NCBI GenBank assembly: GCA_964600735.1
Contig: CAZRLL010000003.1
Location: 20,544-84,543, forward strand
DNA length: 64,000 bases
Source: an uncultured archaeon
GTDB taxonomy: Archaea > Asgardarchaeota > Heimdallarchaeia > Heimdallarchaeales > Kariarchaeaceae
Direction of reading: 5' to 3'
Positions 1-64,000 of this stretch are shown piece by piece. Position 1 is the stretch's first letter. Each line of letters starts with the position of its first letter. The notes under the pieces are model-generated. The model did no database searches, was not told the origin of the DNA, and saw only the letters and a program-made list of their open reading frames with translations. The position numbers were made by a program, and so were the translations under genes.

Positions 1-115
1 CAAAATGGTCATAGCAATAACTTTGACATTAAGTTAGTTAAAAATAATTCATAATATCCGTATTAGTGACAAATTATTTTGATAAGATATTTTCATTCAA
101 AGCTTGTAGCAATTT

Positions 116-1315
116 ATGTTGATCGGAATCGTTGGGAAACCATCAAGTGGAAAATCAACCATGTTAAACGCAATTTGCATGACGGACGCAAAAATGGGTG
201 AATATCCATTTACAACAATCGAAGCAAATCGAGGAGTAGGGTATGTAAGTGTAACTTGCCCATGTAAGAACCTGGAACAATCATGTGATCCAAAGAATGG
301 AAAATGTGATGACGGAAACAGATTAGTACCGATTGAAATGCTTGATGTTGCAGGTTTAGTACCTGGAGCTTCAAAGGGGAATGGTATGGGAAACCAGTTC
401 TTGGATGATTTGCGTAGGGCAGATGTTCTTATTCATGTGGTTGATGCTTCTGGAGCAACCGATGCTGAAGGTAATCCAACTGAAAATTATAGACCAGTAA
501 ATGATATAACATGGTTAAATGAAGAGTTAGCCGCATGGATATCGAATATTCTCTTTAAGGATTGGGATAGGATCTGCAAAAGATTGGACTCCGATCAATC
601 AAAACTCGCTGAAATATTACAAGAAACCGTTTCTGGGCTTGGAACCAACCTTTTTCAAATAAAAGAAGCATTAAAACTCTCTGAATTAGATAATGTCAAT
701 CCACGAGATTGGAAAGAAAAAGAAAAACTTGTTTTAGCCTCACAAATTCGTGAAAATATAATGCCCATTATAATCGCTGGAAATAAAATTGATAAACCGA
801 ATGCCATTGAAAATATCTCTCAAATTATTTCAGAATACTCCGACATCGATATTGTTGAAACGACTGGATTAGCAGAATTAGTACTGAGAAAGGGTAATGA
901 AAAAAAGTGGATAAAATATTTTCCTGGTTCTACTACCTTTGACATCATTTTAAAAAATAAAACAGATCCAAAATTGAATACAATATTAGCAATAAAAAAA
1001 AGAATACTAGATAAGGGTAAAACCACTGGAGTCATGAAACTCCTAGAAACATGTGTTTTTGGAGTACTGGAATTACTGGCTGTTTTTCCTGTAGATGATA
1101 CAACACATCTTACAGATACAGATGGACGTATTTTACCTGATGTTTTTCTTGTACAAAAGGGTACTACAGCAAAAGAGCTTGCTGGAAAGGTTCATAGTGA
1201 TTTAGCCAAGGCATTTATTCATGGCATCTTAGCTAATAAGTCAAATAAGAGAATATCTGCAACTTATGAGGTTGAAAATGGTGATATTATTAAGGTACTC
1301 TCTGCAATCAAGTAA
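116..1315 (+). CDS. Obg-like P-loop GTPase/ATPase (YchF/DRG-like) with C-terminal TGS-like domain
   Basis: 399-aa ORF; G1 GIVGKPSSGKST, G2 YPFTT, G3 DVAGLVPGA, G4 NKID; C-terminal ENGDIIKV resembles a TGS domain end. Confidence 0.8.
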   Translation: MLIGIVGKPSSGKSTMLNAICMTDAKMGEYPFTTIEANRGVGYVSVTCPCKNLEQSCDPKNGKCDDGNRLVPIEMLDVAGLVPGASKGNGMGNQFLDDLRRADVLIHVVDASGATDAEGNPTENYRPVNDITWLNEELAAWISNILFKDWDRICKRLDSDQSKLAEILQETVSGLGTNLFQIKEALKLSELDNVNPRDWKEKEKLVLASQIRENIMPIIIAGNKIDKPNAIENISQIISEYSDIDIVETTGLAELVLRKGNEKKWIKYFPGSTTFDIILKNKTDPKLNTILAIKKRILDKGKTTGVMKLLETCVFGVLELLAVFPVDDTTHLTDTDGRILPDVFLVQKGTTAKELAGKVHSDLAKAFIHGILANKSNKRISATYEVENGDIIKVLSAIK

Positions 1316-1375
1316 ATAGAAATGATGAATAACAATATCAATATATTATTTAGTACTAAAATTTTCTTATAATAT

Positions 1376-1756
1376 ATGGATGATCATCATCAAGAAACCA
1401 AAGACACTGAATCTGAATTCACTGGTTTTACAATAGAGGAGATGGAGAAAAAGTTCAAAGCTCTTACTGATGAGATTAAAAATGGAGGTACAACCTTAGG
1501 TCAACTTGTAACACACTCACAAGATGAAGATAGACCCACCACCAAAATACCTTATTTCCGGGGATATAATCCAAATGTTACTGATTTTCTAGCACGAGCA
1601 AGCACTCCGGAGGAGTGTGAGGAGATTATTGTATTCTGCCTTTCCAGATCCGAAATCGATAAAGATGAAGCAGAGCAGCTCAGGAACCGTTTAGGAAAGG
1701 GAGGACCAAAAGCATTCGGTATACGAAAAGTGGGATATTATGATAAAAAAGTATGA
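1376..1756 (+). CDS. Small acidic protein of unknown function
   Basis: 126-aa ORF with ATG start, no overlapping competitor; no motif I can name. Confidence 0.45.
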   Translation: MDDHHQETKDTESEFTGFTIEEMEKKFKALTDEIKNGGTTLGQLVTHSQDEDRPTTKIPYFRGYNPNVTDFLARASTPEECEEIIVFCLSRSEIDKDEAEQLRNRLGKGGPKAFGIRKVGYYDKKV

Positions 1757-1822
1757 TAAATTATTACATTATCAGGTTAAACTAATATCGTTTTTTTCTC
1801 AATACATTCAAATGGTGATAAT

Positions 1823-2599
1823 ATGAAAAATGAATTTAGTTTAAATGATTACGTGTTACTAGTTTACGATAAACGCAGACGTTGGTTAAAAAAAATTGTG
1901 AATGAGGATTTTCACTGCAATTATGGTTTTTTCAATCTTATCAACCTTGTAGGGATGAAACATGGCTATAGTGTAACTACCAATAAAGGGATACCGTTAA
2001 TGGCACTCACGCCTGCAATTAGAGATTGGATTGATGCTTTTAAACATGAAAGTCAGGTTATTTACGCAAAAGATGCAGCTGCAATTATATTATTGTTGGA
2101 TATAAAGCCTGATGATACGGTGTATGAGGCAGGTACTGGTAGTGGAGCTTTGACGGCAATATTATCAAGATTCGTTGGTTCACTAGGAAAAATAATAACA
2201 CATGAAAAAAGAGCTCAAGCGCAGAATATTGCTATTCAAAATCTCAACAATATGGGAATCTCTAATGTAGAACATCACAAGCGAGATGTGATTGAAGAAG
2301 GATTAATTCCTGGACGAGCTGATTCAGTTATATTTGATTTAGCGGATCCGTGGAATATAATCGGCAATGTCACTTCGATTTTGAAACCTTCTGGGAGAAT
2401 TGTGATTTTTTTACCGACATATAATCAGATCGAAAAAACTATCTTATCGCTTGAAGAGTTTAATTTTAGAGAGATTAATGCTATTGAATTAATAGAAAGG
2501 GAAATCCAGCTAAAAAAAGGAGCAATTAGACCTGCAACACGAAATGTGGGCCATACGGGTTTTTTAATTAGTGGTATCTATTTAGGTGAAAAAATATAA
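1823..2599 (+). CDS. trmI: tRNA (adenine-N1)-methyltransferase, TrmI/Trm61 (GCD14) family
   Basis: 258 aa; SAM motif I YEAGTGSGALT, later FDLADPW, N-terminal small beta domain typical of the family. Confidence 0.75.
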   Translation: MKNEFSLNDYVLLVYDKRRRWLKKIVNEDFHCNYGFFNLINLVGMKHGYSVTTNKGIPLMALTPAIRDWIDAFKHESQVIYAKDAAAIILLLDIKPDDTVYEAGTGSGALTAILSRFVGSLGKIITHEKRAQAQNIAIQNLNNMGISNVEHHKRDVIEEGLIPGRADSVIFDLADPWNIIGNVTSILKPSGRIVIFLPTYNQIEKTILSLEEFNFREINAIELIEREIQLKKGAIRPATRNVGHTGFLISGIYLGEKI

Positions 2600-2608
2600 A
2601 CTCAATTA

Positions 2609-3172
2609 TTACCTTTTCATGATCTTATTATACAACATTATAATGATAAAAATTCCGGTTATAGTTCCTAGACCGATGGCAAACCACCTAGCATATCTTA
2701 GAGATTCAGTTGTTCCTGTGATTTCTACAATTTGATTGGTTAGAGCATATGTAATATTCCAATTCTCGTTAGTATCACCACCTTCGCCATAGTTAAAATA
2801 TATCGAAACATTATATTCGGCAATGTCGTATGATATTTTCGATTTTATAACATCTGTAAAAGTGCTGTTATATTTCAATGGGATGCCTGAATCTCCATAT
2901 AATCGAGATATATTTAGAAGATCCATATCTTGTGATGATGGTTGTATTTTTTCAAATGAAATATTCATCGAGAATAACCTGAGACTACGAATTTCTACGC
3001 TAGAGATGGAACCCGAAAAAGTAAGTGTCTCCCCCTGTTTTATTTTATTAGATGAAATTGAACCTGAAAATCCATTAATCGTATCTCCTGAACTCGGCGT
3101 TGTACTTAATAAGATTATTAAAAATAATATGCCTATTATTAAACTTGAGTTAAATATTTTCGTAGTTATCAA
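2609..3172 (-). CDS. Secreted or membrane-anchored protein, unknown function
   Basis: 187 aa; N-terminal hydrophobic signal-like segment, C-terminal TM followed by KIMKR, several N-x-S/T sequons; TTG start overlaps the stop of the upstream gene (TTGA). Confidence 0.5.
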   Translation of the reverse strand: MITTKIFNSSLIIGILFLIILLSTTPSSGDTINGFSGSISSNKIKQGETLTFSGSISSVEIRSLRLFSMNISFEKIQPSSQDMDLLNISRLYGDSGIPLKYNSTFTDVIKSKISYDIAEYNVSIYFNYGEGGDTNENWNITYALTNQIVEITGTTESLRYARWFAIGLGTITGIFIIIMLYNKIMKR

Positions 3173-3837
3173 CTAAGTACCTCTTGTAACGCAACTCTAA
3201 TTGAATCTTTTTCTCTTTCAAGTCGACTCTCAAAAGTATTGTCTACAAATAACCGATTGTCATGCCGGATCAATTTTATGCCACCCATAGTTATAAGGGC
3301 TTCAGATGAAATAGATATATTGGTTTCTTGGTTGGTTTCTTTATGTATATCTTTTGCAATTTGTGAAAGAGAATCCTTTGTAAAATGAGATTTGTCTTCG
3401 GCTCGTAAATGAAGTTTTAATTGACCACCACCGATGCTTATCCCGCTAGTTTTCACTAGCATTTGCATAAATTTTGAATAATCTTCTGTTTGCGTATATT
3501 TTTGCAATTTGGATTTGGTCTCAAGTTGAATCTCGTTAATTATTTGCTCACGAGTTTCTAAGTAATCCATTTTCAATGCAAGCTTCCTTCTTGAGATTTC
3601 TCTGATTTTTGCATTGATTGCTTGATTGCGAGCGGATCCAATTATGTCTGATTTTGCCATATTTGCTTTTTCTTCAGCAGTGGATAAAATTTCTTCAATT
3701 GAGAGTTTTGAGTTTTGAAGAATTTCATTTGCTTTGTCTTTTGCCGTATTTTCGATCTCAGTTTTGATTCTAGAAAAAGCCAATTGATCATCTGGTCGTT
3801 CATCCAATTTATCCTCAGGCGATGTATTTTCAGTCAA
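3169..3837 (-). CDS. A/V-type ATP synthase subunit E-like protein (orphan copy)
   Basis: 222 aa; long N-terminal charged helix, then ISIGGGQLKL and GGIKLIRHDNRLFVDNTFESRL, which match from memory the conserved C-terminal globular domain of archaeal AtpE. Confidence 0.6.
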   Translation of the reverse strand: MTENTSPEDKLDERPDDQLAFSRIKTEIENTAKDKANEILQNSKLSIEEILSTAEEKANMAKSDIIGSARNQAINAKIREISRRKLALKMDYLETREQIINEIQLETKSKLQKYTQTEDYSKFMQMLVKTSGISIGGGQLKLHLRAEDKSHFTKDSLSQIAKDIHKETNQETNISISSEALITMGGIKLIRHDNRLFVDNTFESRLEREKDSIRVALQEVLS

Positions 3838-4021
3838 GGTTCTTCAATTTGAGCCTTTGTTTCACTTTTTTAATGATTATGAATTGGTTCATTAGCTTGT
3901 CACAAATCAATCAATTTGTTAATGCAATGAATTATATAATTTTCACTTATATTTTCGAAAATTTACTTTTTATCTTTGCTATGTTCCATATCATCATATA
4001 ATTTTTTCCAATACTCAAGAT

Positions 4022-5203
4022 GTGCAAGTTTCTGAAAGAATTGGAAGAATCGAATACGCAATTAGAGATGTTCAACTATTAGCAAATAAATTAATAGAAA
4101 AGGGTCATGATGTAATTCAATTCAATATTGGTGATCCAATCAAATTTGATTTTGAAGTTCCTGATGTCATGCAAAATGCTTTAATAAAATACAAAAGCGA
4201 TGGGTATTATTCAGAATCAATCGGGGACAAATTTGTAAGAGATAAAATAGCAAATTATGAGAGGAACAAACAAGGCATAGATATTAATTCTAGCGATATA
4301 ATTTACTTTCAGGGAGTTTCGGAGGGGATTTTTTTTACATTTTTTTCATTCTTAAATCCCGGTGATAGAATACTCGTACCTGGGCCGTCTTATCCTGCAT
4401 ATAAAAGTGTGGGAGAGGCTGCAGATGCAGAAGTTGTTGCGTATCGATGTATTGAAGAAGAGGATTGGATACCGGATGTAGATGATATAAGATCTAAACT
4501 TACTAATAAGACAAAAATTGTGGTTCTTATAAATCCAAATAATCCTACTGGAGCTGTTTATTCAGAAAGAATCCTAAGAGAAATCAGGGATTTAGTAGGT
4601 GAAACTGATGCGGTGATTATGAGTGATGAAATTTATGATCAACTCGTATTTGAAGGGAATTATAAGTCTTTTTCATCAATCGCTGCTGATGTTCCAGCAG
4701 TGATTTTTAATGGATTTTCCAAGATATTTTTAGCTCCTGGTTGGAGAGCGGCATACGGGTTTAAACTAGATAATCATGATAAATTAGAAAATGTCTGGGA
4801 GGGAGTTAAAAAATTGTGTAGAATCAGATTATCACCGAATACTCCCATTTCAAAAGCTGCGGTGATGGGACTAACTAAAGATCCTCCCCATTTATTTGAT
4901 GTCAAAAGAAAATTAAAGGAAAGGAGAGATCTTGTTATAAAAAGACTGAATGAAATAGATAGAATAACAACTACAACCCCTAAAGCTGCGTTCTACATTT
5001 TTCCAAAGTTAAATTTAGATGCGACAAAGTGGAAGAATGATAAGGAATTTGTTCTAGAATTCTTAAATGAGAAAAAAACATTACTTGTACATGGGTCTGG
5101 GTTTGGCAGGGAATTTGGTCAGGATCATTTCAGATTAGTTTATCTTGCTCCCCCGCAAATCATCAATACAGGATTACAGAGATTAAAAGAATTTTACATT
5201 TAG
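4022..5203 (+). CDS. Class I/II pyridoxal-phosphate aminotransferase (aspartate/alanine aminotransferase-like)
   Basis: 393 aa, GTG start; NPNNPTGAVY, PLP-lysine context FSKIFLAPGWR. Confidence 0.85.
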   Translation: MQVSERIGRIEYAIRDVQLLANKLIEKGHDVIQFNIGDPIKFDFEVPDVMQNALIKYKSDGYYSESIGDKFVRDKIANYERNKQGIDINSSDIIYFQGVSEGIFFTFFSFLNPGDRILVPGPSYPAYKSVGEAADAEVVAYRCIEEEDWIPDVDDIRSKLTNKTKIVVLINPNNPTGAVYSERILREIRDLVGETDAVIMSDEIYDQLVFEGNYKSFSSIAADVPAVIFNGFSKIFLAPGWRAAYGFKLDNHDKLENVWEGVKKLCRIRLSPNTPISKAAVMGLTKDPPHLFDVKRKLKERRDLVIKRLNEIDRITTTTPKAAFYIFPKLNLDATKWKNDKEFVLEFLNEKKTLLVHGSGFGREFGQDHFRLVYLAPPQIINTGLQRLKEFYI

Positions 5204-5469
5204 AAATTTTGTCTTCATTGACGATACTATAAAGTTAATTTTCGTTGAGTATATTATATTCCTGATAATACAATAAGTAGATCAACATCATCCGTTTCAA
5301 CTACTTTAAATATTTTCTTACTTCATCATGGTGGTGATTAGGGATAATGAGTATCTCAAAATGTTGTTAAACTAGGGATTAGTAGTAGCAAGATCTCCCC
5401 AGGAAAAATAAGAGTCCATGGAGTCCAAATTTGGTCTGACAAAAAAAATAATATTTTTTGATCCTGACC

Positions 5470-6348
5470 TCAGGCACAATAATCATTTAAAAATGATGAA
5501 ATTACTTCTGCTAGTGGTATTTCCTCATATTCCGCCTTATCGTAGACAATACCCTCAAAAATGCTTGTTTCAAGACTTACTACATTTGAAATAGGAATTT
5601 TCAAGTTAGTAAGTGTTAAAAAATCACCGGATGAAATAAACTTGTTTGCTTCGCCCCTTAATAATAGGTCTTTTTTATTCATTAATACAAGGATCGGGAT
5701 GGTTTGATCTCTGTATTGAATAACTCTTTCAAATGATTTTGCAACTTCAAGTAAATCATTTGAAGTTGCATCTATTATGAAAAAAATTGCATTTGATTGT
5801 TGGATAGCTGCCTCCCAAAGTTCCCAAAAATCTTGTTGGCCGCCCATATCTACTGTTTTTATTGTTGATTTACCTAATTTGATATGTTTTGTGGATTTTC
5901 CCATTGTTGGCACAGATGGGATGATAACAGAATCTCGTTCTGGAATAAGGGTTTCTAAATAACGAACAAGTGAGGTTTTTCCTGCTCTAGAGGGCCCAGT
6001 AATTGTTATTATTAAATCTCGATTATGAAGTTTAGAAAAGAGTGATTTTCTTATTTTTTTGAACAAGGACATTTTTTTTGAGTTGCGGATATAAAATGGT
6101 AACGGTTGAGTCTGGAGGTGTTCTGGTATATCTTCGGAGGATAATGCGATAGTATCCCCGAGATATTCTCCCTTTTCATCAAAATAAATAATACGTGTAT
6201 GATCCGAATGTACAATAGAATAGGCACCAATCCCCATATCAGTTGATTTTGATCTCACTCTAATTTCATCAATACTTAACATAATAGAATCAAAGCGACT
6301 ACATATATCACACTCTAATGTTCTGATTGTAATTACTGAATCCTGCAT
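5470..6348 (-). CDS. Arf-like small GTPase with extra N-terminal Cys2-His2 domain (paralog A)
   Basis: 292 aa; G1 GPSRAGKTS, switch I PTMG, G3 DMGGQQDFW, G4 NKKD; residues 1-95 carry C-x2-C ... H-x2-H; basic amphipathic stretch MSLFKKIRKSLFSKL just before the P-loop. Confidence 0.75.
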   Translation of the reverse strand: MQDSVITIRTLECDICSRFDSIMLSIDEIRVRSKSTDMGIGAYSIVHSDHTRIIYFDEKGEYLGDTIALSSEDIPEHLQTQPLPFYIRNSKKMSLFKKIRKSLFSKLHNRDLIITITGPSRAGKTSLVRYLETLIPERDSVIIPSVPTMGKSTKHIKLGKSTIKTVDMGGQQDFWELWEAAIQQSNAIFFIIDATSNDLLEVAKSFERVIQYRDQTIPILVLMNKKDLLLRGEANKFISSGDFLTLTNLKIPISNVVSLETSIFEGIVYDKAEYEEIPLAEVISSFLNDYCA

Positions 6349-6626
6349 TATTATTTACTTGTAATTTCGATTTTTATACCCCTCATATTAAAATAATTTT
6401 CATCATCAAATTATTCAGGTTAATTTTGATACAATGCAAATTAATGAAAATCAACTGTCACTCATCATTAATTAACCACTGTCAATTTTTTGTAATAACC
6501 TTAGATTATAAGAAATTTTAATTTTGAATAATTTTGAGATTCAATTATAATCCAAACGATAAACAAAAAACTATGTCATAACATTGGTAAATAAGCAATT
6601 GGTGTCAAGCCATAACTAATGCAAAA

Positions 6627-6773
6627 AGCGGAGTAGCCCAGCCCGGTCAACGGCGACAGACTCAAGATATTCTTCAAATATGAAGAAAATTAGGCATCTG
6701 CTCCTTTAGAGGTTCGTGGGTTCAAAATATTATTCTGAAGTGGATTAATTTGAGAGTCCCACCTCCGCTACCA
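6627..6773 (+). tRNA. tRNA-Leu(CAA) with two introns (37/38 and T-loop 59/60)
   Basis: Removing 6667-6695 and 6727-6756 restores a class II cloverleaf: acceptor AGCGGAG/CTCCGCT, 3-bp D stem, anticodon loop CTCAAG|A, long variable arm, GTGGG-TTCAAA|T-CCCAC, A73 and an encoded CCA. Confidence 0.8.
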
Positions 6774-6872
6774 ATTAAAAAAGTTTATTTTCTAAATTGA
6801 TAATGTACCAAACTGTATACTAAAGTAATATTTAAGTCGATCTGCAAATATTGATAATTATTAGAAGGAATT

Positions 6873-7178
6873 ATGATGATAGATCTCGATAGAAGTATAA
6901 ACGTTGCCCGAAAATCGGGCAAAACCGCATTAGGTGTTAAAAGAGCACTACAAGCAGCAAGAGCTGGAGAAGCAAAAGTCATTATTGTGGCATCAAATGC
7001 TCCTCGAGATTCAATTGAGGACCTTGAGCATTATGCTAATTTATCCAATGTACCCATCATAAATTATCCAAAATCCTCCCAAGATCTTGGGATTGTATGT
7101 GGTAGGCCGCACTTAACGGCATTTCTCACGATATTTAATCCTGGTGATTCTGATATACTTGACGCATTAAATGGCTAG
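6873..7178 (+). CDS. rpl30e: 50S ribosomal protein L30e
   Basis: 101 aa; KSGKTALGVKRALQAARAGEAKVIIVASN and the overall L30e/L7Ae-fold pattern. Confidence 0.85.
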   Translation: MMIDLDRSINVARKSGKTALGVKRALQAARAGEAKVIIVASNAPRDSIEDLEHYANLSNVPIINYPKSSQDLGIVCGRPHLTAFLTIFNPGDSDILDALNG

Positions 7179-7186
7179 TAATTGTT

Positions 7187-7684
7187 CTAAAATTTTCTAA
7201 CTCGCGTAAATTTATTATGACCACATACATCACACTGATTTTCATTGTTAATATAGAAAGATGAACAACCATTACATTTGAATTTATAGTTCCTCTTTTC
7301 CAAGCCCCCTTCTGTTTTACTCCCAATTGAATTGATTTTTAATTCAAATCCTATATTCCGGATACCAAAATCATCTGTACAAATAACCACAGGATCATAT
7401 TCAGAAAGCATCAATGCAAGCGCAAGAAGCTCCTTATCAGGATATGACAATAAGGTTTGACCCATCTTTTTTGCGACCTCATTAATTTTTTTTAGATATT
7501 TGTTTTCCGGATCTAAGATTGTAACCTTTTTTTTTGCAATAAACATATCGTAGACATTTTTTGCGGTACTACTTTTTATCTCATCCAATACGCTGTTGCA
7601 TATGTAGAACTCCCCAACTACTTGAGGTTGAAAATGCACGTTCATGAAAAAACCAGAATCGAGGACGTATTTCATACTGATCAA
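7187..7684 (-). CDS. nob1: Nob1-like endoribonuclease (PIN domain plus zinc ribbon)
   Basis: 165 aa; N-terminal PIN-like YVLDSGFF ... ICTDDFGIRN, C-terminal C-x2-C ... C-x2-C ribbon (CNGC...CDVCG). Confidence 0.7.
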   Translation of the reverse strand: MISMKYVLDSGFFMNVHFQPQVVGEFYICNSVLDEIKSSTAKNVYDMFIAKKKVTILDPENKYLKKINEVAKKMGQTLLSYPDKELLALALMLSEYDPVVICTDDFGIRNIGFELKINSIGSKTEGGLEKRNYKFKCNGCSSFYINNENQCDVCGHNKFTRVRKF

Positions 7685-7910
7685 TATTATTGTGAAAATA
7701 TATATAATTAAATGGGATTATATAATATAATTGATTGTCTATATAAATGGAAGACTTAACTCAGTGCTCCAGATTTAAATCATTCAAAAATTTCTTTAAA
7801 TCGTCATCAAACCAGATTAACATCATTATTAAGCCCTATAATTAGTTAGACATGACTGGATTTAATTGCTATTTTCTATAACTATTCAAGGGCTAAATTT
7901 CGTAGTTTAA

Positions 7911-9200
7911 ATGAAAAGTTTTTTCTCAATACTGGAGGAATGGTTAATGTTGATCGATTATAATTTTCAACATCCAAGTAAAAGAATATTGAGTACAATA
8001 TCAGACAAGCTCAAAGGGAAAAAAATTGTACTTGGTATAACTGGTAGTGTTGCATCGTTCAAAGCGATTGAGATTGCTCGAGAGCTTATTCGAAGAGGAG
8101 CAGATGTAATACCAGTAATTACTAGTGCTGGTAAAGATATGATAGGTGAAGATTTACTTTGGTGGGCAACAGGGAATAAACCCATCTCAAAGATAACTGG
8201 TAAACTAGAGCATATCATATTTACAGGTGTCATGAATAATCCGGTTGATTTAATGTTGATCGCTCCATGTACAACTAATACAATCGCGAAGTTGGCAGCA
8301 GGTATAGCTGATACAACGGTCACATTAATTGGAAGCTCCTTACAAGGTAAGGGTATTCCCATTGCCATATTATCAGTTGCTCATGAAGATTTATACAATT
8401 CTCCACCAGTCATGAATGCAATAAAATTATTAAAAAAGAGGGGGATAAGTTTTATTGAACCAGTAATTGGTGAGGGAAAGGCAAAGGTCCCAGAAATTGA
8501 AGATATAATTTTTGAAACAATTGATATATTAAATGATAAAACATTGATAAGGAAACCTTTTGTGATAACTGGAGGCCCTACAAGGGAATATATTGATCAG
8601 GTCAGGTTTATCTCAAATTCTTCATCTGGTCTAACTGGGATTGAGATTGCCAAAGAAGCTTACTTACTTGGTGCTCAAGTAAAACTAGTTTTAGGCCCTT
8701 CAAATCTGAAAGTACCCAGAAAGATCCCCGTGAATCATGTGATTACGTCTCAAGATATGACAAATGAAACAATTAGATATCTGAAAAAAAATCCTGAAGC
8801 TGTCGTTATATTATCAGCGGCAATGGCTGATTTTAAACCCGAACAAATTATTGATGGAAAAATTAAAAGTGGTAATGATTTGAGTATAAACTTATTACCA
8901 ACATTAAAATTATCAAATGAATTAAAATCTAAATTTCCTAAATGTAAACTGGTGCTATTTAAGGCTGAATGGGGGTTAAGTAAAGATGAATTGATTGAGA
9001 GTGCTATGAAAAAATTGACTGAGTGTTCAGCAGATTTTATTGTAGCAAATGACTTATCGAGGCCGGAATCTGGTTTTGAAGGGATTAAGAACCATGTAAT
9101 AATAATTAATAAGGATGGAACAAATAGTGAATTTAAAGAAACAAAAATGAAGTTGGCAAGTATCATATTAAATCATATTCAAAATGTGAAAAAAATCTAG
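7911..9200 (+). CDS. coaBC: Bifunctional phosphopantothenoylcysteine decarboxylase/synthetase CoaBC
   Basis: 429 aa; flavoprotein N-domain KKIVLGITGSVASFKAIEIAREL and a C-terminal DFP/synthetase domain (FISNSSSG, AAMADF). Confidence 0.85.
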   Translation: MKSFFSILEEWLMLIDYNFQHPSKRILSTISDKLKGKKIVLGITGSVASFKAIEIARELIRRGADVIPVITSAGKDMIGEDLLWWATGNKPISKITGKLEHIIFTGVMNNPVDLMLIAPCTTNTIAKLAAGIADTTVTLIGSSLQGKGIPIAILSVAHEDLYNSPPVMNAIKLLKKRGISFIEPVIGEGKAKVPEIEDIIFETIDILNDKTLIRKPFVITGGPTREYIDQVRFISNSSSGLTGIEIAKEAYLLGAQVKLVLGPSNLKVPRKIPVNHVITSQDMTNETIRYLKKNPEAVVILSAAMADFKPEQIIDGKIKSGNDLSINLLPTLKLSNELKSKFPKCKLVLFKAEWGLSKDELIESAMKKLTECSADFIVANDLSRPESGFEGIKNHVIIINKDGTNSEFKETKMKLASIILNHIQNVKKI

Positions 9201-9327
9201 AATTTTTCAAATTTCAATTGTCTTTAGTGATGTTTTTGATTTATTAATTTCTTACTTAAAGTGAGGTTTATTTTTTTCCAGTAATAATCAATTATAAAAA
9301 TATGCTCTCAAATCGTAAATCAGTCCT

Positions 9328-10071
9328 ATGGTTATCGAAATATTAGCAGAAATCATAAAATCTCATCAGAATCCGTGGAAACGCGCTGCTGCTGCCCTAA
9401 AATTGGCAGAGATTGGGGATATACAGGTTCTTGACATTTTAATCGAGTCAATGGAATGTGACCCACATGATTTTGTCAGAAGGGATTGTGCGGAAGCACT
9501 TGGGATTTTAGGACATTTTGAGGCTGTACCGGCATTAATTAAGTGTATGGAGGAAGATAGTTTTAGATACGCTCGAAATGAGGCAATTGAAGCTCTTGGT
9601 AAAATCGGTGATTCCAGAGCTAAGAAACCTCTGTTAAAATCTATGAAAAATGAATCCTGGGATTTTGGACGAGCAAGTGCAGCCCTTGCATTAGCAGAAT
9701 TAAATGCGGAGGAATATTTAGATGATATATTGAAGGCTATTCGCAGCGAGACTGAAAATTATGTACGTCGGGATATGTTAAAGGCGGTACCTAAATTTCA
9801 AAGTACAACATCATCTGACCTAATAATCGATATAGCCCAAAATGACGATGATTGGGAAGTGAGGAAAGTTGCAGTGAATATTATGAGTCAGTTCTCATCA
9901 AAAAAAGCATTAAAGAAATTAGTTACTATTCTGAAAACAGATGAGCATTTATTTGTAAGACAGGAGGCTGAAAAGGCACTTCAAATAATTGCTAAAAATC
10001 ATAGAATTCAGTGGACTTCTGCTGAAGCAATTCTCAGCAAAATTGATAATAATTTCGATATTGATTACTAA
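9328..10071 (+). CDS. HEAT-repeat (PBS-lyase type) protein
   Basis: 247 aa; repeated VR..AaeALG.iGd..AvpaL units visible at least five times. Confidence 0.75.
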   Translation: MVIEILAEIIKSHQNPWKRAAAALKLAEIGDIQVLDILIESMECDPHDFVRRDCAEALGILGHFEAVPALIKCMEEDSFRYARNEAIEALGKIGDSRAKKPLLKSMKNESWDFGRASAALALAELNAEEYLDDILKAIRSETENYVRRDMLKAVPKFQSTTSSDLIIDIAQNDDDWEVRKVAVNIMSQFSSKKALKKLVTILKTDEHLFVRQEAEKALQIIAKNHRIQWTSAEAILSKIDNNFDIDY

Positions 10072-10144
10072 ATTTGACGATTTTTTATAATTCAATGAAA
10101 TGGTTGGCGATATTTTATTTTCTATTTTGTGATCCCCGATATAA

Positions 10145-10456
10145 GTGAATTCAGAAAACAAAGTTGACAAAAACGGCAGTAGAGACTCAATCTCAGAAGA
10201 TGTTAATTCTGATAGCCTTCAAAAAGAAGACACGCTAGATGATATAGTCAAAGATATAGTAATTATCGATAAAAAACCACGGTCAGTGTTAGCGTCTTAC
10301 ATTGTAACCATGGGATTTATTTTTGGACCATTATTATTAATTATTGATTTAATTTTTCCCAAACTGTTTGAATGGTTCAATTTCAATTCTACATATTTTT
10401 TTGGAGCGTTGACGGGATTATTCATTATTTCATCAATTATATCGGCAAGAAATTAA
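10145..10456 (+). CDS. Small membrane protein, unknown function
   Basis: 103 aa, GTG start; acidic N-terminus followed by two hydrophobic segments. Confidence 0.4.
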   Translation: MNSENKVDKNGSRDSISEDVNSDSLQKEDTLDDIVKDIVIIDKKPRSVLASYIVTMGFIFGPLLLIIDLIFPKLFEWFNFNSTYFFGALTGLFIISSIISARN

Positions 10457-10546
10457 TAGTCAATTATTGATAAATGGATATCGATTTTATTCGATGTACA
10501 ATATCAATTCAGTCAAATTTAATAAAGTGATCGAAATAAATCATTT

Positions 10547-10867
10547 ATGGTCAATGATCCAGAAAAAAATAGAATACAAGAAGTTGTCTCCGCGGTCACT
10601 AAAACTGCACTAGCGGATGGAAAAATCACCAGTGAAGAGGCTGATATACTAGAAGCGATTCAAGTCAATGTATTAATCTATGATCAAGCATTAGAAGACT
10701 CTTTGGAAGATGGAATCATAACGGAAGAAGAGAGAGAAATCCTCGTTGGAATAAAGCATCAAATCCTTAACGAGGCTTGGGATGTTGCTTCGATTTCTGA
10801 TGGTGTTAGCGAAGATGAACTAAAGATGCTAGAAATTTTATTAAATAAAGTTGAAGAGGATCATTAG
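10547..10867 (+). CDS. TerB-like small acidic protein (paralog of 38408-38722)
   Basis: 106 aa; two DG-x-IT-x-EE-x-x-IL units (ADGKITSEEADILEAI, EDGIITEEEREILVGI) resembling TerB/DjlA-N type helical repeats. Confidence 0.4.
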   Translation: MVNDPEKNRIQEVVSAVTKTALADGKITSEEADILEAIQVNVLIYDQALEDSLEDGIITEEEREILVGIKHQILNEAWDVASISDGVSEDELKMLEILLNKVEEDH

Positions 10868-10921
10868 TTTGTTATAATTGGAGAAATGTAAAATTATTAC
10901 CAATATTTCAATGAATTTCAG

Positions 10922-12103
10922 ATGACTAATATCTTCCAGCTAACCTATTCTGATGAATTTTTGCGTTATTCACTTGGAGATCAACATCCAATGAACCCCA
11001 GAAGGTTGGGACCTATAATTTCATTAATGAACGATATTTTAAAGGATAAAGATGAATTTATTGTCGTTGGACCAAATCCTGTTAAACCGTCCATTTTAGG
11101 ATTAGCACATTCAAATGAATATATTGCCTTGATGAATGAGTTTTCTAGTTCTTCATTCAACCCAACAACGAAGCAAAAACAAGATGCAATTGTTAAATAT
11201 GGATTAGGAAGTGGTGATTGTCCAATATTTGAAGACATGTCTGAAATATCAGAGATAATAGTTGGTAGTACTGTATCGGCAGCAGAGGAATTATTGAATA
11301 ACAAATTTTCAAAAGCTTTTGTCTTACTTGCAGGTTTACATCATGCATCCCGGGAGCGAGCAAGTGGTTTTTGTTACTATAATGATATCAATGTAACAAT
11401 ACACAGACTAAAGAAAATTGAAAAGGGTATTAAAATACTTTATCTAGATACTGATCTACATGCTGGAGATGGCGTAAACTATGAGTTCTATGACGATCCC
11501 AGTGTCTTAACTATTTCTTTGCACGAATCTGGTAAATTCTTATTTCCTGGAAATTGTTTCTCAGAGGAAATCGGACATGCAAAAGGAGAAGGTTATGCGG
11601 TAAATCTACCTCTAATCCCATATACTTACGATGAATTGTACAAAAAAGCAATAAATGATTACTTACCTCCATTAATGGAAACATTTGATCCTGATTTTGT
11701 CATATGGCAGGCAGGGGTTGATGGGCATGCTGAAGATCCTCTCGGACATTTGCTATTAACAACAAATACATATAGCTATCTTGGTTCAACAGTCAAGGAT
11801 TTAATTGATAATATGAACACAACCCGCTTTCTAATGCTCGGAGGAGGAGGCTACAATCCAGTATCGGTTACAAAATCCTGGTTAAGTGAGATATGTAATG
11901 TTGCTGGAATTCTCCCTATTAAATATGCGCCAGAAACATGGATTGAGCATTGTCGTAAAAATTTGAATGTAAATATGCCAAAAAATCTGGAAGACAGTAA
12001 AATCAACATAAATAAATTAGAACATGCCAAATTAATTGAATCAAACTTTTTGGAGTCATGTGACAATTTTGAAAAAAATTTATCTAAATACTGGGCTTTT
12101 TAA
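10922..12103 (+). CDS. Histone deacetylase-family hydrolase (HDAC/AcuC/acetylpolyamine amidohydrolase)
   Basis: 393 aa; GLHHASRERASGFCYYNDI and metal site LDTDLHAGDG. Confidence 0.85.
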   Translation: MTNIFQLTYSDEFLRYSLGDQHPMNPRRLGPIISLMNDILKDKDEFIVVGPNPVKPSILGLAHSNEYIALMNEFSSSSFNPTTKQKQDAIVKYGLGSGDCPIFEDMSEISEIIVGSTVSAAEELLNNKFSKAFVLLAGLHHASRERASGFCYYNDINVTIHRLKKIEKGIKILYLDTDLHAGDGVNYEFYDDPSVLTISLHESGKFLFPGNCFSEEIGHAKGEGYAVNLPLIPYTYDELYKKAINDYLPPLMETFDPDFVIWQAGVDGHAEDPLGHLLLTTNTYSYLGSTVKDLIDNMNTTRFLMLGGGGYNPVSVTKSWLSEICNVAGILPIKYAPETWIEHCRKNLNVNMPKNLEDSKININKLEHAKLIESNFLESCDNFEKNLSKYWAF

Positions 12104-12234
12104 AGAAAATTATCGCAAACATAGGTTTGTTAATTTCCTCAAGTTTTCTTGTTGAGAATTAATATTTATATTTGATGATCAACTCTTATCAAGCAAATTT
12201 GATACAAAATAATAATTTTTTCCCAAATCATTTA

Positions 12235-12789
12235 TTATTTTTTTTCATTTTCTCTTAGTAGAACATAACTCACAATAACTTCAACAATTTCAAGTGTTTG
12301 TTCTTCACTTAATCGATTGTTGTTAACAACGACATCATAACACATGTCATCCAAAATATCAATGTTATACATTTTTAAAAAACGATCCCTTTCTGACTTT
12401 TCGCGTATTTCAGTTTCACTCCTGGCGTGTTCGAGTGAAATACCATCTCGTTTAGCGATTCTTTCCCATCTTACCTCTGGAGAAGCAGTGATTGAAATTC
12501 TAATTATTGCATCTTTGGGTGTGAAATGAGCAGCTAGCTGGGCATCAACGATTGTATTTTCTATTGCTCCCAGCTCTAGTGTTCTTTGATCAATTTTTTT
12601 ATCTATCCCTGGTTCATAAATTGTAATTTTGGATAATTCTTCAAGTGATAGGTTTCGTTCTTTAGCCAACTCCCTAAAAACGATCCCTGCCGAAACATAA
12701 TTCATATTTAATTTAACTGCAAGACGTTTAGCTATTGTTGACTTACCCGAGCCATGAGGGCCTCCAATAGCCACAATTGATCGAGTCAT
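12235..12789 (-). CDS. cmk: Cytidylate kinase (archaeal type)
   Basis: 184 aa; IAIGGPHGSGKSTIAKRLA; sits next to L34e as in many archaea. Confidence 0.85.
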   Translation of the reverse strand: MTRSIVAIGGPHGSGKSTIAKRLAVKLNMNYVSAGIVFRELAKERNLSLEELSKITIYEPGIDKKIDQRTLELGAIENTIVDAQLAAHFTPKDAIIRISITASPEVRWERIAKRDGISLEHARSETEIREKSERDRFLKMYNIDILDDMCYDVVVNNNRLSEEQTLEIVEVIVSYVLLRENEKK

Positions 12790-12811
12790 GAAAATCCTTT
12801 CGATATTAATT

Positions 12812-13072
12812 TCAGACGCGATTAGCTCGAATCAATTTTAGTCTTAAACATGGTGAGCACAGCTGCCCACCATAAGGGCGAGATGGGCTTCTCTGACTTT
12901 TTGAAAGGCGTCTAATTTCTATTCTGGTTCCTCTTGGCATACCCGGTAGTTTTCGATCACACGTAGCGCAGTGATGATAATTGGGTTTTTTTCGGATTTT
13001 TTTGAGATAAAACCGACCACCAGGAGTTTTGACTAATGTCCTTTTACCTGACCTGATTGATTTTCTAACCAT
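12812..13072 (-). CDS. rpl34e: 50S ribosomal protein L34e
   Basis: 86 aa; RSGKRTLVKTPGGR ... C-x2-C ... C-x2-C and a basic composition. Confidence 0.9.
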   Translation of the reverse strand: MVRKSIRSGKRTLVKTPGGRFYLKKIRKKPNYHHCATCDRKLPGMPRGTRIEIRRLSKSQRSPSRPYGGQLCSPCLRLKLIRANRV

Positions 13073-13234
13073 AATTCATAATAATTTAACCATCAATTAA
13101 AGCCTTAAGTTTTGACACGCGCGATTATCAATATTTGTCTCGATATTCATAATTCACCAGCTTTTACTGTTGCTCAATCAGGTGATAATCTAATTGTAGG
13201 CGATTAAGTATGATTTTGACAGATTAGCAAATGA

Positions 13235-13867
13235 TTAACGTTGTTGTTGCATGGGATTTTGCATCCCGGTAAGATTTATACCAAACAGACGCTGAATTAA
13301 TGTTGAAACGACAACTGCACTTAAAAAATACCAAAAACCGAATCCTGCAACTGAAAGACCGGAATCTTCAAAGTAAGGAGAAAACCATCTGCCAAGCAAA
13401 GGGATACCTGTAGTTTTGAATGGTAAAACAGCAACAACTCCACACTGACCCCTACAGTTACCATTTAAGTCGGTATTCCCAGCTCTTTGAAATGTTCCTC
13501 TTAATGTTTGAAAGATAAAAATAAATGGGCCAATTGTGATAAACGATGGTAACATACGTGATGTCATTGTATCTCGTTGTAATTCGCTAAATCGATCATT
13601 ATTACGTTTGACTGATACCCACAACTTCTTATCAGCAGTTTCCATCGCTTTTTTCTTTCTTCTTTGATGTTCCTGCATTTCTTCCATCTGTTTTGATACT
13701 TTTTCCATGTCAATAAGGGCTCGATTGACAAGCCCAGAAATTGTGCTAACCACCAATGATACAATTAAGAGAATTATTGTTGATTCTGCAGGAACAGTAT
13801 ATCCTGTTCCAATTAGCCCGTCTGAAATACTGTCTGATATTGGATCTAAGAAATCAAAAAAACCCAT
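13235..13867 (-). CDS. DUF106 / EMC3-TMCO1-Get1-like membrane protein (Oxa1-superfamily insertase candidate)
   Basis: 210 aa; TM1, a long charged coiled-coil segment (KQMEEMQEHQRRKKKAMETADKK), then two more hydrophobic segments; located in the conserved archaeal cmk/L34e neighbourhood. Confidence 0.6.
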   Translation of the reverse strand: MGFFDFLDPISDSISDGLIGTGYTVPAESTIILLIVSLVVSTISGLVNRALIDMEKVSKQMEEMQEHQRRKKKAMETADKKLWVSVKRNNDRFSELQRDTMTSRMLPSFITIGPFIFIFQTLRGTFQRAGNTDLNGNCRGQCGVVAVLPFKTTGIPLLGRWFSPYFEDSGLSVAGFGFWYFLSAVVVSTLIQRLFGINLTGMQNPMQQQR

Positions 13868-13946
13868 GGCACATTAGAGAAAAATTCGATATTGATAACA
13901 TTTATTATTTTTACAATCATAAACTCAATTTAAAATAAAATATAAA

Positions 13947-14618
13947 TTATCCGGGTTTTGTAAAAACAAAAAAATTCGCATCGTTGTTCCGACCACCAAG
14001 AATTTCCAAGTTAATTATCTTAAAATTTGATTTATTAAGTAAATAAATCAATTCCTTTCTTGTAAAGTAATGATAAAAACGTGTTCCTAATATATTACCA
14101 TTAGAATCATGCCAAGGTCTATTTACATCTATCAATGGTTGAATTCTCTCTTTCTTTCGTATTGCTGCAATCAACTCATTACGTAATTCATTTCGCCACT
14201 TTCGCCATACACTGAATATTATTCGAGAGTTAATTAATGAAATATTGTAAATATTAAGCATTGCTTTTAATCGCAAATTTTCAGAATTCAAATGGTGTAT
14301 AACAGCAATGACTAAGATGTTATCTGTGCAATTCGTTCTAATAGGTAAATTTGGTAATGAACCTCTGATTCGCTGCGTTTGTACTGGACCTATAAATCCT
14401 TGAAGCAATTTATAAGAAATATCGATACCAACCAGCAAACTAGCTTTTGAGATTAAATTCAAGTTTCTTCCATTTCCTGTACCTACATCAATTAGTATGC
14501 CATTAGGATGCCATTTTATTTGTGTAAGGTATTTTTCAAAATCGACCCATGGAAGTCTCTTTTTCAATAAGTAATCTTCGGCAATTTGCTGGTAATTGTC
14601 GATTAATTCTTTGATCAA
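13947..14618 (-). CDS. Class I SAM-dependent methyltransferase (Trm9-like?)
   Basis: 223 aa; motif I LIDVGTGNGRNL; C-terminal RFYHYFTRKEL resembles Trm9-type proteins (from memory). Confidence 0.65.
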   Translation of the reverse strand: MIKELIDNYQQIAEDYLLKKRLPWVDFEKYLTQIKWHPNGILIDVGTGNGRNLNLISKASLLVGIDISYKLLQGFIGPVQTQRIRGSLPNLPIRTNCTDNILVIAVIHHLNSENLRLKAMLNIYNISLINSRIIFSVWRKWRNELRNELIAAIRKKERIQPLIDVNRPWHDSNGNILGTRFYHYFTRKELIYLLNKSNFKIINLEILGGRNNDANFFVFTKPG

Positions 14619-14897
14619 AAAAACATCTCAAAAAGGGATTTTAACCCAACATAGATAAATATGATGGTTAATTTGCACACCTTATCTTTTTATTGGACGT
14701 AGTTTAACTTTATATACAAATAAAATTGGAAAATATTAATCATATCTCTGAAAAAAATGGAATTAATTATTTTAAGATAGTTATACCTATGGTAAGTATA
14801 AAATTAGATTTTCCTGAAATATAGAAAATATCGGGAATAAATTTTAATTATCAAAATAATTTGTTAATTTCAATTTGACTTTCTCAAAATATTCATT

Positions 14898-17800
14898 ATG
14901 TTAAAAAAAAAATTCGTTATTGTGGACAGTGGTCAGATATTAAATTCGATATCTTCTTTAATAGCAAGTGAAAATACATCACGTTATCATCTCTCAATAT
15001 TTAGTGAAGTAGATCAGATTTATAAGATCGCTTACGAGGCAAAACAAATAGGTTACGATCCAAAAAAAGAAGTTGAGATTTACATCGCACAAGATGTTGC
15101 TACAAGAACAGAAGGTCTTGTGGGACCAAAAGGCATAGCTACTCGTTTAAAAACTTTAGAAGAGACTTTGCCAAAAAACAAGATTGTTCTACAAATTGCA
15201 AGAGAGATTGCACAAGGGAAATTTGTGAGAGGTAGTCCTGAAATACTTGCGGAGCAGGCATTAAGAACAGCCCTTTCTTACCAAACCGAAGGAATAACAG
15301 CTGCACCTATTGAAGGAATTGGAAAAGTCAAAATAAAATCCAATCCAGATAAGACTCAATATTTAGCGATTTATTATTCTGGACCTATTAGATCTGCTGG
15401 GGGAACTGCACAAGGAATTTCTGTAATAATAGCTAATATTATTAGCAAAGAACTTGGTTTGGCACCCTACAAGGCAACCGATAACGAAATTGAACGTATG
15501 CTTGAGGAGGTACGCCTTTATGATCAAATAATGCATTTGCAACTTCCTACAAGTGATGATGAGATTCGATACGCCTGGAAAAACCTCCCGATTATGATTA
15601 CGGGAAACCCAACCGAAAGTGAGGAAGTAGCTGGATATCGAAATATAGAAAGTATGGATTCAAATAGAGTCCGGGGGGGTGCGTGTCTGGTCCTTAATGA
15701 TGGGTTGGTCGGTCGAGCCAAAAAAATTATCAAAAGAATCAAGGAGTTAGAAATTGAAGGATGGGACTGGTTAGGTGAAATTGCAGATGGGAAGTATACT
15801 GATAAAAGGGCCACTGATCCGGCAAATGGTGAAAAACCAACTATTGTCCTCCCTGATTATTCGTATATATCTGACGCTTTAATGGGACGACCAATTTTTG
15901 CTGGACCAACCATGGTAGGTGGTTTTAGATTGCGCTATGGTCATGCACGTAATACAGGCATTGCCGGAATTGGAATTCACCCTGGTGTGATGGGGATTGT
16001 TAATGACTACTTGGCAACTGGAACACATTTGAGAACAGAAAGACCTGGAAAAGGGAGTATTGTTGCACCAGTAGATACTATTGCTCCTCCAATTGTTATT
16101 CTTAACGATGGGGAGATGAAAAGGATTGAATCCTATGAGGAAGGAGTCAAAATATATAAGAAAATCAAAAATATAGTATCTCTGGGAGATATGCTAGTTG
16201 GATTCGGTGAATTCATTCAAAATAATTATCGTTTATGTCCTGCTGGGTTTAACGAGGAATGGTGGTTACTGGAACTTGAGAAATCTGGTTGGACTGGTAG
16301 AAAAGAAAATGAAACTGATTTGGAATTCATTTCAAGATTTTACTACCAATATCCATCAGTCACAGAAGTTATTGAATTATCAAAAAAATGGAACGTTCCA
16401 CTCCACCCGCGCTATACGCCAAGTTGGAAATTCATAACGGTGAGTGAAGTAAACGAGCTTCACAATCAGCTGTGGAGCAAGGATGCTGAAAATTTAGATA
16501 TTAAGATAAAACCAATTTTAGAAAAATTACTAATTCCACACTTTGTCGAAATTGATAGATTGAATATTGGGGAGTTTGCTATTTCTTTAAAGACACAATT
16601 GCCTGAAGATATGGAGATTAATTTGGATGAAAAAAGTTCTCTGACATATGTTCAGAAGAATTCTGATGTTCAAATCCGGGATACTGTAGGAACAACAATT
16701 GGAGCCCGTATGGGCAGACCTGAAAAAGCAAAAGGAAGATTGATGAAACCTCAACTACATGGCTTATTTCCAATTGGTTCTGATAAAAAAATCAACAGAA
16801 ATTTATCTAAAGCTGTTGATATACCCCAAATCAGGATAAGGCTTGGAAATCGATATTGTTCATCTTGCAATATTAACCAATATCATATTTTTTGTAAAGA
16901 ATGTAATAAAATGACCTTTTTGCAGGGTATTTGTTCTAATCCTCAATGCAGATCAAAAATGGACGAGGCACCATGCGATGTTTGTGGTGCAAATGTTTAT
17001 TATACAAAATCATTCAATTTATCAACAAATGAATTGTTAGATGAGAGTTACAACAGACTAGGTTCTATTGGCAGTATGAATGTAAAATTAATGGAGCAGT
17101 TGAAAAATCCGACTGGCACACCTGAATTATTAGACAAAGCGATTTTGCGCGCAAGATACAAACTAAACGTGTTTCGTGATGGAACTGTTAGATATGATGC
17201 GACTGATGCTCCATTAACACATTTTTTTCCAAGAGAAATTGGCACAAGTATCAAGAAATTGAGAGAATTGGGGTATACACAGGATGTATATGGAAACAAT
17301 TTAGATAAATTGGACCAACTAGTAGAATTAAAGGTACAAGATATTATACCTCATAAATCTGCATTTTCTCATTTTAAAAGTGTAAGCAAATTTATTGATG
17401 ATGAATTATCTCTTATTTATGAACTTCCAAAATTTTATAAAATACGATCCATGGAAGACTTAATTGGGCATTTAGTTATTGGATTAGCACCTCATACAAG
17501 TGCAGGAGTCATTGGCAGAATAATCGGTCTGACTGAATCATCTGTCTGTTGGGCTCATCCATTTTGGCATGCTGCAAAAAGACGAAATTGTGATGGTGAT
17601 GAAGATGGATTAATATTACTTTTAGATGGTTTTTTAAACTTTTCAAAAGAATATTTACCAACAACTAGAGGATCTAAAATGGATACACCATTAGTATTAG
17701 TACTAACATTGAATCCAAAAGAAGTTGATGACGAGGCATTTAATCTAGATTGTGTAACAAATTACCCTCTAGAATTATACGAAGCAGCTAATAACTTTGA

Positions 17801-18353
17801 AATGCCTAATATCATTAAAAAAATTATTCATAGAGCCGAAGATCGATTAGGAAAAGTTGATCAATTTGAAGGATTTGTCTTTTCACACCCAACAACTAAC
17901 ATCTCATCTGGACCAGCTATTACACGATACAAAAATCCAGACTTGTCAATTAGGGACAAGCTATATGAACAATTGGACTTAGCAAAGATAATCAAAGCTG
18001 TTGATGTGAACAAAACTGCATTGCTAATATTAGAAAGGCATGTTTTACCTGATTTAATAGGAAATTTAAGAGCGTTTGCATCTCAAAAGGTTAGATGTAT
18101 AACCTGTAATTCTAAGTACCGGCGCGTTCCCTTAAGCGGGAAATGCATAAATGCTGAATGCGATAGAAGCAATCTAGTTCTCACTGTGCCACCAAAAGGA
18201 GTTTCAAAGTACTTCGATATTTGTAAAGATCTGGTGACAAAATATGATTTAGGTAAATATCATGAAAATCGGATTGAAAAAATTAAAATCGCATTGGACA
18301 GCCATTTTCCGGATAAAGGTCCGAGGCAATTAGATCTTAGTGAATGGTTGTAA
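14898..18353 (+). CDS. polC: DNA polymerase II (PolD) large subunit DP2
   Basis: 1151 aa; hallmark catalytic region HPFWHAAKRRNCDGDEDG plus several C-x2-C zinc modules; no intein-sized insertion. Confidence 0.95.
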   Translation: MLKKKFVIVDSGQILNSISSLIASENTSRYHLSIFSEVDQIYKIAYEAKQIGYDPKKEVEIYIAQDVATRTEGLVGPKGIATRLKTLEETLPKNKIVLQIAREIAQGKFVRGSPEILAEQALRTALSYQTEGITAAPIEGIGKVKIKSNPDKTQYLAIYYSGPIRSAGGTAQGISVIIANIISKELGLAPYKATDNEIERMLEEVRLYDQIMHLQLPTSDDEIRYAWKNLPIMITGNPTESEEVAGYRNIESMDSNRVRGGACLVLNDGLVGRAKKIIKRIKELEIEGWDWLGEIADGKYTDKRATDPANGEKPTIVLPDYSYISDALMGRPIFAGPTMVGGFRLRYGHARNTGIAGIGIHPGVMGIVNDYLATGTHLRTERPGKGSIVAPVDTIAPPIVILNDGEMKRIESYEEGVKIYKKIKNIVSLGDMLVGFGEFIQNNYRLCPAGFNEEWWLLELEKSGWTGRKENETDLEFISRFYYQYPSVTEVIELSKKWNVPLHPRYTPSWKFITVSEVNELHNQLWSKDAENLDIKIKPILEKLLIPHFVEIDRLNIGEFAISLKTQLPEDMEINLDEKSSLTYVQKNSDVQIRDTVGTTIGARMGRPEKAKGRLMKPQLHGLFPIGSDKKINRNLSKAVDIPQIRIRLGNRYCSSCNINQYHIFCKECNKMTFLQGICSNPQCRSKMDEAPCDVCGANVYYTKSFNLSTNELLDESYNRLGSIGSMNVKLMEQLKNPTGTPELLDKAILRARYKLNVFRDGTVRYDATDAPLTHFFPREIGTSIKKLRELGYTQDVYGNNLDKLDQLVELKVQDIIPHKSAFSHFKSVSKFIDDELSLIYELPKFYKIRSMEDLIGHLVIGLAPHTSAGVIGRIIGLTESSVCWAHPFWHAAKRRNCDGDEDGLILLLDGFLNFSKEYLPTTRGSKMDTPLVLVLTLNPKEVDDEAFNLDCVTNYPLELYEAANNFEMPNIIKKIIHRAEDRLGKVDQFEGFVFSHPTTNISSGPAITRYKNPDLSIRDKLYEQLDLAKIIKAVDVNKTALLILERHVLPDLIGNLRAFASQKVRCITCNSKYRRVPLSGKCINAECDRSNLVLTVPPKGVSKYFDICKDLVTKYDLGKYHENRIEKIKIALDSHFPDKGPRQLDLSEWL

Positions 18354-18446
18354 TAATATTCAGAATAAAATAAAAATAATTTAAAATGATTTCATTCCTA
18401 GTGTTCAGTCAGTGGTTTATTTAGATAAATTCGAATTAATATTCAA

Positions 18447-18668
18447 ATGAATGAAAATACTATTAATGAACTTTTAACTCATGAAAAAATAAAATTGAAG
18501 AATCAAAGGAAAAAGACTGGTGGAATTTTTGACGAAGCAATGTTACTAGGTGCAAAAGGATTGATTCTAATTATTATTATTACAGGATTTGCAATTACTG
18601 TGCTTTCAGTAATAAGTAAATTTTCTGGTTTGATGGAAATTATCACCCAAGAGCTACCTGATTATTAA
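18447..18668 (+). CDS. Small single-pass membrane protein
   Basis: 73 aa; one clear TM (LILIIIITGFAITVLSVI). Confidence 0.35.
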   Translation: MNENTINELLTHEKIKLKNQRKKTGGIFDEAMLLGAKGLILIIIITGFAITVLSVISKFSGLMEIITQELPDY

Positions 18669-18699
18669 TTTTGCATTAGTAAATCAATTTTAATTCTAT

Positions 18700-20859
18700 T
18701 TAAAAATTAATCCTTTCACTGTTGTAATTCGATTTAATTCTTCTTAAAATATAGATAGATGACCCTGAGATAATAGTAGTAAGTACAATCAATATAATTC
18801 TAGATATTTCATTTGTTTTGTTGTTTCTAGAGGTATTATTGGACATTAAATTACTATCAATTAAATTTTCATTTTGTTTAACCCAAATAGGTATGGAAAT
18901 CATTATGGAATAAGAAAAAATATTATTTCCAAGAATTATTGTAAACTCATAGTCAGGACTACTAATGCTGTTCCAATCGCTCATATTTAGCAAAATATTA
19001 AAGGAGTTAATCCCAATTTTCCTACTTATATTAATTTCTTCCCCCGTGAGGGAGAAATAAGAAGAAACAGTCCATCTGTCAAATTCATCTATAATTACAT
19101 TTATTATTGCACTTGTTTGGGTATCTCGATTAACGTTGATAGATAGGGTTGGATGAAATTCTTGTACAATTATTTTCAATATTAATTCTACTGGTACAAA
19201 ACCTGTTTTTGTCGCTGTAACAAAAAGTGAATAATTACCTGTTTTAAATTCCCCGGGTTCAAAAATCATTCCCCAAGAATCATCTATTGATCTCAAATTA
19301 CCTCCATAATTTGAAATAATTTTTGTTGCTTTGATGATATTATTTGATGTAGTATTCTTTATATAAATCGGGTATATTGTTTTGATACCTGGACGAAGTG
19401 TTAAAGTATCATTTGAAGCCAATTTTGTAGGTGACAAGCTTAGTTTTTGTTGGATACTTGAAAAATACCCGTTTTTATACCAAAGAAAAAGATAAAAAAC
19501 TCCTTTTGACCAATTTGATGGAACAAGGACATTTCCAGAATTTATTGATGTATTTGCTGAAATTATTATTGTAAAATCAGGATTTGATATGAATGCTCCA
19601 GAAATGGGATCGTCTTGATTAAAATCGAAATTCAACAATTTTCCTTGGTAGTATTCTCCAATATTTATTCCTGTAGCTGGAATTTCCACAAATTTTGCTT
19701 TAAAAACTAATACTACACTTACATTATCTTGCAAATAAACCTGATTGGATGTTTCATTTCTAATCAATTTATTTGGTAATGTACTATCAATGTTGATTTC
19801 AGTAAATGCATCAGGCAATTGTAAATCATAACTATAATTTCTTGGATAGTCAGAAAAGTTTAGTGAGGCGTGAAATTTTAAATTCCCTTTTTCTAGATCT
19901 AGATGTGCAATCAGTACTTTTTTATCCCTAAAGGTTCTTCTGATTGATATATTTGCTGAAGTATTATTTACTAATCTAATTTCGGTCGAAACATCACTCG
20001 GTATTGAAATTACTTGAGAGTGGTTCGTAGTGAATATCTTATCCAGCGCCGTAAAATTAATTGTTTTTGGTATAGTTAAGATGGAAAATGAAGAAAATCT
20101 AAGTAAAAAATTGTATTGTCTTGTTAAATATACACTCCATTCAATCGTCCTTAATACTGAAGGCACGCTGGTATTGCTTAAACTTGCGAGTTCTGAAATT
20201 GAAGGGTTTATTTTTGATGATAGATCATTAATAATTTTTAATTGGCCCGTAGTATTGATTAAATACTGATTATATGACTCTGAAGAGGCATAGACAAAAG
20301 TTACTGCGAACGTATCAAAAGAAAACCTCAATTGAGAATAAGCAAAATCATTTTCGTTGAAAATCCAATCAATCTCATCTAATTCCAATTCAAGTACTTC
20401 ATCTCCAGATAATGCTAAAAATGGATTAAAGGTTAATCCACTACGAAATGAAGCATTCGATTTACTTATTTCAAGTAAATTATTAAAATTGTTGATTGTG
20501 AAGTCTCCTGTGGCACTTTTTTGAAGTGTTGAGATCAATTCATTTGGAAAACCAAGAATGTCTTTATTGGGGTTGGTGAAGTTAGCCAATAAATCACTAT
20601 CTTGATTTATTGAGTTAATGGGTAAAGAGGATGACGAATCTAAAAAGAATTGTTTTGACATATATGCAGAAATATTTAAATCGATTTCAGTGTGATCTTC
20701 CCAAGAATTATCATATTTTTCATAATATTTATTTTTTATAGTAGAGAGGTTATGAGGATATTTTTGATAATTTTGGATATTCCCAGAACTAGATAAACCA
20801 ACCATTGAATTAAAGTCAAGTAATAAAAATAGAATTACAAAAAAGTGGTATATCCTCAC
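18700..20859 (-). CDS. Large sequon-rich surface protein (signal peptide plus C-terminal TM anchor)
   Basis: 719 aa; N-terminal FFVILFLLLDF signal-like segment, C-terminal IILIVLTTIISGSSIYIL followed by RRIK, about two dozen N-x-S/T sequons counted by eye. Confidence 0.6.
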   Translation of the reverse strand: MRIYHFFVILFLLLDFNSMVGLSSSGNIQNYQKYPHNLSTIKNKYYEKYDNSWEDHTEIDLNISAYMSKQFFLDSSSSLPINSINQDSDLLANFTNPNKDILGFPNELISTLQKSATGDFTINNFNNLLEISKSNASFRSGLTFNPFLALSGDEVLELELDEIDWIFNENDFAYSQLRFSFDTFAVTFVYASSESYNQYLINTTGQLKIINDLSSKINPSISELASLSNTSVPSVLRTIEWSVYLTRQYNFLLRFSSFSILTIPKTINFTALDKIFTTNHSQVISIPSDVSTEIRLVNNTSANISIRRTFRDKKVLIAHLDLEKGNLKFHASLNFSDYPRNYSYDLQLPDAFTEINIDSTLPNKLIRNETSNQVYLQDNVSVVLVFKAKFVEIPATGINIGEYYQGKLLNFDFNQDDPISGAFISNPDFTIIISANTSINSGNVLVPSNWSKGVFYLFLWYKNGYFSSIQQKLSLSPTKLASNDTLTLRPGIKTIYPIYIKNTTSNNIIKATKIISNYGGNLRSIDDSWGMIFEPGEFKTGNYSLFVTATKTGFVPVELILKIIVQEFHPTLSINVNRDTQTSAIINVIIDEFDRWTVSSYFSLTGEEINISRKIGINSFNILLNMSDWNSISSPDYEFTIILGNNIFSYSIMISIPIWVKQNENLIDSNLMSNNTSRNNKTNEISRIILIVLTTIISGSSIYILRRIKSNYNSERINF

Positions 20860-20920
20860 AGCTGATTATTTTTAATTTAAAATAAAAACCAATGATTTGA
20901 AATCAATTATTTTGTAAAAG

Positions 20921-21007
20921 CGAGTATGGTGGGATTCGAACCCACGACCCCTGGCTTACTCCATGAAATTTAGGAGGCCAGTGCTCTTCCAGCTGAGCTA
21001 CATACTC
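20921..21007 (-). tRNA. tRNA-Arg(CCT) with 14-nt canonical intron
   Basis: Reverse complement folds as GAGTATG-TA-GCTC..GAGC-A-CTGGC-CTCCTA[aatttcatggagta]A-GCCAG-GGGTC-GTGGG-TTCGAAT-CCCAC-CATACTC-G; intron 20957-20970; CTCC/GGAG central helix with two 3-nt bulges. Confidence 0.88.
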
Positions 21008-21129
21008 ATTTAACATCCCGGCATATTTGAATGTTTTAAATAAATACTTATGGAAATAAGGTTTTGATATAATCATAATATCGAAAAATGACACCTTTTA
21101 CTAAAATTGATTTCTCGGTGATATATCGA

Positions 21130-21447
21130 TCATGATGCTTCTGCTGAAACAGATTCCAACAGATTTAATAAATTTGCCAACTCATTTTCCAGATCAATCC
21201 CCATCATTCCCGCAAGGGCTAGGGAAGTTACGATATTTTCGAGTATATCATCCATAATCGAATCTTTCTGTTCCGCAATAACAGCTTGATCAGTGAGCTG
21301 ATAAGCAAATTTATTCAATAAACTTTCACCAAGAGCTCTTAGGGGGGAGTTAAAATTTCCCATCATTGATGGGATTACGTTCCTTGAATTTGCTCTACTC
21401 TCAATCAGTGCTGAAAATCTTGCTTGTGTGTCAGATATATCCATCAT
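21130..21447 (-). CDS. Small all-alpha protein, possibly MazG-like NTP pyrophosphohydrolase fold
   Basis: 105 aa; C-terminal IMDDILENIVTSLALAGMMGIDLENEL resembles MazG-type helices, but the first EExxE motif is degenerate. Confidence 0.35.
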   Translation of the reverse strand: MMDISDTQARFSALIESRANSRNVIPSMMGNFNSPLRALGESLLNKFAYQLTDQAVIAEQKDSIMDDILENIVTSLALAGMMGIDLENELANLLNLLESVSAEAS

Positions 21448-21770
21448 AATATTAACCTTAGGCGGATTTTTTCTCCAATTATGATTGTGTAACTAATCAT
21501 ATATATATTCATCTATTATCTTGAAAGAATATACTTTATTGATATAGTGTAACGATTTCCTTTAAATATTCATCGATCATTTGAATATTAAATAAAGGCA
21601 ATGAAACTCTATTCTTTTTCTGATGTTCCAAAAGTTGCTAAGGAAATCATGGGGAGAGTAATTTCCTGTGGAAGTGGTGGATAAGTGGTGTATTTGCCGG
21701 TAAATGAATTATCATTACCTATTTCTCTTTAATTTTTAATCCCGGAATTGCTTTAACAATCATTTTATGA

Positions 21771-22796
21771 TTAAACATCCATGAGATTTTTTGCTATTAC
21801 CCAAGATTCTTCATCAACGGTCTTTAATTTTGCAACTGCATCTGATAACTGAATCGCAATTATTTTCGATCCACTTAATGAAGGCATCTTTCCAAAATCC
21901 CTTTTATCTGCTAATTCAATCGCCTTTAGTCCCAGTTGTGTAGATAGAACTCGGTCAAACGCTGTTGGTGGACCTCCTCTTTGAGTATGGCCTAATACGG
22001 TTGCCCTGGTAGTATATCCTGTTTTTTCCTCTATCATTTTAGCGATTTTTTTCCCTATTCCAAGTTTATCAAGCAGAATATGACCGAATTCATCTTTTTC
22101 TTGTTGTAAATCAGATTCTTTGATAACACCAAATCCTTCTGAAACTGCAACCAGTGCCCACTGATTTCCTTCAGCATATCTTTTTTTGATAATTTCACAA
22201 ATTTGCTCATTACTTATTCCAAATTCTGGAATTAATATTACATGTGCTCCCCCTGCAATACCACTATGCATAGTTAGCCATCCAGCATGTCTACCCATTA
22301 TCTCAACTACCATCACTCTATTGTGTGATTTTGCAGTAGTTTTCAAACGATCTAAAGCCTCTGTTGCAATTGTGACTGCAGTATTAAATCCAAATGTATA
22401 ATCAGTTCCATACAAATCATTATCGATGGTTTTTGGTATACCAATCATAGGTATTCCTTGACTTTGTAATATATTTGCTACACCAAGTGTATCCTCTCCC
22501 CCAATAGCGATTACACAATCCAAGGAATTAATGTGAATTGTGTTTCTTATCAAATCAGTACCATTTTCATTTTTCAGAGGATTTGTTCTTCCAGACCCCA
22601 AAATAGTTCCCCCTAAATCAATTTTATCAATGATGTCATCAGGAATTGAAATTGTTGTGTTTTCCATTAATCCTTTCCAACCATTACTAAAACCTATCAA
22701 TTCATAATTTAATATCTTGCACTTTATGAATGCTGCTCGAATTACTGCATTCATGCCGGGTGTATCCCCACCACTAGTTAGAATACCAATCTTCAT
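21771..22796 (-). CDS. pfp: 6-phosphofructokinase, PfkA family, with PPi-dependent residue signature
   Basis: 341 aa; GILTSGGDTPGMNA, IGGEDT, IPKTIDNDL, MGRHAGW. Confidence 0.9.
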   Translation of the reverse strand: MKIGILTSGGDTPGMNAVIRAAFIKCKILNYELIGFSNGWKGLMENTTISIPDDIIDKIDLGGTILGSGRTNPLKNENGTDLIRNTIHINSLDCVIAIGGEDTLGVANILQSQGIPMIGIPKTIDNDLYGTDYTFGFNTAVTIATEALDRLKTTAKSHNRVMVVEIMGRHAGWLTMHSGIAGGAHVILIPEFGISNEQICEIIKKRYAEGNQWALVAVSEGFGVIKESDLQQEKDEFGHILLDKLGIGKKIAKMIEEKTGYTTRATVLGHTQRGGPPTAFDRVLSTQLGLKAIELADKRDFGKMPSLSGSKIIAIQLSDAVAKLKTVDEESWVIAKNLMDV

Positions 22797-22991
22797 TACA
22801 TGGTAGATTTAATTTATTTTCAGTAAGGTTTCTATTTCGCATCTCGGTTTTGAATGGAATTATCGCAATTTTTGAAATTTGAAGCATTTTTTAAAGAGAA
22901 AGTCATTATTGATTGTATTTTTTGCGGTAAAAATGAGAAAAATATGTTAGTTACTTCAAATAAATTTACATTAAAATTAATTTAATCTGAA

Positions 22992-23855
22992 ATGATGTCA
23001 AGAGAGATCAAAGCTGTTTTAGTATTGGGATTTGGAACTATGGGCACTGGAATTGCGCAAGTTGCTGCATCTGTAGGGTATGAAGTAAAGGTGTTTGATT
23101 TAACTCCTCAAATCATTGAACAGGGTATTGAAAAAATCAGGAAAAATCTTAGTAGAGGATTATCTAAAGGGACAATTAATGATGACGAAATTTCTCAAAT
23201 AATCAATAGAATAAAGGGTCATGTTAACCTAGAACAAGCGATCAAAAATATCGATTTTGTGATTGAAGCAGTATCGGAGGAAATTACAATTAAAATCGAT
23301 TTATTTTCTAAACTAAATGAATTATTACCGGAAGATGTAGTAATTGCCTCGAATACATCGATTATTTCAGTCTCGTTGCTAGGAGAAGGCTCAAAAAGGG
23401 CAGATAGATTTATCGGGATGCATTTTTTCAATCCTCCACCACTGATGAATCTGATTGAATTAACGACTAGCAATCAAACAAGTGAGGAAACCTTAGAAAT
23501 CGCAATAACCGTGGCTAAAAAGATAGGAAAAGAGACAATTATACTGAAAGATAGTCCTGGCTTTATTGTTAATAGATTTTTAGTTCCAATGTTAAATGAA
23601 GCGATTTTTTTGCTTCAAGAGGGGATAGCAACTGTCGAAACCATAGACAAAGGGGCTCGTCTAGGACTTCTCCATAAAGTTGGTCCTTTTCAAGTAATGG
23701 ATTTGATTGGTCTTGATACCTATTTATTCATGGCAGAAAGACTTTACGAGGCTTTTCAGGATTCCAAATACCGAGTTCCACAACTGCTAAGACAGATGGT
23801 GGCTGCTGGTAAACTTGGTCGAAAAAACGGAGAGGGATTTTATTCTTACAAATAA
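22992..23855 (+). CDS. hbd: 3-hydroxybutyryl-CoA / 3-hydroxyacyl-CoA dehydrogenase
   Basis: 287 aa; Rossmann VLGFGTMGTGIAQVAA, NTSIISV, GMHFFNPPPLMNLIEL. Confidence 0.9.
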   Translation: MMSREIKAVLVLGFGTMGTGIAQVAASVGYEVKVFDLTPQIIEQGIEKIRKNLSRGLSKGTINDDEISQIINRIKGHVNLEQAIKNIDFVIEAVSEEITIKIDLFSKLNELLPEDVVIASNTSIISVSLLGEGSKRADRFIGMHFFNPPPLMNLIELTTSNQTSEETLEIAITVAKKIGKETIILKDSPGFIVNRFLVPMLNEAIFLLQEGIATVETIDKGARLGLLHKVGPFQVMDLIGLDTYLFMAERLYEAFQDSKYRVPQLLRQMVAAGKLGRKNGEGFYSYK

Positions 23856-23930
23856 GAGAAATCTAAATATGAAGAATTATTTAATTTACTAAAATCGGTT
23901 TTTATCATTTTGTGTGTATATTAATCAGAT

Positions 23931-23962
23931 AAAAAAAAGCTCCTATACAACATGATAGGAGC
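23931..23962 (-). terminator. Hairpin plus T8 downstream of the 23S processing stem
   Basis: Minus strand reads GCTCCTAT-catgttgt-ATAGGAGC followed by TTTTTTTT (8-bp perfect stem 23939-23946/23955-23962, T-run 23931-23938). Confidence 0.4.
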
Positions 23963-23968
23963 TCTCAT

Positions 23969-24022
23969 TTCACACATGATAAACCACTATTATTATTTTT
24001 TATTAATGAATATTCTTCTTCC
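23969..24022 (-). other. 3' flank of pre-23S rRNA processing helix
   Basis: 23969-23997 is complementary to 27671-27693 (14-bp plus 6-bp blocks around an asymmetric bulge); 24010-24022 is complementary to 27629-27641 (13 bp). Confidence 0.65.
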
Positions 24023-24089
24023 TTTCATATTAGACTGTTTCTGACGTTCTCGAATATTGTTCTAGGTATTACCTCGCTAGAACTTTTAA

Positions 24090-27000
24090 TACGAAACGCC
24101 TTGAGCGTAAGTGATCGTGGGCTAAACATTTCGCCGGAGCTCAACGCGCACACCCCGATTCTTTCTAACGGATCTTCTTTCCGTGCTCTCGTCCAGAATA
24201 GAACTTGGTAATCGTCACCGATCCCCAAGAGATAGGAGATTTTATTAATTAAATTAATTTATCTCTAATCTGCTATTCCAGAATGGGTTACTCTTTTTAA
24301 GGACAGCTTCGAGCTTAGATGCATTCAGCTCTTATCTGTAATGGCGTAGCTACCGGGCGATACCTTGTCAGATAACCCGTACACCAGAGGCCACATCAGC
24401 TCGTTCCTCTCGTACTGAAGCCAATTTACTTGCAATAACCCAACAGCCCAGTTAGATAGAAACCAACCTGTCTCACAACGGTCTGAACCCAGCTCACGTT
24501 CCCTATTAACGGGCGAACAACCCTACTCTAGGTGTCTTATGCAACACCAAGCGAGGAAGAGCCGACATCGAGGAAGCAAGCCGCGGGGTCAATATGTCCC
24601 ATTCGAGTCGCAACTCGAAGTGGAATAATCACCGTCATTGAATAATCATAATGCTGGGTATTCAACTTATGCGTTTACATCTGTCGGGTACTTCTCTTCT
24701 CGGGTCAATTGTTTAAGAGAACCTTACCTTGGTCCAACCATCAGCAAGATCATCGAATTTTTTCAAATCCTACTGCTGTGTGAATGTTAGGTTAGATATT
24801 CCTCTTCCCAAAATGACTTTGGAGAAGTTAAGTTATACCCGAAGTGATGTGTATATTACACATAAGCTTTACTACGTTTTTTTGGTGGAAAAGATCTTAC
24901 TAGAAGATCCTCGACAACAAAACAGATTTTAATGAAAAGTTAGAGGTAAAATGACTAAACCACTTATCATGTAAAAAATTACATGAATGTGTGAACTTTA
25001 GCCCGCGACAACTCTGTTACCCCTGAGGTAACTTTTCTGCCACCACCCACGCCAACTAAAAGCAATTGGATGGATCGCTAGGCCCTAGTTTCCTAACAGC
25101 GAGCATTATTGGAGTGCTCACAGTAAAGCCGACTTATGCCCTTGCACTCTACGGAGGATTTCTGTCCCTCCTGAGTCGACCTTTGGGCGCCTCTGTTTCC
25201 TTATCGGAGGCGTGCCGCCCCAGCCAAACTGTCCACCACCAGGTGTCCCCGTCGCAACGGGTGAGCCTAACCAATCTTCGAAGTTAGTGTTCCATTGTTG
25301 ACTCCACAGTACCCGGGGATACTGCTTCAAAGTCTCCTAACTACGCTCTGTACGAAAATCGAATAAACAACTGGAAGCTACAGTAAAGCTCTCAGGGTCT
25401 TCTCTTCCCAACTGGGCAATCCGGTCTGTTCGCCGGATCGCAGGTTCACTGGATTCTAGGCAGGGACAGTGGCAACCTCGTTGGTCCCTTCATGGACGTC
25501 GGTAATTATCCGACAAGGCATTTGCCTACCTTAAGAGAGTCATGGTTACTCCCGCTGTTAACCAGAGCTTAGCCCGGTTGAACCCGGATTTGACTTACTG
25601 GCACGGAGCAGGATTCACAAACTATACAAAGCTTTTCAGCGTAGCAGTTTGCTATGTTTTTGTTAAACAGTCGGGTTGCCTATGTTAGTGACACCTTCGC
25701 ACGCGTTAACATGTAAAGGCAGCGATTATCCCTAAGTTACTCGCCTAATTTGCCGAATTCCCTTGCCTACATTACTCCAAAAGATCTTAGCGTTCTACGC
25801 CTAAGGACACCCGTGTCGGTTTAGGTACGGACGCGCAGTATTAGAAGAAATCATTTTCATGGGCTTTTGGAAATCAACTTTACCTACCACTATTGGTGGG
25901 CCATTCGTAGTTTTATCCGGTTCTCAGCGCAACGCTACTCCCCGGATTTATGTACTTAGTCTGGACGACGATCCAGAAAAGCCTATCCGCAAGCGTCTGA
26001 TTCCTTCCTATTGTTGCCAACTTTCATGCGCGGTACGGGAATATGAACCCGTTTCCCTTTCGTCATAATCATATTAAGACTAGACTTAGGACCGACTTAC
26101 CCTGGGCCGATTGACGTTGCCCAGGAACCCTTGCCTTTTCGATCTATACGGTTCTCACGTATACTTCTGCCTACTACTACCAGGATCTGCACATCAGCAA
26201 GGTCCACAGGTTATCACCAACCTGCTTCACCCCTAACTGATCGAAAGTCTACCGGATCATACCTTGCGGTATGCCTTTGGGTATCGGGAGTCAGTTTTAG
26301 TCCCGTCCATTTTCAGGGCCGTAACGCTCGATGGTTAAACTAGTACGTACTTTTTAATGGATAGCTGTTTCTAAGCTTACCATGCCATTGTCTTAGCGAT
26401 ACGACGCCCTTCATTTTTACACTTAACTGACATTTAGGGCCCTTAACCCAAATCTAGCTTATTCGCTTCGCGGCGATCACCCTTACGGCGACCCGCCCGA
26501 CTGCAGGGGTCTACATAGATCTGACATTCGGAGTTAGATGATGTGGTGAGGATTTCACTCCCCATTCCGACATTGTCTGTACTCTACCTTCAGATCCTAT
26601 TCGCCCAACGCTGGACTGCGGCTCCACTTTGACTTTAATGTGCTATCAGGAGACTCGATTAGCCTTTGACTCCTAAACGCAGCTCAGAGGATCGAGTTGC
26701 ATATCAGAACCCCTTCGGTCCTCCACCGCGGTTTCCCGCGGCTTCAACCTGGCCACGCTTAGATCGTCTCCTTTCGCATCTTATCCGAGTGATTTCACGC
26801 CCTTTCAGACGTCGTCCCTCACATGCAAGCATGTTGCGGACTGATTGGTTTCCCTAAGACTTAGATATCACCTTGGTCTCACCACTCAGATAAACTCCCT
26901 GGCCAGTGTTTCAAGACTGACGTAATGACGCCGGTAAACTGAATTCCCGTTCGATCGTCACCAATCTTAGGTTCATTCAGTCTCTTTCCTTTCACGCCAT

Positions 27001-27572
27001 TACACACTTTAAGCACATAATTTCAAGCTCTTTTCACTGCGTTTTACCGCTACTTTTCACCTTTTACTCACGTTACTAGTTCTCTATCGGTCTGAGATTA
27101 ATATTTAGGTTTTCGAATTAGTTCTCGAAGTTTGGACGCAATTCCCAATGCGCCCTAGTCTGGGTTACAAAACTCATAGCAGCAGACTCACACCTACGGG
27201 GCTATCACCCTCTATGGCCCCCTTTTCCAAAGGAGTTCGGTTTATGTCTGGTAAGCGTTGGTTTTGACCCACAACACCACATCTATAATTTTTTTCAAAA
27301 TAATATTCGGTTTGACCTGTTTCCTGTTTACTCGCCGTTACTAAGGAAATCGCGATTGCTTTCTTTTCCTCCACCTACTTGAATGCTTTCGTTCGGTGGG
27401 TTCCCTTCCTCTAATGAGGATCTATATGCTTCTTGGACATATAGAAGAATCTTATTCGGGCATCTTAGGATCGAAGGCTGCCTGCGCCTACCCTAAGCTT
27501 ATCGCAGCTTGCCACGCCCTTCATCGGTTTCTCAGCCAAGGTATCCATTATGTGCTGTTTGGCAGAATCGTA
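24090..27572 (-). rRNA. rrl: 23S (LSU) rRNA, ends approximate (within about 20 nt), interrupted by a ~397-nt insertion
   Basis: Minus strand contains universal LSU blocks: GGATACCTTGGC...GATGAAGGGCGTGGCAAGCTGCGATAAGC near the 5' end, GACTGTTTAACAAAAACATAG, GGGGTAACAGAG, CCTCGATGTCGGCTC, GTTCAGACCGTTGTGAGACAGGTTGG, AGTACGAGAGGAAC, GCTGAATGCATCTAAGC. Confidence 0.95.
24595..24991 (-). other. Intervening sequence (probable intron) in the 23S rRNA helix-89 loop, no ORF
   Basis: The conserved loop ...GCGGGC-TAAAG-TTCA / TATTGAC-CCCGCGG... is split by 397 nt of AT-rich non-rRNA sequence; junction ambiguous by 2 nt because CA is repeated. Confidence 0.7.
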
Positions 27573-27628
27573 CTACTGGGTTCTTTTGAGGTAATATTAC
27601 CCACAATATTTGGAACACAGTTGACAGG

Positions 27629-27693
27629 GAAGAAGAATATCAATTATTATTGTGATACAATTCACATATAAATAATAATAGTGGATATGTGAA
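27629..27693 (-). other. 5' flank of pre-23S rRNA processing helix
   Basis: Complementary to 23969-24022, see partner feature. Confidence 0.65.
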
Positions 27694-28149
27694 GCATTAC
27701 GCTTACCGAGTTTATGATTGTCCGTGGACAGATCGACTCAGTCTGTAGCTCACATAACTATGATCCTTGCTACAAATACGGTCATTATAACCGCATAAAC
27801 ACCAAGGTTCCGGTTGGTTATAACCTTTAAGTTAGATTACGAAAGGCTCGCTGAAATTTATTAAAATTTCATTGTATAACCTACCTTCGTTTAATATCTA
27901 AGTATTTTAATAAAAAAAATATGCCCGATATTATAAAATTATTTGAATCTATTGCAAGGTTTTCATTTTAAAATATTATTATAAAATTTGATATTTCGAT
28001 GAGATTATTGACCCTATCATTAATTCGAAACAGGAGTGATTGTCAATTCTGTAATACATATATCAAAAATAAAAGCTATCAGAAAATATTCAATTAATTA
28101 CAAAAGTTATTATCTCTTTGTTTTTTAGCTTTTAATTGTGTTATAAATT

Positions 28150-29793
28150 GTGAATAGAGTCAAGAGTGCAGTCAAGAAACTAATTGATGCAGGTATGGTT
28201 GTATTACCAGATGCTCTTGAAACATTAGAAAGGTCGGATTATCCAGAAGCACTTGTGATCGACTTCATTAAAAAAAATCCAACAATGCAAATAGTACGTG
28301 GTGAATTTCTTAATAAAAGTGACATAGGTATCTTAGTTTCAAAGACCAATAAACAAGAAACAGGGGAGGTAATTTCAAACAAAATAAAACTTGAAATTAA
28401 AGGAAAGGTTCAACGGAGAACCTACCTGCAAAATGATATTTTTATTAATAATCAACTCATCAATAATAATAATCTTGAGGAAAATTTAACTTATACATCA
28501 AAGAAAACCGTAATTCAAACGTCCCTTGATGACTTACAAGGATTAGATGGTTTTGAATCTGATTTGGAAATAATAAATACATATGTTGCCTCAAACAATC
28601 CTATTGGATCAATTGATGACTTAGTAGGATTATTTCAAGATAGATTTAATCGTCTAGCTTCAATTTTCAGAAAACGTGTGGATCTATCAGCGATTACACG
28701 TATAAAGGATTTAAAACGAACAGATGGCCAAATTAGTGTCATCGGGATGTTGACTGAAAAAGCGTTCAATACTGGTAAAGCTGGAATAATGACGATTGAA
28801 GATCCATCATCTGAAAGAGCTTTACAAGTTATAATTCCAAAAAAAAATTACATTCTAATGGATGAAGCAGCTCAAATTCTCAAAGATAGTGTGATATGCG
28901 TTGTTGGGTATTTAAATAAAGGTAGTTTAATCTCCAACGAGATACTTCTTCCAGATGTGCCCAATTTAAAAAAGAGACGAAGAGCAAATAATCCAGTCCA
29001 TGTTGCTTTTTTATCAGACCTTCATATCGGGTCCACCAATTTTCTTTCTGAACCATTTGCTAACTTCGTAGATTATCTTAATGGGAATTTGGGAAATAGA
29101 AAGATGAGAGCTTTAGGGGAACAAACAAAGTATGTACTTTTTTGCGGAGATGTTGTTGATGGTATTGGAATATATCCAAATCAAATATCAGAATTGAATT
29201 TGCATAATATTAATGATCAGTATAATGCATTCAATACGTATATTGAAAAGATTCCGGAAGACGTGCAAATTGTAATTATCCCTGGGAATCATGATATGGT
29301 CCGTTCTGCGGAACCACAACCACGAATTGACAATAAATATGCTGGGAATCTTGCGTCGTTACCTAATGTTCACATGTTATCCAATCCCAGCCTTATCTCG
29401 TTGAGTGGTGTGAGAACGATGATGTATCACTGTACGAGTATTTTGGATATCATAAACAATGTTCCTGGACTTGCGTTTAACAAGCCCGTTGATGCCATGA
29501 AACACATCCTAAAAACGCGACATATGGCCCCTATGTGGGGAGCTAAAACACCGATTGCTGCTGAATCGATTGATTATTTAGTAATTGATTCATTGCCCGA
29601 CATATTTCATGGAGGGCACATGCATATCAATGGTGAAGGGGCGTATAGAGGAATTCAAATAGTGAACAGCGGAACTATGCAAGAACAAACGTCGTTTCAA
29701 AAATCGCTAAACATAATTCCAACACCGGGTCAAGTATCTATCATAAATTTACAATCTTTTCAGTGGAGCAGATTGGATCTATTAAATAGCTAG
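28150..29793 (+). CDS. polB: DNA polymerase II (PolD) small subunit DP1
   Basis: 547 aa, GTG start; OB region followed by calcineurin-like phosphoesterase motifs VAFLSDLHIGS, GDVVDG, IIPGNHD, GGHMH. Confidence 0.9.
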   Translation: MNRVKSAVKKLIDAGMVVLPDALETLERSDYPEALVIDFIKKNPTMQIVRGEFLNKSDIGILVSKTNKQETGEVISNKIKLEIKGKVQRRTYLQNDIFINNQLINNNNLEENLTYTSKKTVIQTSLDDLQGLDGFESDLEIINTYVASNNPIGSIDDLVGLFQDRFNRLASIFRKRVDLSAITRIKDLKRTDGQISVIGMLTEKAFNTGKAGIMTIEDPSSERALQVIIPKKNYILMDEAAQILKDSVICVVGYLNKGSLISNEILLPDVPNLKKRRRANNPVHVAFLSDLHIGSTNFLSEPFANFVDYLNGNLGNRKMRALGEQTKYVLFCGDVVDGIGIYPNQISELNLHNINDQYNAFNTYIEKIPEDVQIVIIPGNHDMVRSAEPQPRIDNKYAGNLASLPNVHMLSNPSLISLSGVRTMMYHCTSILDIINNVPGLAFNKPVDAMKHILKTRHMAPMWGAKTPIAAESIDYLVIDSLPDIFHGGHMHINGEGAYRGIQIVNSGTMQEQTSFQKSLNIIPTPGQVSIINLQSFQWSRLDLLNS

Positions 29794-31877
29794 CTTTTAT
29801 CATGTTTGTCTAAAATTGCATCTGCTTCCTTTACAATATCTAACGATCCAACAGTATCAGCGTTAATCTGAAGTAATTCCTTTATGTCATCTTTGACAAC
29901 TTTTCCCTCAACCCAGATTTCTTTTAATTCTATCTTACTTTTATTTATGGGTGCATTTTCATCTGATAATCTATCGATTAAATCCTTAACTTCTTGCACA
30001 GTCATATTGAGGAGTGATTCTGCTATTTTACCGAACAATTTTATTGTACATGAATCATGTGTATCTTCTAATACAATTGTAAGAATTAACCTAGGTTGTG
30101 AATTAACTTCACCATGGACTTTACAATTACCTTTCTCCTCAAAACCTTCTTCAATAATCACTTTTCTGGCACATTGTGAGCACCCATTATAGATTACAGG
30201 TTTATACGCTTTAACAATAGTACCCCTCACATGAACTTTAGAGCCTTCTGACAACTGATTTAAATTGACTTTTTGGTAATGTAATCCTTGATGAATCTTG
30301 TCAGCAGATTGAATTAATGGGGTTATTTCATTTTGGTCAATTTTGTTCACAATTGTTGTTTTTTGAATTATGACTTCTGGTGCATACTCCTCGGAACCGG
30401 GTTTCACTCTTGCTGAAATTATTTCTAACCCATCACCTTCCTCAAAATCATTTATTTTTGATATATTATTCTCCCAGGCTGCAAGTCGACCTTGATTACC
30501 TTCAAAATCGGATATTATCATATTTAATACCGAGGTACTTGTACCGTCTTTTTTTTCAATATCTCTTTGCTCGAATCGACTTATAATTTGTATTTTTAAC
30601 GATACTCCACTTCTATTCTCATTAATATCGGAAATTAAGATTGGGAGTCCTTTGAAGTCAAAATGTGTGTGATCAACATTTGAGGGAGAAATTTCCACTT
30701 TTGAACGATCACCACAAGAAATTTCGATTTCACCGCTAAAATTGCTTAGTTTTGTCTGGGCATCTTTTATTCGGATTATTGTTCCAATTTCGATTTTTGA
30801 TACAATATCTGCTTGCTTACCCCAAAGATTTACTCGGAGTGATCGCGTTTTATCTTGAATCACAATATTTGCTACTTGGTTTGATCGACCTTCTCTTTCG
30901 AACGTTCTAATTTCACCAATATCAGTAATTTTTCCAATAACAATGACACTGGATAAGCCATCTTCAATTTCATCTAGAGTCTTTAGTATTTTTTGAGAAG
31001 GAATTTCAATCCCAGAAATGTCTCCGGGATCTTCCAATTTAATAATTTTTGAATGTGGATTGAAAGTTAATTCTTTGTCACCAAATTTATTTACTCCAAC
31101 TCTAACATCTGTAATTTGGACAATATCACCAACATCCCAGACAATTGATTTATCACAGGAATCATTCCAAAACGTGACTTTTGCTTTACCAGTAAGATCT
31201 TTGAGCATTAGACTTGTCACCCGGCCAGTTTTACCTGAACGATTAAATTCTTTAATACCCTGACGATCAATAATTTTTCCCTCAACACTTACTTCACCTT
31301 CTGTTGTGATCAATTCATTTAATTTGATGACATCTGCAGTTTTAATCTCAGGAAAGTCTTCGTTATTTATTCCAGAGATATCTTTATCAATCAATCCATG
31401 AGATCCAATCGATAACTCAATGTTGTCATGGAATCCAATTTTAGTATTTGCCCCACTTATCCGGATAATACTCCCCAATTCAATCTGCTTTTCCTCAATA
31501 ATATTGACTTTTTTATCCCACAGAGCAATTCTGGCAGAGCCACTACTATCGATAATCTCAATATTTCTAACATATCCATTTGAATTATCTTTTCGGGTGA
31601 ATTCACGGATGTCATAAATACGATTTACTTTAGCTACCACAGTCACATTAGATTGACCGGCAACCAACTGATTTATTTTATAAGGTTCTGTAGACTGATC
31701 TAAATTTATTATTACACCCAGATTGTTTGCAACAACATATGCAGCTCCTTCTTCATTAACCATATTATCCATCATTTCAACAGTTTGAGTAATTTGTTCC
31801 TCGATTTGCTCTCGAGTATATTTTGAATCTTTGACAATTATATCAATTACTTCATCTTTTGAAAGAGTCTTACTCAA
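29790..31877 (-). CDS. rpa: Replication protein A (multi-OB-fold ssDNA-binding protein with zinc motif)
   Basis: 695 aa; repeated ~100-aa OB-like units (V.V.G.V..i..r.F.r..g..g.v), C-terminal NGCSQCARKV...CKVHG zinc module as in RPA70-type DBD-C. Confidence 0.85.
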   Translation of the reverse strand: MSKTLSKDEVIDIIVKDSKYTREQIEEQITQTVEMMDNMVNEEGAAYVVANNLGVIINLDQSTEPYKINQLVAGQSNVTVVAKVNRIYDIREFTRKDNSNGYVRNIEIIDSSGSARIALWDKKVNIIEEKQIELGSIIRISGANTKIGFHDNIELSIGSHGLIDKDISGINNEDFPEIKTADVIKLNELITTEGEVSVEGKIIDRQGIKEFNRSGKTGRVTSLMLKDLTGKAKVTFWNDSCDKSIVWDVGDIVQITDVRVGVNKFGDKELTFNPHSKIIKLEDPGDISGIEIPSQKILKTLDEIEDGLSSVIVIGKITDIGEIRTFEREGRSNQVANIVIQDKTRSLRVNLWGKQADIVSKIEIGTIIRIKDAQTKLSNFSGEIEISCGDRSKVEISPSNVDHTHFDFKGLPILISDINENRSGVSLKIQIISRFEQRDIEKKDGTSTSVLNMIISDFEGNQGRLAAWENNISKINDFEEGDGLEIISARVKPGSEEYAPEVIIQKTTIVNKIDQNEITPLIQSADKIHQGLHYQKVNLNQLSEGSKVHVRGTIVKAYKPVIYNGCSQCARKVIIEEGFEEKGNCKVHGEVNSQPRLILTIVLEDTHDSCTIKLFGKIAESLLNMTVQEVKDLIDRLSDENAPINKSKIELKEIWVEGKVVKDDIKELLQINADTVGSLDIVKEADAILDKHDKS

Positions 31878-32138
31878 TTTTGCATTACTCCTTATTTGGT
31901 CATAAAAAATTATTTCTAATTTTATTGAGTGCTAGAACAAATATCAAGCAATGAGATAATATTGAATTTTTTAGAATCCAATTTAACACATTTTAATTCA
32001 AACAATTCAATCAATTTAGTCAATAGTATATTAGACCATCCAAATATTTTTTCATTTTTTAGCTATAAAAACAAAACTATGGGAGATCGTTGCCAGTGAA
32101 AAAGTATTTTTGATATAAAGAAATCCCAATTACTGTGG

Positions 32139-33167
32139 TTAAGTGTGTCTTAATAGATTGACCAATGCCTTTGGTACATCTTCGTAGGAACTAACCATTG
32201 AAAAATGACCACCAGACTTTCTAGCCATATCTTGGGATAATCGTCTCCCCCAATCATGTTTTGAGGGTAAACCCAATATATGCAATTTTGGAAAATGATG
32301 AAGATGTCGTCGAGGATCTCCACCTTTGTTAAACACACCATCAGTCACCAAGATAGCAAATTTATTTTGGCCTCCTCGCATTTTTTTCAACTCAATCCCT
32401 CCTAACTCCAATCCCTCACTAATATTAGTATATCCAGCACTTTCTGAATCTAATATTCGATTGACTAAAGCATCAATTTTTACCTTTTCTCCAGCTCTTT
32501 TAATGATATATGCTTTTGTGTTGAAGAGAACTATCGAAAATGTATCATGGGCAAGATGATATGCCATCACGGCAACTGCCAAAGCGGCAGTAGTAAATCT
32601 ACCCCCATATAAAGAACCAGAGGTATCAAAAATTAGTACGCCAGATTTATTTTTTTCGCGACGTTCAATTGCAATTATATCTTCATACGTTAGTACTCCT
32701 TTTTCCATATAATTTTCCAAAGTCAATTCATCATCGAAATCTTCGGCACCCGGAGTGTACTCTGTCCTCACATAAATGTCCCCTCTTAAACCCTTACCAG
32801 TAACACCCCTAGATACCTTCATGATACTTTTTCTAGCTAATCTTTGAAATATTGGTCTGGTTCTATCGGACAATGACCCTCTTAACATGAAAAATAAATT
32901 TGGTGCAGTATTATCTCCACTTGATGCCCTTCTACCAAGCATTTGAAATCCTTCTGTAGTCGATAATGCTTCAGCAATTGCCAATTGATTTGACATGGCA
33001 AGACCTTCTATCGCAGGCATATTTTGCACTTCAACAGCTTTATCCGCATGTTTTTTGATTTGCATAAAATCCATTCCTCGAGATAATTTATGATATTGAC
33101 TTGGTAACCTCCGACCTGTAACAATTTCTGCTTCAAGAATCTTGTCTTGGTCTAATTTTCCCCTCAT
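32139..33167 (-). CDS. von Willebrand factor A domain protein (MoxR partner)
   Basis: 342 aa; MIDAS VLIFDTSGSL, later ILVTDG; immediately downstream of a MoxR ATPase. Confidence 0.8.
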   Translation of the reverse strand: MRGKLDQDKILEAEIVTGRRLPSQYHKLSRGMDFMQIKKHADKAVEVQNMPAIEGLAMSNQLAIAEALSTTEGFQMLGRRASSGDNTAPNLFFMLRGSLSDRTRPIFQRLARKSIMKVSRGVTGKGLRGDIYVRTEYTPGAEDFDDELTLENYMEKGVLTYEDIIAIERREKNKSGVLIFDTSGSLYGGRFTTAALAVAVMAYHLAHDTFSIVLFNTKAYIIKRAGEKVKIDALVNRILDSESAGYTNISEGLELGGIELKKMRGGQNKFAILVTDGVFNKGGDPRRHLHHFPKLHILGLPSKHDWGRRLSQDMARKSGGHFSMVSSYEDVPKALVNLLRHT

Positions 33168-33223
33168 TGAGGATAACTGATTCAGGAGATCTTCCGGGAT
33201 TTTTCCTCCAGAGATCTCCCGCT

Positions 33224-34114
33224 CTAGAAAAAATCTTGTTCTGCCAATATTTCGTTAATTATTTCTGTTATTACCTCTTCAATTCTTTTATCAATTCCAT
33301 CTTCCATTTCAACCTTTGTAGCAAGTGCCATAATACCTGCTTCAATCCAAGATTCAGGCTTTGTTTTGTCCAAGAATTGAAGTATACTTGCATAATCAAT
33401 TGCTCCACGAATAGAACTTCCTCTTCTGAGATCTGCCCAATTACGAGATCTTCGTGTAATTTTTACAGCGATATTAATTATTTGTTCATCATCAACCCCC
33501 GTTCTAATTTTGGTTATCTGTTGTTCTTCCTCCTCAACTTGATACTCCAATCGAACCCAAGCGAATCTGTCCTTAAGAGCTTCTGAAAGCGGAGTTGTGG
33601 CTACAAATTCTTGGGGATTCATTGCACTGATAATGAAAAATCCCTCTTTAGCCTCTACCATTCCTAATTTTGGAATCATAATCACACCTTCATCCATTGC
33701 GGCTAACAAAACATTTTGAGTACCTTCTGGCATTCGGTTCAATTCATTTAAAAATAATATTGATCCATTCTGCATCGCACTTACTAATGGACCTCTAACA
33801 AAAGATTCCCAAGTATACCCCTTCTGAATCACCATTGGAGGATCAAAGTGTCCAACTAGACGTGCTGCACTGTAACGATCATCACCATCAACACGTTCGA
33901 TATTTAAGGAAAAATATAGGGATAATGCATGAGCCATTGTAGTTTTACCTACACCAACATCACCTTCTAAAAGAAGATGTTTTTTGGCTAATTTTGCAGC
34001 TAGGCAGAGTCTTAATTCGACTTCTCTTCCAACAACATGATATCGACTTTGAAGCTCAGCTATTGCTTCATCTAACGTTTTTCCATCAACCAGAACATTA
34101 TTTGTTTCGCTCAT
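33224..34114 (-). CDS. MoxR-family AAA+ ATPase
   Basis: 296 aa; Walker A LLLEGDVGVGKTT, Walker B ILFLNELNR, sensor region FIISAMNP. Confidence 0.85.
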   Translation of the reverse strand: MSETNNVLVDGKTLDEAIAELQSRYHVVGREVELRLCLAAKLAKKHLLLEGDVGVGKTTMAHALSLYFSLNIERVDGDDRYSAARLVGHFDPPMVIQKGYTWESFVRGPLVSAMQNGSILFLNELNRMPEGTQNVLLAAMDEGVIMIPKLGMVEAKEGFFIISAMNPQEFVATTPLSEALKDRFAWVRLEYQVEEEEQQITKIRTGVDDEQIINIAVKITRRSRNWADLRRGSSIRGAIDYASILQFLDKTKPESWIEAGIMALATKVEMEDGIDKRIEEVITEIINEILAEQDFF

Positions 34115-34289
34115 TATATCACCGATTTATGCTCATGCGTATATCTTTCTGTTCATTTCGAGTTTCCCTTATAAAAAATCGCTCATTTAAACAATAGTTT
34201 TACGATCATTTTCTCATGTAATAACCCATTAGGTTCGGTAAATTTGGGATGAATGAAGAATTTTGTGAAAAATTTTATTTTCATAAAAT

Positions 34290-34583
34290 TTAATGCTCGA
34301 TGGTTGAGCTCGAATAAGCTCCGGTTAACTTTAAGAAGTCTTGAGCTCCCTCCTCATCAATAAGTTTAAAGCTTGGAATTCCTTTATTTGTTGGTATCAC
34401 TTCAATTAGTCTTATATTTACGATATTTTGCATTGCATTTCTTGCTTCTTCAAAGTTCATACCAGTTGCTCGTATTACTTCATCTAATCCAAGTTCATTA
34501 TGTTCTAATACCATTATCAAACAGATTACAGTCAATAATCTTTCCTTAGGTATGACGTTCTCATCATCGGAAATTCCTGGCAT
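34290..34583 (-). CDS. Small protein, possibly winged-helix
   Basis: 97 aa; helix-rich core LGLDEVIRATGMNFEEARNAMQNIVNIRLIEV; co-oriented with the RecA-like gene upstream. Confidence 0.4.
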   Translation of the reverse strand: MPGISDDENVIPKERLLTVICLIMVLEHNELGLDEVIRATGMNFEEARNAMQNIVNIRLIEVIPTNKGIPSFKLIDEEGAQDFLKLTGAYSSSTIEH

Positions 34584-34648
34584 ATGAATTAAATATACAC
34601 TTAAGCTTTTAAACAGCGTATAATTTTGACTTTTCTGGTCTTATCAAT

Positions 34649-35227
34649 CTAAGGTTTGAAGTTATATACATTTGAGTTATTGCTATTTGAAAATAATTTG
34701 ACATTCCCATCATTGTCTTTTTCAATTTTAATAATTTTTGAACAATAATAACTGGACGAATCATTAAAAACAGGTAGATCCTGGTGTATTCCTTGAGTAT
34801 AGCTTGTAACAAGTATGTTGACATTTTGATGCGTGATATTTTTTAACATTGCCAGACATGCAGTAAAAGATCTTTTATTGATTGCATTCTGGATTACGCT
34901 TTTCCCTTGATAATCTCTAAAAAACAAAGGCAATCCATCAACTAATACAAGATTTAATCTAGGTGAAATGTAAGAGTGCAATTTAGAAATTGATTCAATT
35001 AAATTTTTCTTGTTATCTAAAAAAAATAATCTTGTCCGATCGGGGATAATTTCAGATTGCCAATAACGATTAATATCGAAAATGATTGATTGTTTATTCA
35101 TCGAAACTTCTTGAAAGATTTTTCTCACCACACTACCCAAACCTGAGTTCCGTTTCCCGAATAACAAACACAATCCAGATGCATCTTGAAAAGTCCAGTG
35201 ATAAAGCTCCAAATTTCTAAACCTCAA
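34649..35227 (-). CDS. RecA/RadB/KaiC-superfamily protein with degenerate Walker A
   Basis: 192 aa, TTG start; GKRNSGLGS in place of GxxxxGK[ST], Walker-B-like LNLVLVDGLPLFFRDY, later NVNILVTSYTQ as in RadB/KaiC-type cores. Confidence 0.5.
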   Translation of the reverse strand: MRFRNLELYHWTFQDASGLCLLFGKRNSGLGSVVRKIFQEVSMNKQSIIFDINRYWQSEIIPDRTRLFFLDNKKNLIESISKLHSYISPRLNLVLVDGLPLFFRDYQGKSVIQNAINKRSFTACLAMLKNITHQNVNILVTSYTQGIHQDLPVFNDSSSYYCSKIIKIEKDNDGNVKLFSNSNNSNVYNFKP

Positions 35228-35285
35228 AAATTAAGTTAACAATTTTCTTCTAATTAATAGAAAAAAGTGAAGTACATATCTATTT

Positions 35286-35900
35286 TTGGAAAAAATATTG
35301 AATAAACGAGTTATTGTAGCATCAACAGATTTCAGATTAGCATATAAAGTAAAATTAGCAATTTCTAATGATTTTGATTTTATACATAAATCCCCTTCGG
35401 ATCAAGATTTGAATTCAGACATAATTGTGACAACTTGGAAGGAATATTTTAATTTTGAACATGAAAAAAAAATAATTCTAAGCTGGAAAGACTCTGAAAG
35501 TAAAATTAAAAGTGAAATTATTAAAGGATTAGTGGAAAATAATTTGGATTCGCTTTGCAAAATAGGAATTGATCCGGGAAAAGCAATTGGTATCTCAATT
35601 ATTTTTATTGGACGTGTATTGAATACAAATGTTGTATATGATATGAAAAGCATGGTAAGTTGGTTAAATTCAAAATTAAAAGAGATTAAATTTAATTCAT
35701 TAAAAATTAAAATCGGAAATGGTGGCGGTGAGGTGAGAAATAAAATCCTTGATTTTATTGTAAAACATTTTCAAGAAAGAGCAATAATTGAAATCGTTGA
35801 TGAGCGAAATACTTCCATTCGGTTAAATAAAAACAAATCTCTCCATGAGGAAGCCGCGATAAGAATTGCAAATCGTGTGGGCACAATCCTATCAATTTAA
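35286..35900 (+). CDS. RNase H-fold nuclease candidate (RuvC/YqgF-like)
   Basis: 204 aa, TTG start; KIGIDPGKAIGISI, IKIGNGGG, EIVDERNTS, HEEAAIRIA in the order expected for RuvC/YqgF catalytic acidic residues. Confidence 0.45.
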   Translation: MEKILNKRVIVASTDFRLAYKVKLAISNDFDFIHKSPSDQDLNSDIIVTTWKEYFNFEHEKKIILSWKDSESKIKSEIIKGLVENNLDSLCKIGIDPGKAIGISIIFIGRVLNTNVVYDMKSMVSWLNSKLKEIKFNSLKIKIGNGGGEVRNKILDFIVKHFQERAIIEIVDERNTSIRLNKNKSLHEEAAIRIANRVGTILSI

Positions 35901-36032
35901 AATAATAAAGACGTTAAGATTATTTTCTTTTACTTTTGAGTTTAGAGTTTCATTATCAATAATAATTTATTGTTTTTAAAGAACCGTTACAAGCTGAACA
36001 TTTAATTTATCAATTTTAAAAGATGGGTCAGA

Positions 36033-36464
36033 GTGACGAGTAGAAGTATTAGACTACCATGGATTCCTGGCTTTCAAAGACCCAATTTTATATTCTATAG
36101 AATCCGAGTTAGTATACCAACTAAGATTCCTCCAGCATTGATTTATGGTTTAATTTATCTGAGTATTTTGTACGTATACGTTGGTGGGGTTTACGATTTA
36201 GTTGAGGAACCATACGCCCGAGGTTCTGACGCACAAGGTAATCCAGTATTAATATGGCCGGACCAAGACAGACAATTTATGATTGAGGGGATTGTTGCAG
36301 GATTAGTAATGTTTCTCGGCGCAGCTGGATTGTATATGTTAAGTCAAGCAACTACAGATCCACATAATCCCAATAGAGCAACAACATATCAAACAATTGG
36401 TGCAGTGATGATTGCTCTTGCTTTCATAATCTTACAAAGCATGTATAAGACCAAAACAGGTTAA
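36033..36464 (+). CDS. OSTC/DC2-like (OST3/OST6-family) oligosaccharyltransferase accessory membrane protein
   Basis: 143 aa, GTG start; three hydrophobic segments; GGVYDLVEEP...G.PV...RQFMIEG aligns from memory with human OSTC GGIIYDVIVEPP...RPV...GQYIMEG at the same spacing and protein size. Confidence 0.5.
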   Translation: MTSRSIRLPWIPGFQRPNFIFYRIRVSIPTKIPPALIYGLIYLSILYVYVGGVYDLVEEPYARGSDAQGNPVLIWPDQDRQFMIEGIVAGLVMFLGAAGLYMLSQATTDPHNPNRATTYQTIGAVMIALAFIILQSMYKTKTG

Positions 36465-36469
36465 AATCA

Positions 36470-37102
36470 TTATTCCAGAAAAATTACCTTCAATAAATCA
36501 TCCATAATAGAATTTAATTTTTGCTTTGCTTTAGATTTAGAGTAGTTTTCATCTATAATGAATTGAATTTCATTTAAAAATTTTAATGATAAGCTAAATA
36601 CAGTGCTATCAGCAGTCTTTCTTCCGTCATCTTCAAAATAAGCAATTTGAAATTCTTCGATTTCTGGACCCGTTAGATCAGTATCCCCCTTCAGAGTCGG
36701 TGTAACAATATTCGACGAAGAAATAATAGGAACAACCGGTATTTTATCTTTTGAAACGGGTTCACGTTTTTTAACTGATCTCTTCTTTTTTGCAATTTTT
36801 TCTTTTTTCTCTTTTTTTATCGGTGGCTTACTCAGGATGTCCTGAACAATTTTTTTGTTCTCTGAAGAGGCGGAAGATTTTATTAAATATTTAGAACCTA
36901 ATTTTGATTTTATTTTTTTTGCAATTTTTTCTGAGCTTTGTTTGGTTTTTGCTGATACCCCAGAACCATAAATAAGCCATATCGTTTTATTGGTTGAATC
37001 TTCGATTAATATGGATCTTCTGTGATGCAAACTTTTTGTGCTTGCTTCCATAGGATCAAGTTTACCTGAACTTGATACTTTGAAAAATTTTATATCATTC
37101 AT
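36470..37102 (-). CDS. Gelsolin-like domain protein with Lys-rich linker and unknown C-terminal domain
   Basis: 210 aa; N-terminal FFKVSSSGKLDPMEASTKSLHHRRSILIEDSTNKTIWLIYGSGVSAKTKQSSEKIAKKI fits the gelsolin-repeat pattern (strand, L...D.fIL, hhhW.G..s...e...A...A). Confidence 0.4.
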   Translation of the reverse strand: MNDIKFFKVSSSGKLDPMEASTKSLHHRRSILIEDSTNKTIWLIYGSGVSAKTKQSSEKIAKKIKSKLGSKYLIKSSASSENKKIVQDILSKPPIKKEKKEKIAKKKRSVKKREPVSKDKIPVVPIISSSNIVTPTLKGDTDLTGPEIEEFQIAYFEDDGRKTADSTVFSLSLKFLNEIQFIIDENYSKSKAKQKLNSIMDDLLKVIFLE

Positions 37103-37259
37103 TTAACTTAATTATTATTCATTTTTAAAAAATTAAAAATTTTTATACTCTCCAGATTAATTCCGACAGAAAATACTAGAAATCTTACGAATACATCCAA
37201 TATCCCGAAATACATTCGGTCTTAACTGTACTACTAAAATTATTATAAAATTTAATTTA

Positions 37260-38057
37260 ATGTCTAATATTGTGTTAAAACCAGAAATTAAACATGGATG
37301 TGATTTTTCGAAATTTATATACTACTTATCAGGTAAAGATAAAAATGGATTTGGTTGGCAATTAAATCGATCCCATAAACGGAATCAAAACTTTCCAATA
37401 CGTGGAATTGCAATTACAGGGAAGTTAACTAACTCATCAATCGGTATCGCAATTAGTAAAAATTTAAATTTGATTTTGACCGTTGACCCGATTGCATTCA
37501 AAAAAATTGAGTATGCAAATAACGAAATGATAGAAATTTTATATAAAAATGAAATATTCGTATTTTCACTAGGGTTTAATTGGATATTTGATTCAATATT
37601 AGGTAGAAAAATACTCTCTAAAGTACTTGGAGCCTCTAAATCACAAATCTGGCTCTCAAACATCCCGATCCCGCACTCCTTTATTGGACTACCTCAATTT
37701 ATGAATTTATCTTCCGTAGTAACAAGATTGGAAGGACATATAGTATGGTTACCACCTAAAGTAGCTCAAAATCCAAAAGAAGCAAAAGTAGAGAGCATCC
37801 TAATTTTTAATGATAATATAAAATTAAAATATTTACTAGAAAACACCACTTCTATGATTATTACTTCTACTTTAAATTCAAGTTTGGTAAATTTCTGTTG
37901 GAAAAATGAAGTAATACTATCATGGGTTCATAGAGATCAATTACTGAATGAAATTTGCAGAGATTTTGCATTTTATATTGGAAATCATATCACTCCTGTG
38001 AAAACCTGTTTTTCACCAATTCATGTTAAAAATCATTTGAATATTATTAAAAAGTAA
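37260..38057 (+). CDS. Hypothetical protein
   Basis: 265-aa ORF, ATG start, no competing ORF except a short antisense one; no recognisable motif. Confidence 0.45.
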   Translation: MSNIVLKPEIKHGCDFSKFIYYLSGKDKNGFGWQLNRSHKRNQNFPIRGIAITGKLTNSSIGIAISKNLNLILTVDPIAFKKIEYANNEMIEILYKNEIFVFSLGFNWIFDSILGRKILSKVLGASKSQIWLSNIPIPHSFIGLPQFMNLSSVVTRLEGHIVWLPPKVAQNPKEAKVESILIFNDNIKLKYLLENTTSMIITSTLNSSLVNFCWKNEVILSWVHRDQLLNEICRDFAFYIGNHITPVKTCFSPIHVKNHLNIIKK

Positions 38058-38083
38058 TTTTGCTAATTACATTTGGAAAAAAA

Positions 38084-38171
38084 TGGACTGGACGGGATTT
38101 GAACCCGCGGCCGCTTCGGTTCTTGTAAAAAAATGCAAGCGAAGCGCTCTACCAGTCTGAGCTACCAGCCC
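38084..38171 (-). tRNA. tRNA-Ala(TGC) with 14-nt canonical intron
   Basis: GGGCTGG-TA-GCTC..GAGC-G-CTTCG-CTTGCA[tttttttacaagaa]C-CGAAG-CGGCC-GCGGG-TTCAAAT-CCCGT-CCAGTCC-A; G3:U70 alanine identity pair; intron 38121-38134; CTTG/CAAG central helix. Confidence 0.9.
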
Positions 38172-38407
38172 TTATAGTTTGATCAGGAATCGCTTCATTC
38201 CAAAAATAATTCTATTACTTAAAGATCAATCGATTGTAACCATTTGTCCAATATGTAACTTACTATTTTTTGGATCATAATATTATCAAAAATTGAAATA
38301 ATCCTATTATCACAAATAAATGAAATTTCAAAGTTTATTCAGCTACGCAACATTTTCATATTATTTTTCTCGGATCGATTTTGAACTCAAAATAAATGTG
38401 ATTTATT

Positions 38408-38722
38408 GTGTCAATTTCCGATAAAGATGTGATTTTACAAAATTTAATGAATACAATTCTTTATGTTGCTATGGATGATGGGATTATTACTCCCGATGAG
38501 CTTGCGATATTAAAGCAAGTAAAATTGGATATTAACATGCTTCGTAAAACACTAAAGGATGCAGAAAAAGATGAAGAAACCACCTCAGAAGAACAAGAAC
38601 AGTTAGTTTGGTTTAGAAAAAACTTACTTCAAAATATTTATAATATTTCAAAAGCTGATCATGTAATTACTCAAGATGAAAGGAATCTAATTAACACATT
38701 AATCAAAGCTTTAATGAGCTAG
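38408..38722 (+). CDS. TerB-like small acidic protein (paralog of 10547-10867)
   Basis: 104 aa, GTG start; DDGIITPDELAILKQV and HVITQDERNLINTLIKAL repeats. Confidence 0.4.
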   Translation: MSISDKDVILQNLMNTILYVAMDDGIITPDELAILKQVKLDINMLRKTLKDAEKDEETTSEEQEQLVWFRKNLLQNIYNISKADHVITQDERNLINTLIKALMS

Positions 38723-38782
38723 AAAAACTATGTAAGATCTTTTTAATTTCAAAAAATCGATGTAATGTCGCGAAAAATTCTA

Positions 38783-39109
38783 TTATTGGTATAGATTATT
38801 AAAACGTAATGAATCCCTATCTCCATTCGAATTTATCCATGAGTTGAGAAATTGTTTGATTTTATATCCAGCTATTTCACTTGTATTTATTTGGTATATT
38901 CTTATTCTCCCGAATATCTTTTCATCAATAATTTCATAATTCCGCAATTCTTCAAGATGTAATTTTACTCTTGTATGATTTAAACCTGTTTTACGTGAAA
39001 TTGCAGTTATATTTTGTTCCTTCACATGAGATAGCAGAATTAGTATTTTCAATTTACCTCGACTTCCAAAAATCCTTTCTATTGGTGGAAGTTCCTGGTC
39101 ATTTATCAA
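38783..39109 (-). CDS. Winged-helix (ArsR/PadR-like) DNA-binding protein, overlapping the orc1/cdc6 stop
   Basis: 108 aa; KLKILILLSHVKEQNITAISRKTGLNHTRVKLHLEELRNYEIIDE; TTG start overlaps the cdc6 TGA (TTGA). Confidence 0.55.
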   Translation of the reverse strand: MINDQELPPIERIFGSRGKLKILILLSHVKEQNITAISRKTGLNHTRVKLHLEELRNYEIIDEKIFGRIRIYQINTSEIAGYKIKQFLNSWINSNGDRDSLRFNNLYQ

Positions 39110-40332
39110 TGGATTGTCACTGATTCTTTCAATAATTTCTGAAGTCGTTTTATAACCTCCTTTTCGAGTTCTAAAGCGCTTGCATCCTGAATGGAGATGA
39201 GTTGAGTGTTTCCTCTTTGCCCGATACCTGATTTTTCAGTTACTAGTATCCCTGTTTTCTCGAATTCTTTGAGATATTCCCAAATTTGTGTATGTTTTCT
39301 TGGACTTGTGCGGTACTCTTCGCATACCATCAGATAGGCTTCTTCTGCATTACCAGTGGTAACATGAGCTGCATGGTTGTATCGGAGTTGGCGAGCAATT
39401 GCTAGCAATAACATTAGTTTGTGCTTATTCAGTTCATCTATTGATTGTTTGAGCAATGTAGGCTCAACATTGGCTTTAGCCTGACGAACATGCTCTGGAT
39501 ATATAATTGAACTTCCTTCTTTGTCTGCAAATTTACCAGCATACCACATCAATTCCAAAGCATGTCGGGCATCACCTCTAATTGCTGCTATTTCTGCTGC
39601 TAGTTGTGTACATTCCCACGTTACGGAACCCATAATAAAGCTCTGTTTTATCCGATTTTCAAGAATTTTTTCTAATTGGGATTTAGTATACGGCTCAAGT
39701 TTCATAGTTGCAGCAGATAAGCTACTTCGAGTGCTTGAATCCAAATTTGAGAGAAAATTCATATTTCGTGAAATTAAAATTAATGCCACACGGTGACCGG
39801 GATTTTGTCGATCATCTGCAGTTCTAGTTAAAGCATAAAGTAAATCGTTACCCCCTCGGTCTATGGCAAAATCAATTTCATCAAGCACTAAAATCATAGT
39901 AGAACCCCTGGCTTCTAATAGCTCAACAATCATTTCCATTAGTTCATCTGCAGAATATCCACGAGTTGGCACATGGGAGTTTAATTCCCGGGTTATTGAT
40001 AGAAGTATCATGAATGGAGTGCGATTTCGCCGACAATTGATGTGAATATATTTAATATTGATTTTTTCTTTATTTCCTTTTTCTTGTGCCCAATATCCGA
40101 ATTTTTTACTAATTGAGGTTTTGCCTGTTCCAACAGATCCGGTAATAATCATTCTTCTTGTTGAGCGTATTGCTGAAAAAAGCCCTCGAAAATGCCGAAC
40201 AATTGCTTTAAGTTGTTCTTCACGAAAAAGTAGAGCGTCTGGTACGTATTCTGCCGACAATTTGCTTTCATCAGTAAAAACCGATGGTTTGGCAAATTCT
40301 TTGTCTAAAAAATCTAAATCATTCATGTTCAT
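39106..40332 (-). CDS. cdc6: Orc1/Cdc6 replication initiator
   Basis: 408 aa; Walker A ITGSVGTGKTS, Walker B LVLDEIDF, sensor region and C-terminal winged helix. Confidence 0.92.
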   Translation of the reverse strand: MNMNDLDFLDKEFAKPSVFTDESKLSAEYVPDALLFREEQLKAIVRHFRGLFSAIRSTRRMIITGSVGTGKTSISKKFGYWAQEKGNKEKINIKYIHINCRRNRTPFMILLSITRELNSHVPTRGYSADELMEMIVELLEARGSTMILVLDEIDFAIDRGGNDLLYALTRTADDRQNPGHRVALILISRNMNFLSNLDSSTRSSLSAATMKLEPYTKSQLEKILENRIKQSFIMGSVTWECTQLAAEIAAIRGDARHALELMWYAGKFADKEGSSIIYPEHVRQAKANVEPTLLKQSIDELNKHKLMLLLAIARQLRYNHAAHVTTGNAEEAYLMVCEEYRTSPRKHTQIWEYLKEFEKTGILVTEKSGIGQRGNTQLISIQDASALELEKEVIKRLQKLLKESVTIH

Positions 40333-40409
40333 ATATATAAAGCCATTTTCAGTATATGTACACCGACACAGACCAAACTAAAAGTGATACTAATTAAGTG
40401 AATATAAGC

Positions 40410-40522
40410 TTGAAATGGGAGTGTAGGGGGCTAGAAGCGATACTATAAAAAAATATCATCTAATGTATTCCACTCTGAATTTTCGATATAGAATGATTCC
40501 GGTCATTAAGTTAAAATGGGAG
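40410..40522. repeat. Direct 12-mer repeat TTRAAATGGGAG (two copies, 101 bp apart) in the 438-bp non-coding region upstream of orc1/cdc6
   Basis: ttgaaatgggag at 40410-40421 (followed by tgtaGGGGG) and ttaaaatgggag at 40511-40522; TTCCACTCTGAA at about 40468-40479 lies between them. Confidence 0.5.
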
Positions 40523-40770
40523 AATATTTCTGATTATTTAACTGGCGATGATGAATCTAGCCAAACTGACGTCATGATGAATATCTTGAGTTCAGAGCCA
40601 GTTTGTTTAATCAATGATGTTAAACCGGAAATATTGAGGATTGCGTAGAAGTATACGTGCATTTATCTGCAGAGAACAATAGGTGGATGTACTATTTAAT
40701 GCTTGGACATAAATTAATTATTCAACAATTTTACTTAATATGTTTATATTGCTAATCAAGAATAACTTAT

Positions 40771-41439
40771 ATGATTAATAGCGTTTTATTACCGATTTTT
40801 GCAGTCGAGTCAATTTTGTGCTTGCTTTCTCTTATTTTTCTGATAATTGAATTGAAGTCCATGTCAGCTGTGATATTTAATAGAAAAACTTTACTGCTTA
40901 TCGGCTTTTTAATTTCGTTAACTTCAGCTTATCTAACAAGATCAATAGGCATTTTTTTTTCACATAATGGCATCCGATTGTTTGGACCGACTTTATCCGC
41001 TGTTTTTGGTGGCATGTTCATTATCGCCTGGGCTACATCGATTGTAGGCATAAAAAGAGAATATCAACAGTTTCTAGTTACTTCATTTGTAATAGGATTG
41101 TTCATTTTTCTTACTGGGAGGTGGCTAAATAATTTTATTTTAGAATTTTTAGGACTTATATTTTCTATGACTATTATCATCGGAGTAATCCTACGTATGT
41201 TTTTCTTTGCATTTCAGAAGTCTCCATACATCAAAGCTAGGCAAAGAGTGTTTGGGATGATGATTGGTTTCATCGGTTTTTCAATATTTGAAGTATTTGC
41301 GGTTATAGCCATGAGTAAGGAACAATTCTATTTATCCGCAATATTATTTTTATTTGAATTACCATTTCGTTTAATTTTAACGATGAGTATATTATTACCC
41401 AAAAGAGTCATTGAAATCATGTCGAGATGGATTAATTAG
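40771..41439 (+). CDS. Polytopic membrane protein, unknown function
   Basis: 222 aa; about 6-7 hydrophobic segments. Confidence 0.55.
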   Translation: MINSVLLPIFAVESILCLLSLIFLIIELKSMSAVIFNRKTLLLIGFLISLTSAYLTRSIGIFFSHNGIRLFGPTLSAVFGGMFIIAWATSIVGIKREYQQFLVTSFVIGLFIFLTGRWLNNFILEFLGLIFSMTIIIGVILRMFFFAFQKSPYIKARQRVFGMMIGFIGFSIFEVFAVIAMSKEQFYLSAILFLFELPFRLILTMSILLPKRVIEIMSRWIN

Positions 41440-41904
41440 CTCTTATGATCGAAAAAAGTGAAATATCAATAGTACATTATTTTCGACCATAAGTAGTATA
41501 AGTGATAAAACTTTAAGTTTCAATGAAAATTGTAAAAATTTCAATTTGTAATAAGAAAGAGCTAATTTTGCAAAAAATATTATCTATCAAGACATTCTAT
41601 GTTTGTAATAAAACCTATTGAAGGAATATAAAATATTATTATTTAGGGGTGAGTGTTAAAATTTTACAAAAGACCGTTCATTCAAAGCTTTATAATCATG
41701 TACTAATTTGTAATTTAACACAATCAACGACTGAATTTATATTTGATATTTTATTTTGAATTTGTATAACTTTATCTAAATAATCATAATATTGGTTTAA
41801 CTGTCACAAACCCTTTGATATATTGTATCTGAATATATGGATATTATTTATGACCATTTCAATAAACTCATGAATAAATTTAATAATTTTTTCTTGTGTG
41901 TCCG

Positions 41905-42228
41905 ATGAATAATTCTTTGGAAAAAGGTGCAGAAATATTATTAAAAGGTGGAACAATGCTTCAGATAGCATGTCCAGTTTGTAAAGATCCGGTCTATAAG
42001 TTAAAAGAAGGATCCATGTTTTGTGTAACCTGTGACCGAGTGGTTATTTATGAAAACCATATTGATTCAAATAAAAATAGGGTTCAAGATAAGAGAATTA
42101 GTGTGAGTGGAATTAATCCAATACAAAAAAAAATAGAGCAACTCTCAATTCAATTAGAAAATGAAACAGATCATTCAAAAATAATTCAATTAGCCCAGAC
42201 AATTCGTAAACTCCAACAACTAAAGTAA
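41905..42228 (+). CDS. Zinc-ribbon protein of the UPF0148 / SSSCA1 (p27) type
   Basis: ATG at 41905 (the ORF-track GTG at 41896 is also possible); AEILLKGGTMLQIACPVCKDPVYKLKEGSMFCVTCD matches the family pattern from memory. Confidence 0.6.
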   Translation: MNNSLEKGAEILLKGGTMLQIACPVCKDPVYKLKEGSMFCVTCDRVVIYENHIDSNKNRVQDKRISVSGINPIQKKIEQLSIQLENETDHSKIIQLAQTIRKLQQLK

Positions 42229-42243
42229 TTGAGAAAGACCAGC

Positions 42244-44649
42244 CTATTCTCCTGCTGCCTCATCAAAAGGAGTCGATAATAATACATCAATTCTGTTTGC
42301 TTTTGTGAGTCCGATCCCATGAACCTTTCTTAATACATCAGAATGTGAATTTAATATTTCCCTTGGAGATTTTAATTCCATAAGCAATCTTTCGGCCAAT
42401 ATTCTATCAATATTGGGTAATGAAGAAATTAAAAATAATTGTTCTTCAGCAAGACTTCCAGTCGATGATTTGTGTATTCTTGGTTTATTAGATTTATTCT
42501 TTTGTTCTCTTCGAGCAATTGTCTGTATCATCAAAGCAGTTTCTGCGTAATTATCAGTCCGAATGATAGGCAGATCAAAATCTATTGATATGGCTGCAAT
42601 AGCTCCTCGAATTGAAGCTGGACTTAACCTGCAATTATATGTATCTTCTCCTTCGAGTAGTAGTAGTGGTTTTGAATACTCGGTTTTAAGTTGTGATAGT
42701 TGTTCGAATAATTCATTTCTAATTAACGTATTACAAAAATCTGAAATTGTCTTCCTTTCAACGCATACTCTATTAGATAGGATAAAATCTCCAATGGGTA
42801 AGTTTTCGATTCTTAAGTCAATTTCTAGATTAAGCAACTCTCTGAGTAATCCAGAACCTTTTTCCCTATGATCGATATAGATTATGGGTTTGGTCGGTGA
42901 ATCATGAAAAAGAATATTTTCATTATTATTTGTTATATCATTTTCAACTACAGTAATAGATTCTTCCTTCTTTGATTCTTCAAAGATTTTATCTTCTTCA
43001 TCTAAAAATAGATCAAGACCCTTTTTGATTTTTTTACTAACGTCACTAGCATTCCTGCTTAAACTCTCTTTCTTTAATCTGTTTTTTTCCTCTAATTCAT
43101 TTTTTAACTCTTCAACAATAACTTTTACTTTTTGCTTTTGTTTTTGAGAACTATAAAAGTAACCTTCATCTCTAGTTCCTTTTGTTATAAAAATAATTAC
43201 TTTACCTTTCCTCGCTCGACCAGTCCTTCCACTCCTTTGGATTAATCTAGTTGCGGAAGGAGTAACATCATAGAAAATAACTAAATCACATTGAGCTATA
43301 TCCAACCCTTCTTCCCCAACACTTGTACTAACTAACAAATTTATTTTTCCTGAGCGAAATTGATCCAATACGTGTTTTTGTTCGCTTTGTTTCAAACCTC
43401 TGCCATACCGTGCACTGGATTGACCAACAAATCGATGGGCAGTCACATTTTTAATTTTGTTTAATTCTTTAACCAGAAAGTTAATAGTAGCCTTATAATT
43501 GGAAAAAACAAGTATTTTGCCATCATTCTGTTGTGAAATTTCTTCTTCGATAATTTGAATTAATTTTTTTAATTTTGGGTGTATAAATCCTTTATTGAGG
43601 AGTTCCTTTGTGTCATTTATTATGACCTTAATTTGATCATTTGTGAGAAATCTCTTTAACGCACCCCTATTTGTTCTCCTTAACTCATCAGATTTCGATT
43701 CGAAATATGCATTTAAAATGGTTAATCCTTGAGTTTCAAGCATTTCACTAGCTTGTGTAACAAGCATTAATTGACCATAAGCTTTCATTCCTTTAAAAAA
43801 ATCGTTGTCATCGATTTTATCTCGATTTTGATTCAAAATTTTTGGTATTTGAATAAGTTCTCGCTTTGGATTCTTAATTATTCGGCTTGATTTTATGATT
43901 TTTAAATTTTTGAGAATTTTTAGATTTACTTTCGTGTATGTATTGAGTTGTACAGAAACATTTTGAATTTCATTGGGGAGGTCTATGTGAATCCATTCTT
44001 CAATTATGTTATGGACATAGGGTTTTACTTGAGGATTATCTGCATCCATATATTGGATATTTGAAATTCCAGCATTGGAAACGATTTCCCTCAATTTTTC
44101 TTTTTTGCCTGGAGATGCAGTAAATCCAATTACTCGTCCCTCTGGATGCAATTTCTTATATTGTTCAACAGGTAACACATATGGATCATCCCCAACGGCC
44201 CTATGGATTTCATCAATGCAAAATAAACAAACCTTGGTAAGATCAACAATTCCTGATACTACATCATTTCTTAATGTCTGAGGTGTAACAATTGCAACTC
44301 TAGCATGTTCCCATAATTCACTTCTTTTATCAGGAGGAGTACTGCCTGATATAATTATGATTTCATCGATTTTTAAATTTAACATATCTTTTAAGGTTGA
44401 CGCATGTTGTTGAACTAACGGTCTTGTGGGTGCGGTGACAATTATTTGCTGGTCAGTATTTTTATATAGAAAATTAGCACAGACCATAACCATAATGACT
44501 GTTTTTCCTAATCCTGTAGGTAAGATAATGAGGGTGTTGGATTTAGTGGCTTCAACAAATAAAATTTGTTGATATATTCTTGATTGTATCCGATTTGGTT
44601 TTATTAATGGATGAGAGATAAAATTTGTCATTACAACTACCCCAAGCAT
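42244..44649 (-). CDS. hef: Hef (helicase-associated endonuclease for fork-structured DNA): SF2 helicase plus ERCC4/XPF nuclease plus HhH2
   Basis: 801 aa; motif I LPTGLGKT, II CIDEIH, VI QRSGRTGR; nuclease IYIDHREKGSG ... GDFILS..VCVERKTISDF; C-terminal HhH (HGIGLTKA). Confidence 0.9.
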   Translation of the reverse strand: MLGVVVMTNFISHPLIKPNRIQSRIYQQILFVEATKSNTLIILPTGLGKTVIMVMVCANFLYKNTDQQIIVTAPTRPLVQQHASTLKDMLNLKIDEIIIISGSTPPDKRSELWEHARVAIVTPQTLRNDVVSGIVDLTKVCLFCIDEIHRAVGDDPYVLPVEQYKKLHPEGRVIGFTASPGKKEKLREIVSNAGISNIQYMDADNPQVKPYVHNIIEEWIHIDLPNEIQNVSVQLNTYTKVNLKILKNLKIIKSSRIIKNPKRELIQIPKILNQNRDKIDDNDFFKGMKAYGQLMLVTQASEMLETQGLTILNAYFESKSDELRRTNRGALKRFLTNDQIKVIINDTKELLNKGFIHPKLKKLIQIIEEEISQQNDGKILVFSNYKATINFLVKELNKIKNVTAHRFVGQSSARYGRGLKQSEQKHVLDQFRSGKINLLVSTSVGEEGLDIAQCDLVIFYDVTPSATRLIQRSGRTGRARKGKVIIFITKGTRDEGYFYSSQKQKQKVKVIVEELKNELEEKNRLKKESLSRNASDVSKKIKKGLDLFLDEEDKIFEESKKEESITVVENDITNNNENILFHDSPTKPIIYIDHREKGSGLLRELLNLEIDLRIENLPIGDFILSNRVCVERKTISDFCNTLIRNELFEQLSQLKTEYSKPLLLLEGEDTYNCRLSPASIRGAIAAISIDFDLPIIRTDNYAETALMIQTIARREQKNKSNKPRIHKSSTGSLAEEQLFLISSLPNIDRILAERLLMELKSPREILNSHSDVLRKVHGIGLTKANRIDVLLSTPFDEAAGE

Positions 44650-44846
44650 AACTAAATGAAGAGCTTATAACTTATTCCCATGGATGATTTATAAAATATT
44701 TCTGGGAGATAATTAAATCTAGAAGTTATATTAATCATCGCTTCTTAGGATTTATATTTAATTATTGATTATTAGAGGAATAAACTATTAGAATAATAAT
44801 AGAAACTATAACAGTTACTTAAATATTTTATAATAAATTATTATGT

Positions 44847-45098
44847 ATGATTTTCCCGTTCAATACACTTTTACAATTTCTAACTCTTTATTTTCTTCTT
44901 GATAATATTGATTTCGTTTTTTTCCTTATACCAAAGTGTTTGCAGTTGATTGGAATAATTGGGTGGATATGGGAAGGATATATGCTTTATCGGGACCGAC
45001 TATGGAAGAAACGTGCAAATAATATCTTTAGAGCGACTTTAACTTGGTCGGTGGGTATTTTGTTAGAATATTTTTTTAATAATATATATCTGTTTTGA
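44847..45098 (+). CDS. Small membrane protein
   Basis: 83 aa; three hydrophobic stretches. Confidence 0.3.
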   Translation: MIFPFNTLLQFLTLYFLLDNIDFVFFLIPKCLQLIGIIGWIWEGYMLYRDRLWKKRANNIFRATLTWSVGILLEYFFNNIYLF

Positions 45099-45147
45099 AG
45101 TTCTATATCTCTACATCTATTAATGAGTAATAGTTATTTCATAATAG

Positions 45148-46269
45148 ATGGGAAATTCTGGAAATCCTTTTGAGAATATAAGAAGGGTTGAGAATTCACA
45201 AGAATTGTTAGATATTGCTTTCAGTAAGTCCATGAAAATAAAAGCACCTGGAGGAAGAATGGATGGATTATCAAAATCAAGATCGCATGAAATGAATCGG
45301 ATAAATACTGCAGCAAATGTGTTAGTGGATCGACTAGAGAGAATAGTAAAGAATTTTCCATCACTAAATTTAATCCATCCTTTTTACTACGAGCTAGCAG
45401 ATATTTTAACTGATTTAGATTCTACAAAAATATCATTAGGAAGAATCTTTGGTATCATTAAATATATTAGGGATATTGAAGGTGAAATTTTAGAAAATCT
45501 AAGCAAAACTGAAATAAAAATTGAAAATAAGCAATTTAGAAAAGCCGCATTTGGAAGATATGCTAGTATTATTAAAAGAATTGATAATCATTTAAAACAA
45601 TTGGAAACTACCAGACAATCATTGATTATACTTCCTGGATTTAATCCAGAGTTACCATCAGTTGTAATTGCAGGGATCCCAAATTCTGGAAAATCGTCTT
45701 TTATTCGATTAACTACATCTGGCAATCCAGAAATTGCTCATTATCCATTTACTACTAGAAGACTAATATTTGGTCATCGAAATTTTGAATTTCTATCGGT
45801 CCAATTTATTGATACACCTGGTCTTTTAGATCGACCAATTGACAAACGTAATACTATCGAATTGCAAGCGATAGCTGCATTAAAACACCTATCAGACATA
45901 ATGATATTCCTTATTGACCCATCACCATATGCAAACTGCACTCTTGAGGAGCAAGTTAACCTTTTAATTGAAATTAAGGAGTTTTATTCATTCTTAGAAC
46001 TTATAATTGTTATCTCAAAAGCAGATTTACTAGATGATATTAAACTCACACAAATCAAGAATTATTTAATCCTACAAAACGTGATTTCACCATCAGAGAG
46101 TCTTATTCGAATGCATACAATAAATCAAAATGGTGCTGACTCTATTCTTGATCGCATAGATCAAATATTAAAGACAAAAATAATCTTGGATTCAAAATTT
46201 GATACGATAAAATCCCTAGAAATTGCACAAGACCAATTACCAGCTGAAGATGACCCCATCTGGCAGTAA
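45148..46269 (+). CDS. NOG1-like GTPase (ribosome biogenesis)
   Basis: 373 aa; NOG1-type N-terminal helical domain, G1 GIPNSGKSSF, YPFTT, DTPGLLD, SKADL. Confidence 0.85.
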   Translation: MGNSGNPFENIRRVENSQELLDIAFSKSMKIKAPGGRMDGLSKSRSHEMNRINTAANVLVDRLERIVKNFPSLNLIHPFYYELADILTDLDSTKISLGRIFGIIKYIRDIEGEILENLSKTEIKIENKQFRKAAFGRYASIIKRIDNHLKQLETTRQSLIILPGFNPELPSVVIAGIPNSGKSSFIRLTTSGNPEIAHYPFTTRRLIFGHRNFEFLSVQFIDTPGLLDRPIDKRNTIELQAIAALKHLSDIMIFLIDPSPYANCTLEEQVNLLIEIKEFYSFLELIIVISKADLLDDIKLTQIKNYLILQNVISPSESLIRMHTINQNGADSILDRIDQILKTKIILDSKFDTIKSLEIAQDQLPAEDDPIWQ

Positions 46270-46357
46270 GATTAATGGTAATCTCAGGAGCAAATATTCC
46301 CTAGATATTCTCAGAATATTACGACGTTATATAATCATTTTATTCAAGATTATAACA

Positions 46358-47701
46358 ATGTCAAAGAGTATTCGTAATTTACTTGAATCTCTTGATAAGG
46401 ATTCGGTAAATTCTAAAACAAAATCACCTATTAAACCGGTTTTTGAAAATAGAACCCCCAAAAATCCAATCCCTGGAGATCTAGAAGAGAAAAATTTTGA
46501 GTTCAACGAGAATATTGATGCATCAATCATAGATGATGAAATTAAAACAACTCGAATAATTAGTCCTCCTATACCTTACATCAGCAACGGGAATCAAGTT
46601 AATCATGACCCTATATTAAATGAGGATCAAATATCAAATACTTCATCCATTCAAGTGAATAAATTCCTTGATAATCTGATAAAGAAAAATCGCAATAGAA
46701 TAGTTGTCGTTGGTGTCGGAGGAGGTGGATGTAATGCAATTAATCGACTCTCGAAAAACGGTGAGTGCGATGAGGTGATGTCGGTGGCAGCAAATACAGA
46801 CGCCATTCATCTACGAGAAGTAAATAGTAATGAAAAATTACTATTAGGTCTCGAATTAACTGAAGGACTTGGTGCTGGTAATGATCCGGTAATAGGGAAA
46901 GCCGCGGCAGAGGAAAGCATTGAAACTATTGAAACCATAGTGCAGGATTCTGACATGGTTTTTGTTACAACTGGGATGGGTGGTGGAACAGGAACTGGGG
47001 CCGCACCAATAATTGCTGATATAGCAAGAAAGTCAGGTTCACTTGTGGTGGGTATTTGTACGCTCCCGTTTGAAATGGAGGGGGATACAAGAGCTAGACA
47101 TGCAATACAGGGCTTAAAGGAGTTTTATAGCTCATGCGACACTGTCATTGTGATACCAAATGAGAAGTTGATGGAACTTGCTCCTGATTTACCTATCGGG
47201 CTTGCATTTAAGGTTTCTGATGAAATTTTAGTAAGAGCAGTAAAAGGTATTGTAAACCTGATTATTACTCCAGCCTATGTAAATGTTGATTTTGCGGATA
47301 TTCGACAGATACTTAAACAGGGGGGAAGTTCTGTTATTGGTATGGGTGAAGGAGAAGGTGAAAATAGAATTGAGGATGCATTGAGAGAAAGTTTGAGTAA
47401 TTCTTTATTAGACATACATGTCATGGATTGCAAAGCAGCATTGATAAATATTGCTGGAGGGCCTTCTTTATCACTCGATGAAGTTCGCTCTTGTGTTCAT
47501 ACAATATCTCAAGAAATGGGCGAGGATAGCGAAATCATCTGGGGGACTCACATTAACCCCGAGTTAGGTGAAAGGATACAGGTGACTGCGATATTAAGTG
47601 GTGTATCTAGCCCGTACAACCTGAATTTTGGTTTAGCTGAAAATCAAGAAAGCAGTCTTACGGTTCATAGAGAAACAAATATACGAAGTATATGGGACTG
47701 A
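46358..47701 (+). CDS. ftsZ: Cell division protein FtsZ with long N-terminal extension
   Basis: VGVGGGGCNAINR, GMGGGTGTGAAPIIA; start placed at ATG 46358 (the ORF-track start 46223 overlaps the NOG1 gene). Confidence 0.9.
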   Translation: MSKSIRNLLESLDKDSVNSKTKSPIKPVFENRTPKNPIPGDLEEKNFEFNENIDASIIDDEIKTTRIISPPIPYISNGNQVNHDPILNEDQISNTSSIQVNKFLDNLIKKNRNRIVVVGVGGGGCNAINRLSKNGECDEVMSVAANTDAIHLREVNSNEKLLLGLELTEGLGAGNDPVIGKAAAEESIETIETIVQDSDMVFVTTGMGGGTGTGAAPIIADIARKSGSLVVGICTLPFEMEGDTRARHAIQGLKEFYSSCDTVIVIPNEKLMELAPDLPIGLAFKVSDEILVRAVKGIVNLIITPAYVNVDFADIRQILKQGGSSVIGMGEGEGENRIEDALRESLSNSLLDIHVMDCKAALINIAGGPSLSLDEVRSCVHTISQEMGEDSEIIWGTHINPELGERIQVTAILSGVSSPYNLNFGLAENQESSLTVHRETNIRSIWD

Positions 47702-47709
47702 ATAAATAC

Positions 47710-49146
47710 TTACTTTTTATCTTCCATTTTATACCATTGCGTATGATATATTCTATGTGCGGTTTTATCTGTTCTCTGATAGCCGTGAGCCCCAAAATAA
47801 TCCCTTTGGGCTTGAATTAGATTTGCTGGCAAAATTTCTGAACGAAATCCATCAAAATAAGCTAACGATGCTGAAAAACCGGGAATCGAGATCCCCCAAT
47901 TAATTGACCTTTTAATTGTTTGTCTCCATGCATTTTGACATTTTTTTATCTCATTTTTAAAAAAAGAATCCAATAATAAGGTGTTTAAATTTGGATTGTT
48001 ATCAAACGCTTCCATTATTTTATCAAGAAATATTGACCGGATAATACAACCAGCTCGCCAAATTAAAGCTATTTTACCTAAATCTAATTCCCAATTATAA
48101 TTCTTTGATGCATCTCGCATCAATGAAAACCCCTGACTGTATGAGATAATTTTAGAAGCATAAAGAGCTAGTTCAAGTTCATTTATTATTAAATGCTCCT
48201 CTTCTACTGGAATTTGAGGAATCTGATTTGTCCCAAATTCTGACGCTGCATTAATTCTTTCCTCTTTGAACGATGATAAAAATCGTTGGAATACTGCAGC
48301 GCTAATTGTGGTGAGAGGTGATCCCAATTCAAGAGCATTGTTCACTGTCCATTTACCGGTGCCTTTTTGACCAGCTTTATCCAAGATTTTTGTTACTAAT
48401 GGTTTATTATCCCTTTTATCTTTAAATTTAAGGATATTTGCGGTTATTTCTATCAAATATGAGTTTAAAAACCCTTTATTCCATTTTTCAAATATATTGC
48501 TAATTTCATCATGATTTAATTTTAATCCAAGGTAAAGAATGTGATAAGCCTCACTAATTAATTGCATATCGCCATATTCTATTCCGTTGTGTACCATTTT
48601 AACGTAATGACCAGCTCCATTTTCACCAATCCAGTGACAACAGGCAGTACCATCATCTAATTTTGCGGCTATCGATTGTAAAATTTCTTTAACAGAATTC
48701 CAGGCTTCTTTCGACCCTCCTGGCATAATAGATGGCCCATATCTGGCACCGACTTCTCCACCAGAAATTCCAGCACCTATAAAATAAAATCCATTCTTAT
48801 GCAAAAATTTTGAGCGTCTAATTGAATCTTGAAAATTGGAGTTTCCACCATCAATAATTATATCTCCGCTATCCAGATACGGCATGATCATCTCAATAAA
48901 TTGATCCACTGGAGTTCCAGATTTTACCATCAAAATGATTTTTCGGGGAATTTTGAGAGAATTTACCAATTCATTTATCGATTGACAACCTAGTAAATCA
49001 TTCCCTCGATTAGCCCTCTCTAAAAATTCATCAACTTTGGAAATGGTTCGATTGTATACAGATACTTTATAACCTTGATCAAGCAAGTTTAAGACTAAGT
49101 TTTCCCCCATTACAGCGAGTCCGATCAAGCCTACGTCAGCTGTCAT
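47710..49146 (-). CDS. gnd: 6-phosphogluconate dehydrogenase, decarboxylating
   Basis: 478 aa; GLIGLAVMGENLVLN, IIDGGNS, GAGHYVKMVHNGIEYGDMQLI. Confidence 0.92.
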   Translation of the reverse strand: MTADVGLIGLAVMGENLVLNLLDQGYKVSVYNRTISKVDEFLERANRGNDLLGCQSINELVNSLKIPRKIILMVKSGTPVDQFIEMIMPYLDSGDIIIDGGNSNFQDSIRRSKFLHKNGFYFIGAGISGGEVGARYGPSIMPGGSKEAWNSVKEILQSIAAKLDDGTACCHWIGENGAGHYVKMVHNGIEYGDMQLISEAYHILYLGLKLNHDEISNIFEKWNKGFLNSYLIEITANILKFKDKRDNKPLVTKILDKAGQKGTGKWTVNNALELGSPLTTISAAVFQRFLSSFKEERINAASEFGTNQIPQIPVEEEHLIINELELALYASKIISYSQGFSLMRDASKNYNWELDLGKIALIWRAGCIIRSIFLDKIMEAFDNNPNLNTLLLDSFFKNEIKKCQNAWRQTIKRSINWGISIPGFSASLAYFDGFRSEILPANLIQAQRDYFGAHGYQRTDKTAHRIYHTQWYKMEDKK

Positions 49147-49226
49147 AATTCTTGAAAATATTTATATTTTAATCAACTTATCGTTTCATTCTTGATTTTC
49201 AATATTCTGTTATCCGCCAAAAAATA

Positions 49227-50768
49227 TTAAATTTCAGTCCAACTATAATTATCTTTCGAAATAAAGCTATCAGCAACTTCAGGACCTTGTGTACCTGCAG
49301 CATAGATATGTAAGTCATCAGGTAATTCTTCAGTCTGTTCTTTTTTTTCCTTCCAATATTGAACGATTGGATCAATTATTTTCCACATTTCTCTTATTTC
49401 ATCAAAACGTATGAACAATGTAGAATCTCCACGCATAGCATCCACCAGTAATCTTTCATAAGCTTTAGGCTCTTCCAATTGAGCCTTCCCCCCGATATTT
49501 AGACTGGTTGGTTCTACGTCAGTTAATAATCCAGACGGCTTCCACCCGATTGTTATATCAATACCCGCTCGTGGTTGTATTTCCAGACGTATCGTATTCA
49601 ATATTGGTGATTGATGACTTAATACAGCTGGAATTTCTTTATCTTTGATTTTTTTTAGCTGAATAAATATTTCAGTCTTCCGATTGGGCATTCTTTTTCC
49701 TGTCCTTAAATAGATCGGGACACCTCGCCAGCGATAATTATCAATAAATAATTTAACTGCTGCGTAAGTCTCAACCTTTGAAGTAAGACTTACTCCTTTT
49801 TCATCCATATATTTTGGTACAAATTCTGAATTCACAACCCCTTCTCTATATTGACCCCGAATTACACATTCTTCAATTTCAGTAGATTTGTATTTGCGAA
49901 CTGATTTTAACAATATTACCTTTTCATCCCTGATTTCTTCAGGATCCAATGAGCTTGGATGTTCCATTGTCAATAAAGCGAGGACTTGAAGCAAATGGGA
50001 TTGCATCATATCTCTAACTACTCCAGTTTGTTCAAAAAAATCCACCCTACCTTCAACACCAACTGTTTCCGCACAAGTAATTTGCATATACTCAATATAT
50101 TCACGATTCCAAAGCGGTTGAAACAATAGATTTGACATTCTAAAAACTAAAATATTCTGAACAGCTTCTTTCCCGAGAAAGTGGTCAATCCGATAGATCT
50201 GTTCTTCTGAATAATGTTTCATTATCTCGGAATTTAAATTTTCAGAAGATTTTAAATCAAGTCCAAATGGTTTTTCAACGATAATTCGGGTCCAATGTTT
50301 TTCATCTTGAACGTTTAAACCTATTTTAGCAAGATTATTGATAATTAATTCAAAATGACTTGGAGATGTGGCTAAGTAAAAAAGATGGTTACTCCTAATT
50401 CCCCATTTTTTTTCAATAGTTTCAATACAGTCTGAAATTTTTTGGTAGGTAATTAATTCTTTATAATCTGTTCTTATGGCGAGTAATCGCTCAGATAATG
50501 GATCCCAGTAGCGATCTTCCATTTTATGGCTGCAATACTGTATTACCCGGTTTTTCATATGATGTATAAATTCGTCTCCAGTTTGAATACGTCTACCCAT
50601 GCCAATAAGCTTGAACCTATTGGGAAGAAGTCCATCTCGAGACAGGTGATAGAGTGCTGGCATTAGTTTTCTTCTGGTCAGATCACCTGAAGCTCCAAAA
50701 ATTATTAAGACTGTGCCATCAGGTATTCCGTGTACGGGTGAATTTGATGGATCAGAATGTGATAACAA
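49227..50768 (-). CDS. zwf: Glucose-6-phosphate 1-dehydrogenase (classical Zwf)
   Basis: 513 aa; IFGASGDLTRRKL, EKPFG, RIDHFLGKE. Confidence 0.92.
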   Translation of the reverse strand: MLSHSDPSNSPVHGIPDGTVLIIFGASGDLTRRKLMPALYHLSRDGLLPNRFKLIGMGRRIQTGDEFIHHMKNRVIQYCSHKMEDRYWDPLSERLLAIRTDYKELITYQKISDCIETIEKKWGIRSNHLFYLATSPSHFELIINNLAKIGLNVQDEKHWTRIIVEKPFGLDLKSSENLNSEIMKHYSEEQIYRIDHFLGKEAVQNILVFRMSNLLFQPLWNREYIEYMQITCAETVGVEGRVDFFEQTGVVRDMMQSHLLQVLALLTMEHPSSLDPEEIRDEKVILLKSVRKYKSTEIEECVIRGQYREGVVNSEFVPKYMDEKGVSLTSKVETYAAVKLFIDNYRWRGVPIYLRTGKRMPNRKTEIFIQLKKIKDKEIPAVLSHQSPILNTIRLEIQPRAGIDITIGWKPSGLLTDVEPTSLNIGGKAQLEEPKAYERLLVDAMRGDSTLFIRFDEIREMWKIIDPIVQYWKEKKEQTEELPDDLHIYAAGTQGPEVADSFISKDNYSWTEI

Positions 50769-50906
50769 TTCAAATCTTAAATTTTATCTTATTTATTGCA
50801 TATTGAAATCTTGTGGACATGAAAAAAAAATTTGAATATAAATTTGACTGATAAATTTGAAAACATCGATAGGAATTTCACATTATAAGCTGAAAGAGCA
50901 TCTAAA

Positions 50907-51194
50907 TTAGAATTCAGAGGAAAGCATTAATGTAAGGACACTTTTTTCGTCCTCGAATGATTTTACTAACCATATTTGATCGTTATCAACTGTTTCCAAA
51001 ACAATTAGGTATGCTTCCTCAGCTTCTTCAAATCTTAATACTCGTCTATCTAATTCATTAATTATTCTTTTAACCGATTTAACACCAATTTTCCTGATCA
51101 ATCCAGAACTTAAAATAATACCACCTAGAGGTGGAAAATCGGGATATTGCAATTTAATAAATGATGGTAGAGGTAAAATACTTCGTTTTTCCAT
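50907..51194 (-). CDS. Hypothetical small protein
   Basis: 95-aa ORF divergent from the GTPase gene; no motif recognised. Confidence 0.4.
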   Translation of the reverse strand: MEKRSILPLPSFIKLQYPDFPPLGGIILSSGLIRKIGVKSVKRIINELDRRVLRFEEAEEAYLIVLETVDNDQIWLVKSFEDEKSVLTLMLSSEF

Positions 51195-51382
51195 ATCTTA
51201 TGAATTATCACAAACTTGAAAAAATAAAGTAATTAAATTCAAAATTTTAAACTTCATTTAAAGATTAAAAATGAGAAAATCTTGCAACACCCAAAGGATT
51301 AAAGCTGAAATAAATAAGCTAGGATCCAAATCTGGTTACAATTTTATTTAACTGGTTTAAGAAATGAAATTTATATGAATCT

Positions 51383-52267
51383 ATGATGGCATATAACCAA
51401 ATTGGAGAAGAAGAAATTCTTGTAATTAGAACATTAGAATGCGATTTATGCATGAGATTTGACTCGATAATGATTACCCGGGAAGAAATTGAAAAACGGG
51501 TGGAATCAAATTCATTGCAAATTGGTAGTCATCTTATTTCGCATCGGGATCATCTTCGGATTGTTTATTTCGATCGATTTGGTATTTACTTAGGAGATAC
51601 GATATCACTAAATACTGGGAATAATAAATTAGAGAATTTCGATAGGGAATTACAAATATTTCCCAAATATGAACAGAGGTTAATTAAAAGAATAAGAAAT
51701 AAACTGCTCAAGAAATTTCTATTGACCAAGCAAAGTATTTGTATTGTTGGTCCTTCATTTGCTGGAAAAACTTCTCTTACAATGTACCTTGAAACTGGAA
51801 TCCCTGAAAGGTATAGCAAAAGAATCAGCCATTCTCCAACGTTAGGGAAATCGGTTCGTAGATTTAGACTAGGTAAGTCTAAATTAACTGTATTTGATAT
51901 GGGGGGACAAAGAGATTTTTGGGCAGGATGGGGGGACAGTATTCAATATTCAGAAAAATTAATTTTTGTTATTGATGGAACTGCCAATAACAACAAAGAA
52001 GTAATTGATTCATTAAATTTAGTATTAAAAGAGAGGGGGGCTAGTAAACCAGTACTCGTGTTGAATAATAAAATGGATTTATTTCTCGATGGATATTCCA
52101 CTGAATTTTCAGCTTCGAGTGATTTTATCTCACAATTAGATGCTGTTGATCCAAAATATATTTGGATGCTCGAAGTTTCCGTATTTAACGGAATCTGTTA
52201 CAATTATGGGGGTAAGAAAGAAGAAACTACACTTGCTGATGTAATTTCTGATTTTTTAGAATTTTAA
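51383..52267 (+). CDS. Arf-like small GTPase with extra N-terminal Cys2-His2 domain (paralog B)
   Basis: 294 aa; GPSFAGKTS, PTLG, DMGGQRDFW, NNKMD; the N-terminal ~95 aa is co-linear with paralog A (IRTLECDLCMRFDSIM ... HRDHLRIVYFD..G.YLGDTI). Confidence 0.75.
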   Translation: MMAYNQIGEEEILVIRTLECDLCMRFDSIMITREEIEKRVESNSLQIGSHLISHRDHLRIVYFDRFGIYLGDTISLNTGNNKLENFDRELQIFPKYEQRLIKRIRNKLLKKFLLTKQSICIVGPSFAGKTSLTMYLETGIPERYSKRISHSPTLGKSVRRFRLGKSKLTVFDMGGQRDFWAGWGDSIQYSEKLIFVIDGTANNNKEVIDSLNLVLKERGASKPVLVLNNKMDLFLDGYSTEFSASSDFISQLDAVDPKYIWMLEVSVFNGICYNYGGKKEETTLADVISDFLEF

Positions 52268-52646
52268 ATTGGGAGCTGAAATAATTTGAAAATTAAATTA
52301 ATTCTCAGTTTAATTTGATATTTTTCAACGAAAAGAGGAAAATCTCAAAATGAGAAAATAAAATATCATTTTAGATGACTGGAACCATATTAATAATTCT
52401 AACAGAGGGTTATGAACAGTTTACATGATTGGGATCACTGGAAATGCAATTAATCTTTTAGATATGGTTGAAATCCCACCTAATTTTTCTTCTACTGACC
52501 CGATAATTATTTTCGAAAATATTGTTGTCATGGACGAAAAAGTATATACGCGAGAATATTCGTGATCGCACGATTTGCAGAAAAGATTGCTTCCATGATA
52601 AGCTGATCTTTTATTGCTAGTGTTTTATTTATAACATATTAGTGGT

Positions 52647-53048
52647 TTGATAGTCAATATATACTTGAAGCCAATAATTGTTCTTATGACTTTACCAAAA
52701 TTGCAGTATGTTCAATTTGTAGAAGTTCATGGTGAGATGGCAGAGGTTTACCAACAATTTCTTAGAAAATTAATCTCGGCTTACAAATCAATGAATTTCA
52801 GCAAAAAATGGGTTGTTTATGAAAATTCGTTTTGTATCGTTGAAGATAGTAGAGAATTTATTTTTATACGTGAGTTAGATGCATGGTCTGACTTAGATGG
52901 TATTTCAAAAGAGGATCCATTAACAAAAATCATGGCAGATGTATATGGTGAAAGTGATGCTTTACAGTGGATGGAAATAGTTCGCCGAGCAGTGAAGAAA
53001 ATATCTACATGTGTATATTCAAAAATACCAGAGCTCTCTCTAGATTAA
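52647..53048 (+). CDS. Hypothetical protein (likely true start ATG 52686)
   Basis: 133-aa ORF (120 aa from ATG 52686); small alpha/beta-looking protein, no motif recognised. Confidence 0.4.
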   Translation: MIVNIYLKPIIVLMTLPKLQYVQFVEVHGEMAEVYQQFLRKLISAYKSMNFSKKWVVYENSFCIVEDSREFIFIRELDAWSDLDGISKEDPLTKIMADVYGESDALQWMEIVRRAVKKISTCVYSKIPELSLD

Positions 53049-53214
53049 TAATGTAAGGATGTGGGAGCATATCAGACGATTTAAATGATGAACTTGCTAT
53101 AAGCGTTTAATTTTATCAACCATTATTCATAAAATATTCTTATGTAATATATGGCATATTAATCATATTAATATTGGAATAAATTAAAGAAATATTGAAT
53201 CGAGGGTTTGTTTA

Positions 53215-54015
53215 GTGTTAAAAGAGGCATCGTTGATTTCTAGTTCAGGAATACCAATTTGGGTTCGATCAACTGGTCCTTCAATCGTAGATGGGATTCT
53301 TGCAGGGGCTATGCTGGGCGCATTGTCAACATTTTCATCAGAAGTAACAGGTCAACTTATACGAACTGTTGAAATGAGCGATGGTTTTAAGTTACACATT
53401 CGACCATTTGGAGATGGCGATATAAATTTAGCAATTGTCGGTGATGAGCAGATTCTAAGTGACCCTGAACTATTGAAAATTATTGATACACTCGATGATC
53501 ATATCAATTTAATGCTTAGTGATGATTCGATTGTTGATTTGCATGATCACCAAACTACATCAATATATTTAGAAAAATCAATTACACTACTCGATGGATG
53601 GTTTGGATCAAAAATATTTATCCAGGCTACTATTCAAAAAGCAAGAGATGAAGAAATTGTTGAAATTTCAAGTCAAATAGCTATCATGGCATCACGTTTT
53701 CTTCAGGAAAATATTGCTGTAATGATTCTGGACGCATCTTTGGAAGCCTTGTACACATCAACCTCAAAAAATATTGGAGAAAGCCGATTAGAATCATTGC
53801 AAAGGCATTTTAAGGGTTGGATAAGAGTTTCATCGCATGTAGATCAGCTACTACCTGAAATTATCTTCTTTAATGACTTTTGTGTAGGAATCAAAGCTTT
53901 GAAACGTTTTTATGTGATATGCGCGATTGAATGGACTGGATCGCTTGGGGGGGCTGAAATTACAAGCAAGGTTAGATCATGGTTGTCAATATTAAATCGA
54001 AGGTTAGGTCCGTAA
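53215..54015 (+). CDS. Two-lobed longin/roadblock-like protein (candidate small-GTPase regulator)
   Basis: 266 aa, GTG start; N-lobe SSSGIPIWVRS..ILAGAMLGALSTFSSEV..GFKLHIRPFGDGDINLAIVGDE; second similar hydrophobic pattern from about residue 150 (IAVMILDASLEALYTS...). Confidence 0.4.
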   Translation: MLKEASLISSSGIPIWVRSTGPSIVDGILAGAMLGALSTFSSEVTGQLIRTVEMSDGFKLHIRPFGDGDINLAIVGDEQILSDPELLKIIDTLDDHINLMLSDDSIVDLHDHQTTSIYLEKSITLLDGWFGSKIFIQATIQKARDEEIVEISSQIAIMASRFLQENIAVMILDASLEALYTSTSKNIGESRLESLQRHFKGWIRVSSHVDQLLPEIIFFNDFCVGIKALKRFYVICAIEWTGSLGGAEITSKVRSWLSILNRRLGP

Positions 54016-54140
54016 TTTAAATTTGAAATGAAATAAGTTCATAATCGTGAATTTCTGATCCTTTTGCCGTATTACACATAATAATTATGATAAAGTATAT
54101 AATATTTTTTGAGGTAAATTTATTTAAGACTGAAGAATAA

Positions 54141-54638
54141 GTGACATATAAAGGAGGAAGGCGATTTATATCTGTAAAAAATACGTCAACATTAGCAATT
54201 GCAGGATTTGCTGCAATTTTAATTAGTCTAGTTTTATTATCAAGTGCCTACATTGCTGCTCGGAAAAAAAATTATAATGCACACAAATGGTTGATGTTGT
54301 TTGCAGTGTCAACTAATTTGACTTTCCTCATTCTTTATATTATTCGTTGGTTAACAGAAGGCGATACCAAATTTGGTGGTCCTTCATCTATTTTTTATTT
54401 TGTCTATATACCTGTACTCATAATTCACATCTTAACGGCATTGATTTCAGTATTTTTCGTTTCTAAACAGGTATGGTTAGGATTGATGAAAACAAAAATC
54501 AGTGCTGATGGTAAAATCGCTTTTATAGGCAAATTTCGAAAGATTCACAGGTATATTGGTAAAATAGCAATTATAATATGGATTTTTTCGTTTATTGGAG
54601 GTATTTCTATCTTCTTTATGTTGTATTTACTTTACTAA
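54141..54638 (+). CDS. Four-TM membrane protein, DUF420-like
   Basis: 165 aa, GTG start; four hydrophobic helices with AHKWLMLFAV and HRYIGK between them. Confidence 0.45.
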   Translation: MTYKGGRRFISVKNTSTLAIAGFAAILISLVLLSSAYIAARKKNYNAHKWLMLFAVSTNLTFLILYIIRWLTEGDTKFGGPSSIFYFVYIPVLIIHILTALISVFFVSKQVWLGLMKTKISADGKIAFIGKFRKIHRYIGKIAIIIWIFSFIGGISIFFMLYLLY

Positions 54639-54687
54639 TTCTTGATAACAAATTAAATAATGGTAAGAAAAATAATTTTGTTGGAAA

Positions 54688-55281
54688 GTGATGAAATTAT
54701 TAATTGCGGATGCAGCTATTAGTCTAGTCCCAAAAAATTGGTTGAAAGACGCATCTATTAGTGAATATTATCAGAAAACAGGTCGAATACCTTTGAGAAA
54801 TGGATCAAAACATCAACATTTGTTAAAGAATATCTCAGTTTCTCAAAGGCAAGATAGACCTGATATTTTACATTTTGGATTATTAACGGCTCTAGGCTAT
54901 ACAAAATTAATTAAAGGCTTGGAAATTTATTTCTCATGCAATACTGATCTATATTGGGTTGATCCCAATACAAGACTACCCAGATCCCAAAGTCGGTTTT
55001 ATGGTTTACTAGAGTCAATCTTAAGTAATAATTATCAAGGCAATCTAATACAAAAAATCGACAGTGGTATCAAATTACTGTCGAATCGCAGAGTATTATT
55101 TTCATCCAAAGGAAAACAAGTTGAAGCGGATTTTATTGACAAAAATGAATTATTTATATTTGGAGGTTTTTCATCAGGAGGATTCTCAACTTTATGGGGT
55201 GAATCTCAAGAATTGTCGTTATCATCCCAAAAATTAGATTTATGGACAGCTATCTCTATTTTTCTCAATAAAATTGTATAG
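54688..55281 (+). CDS. nep1: Ribosomal RNA small-subunit methyltransferase Nep1/Emg1
   Basis: 197 aa; RPDILHFGLLTAL and DPNTRLPRSQSRFYGLLESIL match the Nep1 signature regions. Confidence 0.8.
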   Translation: MMKLLIADAAISLVPKNWLKDASISEYYQKTGRIPLRNGSKHQHLLKNISVSQRQDRPDILHFGLLTALGYTKLIKGLEIYFSCNTDLYWVDPNTRLPRSQSRFYGLLESILSNNYQGNLIQKIDSGIKLLSNRRVLFSSKGKQVEADFIDKNELFIFGGFSSGGFSTLWGESQELSLSSQKLDLWTAISIFLNKIV

Positions 55282-55349
55282 TAACTAATAATAATAAATT
55301 CATGAGTTGAAATAGGAAAAACAACATAATCAATAATGAATAATGATAA

Positions 55350-56636
55350 TTGGTGGCCACTGGTCAAATTTATCATTATAAACGAAAAAAAAAATGGAAA
55401 TGTCTTCAAGGCTTTGAAATCACCCATGCCGGCGCTGATGAATCATCAGGTGATTTATTCGATCAATTTTGGTTCAAGCTCTCTTCATTAGTAAATTTCT
55501 TATCACTAAAAATATTCGATGGGTTATGCTATTTAGTAATTGGTTTATCAGGGGATTCAACAAATAATATAATTGAGAATATTAATTCCTTTCAGACAAT
55601 TTTTAAAAAAACAATTACGAATCACATTCCAAAAAACCTGATTTTAAAAAAAATCTCAGGACACCACCTGAATGCTGTATGGGGCAATTATAACTTAATC
55701 TCATCTAGCGACAATATTTTAACATTGCACCATAATGGAGTAAGCTTTTATCAAAAACAATTTAATTTTCACTCAATATCTCTTCATGGGAGCTTTTTTG
55801 AAAGTTTCAAAAAGATATGCACTACATCTGGTGTTTCAGTGCAAATTACTTCTATCAATTCTAAACGATCCCTAAATAATTATTTCTCAATGATAATCAA
55901 GTCTAAATCTAAAAATAACATTCATAACAAATTAAATAAAATTGTTGAGATATTGACTGAAGATACTAACATTAAAGGTAAAATTGATACCCTAAAATTT
56001 GACAAAATCAGGAAAATACCAATAAAATCTATTTTGGGTGTTCATGATCAACATATCAATAATAATGTTACGTCAAAAATAATCTCAATAATCCCTGGTT
56101 GTATAAATCTACCAATAAAAAAAAGGACAAAAAATGTTTTTCCATGGTTAGGAATAATAACAAATAAACAGATAAATTACCAAAGACAATCTGAAAATAC
56201 GATATCAGAAATTACTAAAATGGTGTCAATTCAAAAAGGGGGAAAAAAAATCGAACTCCATCAAAACGACTTAATCAAGAATACAGAAGTAAATAATTCG
56301 ATTATGAAGGTTACAAATGAAAATGAGTCTAATGAAAAAAAGATAATGGTTGAACGGATTGTTACAATTATGAAATCAAGTGGTTGGAAATATATTCATT
56401 TAGAAATACGAGCCAATTATTGCGAGATTAAATTTAACAAGGCAAACCTTGACATAAGCCTTTTCATATTTTCCAATTTACTTGAATCCCCACCTCATTG
56501 TTTATTAAATAAATCAATAATCTACTCTGACCCTGAAAATCTAATTGTCGGTGTAATTTATGAAGGAATTTGTACAAAGACATGGAAAAATCATTCATGG
56601 GATTTGATTAAATTATCAGAGTTTCTGAGTATCTAA
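55350..56636 (+). CDS. Hypothetical Asn/Lys-rich protein
   Basis: 428-aa ORF with a TTG (or GTG 55353) start and no internal Met for about 180 codons; no motif recognised. Confidence 0.45.
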   Translation: MVATGQIYHYKRKKKWKCLQGFEITHAGADESSGDLFDQFWFKLSSLVNFLSLKIFDGLCYLVIGLSGDSTNNIIENINSFQTIFKKTITNHIPKNLILKKISGHHLNAVWGNYNLISSSDNILTLHHNGVSFYQKQFNFHSISLHGSFFESFKKICTTSGVSVQITSINSKRSLNNYFSMIIKSKSKNNIHNKLNKIVEILTEDTNIKGKIDTLKFDKIRKIPIKSILGVHDQHINNNVTSKIISIIPGCINLPIKKRTKNVFPWLGIITNKQINYQRQSENTISEITKMVSIQKGGKKIELHQNDLIKNTEVNNSIMKVTNENESNEKKIMVERIVTIMKSSGWKYIHLEIRANYCEIKFNKANLDISLFIFSNLLESPPHCLLNKSIIYSDPENLIVGVIYEGICTKTWKNHSWDLIKLSEFLSI

Positions 56637-56668
56637 ATTTTATGAGTTCAAATTGACTCAAGGAATAA

Positions 56669-56938
56669 CTACTTTGAAAATTTCCGTTGGCCCTTTCTCT
56701 TTTGTAATACTACCGTTTTTCCCCGAATATCTAGCACATTCGATTTAGTTAGATTTGCTAATGTATTTGCCGCTTCTTTAACCGATTCAAAATTTTCCAT
56801 ACTCAAGAAACGAATTTTAATTATTCTTTTTTTTTTATACTGATTATCAATTTGATTTATTATACCATTTGTTAGTCCAGCCTTTCCAATGTGGACATGG
56901 ACCCTCCCATGTATAACTTGATTGAGAATCTCTTTCAC
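56669..56938 (-). CDS. CRM/YhbY-domain RNA-binding protein
   Basis: 89 aa; VHIGKAGLTNGIINQIDNQYKKKRIIKIRF fits the YhbY pattern iGk.Glt..v..ei...l..hELiKvk. Confidence 0.65.
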   Translation of the reverse strand: MKEILNQVIHGRVHVHIGKAGLTNGIINQIDNQYKKKRIIKIRFLSMENFESVKEAANTLANLTKSNVLDIRGKTVVLQKRKGQRKFSK

Positions 56939-57142
56939 ATTACAGGAATTGAGTGAAGTATTGATAAAGTAAAGGATAGTGATATAATAATGAGACTGAT
57001 CTAGTAAAGAAAAATAAAAAATTGAGAATGGCTCTAAAAGGTGATATGGAGGTTAAACACGATTTATCGTGTCCACTGTTTTCTATCTTTATTCGAAATC
57101 ATACATTCGAGTCTTTGGAGTTGAAATTGTTTATTCAAATAT

Positions 57143-57206
57143 AATGAATATTAATAAATTATATTGCCAATAAATTCGGATACTATTTATTATATTAATA
57201 TTCATT
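57143..57206. repeat. Perfect 14-bp inverted repeat upstream of the S19e operon
   Basis: AATGAATATTAATA (57143-57156) and TATTAATATTCATT (57193-57206), 36-nt spacer, about 90 bp upstream of the rps19e ATG. Confidence 0.6.
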
Positions 57207-57296
57207 GAAGTATTTAAACATTGAATCGATAGAATTATTTATCTAAGACTGATATATACTTAACTCGTATAAAATCATATTTACTAGGAGACTAAT

Positions 57297-57707
57297 ATGA
57301 CAACTGCATATGATGTGCCTGCAGCCAAACTAATAGAAACAATGGCTTCGGAATTAAAATCATTTACTGAAATACTACCCCCTACTTGGGCACCCTTTGT
57401 AAAAACTGGAGTTAGTCGTAAATTACCTCCTGAGGATCCTGATTGGTGGTATATTAGATCCGCGGCTGTTCTTCGCAAAGTATATATGAAAGGTCCATTA
57501 GGTACGAGACGCCTAAAAGCGTTTTTTGGGGGAAGAAAGAAACGAGGATCAAAGACTGAGAAATCAAGGTCCGGGAGCGGAAGTATAGCAAGACATGTAC
57601 TTCAACAATTAGAAAATGCACGTTTTGTTTCATCAGTTCCAAATGGAAGACAATTAACTGCTCGTGGAATGTCTTTCGTTGACGAAATTGCAAAAAAGTG
57701 TGTGTAA
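57297..57707 (+). CDS. rps19e: 30S ribosomal protein S19e
   Basis: 136 aa; YDVPAAKLIE...FVKTGVSRKLPPEDPDWWYIRSAAVLRKVY; GGAG about 8 nt upstream of the ATG. Confidence 0.92.
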   Translation: MTTAYDVPAAKLIETMASELKSFTEILPPTWAPFVKTGVSRKLPPEDPDWWYIRSAAVLRKVYMKGPLGTRRLKAFFGGRKKRGSKTEKSRSGSGSIARHVLQQLENARFVSSVPNGRQLTARGMSFVDEIAKKCV

Positions 57708-57738
57708 CATGTCACATTTCTACTGATGGGGTAATATT

Positions 57739-58095
57739 ATGAGTGATGAGCTGGAAAATCTCCGGAAAAAACGGTTGCAAGAATTACAAGATACAGCAAG
57801 CTCACAAGAAAATGAACGAGAGTTGGTAAGACAGCAAAAAGAAACCGGTGAATCTTTAGAGCAACAGAAACAATCAATACTAAGAGCAATACTCACTGAC
57901 AGTGCAAAACAACGGTTAAATAATATTAAGTTGGTAAAACCCCAAATGGCAGATGCAATTGAGAATCAATTAATTCAACTTTCACAATTAGGGCGTCTCC
58001 CAAGCGGTAAATTGAACGAAAAGCAGTTATTGCAAATGCTTAAACAGATTCAATCTGGAAAGAGAGAATCAACAATCAAATTTAAACGAGTCTGA
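57739..58095 (+). CDS. PDCD5/TFAR19-like DNA-binding protein
   Basis: 118 aa; LRKKRLQELQ ... ILRAILTDSAKQRLNNIKLVKPQMADAIENQLIQL. Confidence 0.8.
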   Translation: MSDELENLRKKRLQELQDTASSQENERELVRQQKETGESLEQQKQSILRAILTDSAKQRLNNIKLVKPQMADAIENQLIQLSQLGRLPSGKLNEKQLLQMLKQIQSGKRESTIKFKRV

Positions 58096-58100
58096 TCATA

Positions 58101-58256
58101 ATGGCAAGATATAAGCACTACCCACGTAAGAAAAGATATGCAAAAGCTTTAGTTAGTAATATGCCAGTTCCCACTTGGATTACTATGAAAACGAAACGAA
58201 GGGTTCGTCAGCATCCTGGAGAGAGGAATTGGCGAACACATACAATAAAGAGATGA
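58101..58256 (+). CDS. rpl39e: 50S ribosomal protein L39e (not in the supplied ORF track)
   Basis: Hand-translated 51 aa: MARYKHYPRKKRYAKALVSNMPVPTWITMKTKRRVRQHPGERNWRTHTIKR; matches the L39e pattern and the conserved S19e-PDCD5-L39e-L31e-aIF6 order. Confidence 0.85.
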   Translation: MARYKHYPRKKRYAKALVSNMPVPTWITMKTKRRVRQHPGERNWRTHTIKR

Positions 58257-58264
58257 TCGATTAG

Positions 58265-58636
58265 ATGTCACACCAAGTTGTTTTAGAGAGAACGTACACA
58301 ATTCCATTTTATCCAAAATTGAATAGTGTTCCACGGACAAAAAGAGCACCTCGCGCAATGAGAATTATTAAAGAGTTTCTAGTCAAACATATGAAGTCAG
58401 ATGATATATTGATTGATAACGAGGTTAATGAATATATCTGGTCAAGGGGAATACAAAAACCACCAAGAAAAATTTCTGTTAGAGTAATAAAAAGTGATGA
58501 TGATGTTGTGGAAGTATATCTCGTAGGCGTCGTACCTGAAGAAATTTTTACACCTGAAGGAGTCCCTGCTATCACTGAACCCTCTGAAGATGAAACAGAT
58601 ATTGATGAAGAAGATTTTGAAGAAGAGGAAGATTAA
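58265..58636 (+). CDS. rpl31e: 50S ribosomal protein L31e with acidic C-terminal tail
   Basis: 123 aa; RTYTIPF...PRTKRAPRAMRIIKEFLVKHMK...IWSRGIQKPPRKISVRV. Confidence 0.9.
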   Translation: MSHQVVLERTYTIPFYPKLNSVPRTKRAPRAMRIIKEFLVKHMKSDDILIDNEVNEYIWSRGIQKPPRKISVRVIKSDDDVVEVYLVGVVPEEIFTPEGVPAITEPSEDETDIDEEDFEEEED

Positions 58637-58657
58637 GTCAAGATTAGGTGGTAATAT

Positions 58658-59329
58658 ATGGAATTAAATTCCATCAATATTCTAGGAAATTCAAGCATAG
58701 GAATTTTTGGAATTGCCACTGATACTTACTCGATTTTTCCTAATAATATTAAAAAATCTTATCTCAGTCTAATAAAAGATGTGTTAAATGTTCCATACAT
58801 AAGTACTTCAATATCTAGTAGTCATTTAATTGGGTTGTTCACTGTAGGAAATTCGAATAATCTTCTTGTTCCAGGATTAACAAATGATGACGAAATAGTT
58901 GATTTGCAAAATCATTTGGACGGTATAGCAATTCATATTCTAGATTCAAAAATAACTGCCCTTGGTAATGCAATTGTCTGTACAAACGATGTAGCTCTAG
59001 TTCATCCAGAATTTACTATACATGAAAAGAAAGACATTGCAGATTTTCTGGATGTAGAAGTTGAGTCAAAATATTTTTTGAATAGTCCACTGGTGGGATC
59101 CATGATCTTTAGAAATGCACATGGTCTTTTAACTCACCCATTAATGCCAGAGGATGATATTAGATGGTTATCTGATTTTTTCAAGGTTCAGGGAGACGTT
59201 GTAACTGTGAATAGAGGAACTCCTTTTCCAAGACCTGGAATCATTGCAAATGTGAATGGAGTACTAGTTGGTAGTGATACTTCGGGTCCTGAATTAATGC
59301 GAATTTATGAAGTATTAGTTTCAAAATAA
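58658..59329 (+). CDS. eif6: Translation initiation factor 6 (aIF6)
   Basis: 223 aa; five-fold pseudo-repeat with GNSSIGIFG, VGNSNNLLVP, GNAIVCTND, VGSMIFRNAHGLL, VNGVLVG. Confidence 0.92.
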   Translation: MELNSINILGNSSIGIFGIATDTYSIFPNNIKKSYLSLIKDVLNVPYISTSISSSHLIGLFTVGNSNNLLVPGLTNDDEIVDLQNHLDGIAIHILDSKITALGNAIVCTNDVALVHPEFTIHEKKDIADFLDVEVESKYFLNSPLVGSMIFRNAHGLLTHPLMPEDDIRWLSDFFKVQGDVVTVNRGTPFPRPGIIANVNGVLVGSDTSGPELMRIYEVLVSK

Positions 59330-59344
59330 AAGTGAGTAAAAATA

Positions 59345-60451
59345 TTATCGATCCAAGTCGCCTACACAAAGGTCGATAGATCCCATGATTGCTGGAATAT
59401 CGGCTAATTTCCCGCCGGTAATAAGGGGAGTTAATGTCGACAGATTGTTAAATACGGGACTTTTAATTCTTACCCGGTACGGTTGAGCCGTCCCATCACT
59501 GAGAATGTAAAATCCAGCTTCACCTCTAGCACTTTCAATTCGTCTATAAATTTCACCTGCTGGTGGGCGTCGAGGTATTTTATCTAATCGAAATGGATCT
59601 GATGATTTTAATTCATTTAGTTTTAACATAGCTTGCCAGCAAAGATTAATGGATTCCTGCATTTCTTCGATTCTTACACGGTACCTCGAAAATGAGTCAC
59701 CTTCAGTACTGGTGGGTATTTTGAATTTTAACTCATCATATCCAAAATATGGATCATCTTTTCTTACATCATATGAGACTCCGCTAGCTCTTAACACTGG
59801 GCCTGTACAACCATAGTCCAGAGCTTTTTCTTTACTCAAGATGCCAATTCCCTCTGTTCTTACTCTGAATATTTGGGCTTCCTCTAATAAGTCAATAAAT
59901 TCTAAATGTAATCTTAGAAATTCTTCAAAGCTTTTATCCATGCGGTTTTCAAAATTTACAGGCAAATCTGCATACACGCCGCCGATCCGAACATAGTTAT
60001 AGGTCAATCGAGCTCCTGTAATTCTCTCCATCATGTCTAATATCAGTTCTCTTGCATTCATTGGGTAAATTAACATTGTTAGAGCACCAATATCAACACT
60101 CATAGCTGCCAACCATAAACAATGACTTGCAATTCTTTGTAATTCTAAGGTTAGTACTCTTATCCATTTCGCCTTTTCTGGGATTTCTAATTGGTAGATT
60201 CCTTCAATAGAGTAAGTGTATGATGCTGACCAACTGTGACTCTCAACATAACATAATCGGTCACAAATAGGGATTCCTTGCTCGTATGGTCTATTTGTTA
60301 ATAATTTTTCATATCCTCGGTGTAAATAACCAATCTGTGCATCTGCATCGATTATAGTCTCACCATCAATAGTTAATCTCATAGCCCATAAGCCATGCAT
60401 TGAGGGATGTTGTGGACCCATGAATAAATTCATTTCAGTTTTTTCTGACAT
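59345..60451 (-). CDS. nuoD: NADH-quinone oxidoreductase subunit D-like (NuoD/FpoD; NiFe ligands absent)
   Basis: 368 aa; GPQHPSMHG, GYLHRGYEKL; no N-terminal CxxC, and the C-terminus reads DLCVGDLDR instead of DPCxxCxxR. Confidence 0.88.
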   Translation of the reverse strand: MSEKTEMNLFMGPQHPSMHGLWAMRLTIDGETIIDADAQIGYLHRGYEKLLTNRPYEQGIPICDRLCYVESHSWSASYTYSIEGIYQLEIPEKAKWIRVLTLELQRIASHCLWLAAMSVDIGALTMLIYPMNARELILDMMERITGARLTYNYVRIGGVYADLPVNFENRMDKSFEEFLRLHLEFIDLLEEAQIFRVRTEGIGILSKEKALDYGCTGPVLRASGVSYDVRKDDPYFGYDELKFKIPTSTEGDSFSRYRVRIEEMQESINLCWQAMLKLNELKSSDPFRLDKIPRRPPAGEIYRRIESARGEAGFYILSDGTAQPYRVRIKSPVFNNLSTLTPLITGGKLADIPAIMGSIDLCVGDLDR

Positions 60452-60453
60452 AT

Positions 60454-60933
60454 TTATTCCTCCACATCCTCTAGTTTTCGATATCTAGGTTTTTTGTACA
60501 CATAATCTTCTCTTAATGGATGGCCCTCCCAATCATCAGGCATAATCAATCGTCTTAGATCCGGATGATTTTCAAATTTCACCCCCAACATGTCATAAGT
60601 TTCTCTTTCATGCCAATTAAATCCCTCCCATATTGTAGTTAAGGAGGGAACTACGGGATTGACTCGGTCTGTTTTTAAACGCAGGATCACTAGAATTGGT
60701 CCTTCAGGATATCCAATATGCCAAAGAACTTCAATATCTTCTTTATGATCAGTTCCGGTACAAAAGTTGGGATACACAAAACCTAATTCATGTTTCATAT
60801 AATTTGCGACATCTATTATTGTATCAGTCTCTAAATAGACATTAACTCTATGTTCGGGATCAATCCTTATTTCAGTGATCTTTGAACCGAATTCGCTAGT
60901 TAATTTTTCTGAAAACTCTTCATCCGTTACCAC
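60454..60933 (-). CDS. nuoC: NADH-quinone oxidoreductase subunit C-like
   Basis: 159 aa; WEGFNWHERETYDMLGVKFENHPDLRRLIMPDDWEGHPLREDY. Confidence 0.85.
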   Translation of the reverse strand: MVTDEEFSEKLTSEFGSKITEIRIDPEHRVNVYLETDTIIDVANYMKHELGFVYPNFCTGTDHKEDIEVLWHIGYPEGPILVILRLKTDRVNPVVPSLTTIWEGFNWHERETYDMLGVKFENHPDLRRLIMPDDWEGHPLREDYVYKKPRYRKLEDVEE

Positions 60934-60934
60934 T

Positions 60935-61333
60935 TTACATCCACCTTAATGCATTTCTTTTCCACCAGTACACAAAACCTATCATAAGTATTGACAAAAA
61001 TGAACCAGCAGCAATAATCCCTCGTAATTGAATTTCTTTGATTACAAGTGCCCAAACTAGTAAAAATGAGGAAACAACATCAAAAATTACAAAAACTAAC
61101 GCAAAGACATAATACTGAAAGTTAAATCGAGTGTGCGCATCACCAATTGGTACCTCACCACACTCATATGCAATAAATGCACTCAATCCTTCAACTTCGA
61201 TCCCCAACTTTCTTTTAGGAGCAAGAATTTTATTCAGCAAAACAAAAGCAAAAACTGTAACAACTCCAAGGCTTAGGAGGACGAAAAGAGAAATGTATTG
61301 TTCAAGTATTAATGATTGTGCCATATTCTGCAC
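60935..61333 (-). CDS. nuoA: NADH-quinone oxidoreductase subunit A-like
   Basis: 132 aa; three TM helices, YECGEVP, ...FQYYVFALVFVIFDV. Confidence 0.75.
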   Translation of the reverse strand: MQNMAQSLILEQYISLFVLLSLGVVTVFAFVLLNKILAPKRKLGIEVEGLSAFIAYECGEVPIGDAHTRFNFQYYVFALVFVIFDVVSSFLLVWALVIKEIQLRGIIAAGSFLSILMIGFVYWWKRNALRWM

Positions 61334-61580
61334 CTATTATGTTAAAAATTAGGATATAACAAACTCATATGCATGTCAACTACTCTTAAATTTTCGTTCT
61401 TCGGTCTTTAATAGTATCTTTAAATGCGCGAAAAAGTTTTCATCATTTTAACTTTAAATAATTCTGCAAAAATATTCAATAAATCAAGTTATTCGCACTG
61501 AAAATTCTAAATAAAATCCTTTATATGCAAAAACAAACACAATCAAAAAGGTCAATAGTTCAAATCCCGAATTTGTATTC

Positions 61581-62072
61581 TCAAGAAGAAATATTTACTG
61601 GTCTTTTGATAATCGATATAATATTGATTTCTCTGTCAATGGATAAATTTCTCAATTGTAGGGGACTGTAAGTATTTATTATTTCAAAATAATTTTTTAT
61701 TATGAAGGGCCCTATTATGTGCTCATCACCAATTAAAATTAATAGAAAAACAAAAGTTCCATTGGAATTTATTTTTTTATCATGAATGTGTAGATCGAAT
61801 ATTAGCCTTCTATCTCCACAAAGATAGCAGAAGATGCAGATTCCTTCCATAAATGAAAATTGTAATTTGCAGTTCACACATTGGACTGGTTCAGAATTAG
61901 TTTGATCAAGAATTACTATAAATTGATCCTCAGTGGCCATTGGATTTGTATTCAAAAATTTTGTGTAATATTTAACTGAATTTAGTAGACTAATCTTATT
62001 AAGAATCGGATGGGTTGTATCTTGGAGATGTTTTTTTAAATCATGTAGAGTCAAATAGTCAAGATTGGTCAT
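61581..62072 (-). CDS. Hypothetical protein with internal Cys cluster
   Basis: 163 aa; CVNC...CIFCYLC cluster; otherwise unrecognised. Confidence 0.4.
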   Translation of the reverse strand: MTNLDYLTLHDLKKHLQDTTHPILNKISLLNSVKYYTKFLNTNPMATEDQFIVILDQTNSEPVQCVNCKLQFSFMEGICIFCYLCGDRRLIFDLHIHDKKINSNGTFVFLLILIGDEHIIGPFIIKNYFEIINTYSPLQLRNLSIDREINIISIIKRPVNISS

Positions 62073-62167
62073 GAAAATAATTACAAATCATATATTTAAA
62101 TAGCTGAAATTAATCGATTTTGTTTCAATTTGAATAAAAATCGGATACCTTTGGAATAAATTAATTA

Positions 62168-63583
62168 TTGCCAAATATTATTTTGCAAGTGGATAAACCA
62201 ATAACTGCGGTTTCAATTGCTGTTGGTGATCGTGGAACTATTTATGGTCAATTTGCATTAAAATTCCCCCAGAAATTAAAAATCATTGCTGTCGCAGAGC
62301 CAAACGAAACTCGTCGAGAAAATTATGCAAGGATACACAAAATATCCAGTAATCATTGTTTTTCAGATTGGAAAGAGCTTCTAAATAGTAAACAAATTGC
62401 GAAAATTGCAATTATCGCAACACCAGATCAGGTACATTTTGAACCTGCAATTAAAGCGATGAAATTGGGGTATGATGTGTTATTAGAAAAACCGATGGCA
62501 GTCACTGTAGAAGATTGTATTGAATTGGTCAATACATCAAAAGAAACTGGAAAGATACTGCAAATTTGTCACGTATTAAGACATACCAAATTTTTCAGGA
62601 AAATTCATGAAATTATCAGATCTGGGAGGATAGGGAAAATCGTAAACATCTCTTTACGAGAGAATGTATCATATTTTCATTATGCCCATTCATTTATCAG
62701 AGGCAATTGGAACAATCGTTTAAAATCGAGCCCTATGATCCTTTCTAAATGTAGTCATGATTTTGATATATTATACTGGTTAATTAACGCAAATCCCTTA
62801 AAAATTAGCTCATTTGGATCGTTATCTCATTTCGGGAAAGAGAATGCTCCAAAAGGTACACCAAAAAGATGCTCTTTCGATTGTCCTGTTGCCTCCACAT
62901 GCCTTTATTTTGCATACAGAATTTACCTTGACATAATCCCTCTATTGCATGTATCAAAAAGAGGAGGAAATCTTTCTGAAAAGGTAAAATCAAAATTAAT
63001 TTTAAAATTCCCAAGTATTAGAAAGTTACCGCTTTTTAAGCAAATCGATAATTATTCGGGTTGGCCAGTTAGTGTAATTACTGAAGATTTTTCTAGAAAA
63101 GGAAAAATCAAGGCTTTAAATAATGGACCTTATGGCCGATGTGTCTATTTTGTTGATGATCACGATGTAGTGGACCACCAAACAGTAAACTTTGAATTTG
63201 AGAATGGTATAACTGCTACGCTAACAATGCAAGGTTATTCCCATGAAGAAGGGAGAACCATAAGGATAGATGGTAATAAAGGGACAATAATTGGTGAATT
63301 CTTGTTGTCCAAGCAAGAGATTGTCGTATATGATTCATTATCAGATTATAGAGAGGTAGTATTGAAATTTAAAATGTCAGATGGCCATGGGGGAGGTGAT
63401 GAGAAACTAATGGATGCTTTTATAAATTCAGTGATGGATAATAAGACACCAAACAACAGAGAATCAATAACAACTGCACAGGTGTCACTAATGTCTCATT
63501 TGATGGCTTTTGCATCGGATGAAGCCCGATTAAAAGATTTAATTATTAATCCAAATGATTATTTGAGTCAAACAAACTTTTAA
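62168..63583 (+). CDS. Gfo/Idh/MocA-family NAD(P)-dependent oxidoreductase
   Basis: 471 aa, TTG start; N-terminal Rossmann region (KIIAVAEPNETRRENYA), EKPMA motif, long C-terminal alpha/beta domain. Confidence 0.8.
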   Translation: MPNIILQVDKPITAVSIAVGDRGTIYGQFALKFPQKLKIIAVAEPNETRRENYARIHKISSNHCFSDWKELLNSKQIAKIAIIATPDQVHFEPAIKAMKLGYDVLLEKPMAVTVEDCIELVNTSKETGKILQICHVLRHTKFFRKIHEIIRSGRIGKIVNISLRENVSYFHYAHSFIRGNWNNRLKSSPMILSKCSHDFDILYWLINANPLKISSFGSLSHFGKENAPKGTPKRCSFDCPVASTCLYFAYRIYLDIIPLLHVSKRGGNLSEKVKSKLILKFPSIRKLPLFKQIDNYSGWPVSVITEDFSRKGKIKALNNGPYGRCVYFVDDHDVVDHQTVNFEFENGITATLTMQGYSHEEGRTIRIDGNKGTIIGEFLLSKQEIVVYDSLSDYREVVLKFKMSDGHGGGDEKLMDAFINSVMDNKTPNNRESITTAQVSLMSHLMAFASDEARLKDLIINPNDYLSQTNF

Positions 63584-63659
63584 TTCAATAAACAAATAAA
63601 ATCTGTACTTACTCAATAATAATTCTTTTCAGATTGAAATCATTACAAAATTTGAAATA

Positions 63660-64000
63660 ATGACATTAATCGGTGCTACAGCATTAAAAGAGCTACGCAA
63701 AAAAGAATGGCGAACATTATTAGCCGTTGAAATTGGAATGCGTCATAGTGAATATGTTGAACTGGAAACAATTGCAAAATATGCAGGATTTACTGTCTCC
63801 GATACCCAACAGTGGTTAAAAAAAAGTCATAAATTAAATCTGATCCATCGTTGGACTGGTCACTTTGTTGGTTATGAATTAACAATTCATGGCTATGACG
63901 CTTTAGCATTAAATACATTATATGAACAAGGCCATATAACAAGCATAGGCAGGGAAAAGGGAGTAGGGAAAGAATCCAAGATTTATTATGCTCTAGATAG
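63660..64000 (+). CDS. rio2: RIO-type serine/threonine kinase Rio2, N-terminal part (runs off the window)
   Basis: ATG 63660; N-terminal winged helix RTLLAVEIGMRHSEYVELETIAKYAG, then GYELTIHGYDALAL and GVGKESKIY (start of the kinase domain). Confidence 0.8.
   Translation, partial: MTLIGATALKELRKKEWRTLLAVEIGMRHSEYVELETIAKYAGFTVSDTQQWLKKSHKLNLIHRWTGHFVGYELTIHGYDALALNTLYEQGHITSIGREKGVGKESKIYYALD

What the first reader, a model, noticed from the sequence alone, without database searches (positions are those of the whole stretch)
5470..6348. Second copy of the same unusual GTPase architecture 45 kb away
ORF 5470-6348 is co-linear with 51383-52267 over its full length. By eye roughly half of the N-domain positions are identical (IRTLECDxCxRFDSIM, HxDHxRIxYFDxxGxYLGDTI), and Cys13/Cys16/His47/His50 are conserved. 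It has the same basic amphipathic linker (MSLFKKIRKSLFSKL) and the same Arf-like G motifs. Two diverged paralogs that keep the N-domain ligands argue that the domain is functional and not a mis-called start. This copy has no longin/roadblock-like neighbour: it lies between an aminotransferase gene and tRNA-Leu.
Basis: seen in the sequence. Interest (0 to 1): 0.6.

Follow-up and report, generated by a model that had tools for sequence, protein, structure and literature searches.

The report
Arf-like GTPase with zinc N-domain
This Heimdall-group (Asgard) archaeal gene encodes an Arf-type molecular switch carrying a small, undescribed four-ligand (probably zinc) domain ahead of its membrane-binding helix, and the same small domain also occurs alone in virus-like gene arrays.

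Summary
ORF 5470-6348(-) (292 aa) and ORF 51383-52267(+) (294 aa) are co-linear paralogues: 45% identity overall and 54% in the N-domain.

The N-domain is translated and functional.
- About 40 relatives keep it in frame.
- Its dN is at or below that of the G domain.
- The internal Met93 is not conserved.
- A TATA-like box lies 21-23 nt upstream of the N-domain ATG in orthologues.

Cys13, Cys16, His47 and His50 are the only universally conserved positions in 40 diverse family members. The predicted fold is beta-beta-alpha-beta-beta-beta (pLDDT 86). It matches nothing in Pfam, NCBIfam, PDB or BFVD.

The family is very rare: 32 hits among 1.84 billion representative proteins. The GTPase fusions are confined to three families of one Heimdallarchaeia order and form clades A (this gene, slow-evolving), B and C.

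New here: the domain also exists alone. Four such genes lie in dense, co-directional runs of genes without known relatives that look like viruses or mobile elements. Some carry a basic amphipathic tail or a transmembrane anchor in place of the GTPase.

Best model: the Arf-type helix switch delivers the metal domain, a partner-binding head, to the membrane. The main rival is regulation of the protein's own G domain. This is a new variant of a known kind.

The parts
5470..6348 (-). Paralogue A: 292-aa protein made of N-domain, linker, amphipathic helix and Arf-like G domain
   Evidence: ORF. 34 homologues of about 290 aa. Clade A of the family tree, 31 rows, support 98/97.
6145..6348 (-). N-domain, residues 1-68: predicted beta(5-9)-beta(21-25)-alpha(26-34)-beta(40-46)-beta(51-57)-beta(62-68). 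Putative Cys2His2 metal site at C13, C16, H47, H50.
   Evidence: AlphaFold model of the domain alone: pLDDT 85.9, pTM 0.71. The ligands are the only universally conserved columns. No Pfam, NCBIfam, PDB or BFVD match.
6073..6144 (-). Linker, residues 69-92: acidic then basic, with a conserved Pro84, predicted disordered
   Evidence: pLDDT 53-55. It is the fastest-evolving segment: dN 0.18-1.27.
6019..6072 (-). Basic amphipathic helix, residues 93-110 (MSLFKKIRKSLFSKLHNR), the counterpart of the Arf N-terminal helix but internal here
   Evidence: Helix 96-109 in the model. The profile aligns residues 94 onward to residues 5 onward of Arl8A 4ILE. Hydrophobic residues recur with 3-4 spacing; hydrophobic moment is moderate.
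5473..6018 (-). Arf-family G domain, residues 111-292. P-loop 5971-5997 (GPSRAGKTS), G3 5836-5850 (DMGGQ, Gln171), G4 5668-5679 (NKKD).
   Evidence: PF00025 58.6 bits. Best PDB sequence hits are Arl8A and GerdArfR1 8OUN. Foldseek top hits are all Arf/Arl/Sar1/ArfR.
6371..6378 (-). TATA-like box TATAAAAA, 22 nt upstream of the ATG at 6348
   Evidence: Read from sequence. A comparable box sits at the same distance in orthologues L012, L001, L002 and in clade C loci L007 and L008.
5441..5448 (-). Oligo-T run about 22 nt after the stop codon, a possible archaeal terminator
   Evidence: Read from sequence. That it terminates transcription is inference only.
51383..52267 (+). Paralogue B: 294 aa, same architecture, faster-evolving clade
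   Evidence: Clade B, 7 rows, support 100/97.
6628..6770 (+). Neighbouring tRNA-Leu(CAA) with two putative introns (context only, not part of the protein)

Best explanation
The gene encodes a real two-module protein.

Shown:
- It is intact, conserved and starts at the ATG at 6348.
- Residues 1-68 form an autonomous small beta-rich domain. Its only universally conserved positions are C13, C16, H47 and H50.
- Residues 111-292 are an Arf-family G domain with a complete catalytic set, including Gln171.
- Between them lie a fast-evolving linker and a basic amphipathic helix that aligns with the Arf N-terminal helix.
- This gene is the slow-evolving paralogue A of gene B at 51383. The duplication predates the split of several genera of the family.

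Inferred:
1. The four ligands hold one structural metal ion, probably Zn2+. It would clamp the beta1-beta2 loop to the beta3-beta4 hairpin.
2. As in Arf and ArfR proteins, GTP binding releases the amphipathic helix onto a membrane.
3. Because the metal domain hangs on the N-terminal end of that helix by a flexible tether of about 25 residues, the switch places it at the membrane surface. There it acts as a built-in partner-binding head, that is, an output or adaptor module.
4. A and B share this head (54% identity, more than their G domains) but differ in their G-domain surfaces, so they probably answer to different regulators.
5. Free-standing copies of the domain carry a basic amphipathic tail or a transmembrane anchor in place of the GTPase. 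They would do the same job without GTP control.
For: Translation and selection:
- Homologues keep the domain in frame.
- N-domain dN is at or below G-domain dN in 6 of 8 pairs, and the linker is fastest.
- Met93 is not conserved.
- The TATA-like box is conserved 21-23 nt upstream of the ATG.

Metal site:
- C13 40/40, C16 40/40, H47 39/40 and H50 40/40 across fusions, solo, membrane-anchored and distant forms. No other column is universal.

Autonomy of the fold:
- Confident model of the domain alone, pLDDT 85.9.
- Solo ORFs of 60-160 aa exist.

Arf-type switch:
- Pfam, PDB sequence and fold matches.
- The helix aligns to the Arl8A N-terminal helix.
- The nearest paralogue in the genome that lacks the N-domain is its best Arf hit: 31% identity, 118 bits.
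- The published mechanism of the helix switch in Asgard ArfR comes from bioRxiv 10.1101/2024.02.28.582541.

Membrane link of the N-domain:
- P0037 has a tail with hydrophobic moment 0.70 and charge +5.
- P0035 ends in RKRGKIITFFTQRFSTKR.
- P0057 and P0062-P0065 have N-terminal hydrophobic 19-mers with Kyte-Doolittle means of 2.1-3.6.

Shared head:
- The N-domain is more conserved than the G domain between A and B (54% against 46%) and between B orthologues (66% against 43%).
Against: - No metal, nucleotide, membrane or partner has been measured.
- The relative placement of the two domains is uncertain (full-length pTM 0.66), so a cis contact cannot be excluded.
- The hydrophobic moment of the internal helix is only moderate, about 0.4-0.7.
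- The Arf-specific Leu-Asp in G1 is missing (GPSRAGKT).
- Several solo proteins (P0038, P0043, P0049) have no obvious membrane element.
- No candidate partner was identified, and the gene neighbourhood of A is not conserved beyond the closest relatives.
Confidence: 0.5

Rival explanations
1. The N-domain regulates its own G domain. It could be an intramolecular GTPase-activating module that supplies an arginine finger (invariant R52 two residues after H50, or R9). Or it could be an autoinhibitory cap over the helix pocket or the switch regions. The N-terminal region of metazoan TRIM23/ARD1 does something similar: it activates GTP hydrolysis by its own Arf domain (my own knowledge, not checked here).
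For: R9, R32 and R52 are invariant in 21 fusion proteins. The motif HxxHxR recalls the CxxCxxxxR of ArfGAP zinc fingers (my recollection, a lead only). The N-domain is acidic (net about -5, counted from the sequence) and the helix is basic. The G domain was found only in fused form among relatives above about 45% identity. Virus-borne solo copies could act in trans as GTPase-activating proteins.
Against: R52 is lost in the membrane-anchored and distant members, which still keep the four ligands. There is no Pfam ArfGap hit and no Foldseek hit to ArfGAP or any GAP fold. Ligand type and spacing differ from ArfGAP: Cys2His2 with a 30-residue gap. Solo forms fused to unrelated C-terminal regions (L028, L029, L064, L065) show that the domain works without an Arf partner in cis.
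Confidence: 0.25
2. The N-domain is a dimerisation or oligomerisation module that pairs two GTPase chains (A-A, B-B or A-B), in the way C-terminal roadblock domains pair Rag GTPases.
For: Two paralogues per genome share a well-conserved head. In two genomes both genes lie on one contig, in divergent orientation: 45 kb apart here and 9.6 kb apart in G047.
Against: Several genomes show only one copy, although they are incomplete. Solo and membrane-anchored forms are not explained more simply this way. No structural similarity to known dimerisation domains was found.
Confidence: 0.12
3. The N-domain is a nucleic-acid-binding zinc finger that ties the GTPase to RNA or ribosome biogenesis.
For: Neighbours of A here and in L012 are related to translation: L30e/L7Ae, a PIN_6 domain of the type found in Nob1, the Gcd14 tRNA methyltransferase, an Obg-like GTPase and tRNA-Leu.
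Against: The domain is net acidic. This synteny is limited to the closest relatives. No similarity to known nucleic-acid-binding zinc-ribbon families reached significance.
Confidence: 0.06
4. The start is mis-called. Translation begins at Met93, and the upstream 276 nt are an untranslated leader.
For: An ATG lies just before the amphipathic helix in this one gene.
Against: Met93 is missing in most orthologues. The region is conserved at the protein level, with low dN and invariant ligands. The same domain exists as separate ORFs. The TATA-like box sits just upstream of the first ATG.
Confidence: 0.02

Closest known systems
Asgard Arf-related GTPases: ArfR (Vargova et al., bioRxiv 10.1101/2024.02.28.582541; GerdArfR1 PDB 8OUN/8OUM, HodArfR1 8OUL) and AArf (PMC11914678)
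   Same: Heimdallarchaeia origin. Arf-type G domain with DxGGQ and NKxD. An amphipathic helix directly before the G domain. PDB profile hits to 8OUN (E 1e-15), 8OUM and 8OUL and fold hits to 8OUM. The AArf paper notes that N-termini are diverse and sometimes form extra domains such as longin.
   Different: The characterised ArfRs are 160-220 aa with the helix at the very N-terminus. Here 92 residues precede the helix: a Cys2His2 domain plus a linker. G1 lacks the Arf Leu-Asp. Neither paper mentions zinc, cysteine or this domain. Placement in the ArfR tree was not tested.
Eukaryotic Arl8 / Arf1 / Sar1
   Same: Best PDB sequence match is Arl8A 4ILE (E 7.9e-16), and the alignment includes its N-terminal helix. 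The fold matches Arf1, Arl1, Sar1 and Arl8.
   Different: About 20-23% identity. No myristoylation or acetylation context, because the helix is internal. An extra N-terminal domain is present.
TRIM23 / ARD1 (metazoan zinc-binding RING/B-box region fused to a C-terminal Arf domain)
   Same: An N-terminal metal-binding region on the same chain as an Arf-type G domain. This analogy comes from my own knowledge.
   Different: No homology. TRIM23 has RING, B-box and coiled-coil modules of several hundred residues and E3 ligase activity. The present domain has 68 residues, one Cys2His2 site and a different fold.
Zinc-ribbon / zinc-knuckle modules
   Same: Two pairs of ligands (CxxC and HxxH), each on a loop or hairpin between beta strands.
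   Different: No significant Pfam or Foldseek match to any zinc-ribbon family: best weak hits have E above 0.06. A helix and about 30 residues separate the two ligand pairs. The second half locally resembles an NHL-repeat blade.

Membership tests
Arf family (Pfam PF00025; Arf/Arl/Sar/ArfR) | Sequence match above the curated threshold, and better than to other small-GTPase families | tested here: met
   A scores 58.6 bits (cut-off 22.3); the next best are Gtr1_RagA 37.5 and Roc 30.7. B scores 49.7 bits. The top PDB profile hits are Arf-family proteins, apart from one engineered G-alpha chain.
Arf family | G3 motif DxGGQ, with Gly at the third position and a catalytic Gln | tested here: met
   D167-M-G-G-Q171. 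D, G, G and Q are invariant in 21 relatives.
Arf family | Leu-Asp at positions 2-3 of G1 (GLDxAGKT), named as Arf-specific in PMC11914678 | tested here: not met
   G1 is GPSRAGKTS in A and GPSFAGKTS in B.
Arf family | N-terminal amphipathic helix that packs on the core in the GDP form and is released by the interswitch toggle in the GTP form | tested here: inconclusive
   A basic amphipathic helix lies directly before the G domain and aligns with the Arl8A helix. It is internal, and its nucleotide-dependent movement cannot be tested in silico.
Arf family | Guanine specificity motifs G4 [NT]KxD and G5 SA | tested here: met
   NKKD is invariant at N, K and D. The G5 region E260-T-S262 has an invariant Ser; the Ala is replaced by Ile or Val.
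ArfR clade of Vargova et al. | Phylogenetic placement inside the ArfR clade, and not in ArfL, Rag, Rup or RasL | not tested
   No reference set was available. Indirect evidence only: the closest paralogue in the genome without the N-domain is the genome's best Arf hit.
Structural zinc-binding domain | Four invariant Cys/His ligands in two closely spaced pairs | tested here: met
   C13 40/40, C16 40/40, H47 39/40 and H50 40/40.
Structural zinc-binding domain | Stoichiometric metal binding and tetrahedral geometry | not testable with these tools
Longin / roadblock (including the SRX type) regulators fused to GTPases | Longin or roadblock fold | tested here: not met
   The order of secondary-structure elements resembles the start of a longin domain. 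However, Foldseek against PDB returned no longin or roadblock structure and nothing below E 0.33. No Pfam hit.
ArfGAP zinc finger | Cys4 CxxC-x16-CxxC-x4-R motif and ArfGap fold | tested here: not met
   The ligands are Cys2His2 with 30-residue spacing. No PF01412 hit and no fold hit.
Archaeal virus or mobile element (for the solo homologues' contigs) | Hallmark genes (capsid, terminase, integrase), terminal repeats or CRISPR spacer matches | tested here: inconclusive
   The arrays are dense and co-directional and their genes have almost no family matches. There are a few phage-type hits: PAPS reductase phrog_424, polynucleotide kinase phrog_415, phrog_1392, TGT and TnpB. No capsid or terminase was found. 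No match in IMG/VR or INPHARED. No spacer-like match was found.

The most novel reading that the evidence does not exclude
Viruses or other mobile elements of Kariarchaeaceae-type Heimdallarchaeia have repeatedly captured the metal-binding head of a host Arf-like GTPase. They attached it to constitutive membrane anchors, either a basic amphipathic tail or a transmembrane helix. The product would be a GTP-independent mimic or competitor that takes over or blocks a host membrane pathway run by a small GTPase. This would be the first case of viral mimicry of a eukaryote-like small-GTPase system in archaea.
Probability: 0.25. Interest if true: 0.8.

Novelty: new variant of a known kind. Interest (0 to 1): 0.6.

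Why it matters
Arf-family switches in Heimdall-group archaea are studied as forerunners of eukaryotic membrane trafficking. So far only the minimal form, helix plus G domain, has been characterised.

This gene family shows a different design. The membrane helix is internal and carries a compact metal-binding head that the literature, Pfam, NCBIfam and structure libraries do not know. The domain is small and confidently modelled, and its residues are cleanly conserved, so it is easy to test at the bench. It also gives a concrete handle for finding what an archaeal Arf-like switch recruits or is regulated by.

The free-standing copies in virus-like arrays suggest the pathway is worth targeting from a parasite's point of view. 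They also supply natural 'G-domain-less' versions for comparison.

Tried and rejected
- **Longin, roadblock or SRX-like fold for the N-domain.** The order of secondary-structure elements suggested it. Foldseek against PDB gave nothing below E 0.33 and no such fold.
- **Known domain families.** Pfam and NCBIfam found nothing on the N-domain, its solo relatives or its distant relatives.
- **BFVD viral structures.** No match below E 0.06.
- **NHL repeat.** One NHL-repeat protein (P0060) and one NHL structure match residues 41-64 only. This is a local similarity of the beta-meander, not homology of the whole domain.
- **Link to A/V-ATPase genes.** A lone E-subunit-like gene lies near A here and next to it in L012, and F-like and H-like genes lie next to clade C genes. 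The other A orthologues have different neighbours, so I treat this as coincidence.
- **Viral status of the solo-gene contigs.** No capsid or terminase was found, and there was no IMG/VR or INPHARED match. A 32-nt match to the window's own genome (contig C14) lies in coding sequence, not in a CRISPR array. Matches of about 40 nt to relatives are not in repeat arrays.
- **RNA-seq support for the start codon.** Only DNA runs hold the sequence.
- **dN/dS.** dS is saturated in most pairs, so I used dN comparisons between regions instead.
- **ARAGORN's 'tRNA-Pyl(CUA)' at 20920-21007.** This is an artefact of an intron in a tRNA-Arg(CCT).
- **N-domain-only tree.** With 67 columns it is too poorly resolved to count capture events.

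Full report
**1. The observation**

ORF 5470-6348(-) encodes 292 aa, and ORF 51383-52267(+) encodes 294 aa. BLASTP aligns them end to end: 130/292 identical, E 2e-77. In a codon alignment, residues 1-68 are 54% identical, the linker (69-95) 8%, and the helix plus G domain 46%.

Pfam recognises only the Arf domain: PF00025 at 58.6 bits on residues 101-239 of A and 49.7 bits on B. Nothing is found on residues 1-90. NCBIfam also finds nothing there.

The stated neighbours are correct.
- A class I/II aminotransferase lies at 4022-5203(+).
- A tRNA-Leu(CAA) lies at 6628-6770(+). ARAGORN and Rfam miss it. ARAGORN calls it once about 22 nt after the anticodon and about 28-32 nt in the T-loop are removed in silico.

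**2. The organism and the family**

Named homologues come from Candidatus Kariarchaeaceae and Heimdallarchaeota assemblies, for example HeimC2_09180 of LC_2. The window also holds an archaeal 23S rRNA.

The window's genome has exactly two copies of the N-domain. It has 36 loci that match the Arf model. Apart from B, the closest relative of A's G domain in the genome is the genome's best Arf hit, a 202-aa protein without the N-domain: 31% identity and 118 bits.

A search with the G domain alone returned only fused proteins of about 290 aa.

A maximum-likelihood tree of 42 full-length proteins gives three supported clades:
- clade A: 31 rows, short branches, support 98/97; it contains this gene;
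- clade B: 7 rows, long branches, support 100/97; it contains the gene at 51383;
- clade C: 3 rows, support 100/100;
- plus one long-branched protein from a further family (L026).

In a scan of 400 genomes of the phylum, strong matches occur only in the window's own family (four genera) and in two other families of the same order. None occurs in the well-sampled fourth family. In genome G047, A and B lie 9.6 kb apart in divergent orientation. Here they are 45 kb apart, also divergent.

**3. The N-domain is translated and under selection**

- In 21 aligned full-length proteins the invariant positions in the N-domain are R9, T10, C13, C16, D20, E28, R32, H47, H50, R52, I53, Y55, F56, D57, G60, L63, G64, D65 and T66. 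The linker is variable.
- Met93 of A is replaced by Ile, His, Lys, Leu and other residues in most orthologues.
- N-domain dN is at or below G-domain dN in 6 of 8 pairs: 0.093 against 0.132 for the closest pair, 0.431 against 0.561 for A against B, and 0.308 against 0.568 for B orthologues. The linker is faster than both domains in every pair, mostly 2-5 times the G-domain dN. Where dS is not saturated, N-domain dN/dS is 0.08-0.24, with one pair at 0.42.
- A TATA-like box lies 21-23 nt upstream of the first ATG in A (TATAAAAA, 6371-6378) and in orthologues L012, L001 and L002, and in clade C loci L007 and L008. Archaeal TATA boxes are centred about 26-27 nt before the transcript start (established knowledge). 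This places the start at or just before the ATG, so the 276 nt are not a leader.
- No RNA data exist for this sequence.

**4. Anatomy**

AlphaFold on the 21-sequence alignment gave mean pLDDT 77 and pTM 0.66. It predicts strands at 5-9 and 21-25, a helix at 26-34, and strands at 41-46, 51-56 and 62-68. A low-confidence stretch covers about 70-95, followed by a helix at 96-109 and a standard G domain.

The N-domain modelled alone reaches pLDDT 85.9 and pTM 0.71, with the same elements. C13 and C16 lie in the beta1-beta2 loop. H47 and H50 lie at the beta3-beta4 turn. I could not inspect coordinates, so the ligand geometry is inferred, not checked.

The full model matches Arf1, Arl1, Arl8, Sar1 and GerdArfR1 (E 4e-9 to 4e-8). 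A profile search of PDB sequences puts Arl8A (7.9e-16) and GerdArfR1 8OUN (1e-15) near the top. That alignment starts at residue 94 of the query and residue 5 of Arl8A, so the internal helix corresponds to the Arf N-terminal helix.

The N-domain model matches nothing: best E is 0.33 in PDB and 0.064 in BFVD.

**5. The N-domain as a family of its own**

A profile of 20 N-domains, searched against 1.84 billion representative proteins, found 32 proteins at E <= 1e-3 and 20 at E <= 1e-10. One of the weakest is an NHL-repeat protein that matches only locally.

Besides the fusions, the hits include:
- free-standing proteins of 60-160 aa;
- one with an extra N-terminal zinc ribbon (P0051, in a Heimdallarchaeota assembly);
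- five with an N-terminal hydrophobic anchor.

Weaker relatives in other Asgard lineages carry the same CxxC...HxxH...D-x-x-G pattern, either in front of an unrelated region of about 210 aa or as proteins of 110-130 aa. Pfam finds nothing in any of them.

In an alignment of 40 such sequences the four ligands are the only universally conserved columns: 40/40, 40/40, 39/40 and 40/40. This is the signature of a structural metal site.

**6. Where the solo genes live**

- P0035 (KKN95700.1, from the Loki's Castle metagenome) lies in a 20-kb stretch with 39 genes. Of these, 38 are on one strand and only one has a precomputed Pfam hit, an AAA ATPase. A PAPS-reductase-like gene is also present.
- P0038 lies in a run of 27 co-directional genes with PAPS reductase, TGT, TnpB and a phage-family hit.
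- P0042 lies next to a phage-type polynucleotide kinase.
- P0057 lies in 24 small genes with no family hits.
- P0051 is chromosomal.

The only gene these arrays share with each other is the N-domain gene, and their G+C content (29-33%) is like the window's (34%).

The N-domain of P0035 is 78% identical over 81 aa to a cellular clade A protein. At the DNA level it is 76% identical over 205 nt to the A gene of genome G045, and nothing else in the 20 kb matches the order's genomes beyond about 40-nt chance hits.

No capsid, terminase, spacer match or database virus was found. 'Virus- or mobile-element-like' is therefore a reading of gene organisation, not a demonstration.

**7. How it most likely works**

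Shown: a conserved, translated two-module protein with an intact Arf-type catalytic set and four invariant metal ligands.

Inferred from the Arf and ArfR literature: GTP binding moves the interswitch and releases the amphipathic helix to the membrane.

Inferred from the architecture: the metal domain sits on the free end of that helix by a flexible tether, so it is brought to the membrane when the switch is on. Three observations suggest that it acts there as a partner-binding head.
- It is more conserved than the G domain between paralogues.
- It folds on its own.
- Relatives replace the helix-plus-GTPase by a constitutive anchor.

The main rival is that it acts on its own G domain, as a GTPase-activating or autoinhibitory module. 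The invariant arginines next to the second ligand pair fit that idea. However, R52 is lost in members that keep the ligands, and no GAP-like fold was detected.

**8. Comparison with what is known**

The G domain belongs with the Arf family by Pfam, PDB sequence and fold. It keeps DxGGQ and NKxD but lacks the Arf Leu-Asp in G1. Its place relative to the published ArfR clade was not tested.

The two papers on Asgard Arf-like proteins do not mention zinc, cysteines or this domain. One of them notes that N-termini are diverse and can be extra domains such as longin. A full-text search for the LC_2 locus tag found nothing.

An earlier follow-up in this scan, on paralogue B, reached the same basic reading. 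I re-derived it independently for A. New here are the clade structure, the promoter evidence, the rarity and breadth of the domain family, and the solo copies in mobile-element-like arrays.

**9. Verdict**

- The feature is a new variant of a known kind: an Arf-like switch with an undescribed Cys2His2 head.
- Interest is moderate to high because the domain is new, small and testable, and because its capture by virus-like elements hints at a host-parasite conflict over an archaeal small-GTPase pathway.

Noticed in passing
window 6628-6770 (+): tRNA-Leu(CAA) that ARAGORN and Rfam miss. ARAGORN calls it only after two inserts are removed in silico, one after the anticodon and one in the T-loop.
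   Followed up: yes
window 20920-21007 (-): ARAGORN labels this tRNA 'Pyl (CUA)'. The sequence reads ...GGCCTCCTAA[insert]..., which fits tRNA-Arg(CCT) with a short intron after position 37. The Pyl call is therefore an artefact.
   Followed up: partly
window 24092-27569 (-): The archaeal 23S rRNA spans 3478 nt against a 2987-position model, so it carries about 0.4-0.5 kb of inserted sequence.
   Followed up: no
window 3169-3837 (-) and L012 5333-6001: A lone gene resembling the A/V-ATPase E subunit (PF01991) lies near paralogue A here, with the aminotransferase gene between them, and immediately downstream of the orthologue in L012. It is followed by a small ORF with no family hit. No other ATPase subunit gene lies nearby. 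Clade C genes (L007, L008) lie next to genes that look like subunits F and H.
   Followed up: partly
L005 248-2941 (Kariarchaeota FT_008): Homologues of the window genes 53215-54015 and 52647-53048 lie about 1 kb upstream of the clade B GTPase, and G6PDH lies downstream.
   Followed up: partly
L028 1489-2376, L029 823-1713, L064 315-1172, L065 422-1177: Proteins of 250-296 aa in other Asgard lineages, and one in the window's own family, have an N-domain-like CxxC...HxxH start followed by about 170-220 aa with no Pfam match. Two of them lie next to what looks like a glycyl-tRNA synthetase gene, judged by eye from the sequence.
   Followed up: partly
L031 60-917 and 1408-2016 (own genome, contig C287): The genome's best Arf-family gene (202 aa) lies downstream of a 285-aa ORF on the same strand. 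The C-terminal half of that ORF looks roadblock- or longin-like by eye. Not tested.
   Followed up: no
L016 1-4300: The virus-like array that carries solo N-domain gene P0038 also encodes PAPS reductase, a TnpB (OrfB_IS605) protein and a tRNA-guanine transglycosylase. This combination is reminiscent of the 7-deazaguanine DNA-modification modules of viruses.
   Followed up: no
own genome, contigs C165:174-659 and C205:4110-4595: Two small-GTPase loci that match the Arf model contain a single in-frame stop, one TAG and one TGA. They may be pseudogenes or sequencing errors.
   Followed up: no

What the first reader, a model, noticed from the sequence alone, without database searches (positions are those of the whole stretch)
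24595..24991. About 397-nt ORF-less intervening sequence in the 23S rRNA helix-89 loop, next to the peptidyl-transferase region
On the minus strand the universally conserved block reads GGGGTAACAGAGTTGTCGCGGGC-TAAAG-TTCA. It is then interrupted by 397 nt of AT-rich sequence and resumes with TATTGAC-CCCGCGGCTTGCTTCCTCGATGTCGGC. Joining the flanks reproduces the canonical loop (compare E. coli CCGCCC-AAGAG-UUCAUAUCGAC-GGCGG, about positions 2468-2483 by my recollection). An insertion this large in H89 is unlikely to be tolerated in a mature ribosome, so splicing or excision is expected. Archaeal rRNA introns usually use a bulge-helix-bulge (BHB) motif and often carry LAGLIDADG genes. Here there is no ORF of 60 aa or more on the rRNA strand. 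I also could not draw a strict BHB at the junctions by eye: exon -6..-3 does not pair with intron -6..-3 for any of the three possible junction registers.
Basis: partly seen in the sequence, partly recalled or inferred. Interest (0 to 1): 0.6.

Follow-up and report, generated by a model that had tools for sequence, protein, structure and literature searches.

The report
Spliced archaeal intron in 23S helix 89
The 397-base insert in this Heimdall-group (Asgard) archaeon's only large-subunit rRNA gene is an ordinary archaeal bulge-helix-bulge intron, removed by the tRNA-splicing enzyme, at a site beside the ribosome's catalytic centre that many Asgard archaea share but that I found described in no paper.

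Summary
The insert is real. Infernal places 399 nt where the archaeal LSU model has 2, in the helix-89 loop. It has no ORF and no Rfam family.

Intron-less relatives and RNA contigs show that the native loop is GUUCACAUUGAC, not GUUCAUAUUGAC. The intron is therefore window 24594-24990 (minus strand), between E. coli 23S positions 2477 and 2478.

In that register the junctions form a textbook hBHBh' motif:
- a central 4-bp helix, GUUC/GGAC;
- two 3-nt bulges, AC|A and AU|A;
- a 5-bp inner helix;
- H89 itself as the outer helix.

Seventeen distinct introns at the same site were compared (Heimdall families, Thorarchaeota BC, a Helarchaeote). They keep all 68 of 68 central-helix pairs, with compensatory changes.

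Four marine-sediment metatranscriptomes hold contigs about 99-100% identical to the exons that read ...GCUAAAGUUCAC|AUUGACC... They show zero depth on the intron. Eight DNA metagenomes hold only the intron-bearing form.

The genome encodes two EndA paralogues and RtcB. A group I intron, a retained expansion and fragmentation are all disfavoured.

Verdict: a new member of a known kind, at an apparently undescribed but Asgard-wide site. Interest is modest.

The parts
24092..27569 (-). Stand-alone archaeal 23S (LSU) rRNA gene, host of the intron. It is the only LSU copy found in the assembly.
   Evidence: RF02540, 2395.5 bits, model 1-2987. Only one locus in the own genome matches the joined exons.
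24594..24990 (-). 397-nt ORF-less BHB intron, inserted between E. coli 23S positions 2477 and 2478 (H89 loop).
   Evidence: Infernal insert. The BHB scanner picks this register. The RNA joint skips exactly 397 nt, 24592->24990 with 1 nt of ambiguity. An RNA contig reads GUUCAC|AUUGACC.
24993..24996 (-). Exon strand of the central 4-bp BHB helix (GUUC, E. coli 2472-2475).
   Evidence: Pairs with GGAC at 24596-24599. 68 of 68 cells are paired across 17 distinct introns, with U-A<->C-G exchanges.
24990..24992 (-). 5' splice-site bulge AC|A, with the cut after 24991.
   Evidence: The geometry is the same as in the 14-nt intron of tRNA-Arg(CCU) in this window, CUCC(UA|A)...GGAG(UA|A).
24985..24989 (-). 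Inner helix h', 5' strand (CAUUC).
   Evidence: Pairs with GAAUG at 24600-24604. The first four inner pairs are kept in 15-16 of 17 introns, with many pair types.
24600..24604 (-). Inner helix h', 3' strand (GAAUG).
24596..24599 (-). Intron strand of the central BHB helix (GGAC).
   Evidence: Strain variants in DNA runs X2 and X5 change 24598 (RNA G>A), which turns the U.G pair into U-A.
24593..24595 (-). 3' splice-site bulge AU|A, with the cut after 24594.
24582..24592 (-). 3' strand of H89 (UU GAC CCCGCG), which serves as the outer helix of the motif.
   Evidence: Infernal consensus structure. The outer pairs A-U and A-U are kept in 17/17 and 16/17 introns.
24997..25007 (-). 5' strand of H89 (CGCGGG CUA AA), which serves as the outer helix.
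24953..24963 (-). 'Anti-exon' block GUGGUUUAGUC. It is complementary to the 5' exon end (CUAAA..UCAC), is the best-conserved island in the related long introns, and competes with the BHB.
   Evidence: UUUAGUC is shared by 4 of 5 family-f1 introns. It is used by the MFE fold and by RNAalifold. It is the best-ranked exon partner among windows. The energy in this copy is weak.
24602..24619 (-). 3'-terminal hairpin UUCGAGU-UGCG-ACUCGAA, just upstream of and overlapping the inner-helix strand.
   Evidence: RNAalifold: compensatory changes in relatives (GAGU/ACUC, AAGC/GCUU, UGGA/UCCA).
24701..24790 (-). Internal stretches that resemble the two junctions (CUAACAUUCACACA; ACAAUUGACCC). Status uncertain.
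   Evidence: Not significant against shuffles in this copy (72/1000 and 59/1000 shuffles score as well). UCACAC and AUUGACC recur in some relatives.

Best explanation
It is an archaeal bulge-helix-bulge (BHB) intron in the loop of helix 89 of the 23S rRNA.

Proposed mechanism:
- In the precursor, the H89 stem (CGCGGG/CCCGCG plus AA/UU) brings the two junctions together.
- The last 11 nt of the intron (GAAUG-GGAC-AU) pair with the exon's GUUC and with intron bases +2 to +6 (CAUUC).
- This gives two 3-nt bulges on opposite strands, separated by a 4-bp helix.
- The tRNA-splicing endonuclease EndA cuts after the second base of each bulge (AC|A and AU|A). Here EndA is inferred to be the (alpha-beta)2 type, from two paralogues.
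- RtcB joins the exons to give the native loop GUUCACAUUGAC. The excised intron is presumably circularised and then degraded.

Shown: the motif, its covariation, the ligated RNA product, absence of intron RNA, and the genes for the enzymes.

Inferred: which enzymes act, the timing, and the fate of the intron.
For: 1. Position: 399 nt against 2 nt in the H89 loop, between E. coli 2477 and 2478.

2. Motif: a strict hBHBh' scanner, blind to homology, returns as its top hit the register GUUC(AC|A)CAUUC...GAAUG GGAC(AU|A)UU. That register restores a loop of native length.

3. Comparison: relatives in families f1, f3, f4 and f6 carry inserts of 68-470 nt at the same site. So do Thorarchaeota BC (30 nt), a Helarchaeote (96 nt) and other Heimdall MAGs (52 nt). 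Across 17 distinct introns:
   - the central helix is paired in 68/68 cells, with U-A<->C-G exchanges involving exon bases;
   - the inner helix is paired in 15-16 of 17 per position, with 4-7 pair types.

4. Native loop: intron-less family f2 reads GAGUUCACAUCGAC.

5. RNA: four metatranscriptome runs from three studies have zero depth on 24606-24979. Contigs about 99-100% identical to the exons carry a 397-nt skip. One 316-nt contig reads ...GCUAAAGUUCAC|AUUGACC....

6. DNA: contigs spanning both junctions occur in independent metagenomes, some with diverged variants. None of 8 DNA runs shows the 397-nt skip. Intron words occur in 17 DNA runs and in 0 RNA runs.

7. Enzymes: two PF01974 EndA homologues and one RtcB in the genome. 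Asgard archaea are reported to have (alpha-beta)2 EndA with the L1 loop, which gives broad specificity (PMC5829648).

8. Internal control: tRNA-Arg(CCU) in the same window has a 14-nt intron with the same cut geometry.
Against: - The RNA and DNA runs come from different studies. The spliced contigs could in principle come from a very close intron-less relative. At 98% likeness or more, the RNA runs show no depth on the variable 3' end of this gene (24092-24278), so the expressed strains are not proven identical to this MAG.
- The unconstrained minimum-free-energy fold does not choose the BHB: -128.9 against -123.8 kcal/mol when the BHB is imposed.
- No intron RNA, linear or circular, was seen, so excision products are unobserved.
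- A few relatives (G006, G054, G060) have relaxed rather than strict motifs.
- Enzyme action was not tested.
Confidence: 0.9

Rival explanations
1. It is a self-splicing group I intron, perhaps degenerate.
For: Its size (about 400 nt) and lack of an ORF fit a group I intron. It lies in LSU domain V, where group I introns cluster. Group I introns do occur in archaeal rRNA (PMC6125680) and even in 23S genes of close relatives. An intron element pairs with the 5' exon end, in the manner of a P1/IGS pairing.
Against: - No RF00028 hit up to E=10 in this intron, and none up to E=0.1 in six relatives' loci that include their H89 introns. The same model scores 115-117 bits on genuine group I introns elsewhere in two of those genes, which serves as a positive control.
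- The observed junction leaves neither a U at the exon end nor a G at the intron end. Any U|...G| choice gives a product different from the RNA contig.
- The exon/anti-exon helix has no consistent U.G pair.
Confidence: 0.02
2. The 397 nt are kept in the mature 23S rRNA as an expansion segment of H89.
For: Asgard LSU rRNAs do carry supersized expansion segments (PMC7594248). The insert folds better than shuffles (z = -5.9).
Against: There is zero RNA depth on the insert in four metatranscriptomes, while the flanking exons have word depths in the thousands. RNA contigs join the flanks precisely. No RNA run holds intron words. The H89 loop is universally conserved and lies beside the peptidyl-transferase centre. 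The length at this site ranges from 0 to 470 nt among relatives, with an unchanged loop after removal.
Confidence: 0.02
3. It is an intervening sequence that is cut out without religation, leaving a fragmented 23S rRNA, as with bacterial RNase III intervening sequences.
For: Removal without ligation would also give zero RNA depth on the insert.
Against: RNA contigs are continuous across the junction, with 22-39 nt on the shorter side. One 316-nt contig carries 283 nt on one side and 33 nt on the other. The motif is a BHB, whose cleavage products are substrates of RtcB, and RtcB is encoded in the genome.
Confidence: 0.03
4. It is an assembly artefact, or a mobile-element insertion that has inactivated a pseudogene copy.
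For: The MAG is fragmented (354 contigs) and the insert is AT-rich like the genome.
Against: Contigs spanning both junctions are found in several independent metagenomes, with strain-level variants. The insert is single-copy in the genome. This is the only LSU gene found. The exons are intact and score as a complete LSU. Homologous inserts sit at the same site in many genomes.
Confidence: 0.02

Closest known systems
BHB introns of crenarchaeal rRNA genes (the Desulfurococcus mobilis 23S intron and Aeropyrum introns, from my own knowledge; Thermoproteales 16S introns, PMC4496867)
   Same: The host is an rRNA gene and the insertion is in a functionally conserved region. The junctions fold into bulge-helix-bulge with exon-intron pairing. 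Removal is by the tRNA-splicing endonuclease plus ligase.
   Different: The host lineage is Asgard (Heimdall group), not TACK. I did not find the site (LSU 2477/2478, H89 loop) described. There is no LAGLIDADG gene or remnant. No abundant (circular) intron RNA was seen in public RNA data. Lengths at this site range from 30 to 470 nt.
Canonical archaeal tRNA introns at 37/38 (for example tRNA-Arg(CCU) in this window, 20921-21007)
   Same: The geometry is identical: a 4-bp helix flanked by two 3-nt bulges, cut after the second bulge base. Presumably the same enzymes act.
   Different: The intron is 397 nt against 14 nt. The outer helix is an rRNA helix (H89) rather than the anticodon stem.
Group I introns in archaeal LSU rRNA (Nawrocki, Jones and Eddy 2018, PMC6125680)
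   Same: These are ORF-less or HEG-bearing introns in LSU domain V of uncultured archaea. They can coexist with BHB introns in one gene. Relatives G006 and G009 carry both kinds.
   Different: There is no group I core and the splice-site bases are wrong. The site is not among the positions I saw in the part of that paper's Table 1 that I read (LSU/2500, LSU/2593).
Other ORF-less BHB introns of Heimdall-group 23S genes (about L2450 and about L2600), seen here in family f2 and noted by earlier agents of this scan
   Same: Same clade, same gene domain, ORF-less and of similar size.
   Different: The insertion site is different and there is no detectable sequence similarity. In the genomes sampled, family f2 carries the ~L2450 intron but not the H89 one, while G060 and the contig labelled Bathyarchaeia carry both.

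Membership tests
Archaeal BHB (splicing-endonuclease) intron | The exon-intron junctions fold into two 3-nt bulges on opposite strands, separated by a 4-bp helix and flanked by helices (hBHBh'). | tested here: met
   GUUC(AC|A)CAUUC ... GAAUG GGAC(AU|A)UU. It is the scanner's top hit. It costs 5 kcal/mol over the MFE when imposed.
Archaeal BHB (splicing-endonuclease) intron | The motif is maintained by compensatory changes in related introns. | tested here: met
   17 distinct introns. The central helix is paired in 68/68 cells, with UA/CG and UG/UA/CG exchanges. The inner helix shows 4-7 pair types per position.
Archaeal BHB (splicing-endonuclease) intron | Cleavage in the bulges and ligation give the mature RNA with the native sequence. 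| tested here: met
   RNA contigs skip exactly 397 nt and read GCUAAAGUUCAC|AUUGACC. This equals the loop of intron-less relatives, apart from the lineage's U/C. Caveat: the RNA and DNA come from different samples.
Archaeal BHB (splicing-endonuclease) intron | The host encodes the EndA splicing endonuclease and an RtcB-type ligase. | tested here: met
   Two PF01974 matches (92 and 58 bits) and one PF01139 match (563 bits) in the own genome.
Archaeal BHB (splicing-endonuclease) intron | EndA cleaves the substrate at the predicted phosphodiesters and the excised intron is circularised. | not testable with these tools
   No intron-derived RNA in any indexed RNA run. This needs an in vitro assay or circRNA sequencing.
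Group I intron | A conserved catalytic core (P3-P9) detectable by a covariance model. | tested here: not met
   No RF00028 match at E up to 10. The model works on real group I introns in relatives' 23S genes (115-117 bits).
Group I intron | The 5' exon ends in U (paired with G in P1) and the intron ends in G. | tested here: not met
   The RNA-defined junction is ...CAC|A...AU|A (or ...CACA|C...UA|U). No U|...G| choice reproduces the RNA.
rRNA expansion segment | The extra sequence is present in mature rRNA. | tested here: not met
   Zero RNA depth on 24606-24979 in four RNA runs that hold the exons at high depth.
Bacterial-type intervening sequence (fragmented rRNA) | Excision without religation. 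| tested here: not met
   RNA contigs are continuous across the joint.
Mobile intron with homing endonuclease | A LAGLIDADG or other homing-endonuclease ORF, or a remnant of one. | tested here: not met
   No sense-strand frame wholly inside the intron exceeds 27 aa. The antisense ORFs have no Pfam hit.

The most novel reading that the evidence does not exclude
The long introns at this site may be more than passive inserts. Near their 5' ends they keep an 'anti-exon' element complementary to the last 10-12 nt of the 5' exon:
- GUGGUUUAGUC here;
- GGAAUUCUAAA in f1g3;
- GGACUUUAGC in G005;
- GAG(U/C)UCUUAC in f4.

This element changes together with the exon sequence between lineages and is absent from the 30-96-nt mini-introns. 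Because it sequesters the exon half of the BHB, it could act as a co-transcriptional placeholder or timer. It would hold the 5' strand of H89 until the 3' end of the intron is made. This would couple folding of the peptidyl-transferase region to EndA splicing.
Probability: 0.15. Interest if true: 0.55.

Novelty: new member of a known kind. Interest (0 to 1): 0.35.

Why it matters
- Maturation of the region next to the peptidyl-transferase centre in these close relatives of eukaryotes depends on the tRNA-splicing endonuclease and ligase.
- The LSU 2477/2478 site is occupied in about 21 of 137 sampled Asgard genomes that have the region assembled. That includes every sampled member of four Heimdall-group families.
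- rRNA annotation, LSU phylogenies, probe or primer design and rRNA-size comparisons for Asgard archaea must remove this intron, along with several other domain-V introns.
- The case adds to the picture of Asgard archaea as unusually intron-rich in stable-RNA genes.
- It offers a natural series, from 30 to 470 nt, for studying how BHB introns grow or decay.

Tried and rejected
- **Group I intron:** rejected (plus the splice-site bases).
- **Rfam scan of the insert at E up to 10:** only chance miRNA and lncRNA hits.
- **blastn of the intron against 60 relatives:** no hit. Homology is limited to the termini and a few islands.
- **Metagenome pattern scan with a 16-mer:** far too unspecific. Among the returned loci, only two contained the 3' junction, and they were identical to RS678.
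- **Laying RNA reads on the joined exons:** The loose-end consensus gave the junction sequence instead.
- **RNAalifold on a MAFFT alignment of five long introns:** only H89, a 3' hairpin and the exon/anti-exon helix emerge. The alignment is too poor to support an interior fold.
- **Shared k-mers among the five f1 introns:** barely above shuffles, so I do not claim a conserved interior fold.
- **Internal 'copy of both junctions' (24701-24790):** not significant in this sequence.
- **Exon/anti-exon duplex energy:** not significant for this copy on its own (p=0.85). The support comes only from position and from cross-lineage comparison.
- **ARAGORN:** miscalls the intron-bearing tRNA-Arg as tRNA-Pyl.
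Full report
**1. The observation**

Infernal (RF02540) finds a complete archaeal LSU rRNA on the minus strand at window 24092-27569. It is 3478 nt long against a 2987-position model. Run on the sub-region, it puts 399 nt where the model has 2, in the loop of helix 89 at model positions 2571-2574.

- The insert has no meaningful ORF. On the rRNA strand, no stop-to-stop frame wholly inside it exceeds 27 aa. The two antisense ORFs (50 and 67 aa) have no Pfam match.
- It is 36% G+C against 48% for the exons.
- It is single-copy in the 4.08-Mb, 354-contig assembly.
- This is the only LSU gene found in that assembly.
- After removing 397 nt, the gene exceeds the model by 94 nt. That leaves no room for another intron of comparable length.

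**2. The organism**

Earlier agents' notes called the genome Heimdall-group Asgard. I checked this. They include RS678, which is relative G007 in the same family.

**3. Fixing the junction**

Two independent lines show that this lineage has CA, not UA:

- Intron-less relatives of family f2 read GAGUUCACAUCGAC.
- Marine-sediment metatranscriptome contigs with near-identical exons carry a joint 24592->24990 that skips 397 nt, with 1 nt of ambiguity. Examples are 2 differences in 284 nt, 4 in 305 nt, and several pieces with none.
- One 316-nt contig matches 24561-24593 and continues on the plus strand as GTGAACTTTAGCCCGCGACAACTCTGTTAC. In RNA sense this reads ...GUAACAGAGUUGUCGCGGGCUAAAGUUCAC|AUUGACC....

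I checked the numbering on an annotated E. coli rrl gene. The 68-nt PTC/H89 stretch starts at position 2445, so the intron lies between 2477 and 2478.

**4. The motif**

I wrote a strict hBHBh' scanner. It requires a 4-bp helix (G.U allowed), 3-nt bulges, and a cut after the second bulge base, and it scores the flanking helices.

- Its top hit for this sequence is ..AA[GUUC](AC|A)CAUUC...GAAUG[GGAC](AU|A)UU.. It restores GUUCAC+AUUGAC.
- My estimate for a 4-bp helix plus a 5-bp inner helix arising by chance in one given register is about 1.5e-4.
- The tRNA-Arg(CCU) gene in the same window has a 14-nt intron with identical geometry, CUCC(UA|A)...GGAG(UA|A).

**5. Comparative evidence**

Searching relatives with the joined exons gives split hits at exactly this point:

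- family f1: G003-G010, with complete inserts of 186-470 nt;
- family f3: G013, 221 nt;
- family f4: G014, G016 and G018, 329-339 nt;
- family f6: 68-71 nt.

The pattern scan of named genomes adds Thorarchaeota BC (30 nt), Helarchaeota Meg19_1012_Bin_504 (96 nt) and further Heimdall MAGs (52 nt). All have canonical motifs in the same register.

Across 17 distinct introns:

- The central helix is paired in 68 of 68 cells.
- It shows compensatory exchanges that involve exon bases: GUUC/GGAC, GUUC/GAAC, GUCC/GGAU, GCUC/GAGC, GCUC/GAGU.
- Each of the first four inner-helix pairs is kept in 15-16 of 17 introns, with 4-7 pair types.

Strain variants of this very intron in other metagenomes change G24598 to A, converting U.G to U-A in the central helix.

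In a sample of 301 Asgard genomes, 137 have the region assembled and about 21 have the site occupied:

- f1: 8/8
- f3: 1/1
- f4: 3/3
- f6: 5/5
- f5: 1/3
- three genomes in two other families.

**6. RNA against DNA**

- Four RNA runs from three studies have zero depth across 24606-24979, while the exons have word depths in the thousands.
- No RNA run in the index holds intron words, whereas 17 DNA runs from a dozen or more studies do.
- Contigs spanning both junctions occur in DNA runs X1 (identical, probably the source study), X2 and X5 (variants). X4 and X6 hold intron pieces.
- None of the eight DNA runs examined shows the 397-nt skip.

Caveats: the RNA and DNA are from different studies. 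At 98% likeness or more, the RNA runs give no depth on the variable 3' end of the gene. The expressed strains are therefore close to this MAG but not proven identical.

**7. Machinery**

The genome has two EndA-family genes (PF01974, 92 and 58 bits; open frames of 185 and 213 aa) and one RtcB (563 bits). Two paralogues fit the (alpha-beta)2 enzyme with the L1 loop that is reported for Asgard archaea and is linked to broad substrate range (PMC5829648). That these enzymes act on this intron is inferred, not shown.

**8. Rivals**

- *Group I intron.* There is no RF00028 hit in this intron at E up to 10, nor in six relatives' loci at E up to 0.1. The same search finds genuine group I introns (115-117 bits) elsewhere in the 23S genes of G006 and G009, so the negative result is meaningful. 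The RNA-defined splice sites also lack the U...G signature.
- *Retained expansion segment, or fragmentation without ligation.* Both are contradicted by the continuous, intron-less RNA contigs.
- *Artefact or pseudogene.* This is contradicted by independent metagenomes and by the conserved site.

**9. The interior**

The precursor folds better than shuffles (z = -5.9), but I do not claim a conserved interior fold.

- The five long f1 introns share little beyond their termini. UUUAGU and AAUAUC are the only 6-mers common to all five, barely above shuffles.
- A MAFFT/RNAalifold analysis recovers only H89, a covarying 3' hairpin and one further helix.
- That further helix pairs the 5' exon end (CUAAA..UCAC) with the intron block GUGGUUUAGUC (24953-24963).
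- The unconstrained MFE uses this helix and is 5 kcal/mol better than the BHB-constrained fold.

Analogous 'anti-exon' elements sit within the first 40 nt of other long introns at this site, and they match their own exon variants:

- GGAAUUCUAAA against UUAGAGUUCC;
- GGACUUUAGC against GCUAGAGUCC;
- GAG(U/C)UCUUAC against GUAAGAGCUC.

In 8 of 12 long introns, the first 45-nt window is the best exon partner among all windows. The mini-introns lack such an element.

For this copy alone the duplex energy is not significant (p = 0.85). I therefore report this as a lead (see the novel case), not a finding.

**10. Literature**

Full-text searches found no description of a BHB intron in H89, or of Asgard 23S BHB introns in general.

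- Penev et al. 2020 analysed Heimdallarchaeota RS678 LSU rRNA. They state only that 'known intronic regions' were removed (PMC7594248).
- Nawrocki et al. 2018 describe archaeal group I introns and mention co-occurring BHB introns (PMC6125680).
- The Comparative RNA Web intron tables could not be consulted.
- An earlier agent of this scan reached the same reading for a 362-nt H89 intron in another Heimdall genome.

**11. Verdict**

This is a canonical archaeal BHB intron, with confidence about 0.9. It is a new member of a known kind, at an apparently undescribed but Asgard-wide site next to the peptidyl-transferase centre. It would not surprise a specialist. Its value lies in annotation, in documenting the intron load of Asgard rRNA genes, and possibly in the anti-exon element.

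Noticed in passing
L004:60-346 (+) and L005:1389-1692 (-), the 23S genes of relatives G006 and G009: Genuine group I introns (RF00028, 114.9 and 116.5 bits, full model length) sit about 0.8 kb upstream of the H89 site. These Heimdall-group 23S genes therefore carry a group I intron and a BHB intron together. The window's own 23S has none.
   Followed up: partly
Relatives of family f2 (e.g. L011, L015, L017), G060 (L035) and L050; phylum survey: Other interruptions of LSU domain V are common in Asgard genomes. One of roughly 330-640 nt lies at GGGGUAA|ACAGAG (about E. coli 2450-2451). One of about 150 nt lies near E. coli 2600. Further break points occur at query positions 43-45, 50 and 136/137 of the 202-nt probe.
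   Followed up: partly
window 20921-21007 (-): tRNA-Arg(CCU) carries a 14-nt canonical intron, CUCC(UA|A)AUUUCAU GGAG(UA|A). ARAGORN, run without intron handling, miscalls the gene as tRNA-Pyl(cta). Rfam's second tRNA (38084-38171) is also over-long at 88 nt.
   Followed up: partly
window 24092-27569 and flanks: The 23S gene stands alone. Rfam finds no SSU or 5S rRNA anywhere in the 64-kb window.
   Followed up: no
L050 (DATKZI010000020.1, labelled Candidatus Bathyarchaeia): This contig's 23S has the same two introns (about L2450 and the H89 mini-intron) and near-identical junction sequences as Heimdall family f6 (G054, G060). The contig may be mis-binned or mislabelled.
   Followed up: no
window 24092-24278: At 98% likeness or more, four RNA runs that hold 100%-identical pieces of domain V show no depth on the 3'-terminal variable (ES39-like, A/U-rich) part of the gene. 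Either the expressed strains differ there or the region was not assembled.
   Followed up: no
DNA run X7, loose end at window 24599: One metagenome holds both this intron type and, on a contig with near-identical 3' exon, a different 3' intron end that resembles the G006-type intron (CAAGCUGAGGCUUG hairpin). Closely related populations therefore carry diverged introns at the same site.
   Followed up: no
L046 (Acidobacteriota MAG): This is the one non-rRNA chance match to the 25-nt degenerate junction pattern. It is of no significance.
   Followed up: yes

What the first reader, a model, noticed from the sequence alone, without database searches (positions are those of the whole stretch)
36470..37102. 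Gelsolin-like domain protein with Lys-rich linker and an unknown C-terminal domain
Residues 5-75 (FFKVSSSGKLDPMEASTKSLHHRRSILIEDSTNKTIWLIYGSGVSAKTKQSSEKIAKKIKSKLG) follow the gelsolin-repeat pattern. That pattern is a leading strand, L....D.fIL, a hydrophobic strand ending in W/L-x-G, then a long helix with conserved Ala. After it come a KKEKKEKIAKKKR linker and a roughly 70-aa domain I cannot place. This resembles the single-gelsolin-domain-plus-X architecture described for Asgard actin regulators. The gene is convergent with, and only 5 bp from, the OSTC-like gene.
Basis: partly seen in the sequence, partly recalled or inferred. Interest (0 to 1): 0.6.

Follow-up and report, generated by a model that had tools for sequence, protein, structure and literature searches.

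The report
Cryptic Asgard gelsolin protein with helical-hairpin tail
This gene from a Heimdall-group Asgard archaeon (among the closest archaeal relatives of eukaryotes) encodes a small protein whose front half is a genuine but database-invisible gelsolin-type (actin-regulator) domain and whose tail is a lineage-specific motif plus helical hairpin, so it adds a new variant to the known set of Asgard actin regulators without being a new kind of system.

Summary
The ORF (36470-37102, minus strand, 210 aa) is real and conserved. Its N-terminal 91 residues are a gelsolin-homology domain. The AlphaFold2 model (pLDDT 94-98) superposes on Thorarchaeota ProGel (PDB 7C2F_B) with TM 0.87 and rmsd 1.8 A, and all other fold hits listed are gelsolin-type domains. 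The family profile finds ProGel by sequence (E = 3.9e-5) and matches the widespread Asgard ~300-aa gelsolin-plus-X proteins by hhalign (98.7 %, E = 2.6e-16). Pfam does not detect the domain. The signature Trp of "WxG" is replaced, and the type II Ca2+ ligands are absent (R29, T53).

Behind the domain come a Lys-rich disordered linker, a conserved strand-like motif (GDxxxxGPxIEEFQIAYY) and a confident 45-residue alpha-hairpin with no specific relative in the PDB. This C-terminal module occurs in 44 of 47 genomes of the organism's order and in 0 of 36 from the rest of its class, always behind this gelsolin domain. It is not homologous to domain X of the characterised Thor 1DGelX, whose likely ortholog is a separate gene in this genome (contig C123).

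The most likely function is a calcium-independent actin-binding regulator, with the tail adding self-association or a second binding site. That function is inferred, not shown. This is a new variant of a known kind, of moderate interest.

The parts
36470..37102 (-). Whole CDS, 210 aa plus stop codon (36470-36472)
   Evidence: ORF; conserved family with aligned start and end
36830..37102 (-). Gelsolin-homology (GH) domain, residues 1-91. Strands 4-9, 15-18, 30-35 and 40-45; long helix 51-68; strand 73-76; short helix 79-91. Family hallmarks: SLHxRR (24-29), D35, W42, G46.
   Evidence: AF2 pLDDT 94-98; Foldseek 7c2f_B TM 0.87; profile against PDB E = 3.9e-5; hhalign 98.7 %; residue mapping
36689..36829 (-). 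Lys-rich, low-confidence linker, residues 92-138 (includes KKEKKEKIAKKKR at 96-108), ending in the near-invariant IPxVP (I121-P125)
   Evidence: pLDDT 55-78. Over residues 92-144 the net charge is +10 in the target and +2 to +19 across its taxonomic family, but about 0 in families f2 and f4. I121 and P122 are at least 90 % conserved.
36623..36688 (-). Conserved linear motif GDxxxxGPxIEEFQIAYF-EDD(G), residues 139-160. Alternating hydrophobic residues (I148, F151, I153, Y155, F156) are followed by an acidic run, which suggests a strand-forming interaction motif.
   Evidence: G145, P146, I148, E150, F151, Q152, I153 and Y155 are invariant in the 12-sequence alignment. Column statistics. pLDDT about 50 in the full-length model and 74-80 in the C-terminal-only model.
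36479..36613 (-). C-terminal antiparallel alpha-hairpin, residues 164-208 (helices 164-185 and 189-208). It ends in the order-wide signature LxxxxDxLLxxI[YF].
   Evidence: pLDDT about 96 in both models. No PDB relative by sequence or by fold, with all E >= 1. Conserved wide hydrophobic stripes. Present in 44 of 47 genomes of the order.
36033..36464 (+). Convergent neighbour: OST3/OST6 (OSTC-like) membrane protein. This is context only and not shown to be functionally linked.
   Evidence: Pfam PF04756 E = 3.5e-8. The same adjacency is seen in G002, G004 and G006 only.
38408..38722 (+). Small TerB-like gene. In five related genomes (two genera) its ortholog lies directly upstream of the family gene on the same strand. 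Here it is 1.3 kb away and divergent. It is a possible partner, unproven.
   Evidence: Pfam TerB E = 7.4e-5, just below the gathering cut-off; synteny

Best explanation
The gene encodes a member of a previously unannotated, order-restricted family of Asgard single-gelsolin-domain proteins. The organism belongs to the Heimdall group; named relatives are labelled Ca. Heimdallarchaeota and Ca. Kariarchaeota. Shown or strongly supported: residues 1-91 form a gelsolin-homology domain that is homologous to Asgard ProGel and GelX domains but belongs to a separate clade. The domain lacks the WxG tryptophan and the type II calcium ligands. It is followed by a disordered basic linker, a conserved strand-like motif and an alpha-hairpin that occur only in this order and only behind this domain. 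Inferred mechanism: the gelsolin domain binds actin through its long helix in the cleft between actin subdomains 1 and 3, as ProGel and gelsolin G1 do, without calcium control. The C-terminal module supplies a second function that a bare gelsolin domain lacks. The most likely second function is self-association, with the hairpin pairing into a four-helix bundle and the strand motif packing on it, which would make the protein bivalent. An alternative is a second contact with the filament or with a partner protein. Either would turn a weak monomer or filament binder into a bundling, severing or capping factor, by analogy with the way domain X gives Thor 1DGelX its activity. The basic linker of the target's own taxonomic family may add electrostatic affinity for acidic F-actin.
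For: The gene is real and conserved. Fold: AF2 pLDDT 94-98; Foldseek top hit 7c2f_B with E = 8.9e-6, TM 0.87 and rmsd 1.8 A, and every other listed hit is a gelsolin-type domain. Sequence: profile against PDB finds ProGel at E = 9e-4 and then 3.9e-5, with Loki 2DGel at 0.022; hhalign against GelX-type proteins gives 98.7 %, E = 2.6e-16 over 88 columns. The genome encodes an actin (E = 5e-119), a canonical 2DGel-type protein and a GelX-type protein. Calcium ligands: both own-genome 2DGel domains have Asp and Glu where the target has R29 and T53, while ProGel and GelX have non-acidic residues at the Glu position. This fits the calcium independence reported for 1DGelX and the absence of calcium sites in ProGel (PMC7444086, bioRxiv 10.1101/768580). 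C-terminal module: the hairpin is confident in two independent models. Its conserved hydrophobic stripes are wider than a lone hairpin needs. The nearest shapes are oligomerisation or heteromerisation hairpins, though none is significant. The module is always fused to this domain and is restricted to the order, 44/47 against 0/36 genomes. Precedent: in Thor, adding domain X to a gelsolin domain changes actin affinity from a Kd of 337 uM to 7.7 uM and confers severing (PMC7444086).
Against: There is no experimental or co-folding evidence that this protein binds actin. Pfam's Gelsolin model does not match the target (E > 1), and only 1 of 24 family members reaches E = 0.028. The signature Trp of WxG is replaced by Ile/Val/Leu. 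ProGel itself binds rabbit actin only very weakly, so the fold does not guarantee affinity. Some gelsolin-fold domains, such as that of Sec23/24, are not known to bind actin. No actin-related gene is a conserved neighbour. Dimerisation of the hairpin is inferred from sequence pattern only. The motif has low confidence in the full-length model. The basic linker is not conserved outside the target's taxonomic family. The alignments used for AF2 were shallow (24 and 31 sequences).
Confidence: 0.62

Rival explanations
1. The gelsolin-fold domain has been recruited to a function unrelated to actin. The protein would be an adaptor that uses its strand motif and hairpin to bind a lineage-specific partner, for example the TerB-like protein encoded next to it in several genomes, or a membrane or glycosylation component.
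For: The family forms its own clade, separated from ProGel, GelX, 2DGel and the Zn-ribbon type by a 100/99-supported branch. The WxG Trp is lost and a family-specific SLHxRR motif is gained. A TerB-like gene lies directly upstream on the same strand in five genomes. An OST3-like neighbour is present in four genera. [quoted passage not shown]
Against: All structural and sequence neighbours are actin-binding gelsolin domains. The neighbours are not conserved across the order; in family f2 the gene lies among QueC/QueD-type genes. Every Asgard gelsolin-domain protein tested so far acts on actin (PMC7444086, PMC9433394).
Confidence: 0.22
2. It is simply the local ortholog of the published Thor 1DGelX/GelX, with a shortened and diverged domain X, so nothing is new.
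For: It has the same overall plan of GH domain, disordered linker and C-terminal module, and Akil et al. predicted domain X to be a coiled coil. The last helix of GelX-type proteins (MKERLxDLIxFF) resembles the target's last helix by eye, and hhalign picks that pair as its second alignment.
Against: That second alignment has probability 0.2 % and E = 0.28. The GelX-type C-terminus is a beta-rich domain that the target lacks. This genome has its own GelX-type gene on C123 (314 aa). The GH domains fall on opposite sides of a 100/99-supported split. The C-terminal profile finds nothing outside the order within the class.
Confidence: 0.08
3. The C-terminal half carries a formin-like (FH2-related) element that acts on actin.
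For: A single-sequence phmmer search gave Bni1 FH2 chains at E = 0.18-0.28 over residues 95-187.
Against: The hit is not significant. It disappears in all three profile searches and in the fold search. Half of the aligned stretch is the disordered linker.
Confidence: 0.01

Closest known systems
Thorarchaeota ProGel (PDB 7C2F chain B; Akil et al. 2020, PMC7444086)
   Same: It is the best structural and sequence match to the N-domain (TM 0.87, rmsd 1.8 A; profile E = 3.9e-5). Both are single gelsolin/cofilin-type domains without calcium sites.
   Different: ProGel is the domain alone (94 aa) and has the canonical Y-x-W-x-G. The target has W-x-I-x-G, a family-specific SLHxRR motif and a 120-residue C-terminal extension. 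The two fall in different GH clades.
Asgard 1DGelX / GelX (Thor 1DGelX, Akil et al. 2020; B35_GelX of L. ossiferum, bioRxiv 10.1101/2025.11.30.690169)
   Same: The architecture class is the same: one N-terminal gelsolin-homology domain, a long disordered linker and a non-gelsolin C-terminal module. The GH domains are homologous (hhalign 98.7 %, E = 2.6e-16). Neither has type II calcium ligands.
   Different: GelX-type proteins are about 290-345 aa, with a Pro/Thr/Ala-rich linker, a beta-rich domain (...GYxPRVxVxxGxVxAIEFLK), a helix and often a basic KKKLVAK tail. The target has a motif plus an alpha-hairpin that is not detectably homologous. The genome carries a separate GelX-type gene (C123). 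Equating the ~300-aa type with Thor 1DGelX is my inference: a 100 %-identical ProGel fragment occurs in G367, and same-genus proteins of 302-314 aa have GH domains 32-33 % identical to ProGel. No accession was available to confirm it.
Asgard 2DGel (Thor 7C2G/7C2H, Heimdall 7WHF, Loki 7WHG; PMC9433394)
   Same: The gelsolin fold is shared (Foldseek ranks 2, 3 and 13; weak profile hits).
   Different: 2DGels have two GH domains, type I and II calcium sites and a WH2-like LKxV motif between the domains. The target has one domain, no calcium ligands and no conserved WH2-like motif.
Eukaryotic gelsolin, villin, severin and CapG domains (Pfam PF00626)
   Same: The fold is the same (28 fold hits at E <= 1e-3).
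   Different: Sequence identity is 10-16 %, and Pfam's model does not reach significance. The eukaryotic proteins have 3-6 repeats and calcium regulation.

Membership tests
Gelsolin-homology (GH) domain superfamily | Fold: mixed beta-sheet packed between a long helix and a short helix, in the order b-b-b-b-H-b-h | tested here: met
   AF2 model with pLDDT 94-98 and exactly this order of elements. Foldseek 7c2f_B TM 0.87, rmsd 1.8 A, E = 8.9e-6, and all other listed hits are gelsolin-type. This rests on a predicted structure, not a solved one.
Gelsolin-homology (GH) domain superfamily | Statistically supported sequence relationship to established gelsolin domains | tested here: met
   Family profile against PDB: ProGel E = 3.9e-5. 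hhalign against GelX-type proteins: 98.7 %, E = 2.6e-16.
Gelsolin-homology (GH) domain superfamily | Match to Pfam PF00626 above the gathering threshold (21 bits) | tested here: not met
   No hit for the target at E <= 1. Only 1 of 24 members reaches E = 0.028.
Gelsolin-homology (GH) domain superfamily | Signature 'WxG' (DWG) motif at the end of the central strand, used by Akil et al. 2022 to recognise gelsolin domains | tested here: not met
   The target reads I41-W42-L43-I44-Y45-G46. D35 and G46 are invariant in the 24-sequence alignment, but the Trp position (-2 from Gly) is Ile/Val/Leu. A Trp sits at -4, where ProGel has Tyr.
Calcium-regulated gelsolins (2DGel, eukaryotic gelsolin) | Type II Ca2+ ligands: Asp before the central strand and Glu at the start of the long helix (Gly+7) | tested here: not met
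   R29 and T53 occupy these positions. Both domains of the same genome's 2DGel have Asp and Glu there.
Gelsolin-homology (GH) domain superfamily | Binds actin | not testable with these tools
   No complex prediction or assay is available. The genome has an actin gene.
Asgard 1DGelX / GelX class (Akil et al. 2020) | A single N-terminal gelsolin domain followed by a linker and a non-gelsolin domain X | tested here: met
   The class definition is from PMC7444086.
Asgard 1DGelX / GelX class (Akil et al. 2020) | Domain X homologous to that of the characterised Thor 1DGelX (orthology) | tested here: not met
   hhalign on the C-terminal region gives probability 0.2 %, E = 0.28. The target has no beta-rich domain. 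A separate GelX-type gene is on C123. The GH domains are in different clades.
ProGel (single-domain Asgard gelsolin/cofilin) | Consists of the gelsolin/cofilin domain alone (about 90-100 aa) | tested here: not met
   The target is 210 aa with a conserved C-terminal module.
Formin FH2 | Significant sequence or fold similarity to FH2 | tested here: not met
   Only E = 0.18 with the single sequence. Absent from the profile and fold searches.

The most novel reading that the evidence does not exclude
The order-specific C-terminal module (strand motif GPxIEEFQIAYY plus alpha-hairpin) may be a new actin-cytoskeleton element. In one version it is a dimerisation device that turns a calcium-independent gelsolin domain into a bivalent filament cross-linker or bundler. 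In another it is a docking site that tethers actin filaments to a specific partner, for example the TerB-like protein encoded beside it in several genomes. Either would give the Heimdall-group lineage an actin-organising protein type with no eukaryotic or other Asgard counterpart.
Probability: 0.25. Interest if true: 0.6.

Novelty: new variant of a known kind. Interest (0 to 1): 0.4.

Why it matters
Asgard archaea are the only prokaryotes with a regulated, eukaryote-like actin cytoskeleton. Counts of their regulators, such as 'up to nine gelsolin homologues per genome' (PMC13716822), rest on InterPro/Pfam-type detection. This family is invisible to Pfam, so the gelsolin repertoire of the Heimdall group, the lineage most often placed nearest to eukaryotes, is under-counted. 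This one genome has at least four or five GH-domain genes of three or four architectures. The result also shows that 'GelX' is not one family. At least four non-homologous C-terminal modules sit behind single gelsolin domains in different Asgard lineages: a beta-rich domain, a zinc ribbon, helical repeats, and a motif plus hairpin. This suggests repeated modular elaboration of a primitive actin-binding domain. The protein is small and soluble-looking, so it is directly testable in standard actin assays.

Tried and rejected
(1) Pfam scan of the target and of all 24 family members found no usable hit. (2) Single-sequence search of the PDB gave only Bni1 FH2 at E about 0.2. I rejected this as chance because the profile and fold searches do not recover it. 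(3) The profile hit of the motif to picornavirus VP4 N-termini (GxxIxxFNINYY, E = 0.09-1) is a short compositional resemblance and was rejected. (4) Word-indexed protein searches returned only the query or 7 proteins, none named. The third, using the motif, gave three named MAGs. (6) Direct BLASTP against the genome's own 2DGel was not significant (E = 6.5), so profiles were needed. (7) I tested whether the target's last helix is homologous to the last helix of GelX-type proteins, and it is not supported. (8) A search for a conserved WH2-like L[KR][KRD][VTI] motif found none conserved. (9) An order-wide search for conserved neighbours found none. (10) RNA evidence: only DNA metagenome runs hold the locus. 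(11) Pfam Profilin found nothing in the genome at E <= 1, which I did not follow up. (12) The paper's supplements, which would give the 1DGelX accession, are not held, so the identity of Thor 1DGelX with the ~300-aa type rests on inference.

Full report
**1. Observation.** The ORF at 36470-37102 (minus strand) exists and encodes 210 aa. The gelsolin-like stretch is residues 6-70, and KKEKKEKIAKKKR is residues 96-108. The convergent OST3/OSTC-like gene (36033-36464; Pfam OST3_OST6 E = 3.5e-8) ends 5 bp away. The window is AT-rich (about 33 % GC) and carries an archaeal 23S rRNA gene. The whole genome is 4.08 Mb in 354 contigs and 86 % complete. It encodes a eukaryote-like actin (Pfam Actin E = 5e-119) and a canonical protein with two gelsolin domains, so it is an Asgard archaeon. 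Named relatives that carry the same gene family are labelled Ca. Heimdallarchaeota and Ca. Kariarchaeota. The sequence comes from marine sediment metagenomes.

**2. The gene is real and belongs to a conserved family.** The word-indexed search found only the query. Exhaustive HMMER against 1.84 billion representatives found 28 proteins at E <= 1e-3, the query included, mostly 180-235 aa. None is named beyond 'hypothetical protein', and none has a precomputed Pfam domain. The alignments show four parts:
- an N-terminal domain of about 95 aa, with SLHxRR, an invariant D35, W42 and G46;
- a linker of variable length ending in a near-invariant IPxVP;
- a strongly conserved GDxxxxGPxIEEFQIAYY-acidic motif;
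- a C-terminal helical region ending in LxxxxDxLLxxI[YF].

**3. The N-domain is a gelsolin-homology domain.** Pfam does not see it, and the genome-wide six-frame scan with PF00626 does not register this locus even at E <= 1. Three other lines of evidence agree that it is one.
- The family profile hits PDB 7c2f_B, the Thorarchaeota ProGel of Akil et al. 2020 (PMC7444086), end to end. E = 9e-4 with 24 sequences and 3.9e-5 with 39 sequences. Loki and Heimdall 2DGel are the next hits.
- AlphaFold2 on the family alignment gives pLDDT 94-98 for residues 1-91, with the gelsolin order of elements.
- Foldseek against the PDB puts ProGel first (E = 8.9e-6, TM 0.87, rmsd 1.8 A). Below it come only gelsolin, villin, severin, adseverin, fragmin, CapG and Asgard 2DGel domains, with 28 hits at E <= 1e-3.

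The profile also finds a gelsolin-type N-domain in 325 of 400 Asgard genomes. hhalign against an alignment of those proteins gives 98.7 % probability and E = 2.6e-16 over 88 columns.

**4. Residue-level differences.** ProGel, the ~300-aa proteins and both domains of this genome's own 2DGel read Y-x-W-x-G at the end of the central strand. The target family reads W-x-[I/V/L]-x-G. The signature Trp is lost, and a Trp sits two residues earlier on the same face of the strand. The two type II Ca2+ ligands are Asp and Glu in both own-genome 2DGel domains. They are R29 and T53 in the target. ProGel and GelX also lack the acidic pair. The domain is therefore expected to lack this calcium site, as reported for ProGel, and 1DGelX was found to be calcium-independent.

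**5. The C-terminal half.** In the full-length model, residues 92-163 have low confidence and residues 164-208 form a confident antiparallel alpha-hairpin (pLDDT about 96). A separate model of residues 118-210 reproduces the hairpin and raises the motif segment to pLDDT 74-80 as an extended chain. The module has no relative in the PDB by sequence; only designed helical proteins appear, at noise level. It has none by fold either, with all E >= 1. The nearest shapes are generic oligomerisation or heteromerisation hairpins such as the ESCRT-I core, an integrase coiled coil and the CheA dimerisation domain. Column statistics show an i, i+2, i+4 hydrophobic pattern in the motif (F151, I153, Y155) followed by an acidic run, which is typical of a strand-forming linear motif. 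Both hairpin helices carry broad conserved hydrophobic stripes, more than a lone two-helix hairpin needs, which suggests a third packing element or self-association. The linker region (residues 92-144) is strongly basic only in the target's own taxonomic family (net +2 to +19). It is roughly neutral in the sister families. No WH2-like motif is conserved.

**6. Distribution.** The C-terminal profile alone finds the module in 44 of 47 genomes of the organism's order and in 0 of 36 genomes of the other orders of its class. Every hit lies in the same 184-305-aa open frames, or in contig-truncated copies, and none is a separate gene. Full-length matches of the whole-protein profile are likewise confined to that order. 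Within the target's taxonomic family there are two paralog types. This genome's second copy is on contig C260.

**7. [quoted passage not shown] They showed that Thor 1DGelX nucleates, severs and sequesters in a calcium-independent way, with a Kd of 7.7 uM against 337 uM for ProGel. Later work calls the class GelX: a GH domain, an extensive linker and X. Outside the target's order, the proteins hit by the N-domain profile are mostly 290-345 aa. They have a Pro/Thr/Ala-rich linker, a beta-rich C-terminal domain, a helix and often a KKKLVAK tail. Family f31, which carries them, is Thorarchaeia. One genome there holds a 100 %-identical copy of the crystallised ProGel fragment, and in that genus the 302-314-aa proteins have a GH domain 32-33 % identical to ProGel. 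The paper reports 35 % for 1DGelX. I therefore infer that the ~300-aa type is the published 1DGelX. This genome has its own copy of that type (C123, 314 aa). The target's tail is not detectably homologous to the tail of that type; hhalign's second alignment has probability 0.2 %. In a maximum-likelihood tree of 68 GH domains, the hairpin family, together with one other helical-tail type from another Asgard lineage, is separated from ProGel, GelX, the Zn-ribbon type and 2DGel by a branch with 100/99 support. Caveats: the tree uses only 96 columns, has a midpoint root and includes a single ProGel row.

**8. Genomic context.** The OST3-like gene is the convergent neighbour in four genera of the taxonomic family. 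In two other genera a small TerB-like gene sits immediately upstream on the same strand; here it is 1.3 kb away. In family f2 the neighbours are QueC/QueD-type housekeeping genes. No neighbour is conserved order-wide, so context adds no functional evidence.

**9. Interpretation.** The structural identity is well supported: a GH domain with an order-specific motif and hairpin. The function is inferred. The protein is most likely a calcium-independent actin-binding protein whose tail adds self-association or a second binding site, which would turn a weak binder into a bundling, severing or capping factor by analogy with 1DGelX. The main rival, which I put at about 0.2, is that this divergent clade has left actin biology and acts as an adaptor for another partner. 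The finding is a new variant of a known kind, and it is not categorically new.

Noticed in passing
G000 contig C155, about 3190-3225 (L003:2469-2510), outside the window: The genome's only actin gene is split into two reading frames. Compared with the intact same-genus gene (G001:C65, 391-aa open frame), it carries a 32-nt insertion (AAATTAGCTCGCTGCGGCGATTAATTGCATAA) in the D-loop coding region (…SIMTDV|DHYVREYYIGDEAL…). The insertion is identical in a Logan contig of the likely source run, and a contig from a second sample covers it from L003 position 2478 onward with no differences. The flanks and insert fold stably (z = -3.0), with both inferred junctions in unpaired segments either side of a 4-bp helix. 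It could be a bulge-helix-bulge-like mini-intron in an mRNA, a real disruption or a shared assembly artefact. This is unresolved.
   Followed up: partly
G000 contig C260:500-1202, minus strand (L082): A second, long-linker paralog of the same family is split into two frames in an A-rich tract of its Lys-rich linker (…GAAAGAAAGAAAAAAAAAAAAGAAA…). One metagenome contig (X1) has 4 nt fewer at L082:547, in or beside that tract, which by frame arithmetic would restore a single frame. Another contig (X4) agrees with the MAG. This looks like tract-length heterogeneity or an assembly error rather than a dead gene.
   Followed up: partly
window 38408-38722 (+): A 104-aa TerB-like protein with two D-x-x-IT-x-DE repeats (Pfam TerB E = 7.4e-5). 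Its orthologs lie directly upstream of the gelsolin-hairpin gene on the same strand in five related genomes, sometimes with a second copy downstream. It may be a functional partner.
   Followed up: partly
L017, L020 and L021 (genomes G051, G055 and G053; another order of the same class): These carry a different single-gelsolin-domain architecture: a GH domain with canonical WxG, a Lys/Thr-rich linker and a C-terminal CPxC…CxxC zinc ribbon (206-246 aa). It recalls the Zn region reported at the end of Loki 2DGel.
   Followed up: no
L051 and L054 (genomes G399 and G398; another Asgard lineage, f33): These are GH-domain proteins (227 aa) whose tail is two tandem helical repeats (ELxVEAFxKxIxExPEIRKR…). 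Their GH domain groups with the hairpin family in the tree, so a helical-tail gelsolin type may be older than the order.
   Followed up: no
G000 contig C166:115-1716, minus strand (L001): The genome's canonical two-gelsolin-domain protein is 533 aa. After the two domains it has about nine tandem copies of an EEAKRKAEEEARLAAE-like unit, which may form an ER/K-type single alpha-helix, and then a further C-terminal domain.
   Followed up: no
G000 contig C123:8766-9707, plus strand: A 314-aa protein of the widespread ~300-aa GelX type: a GH domain with VFLWKG, a long linker, a beta-rich domain and an acidic helical tail. It is the likely ortholog of the characterised Thor 1DGelX in this genome.
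   Followed up: partly
window 36623-36688 (motif residues 139-160): The motif GPxIEEFQIAYY-acidic weakly resembles the conserved N-terminal segment of picornavirus VP4 (G-x-x-I-x-x-F/T-N-I-N-Y-Y-K-D; E = 0.09-1). I judge this to be chance.
   Followed up: partly
whole genome G000: Pfam's Profilin model finds nothing in the genome at E <= 1. I did not check whether this reflects divergence of the profilin, the 86 % completeness of the MAG, or real absence.
   Followed up: no
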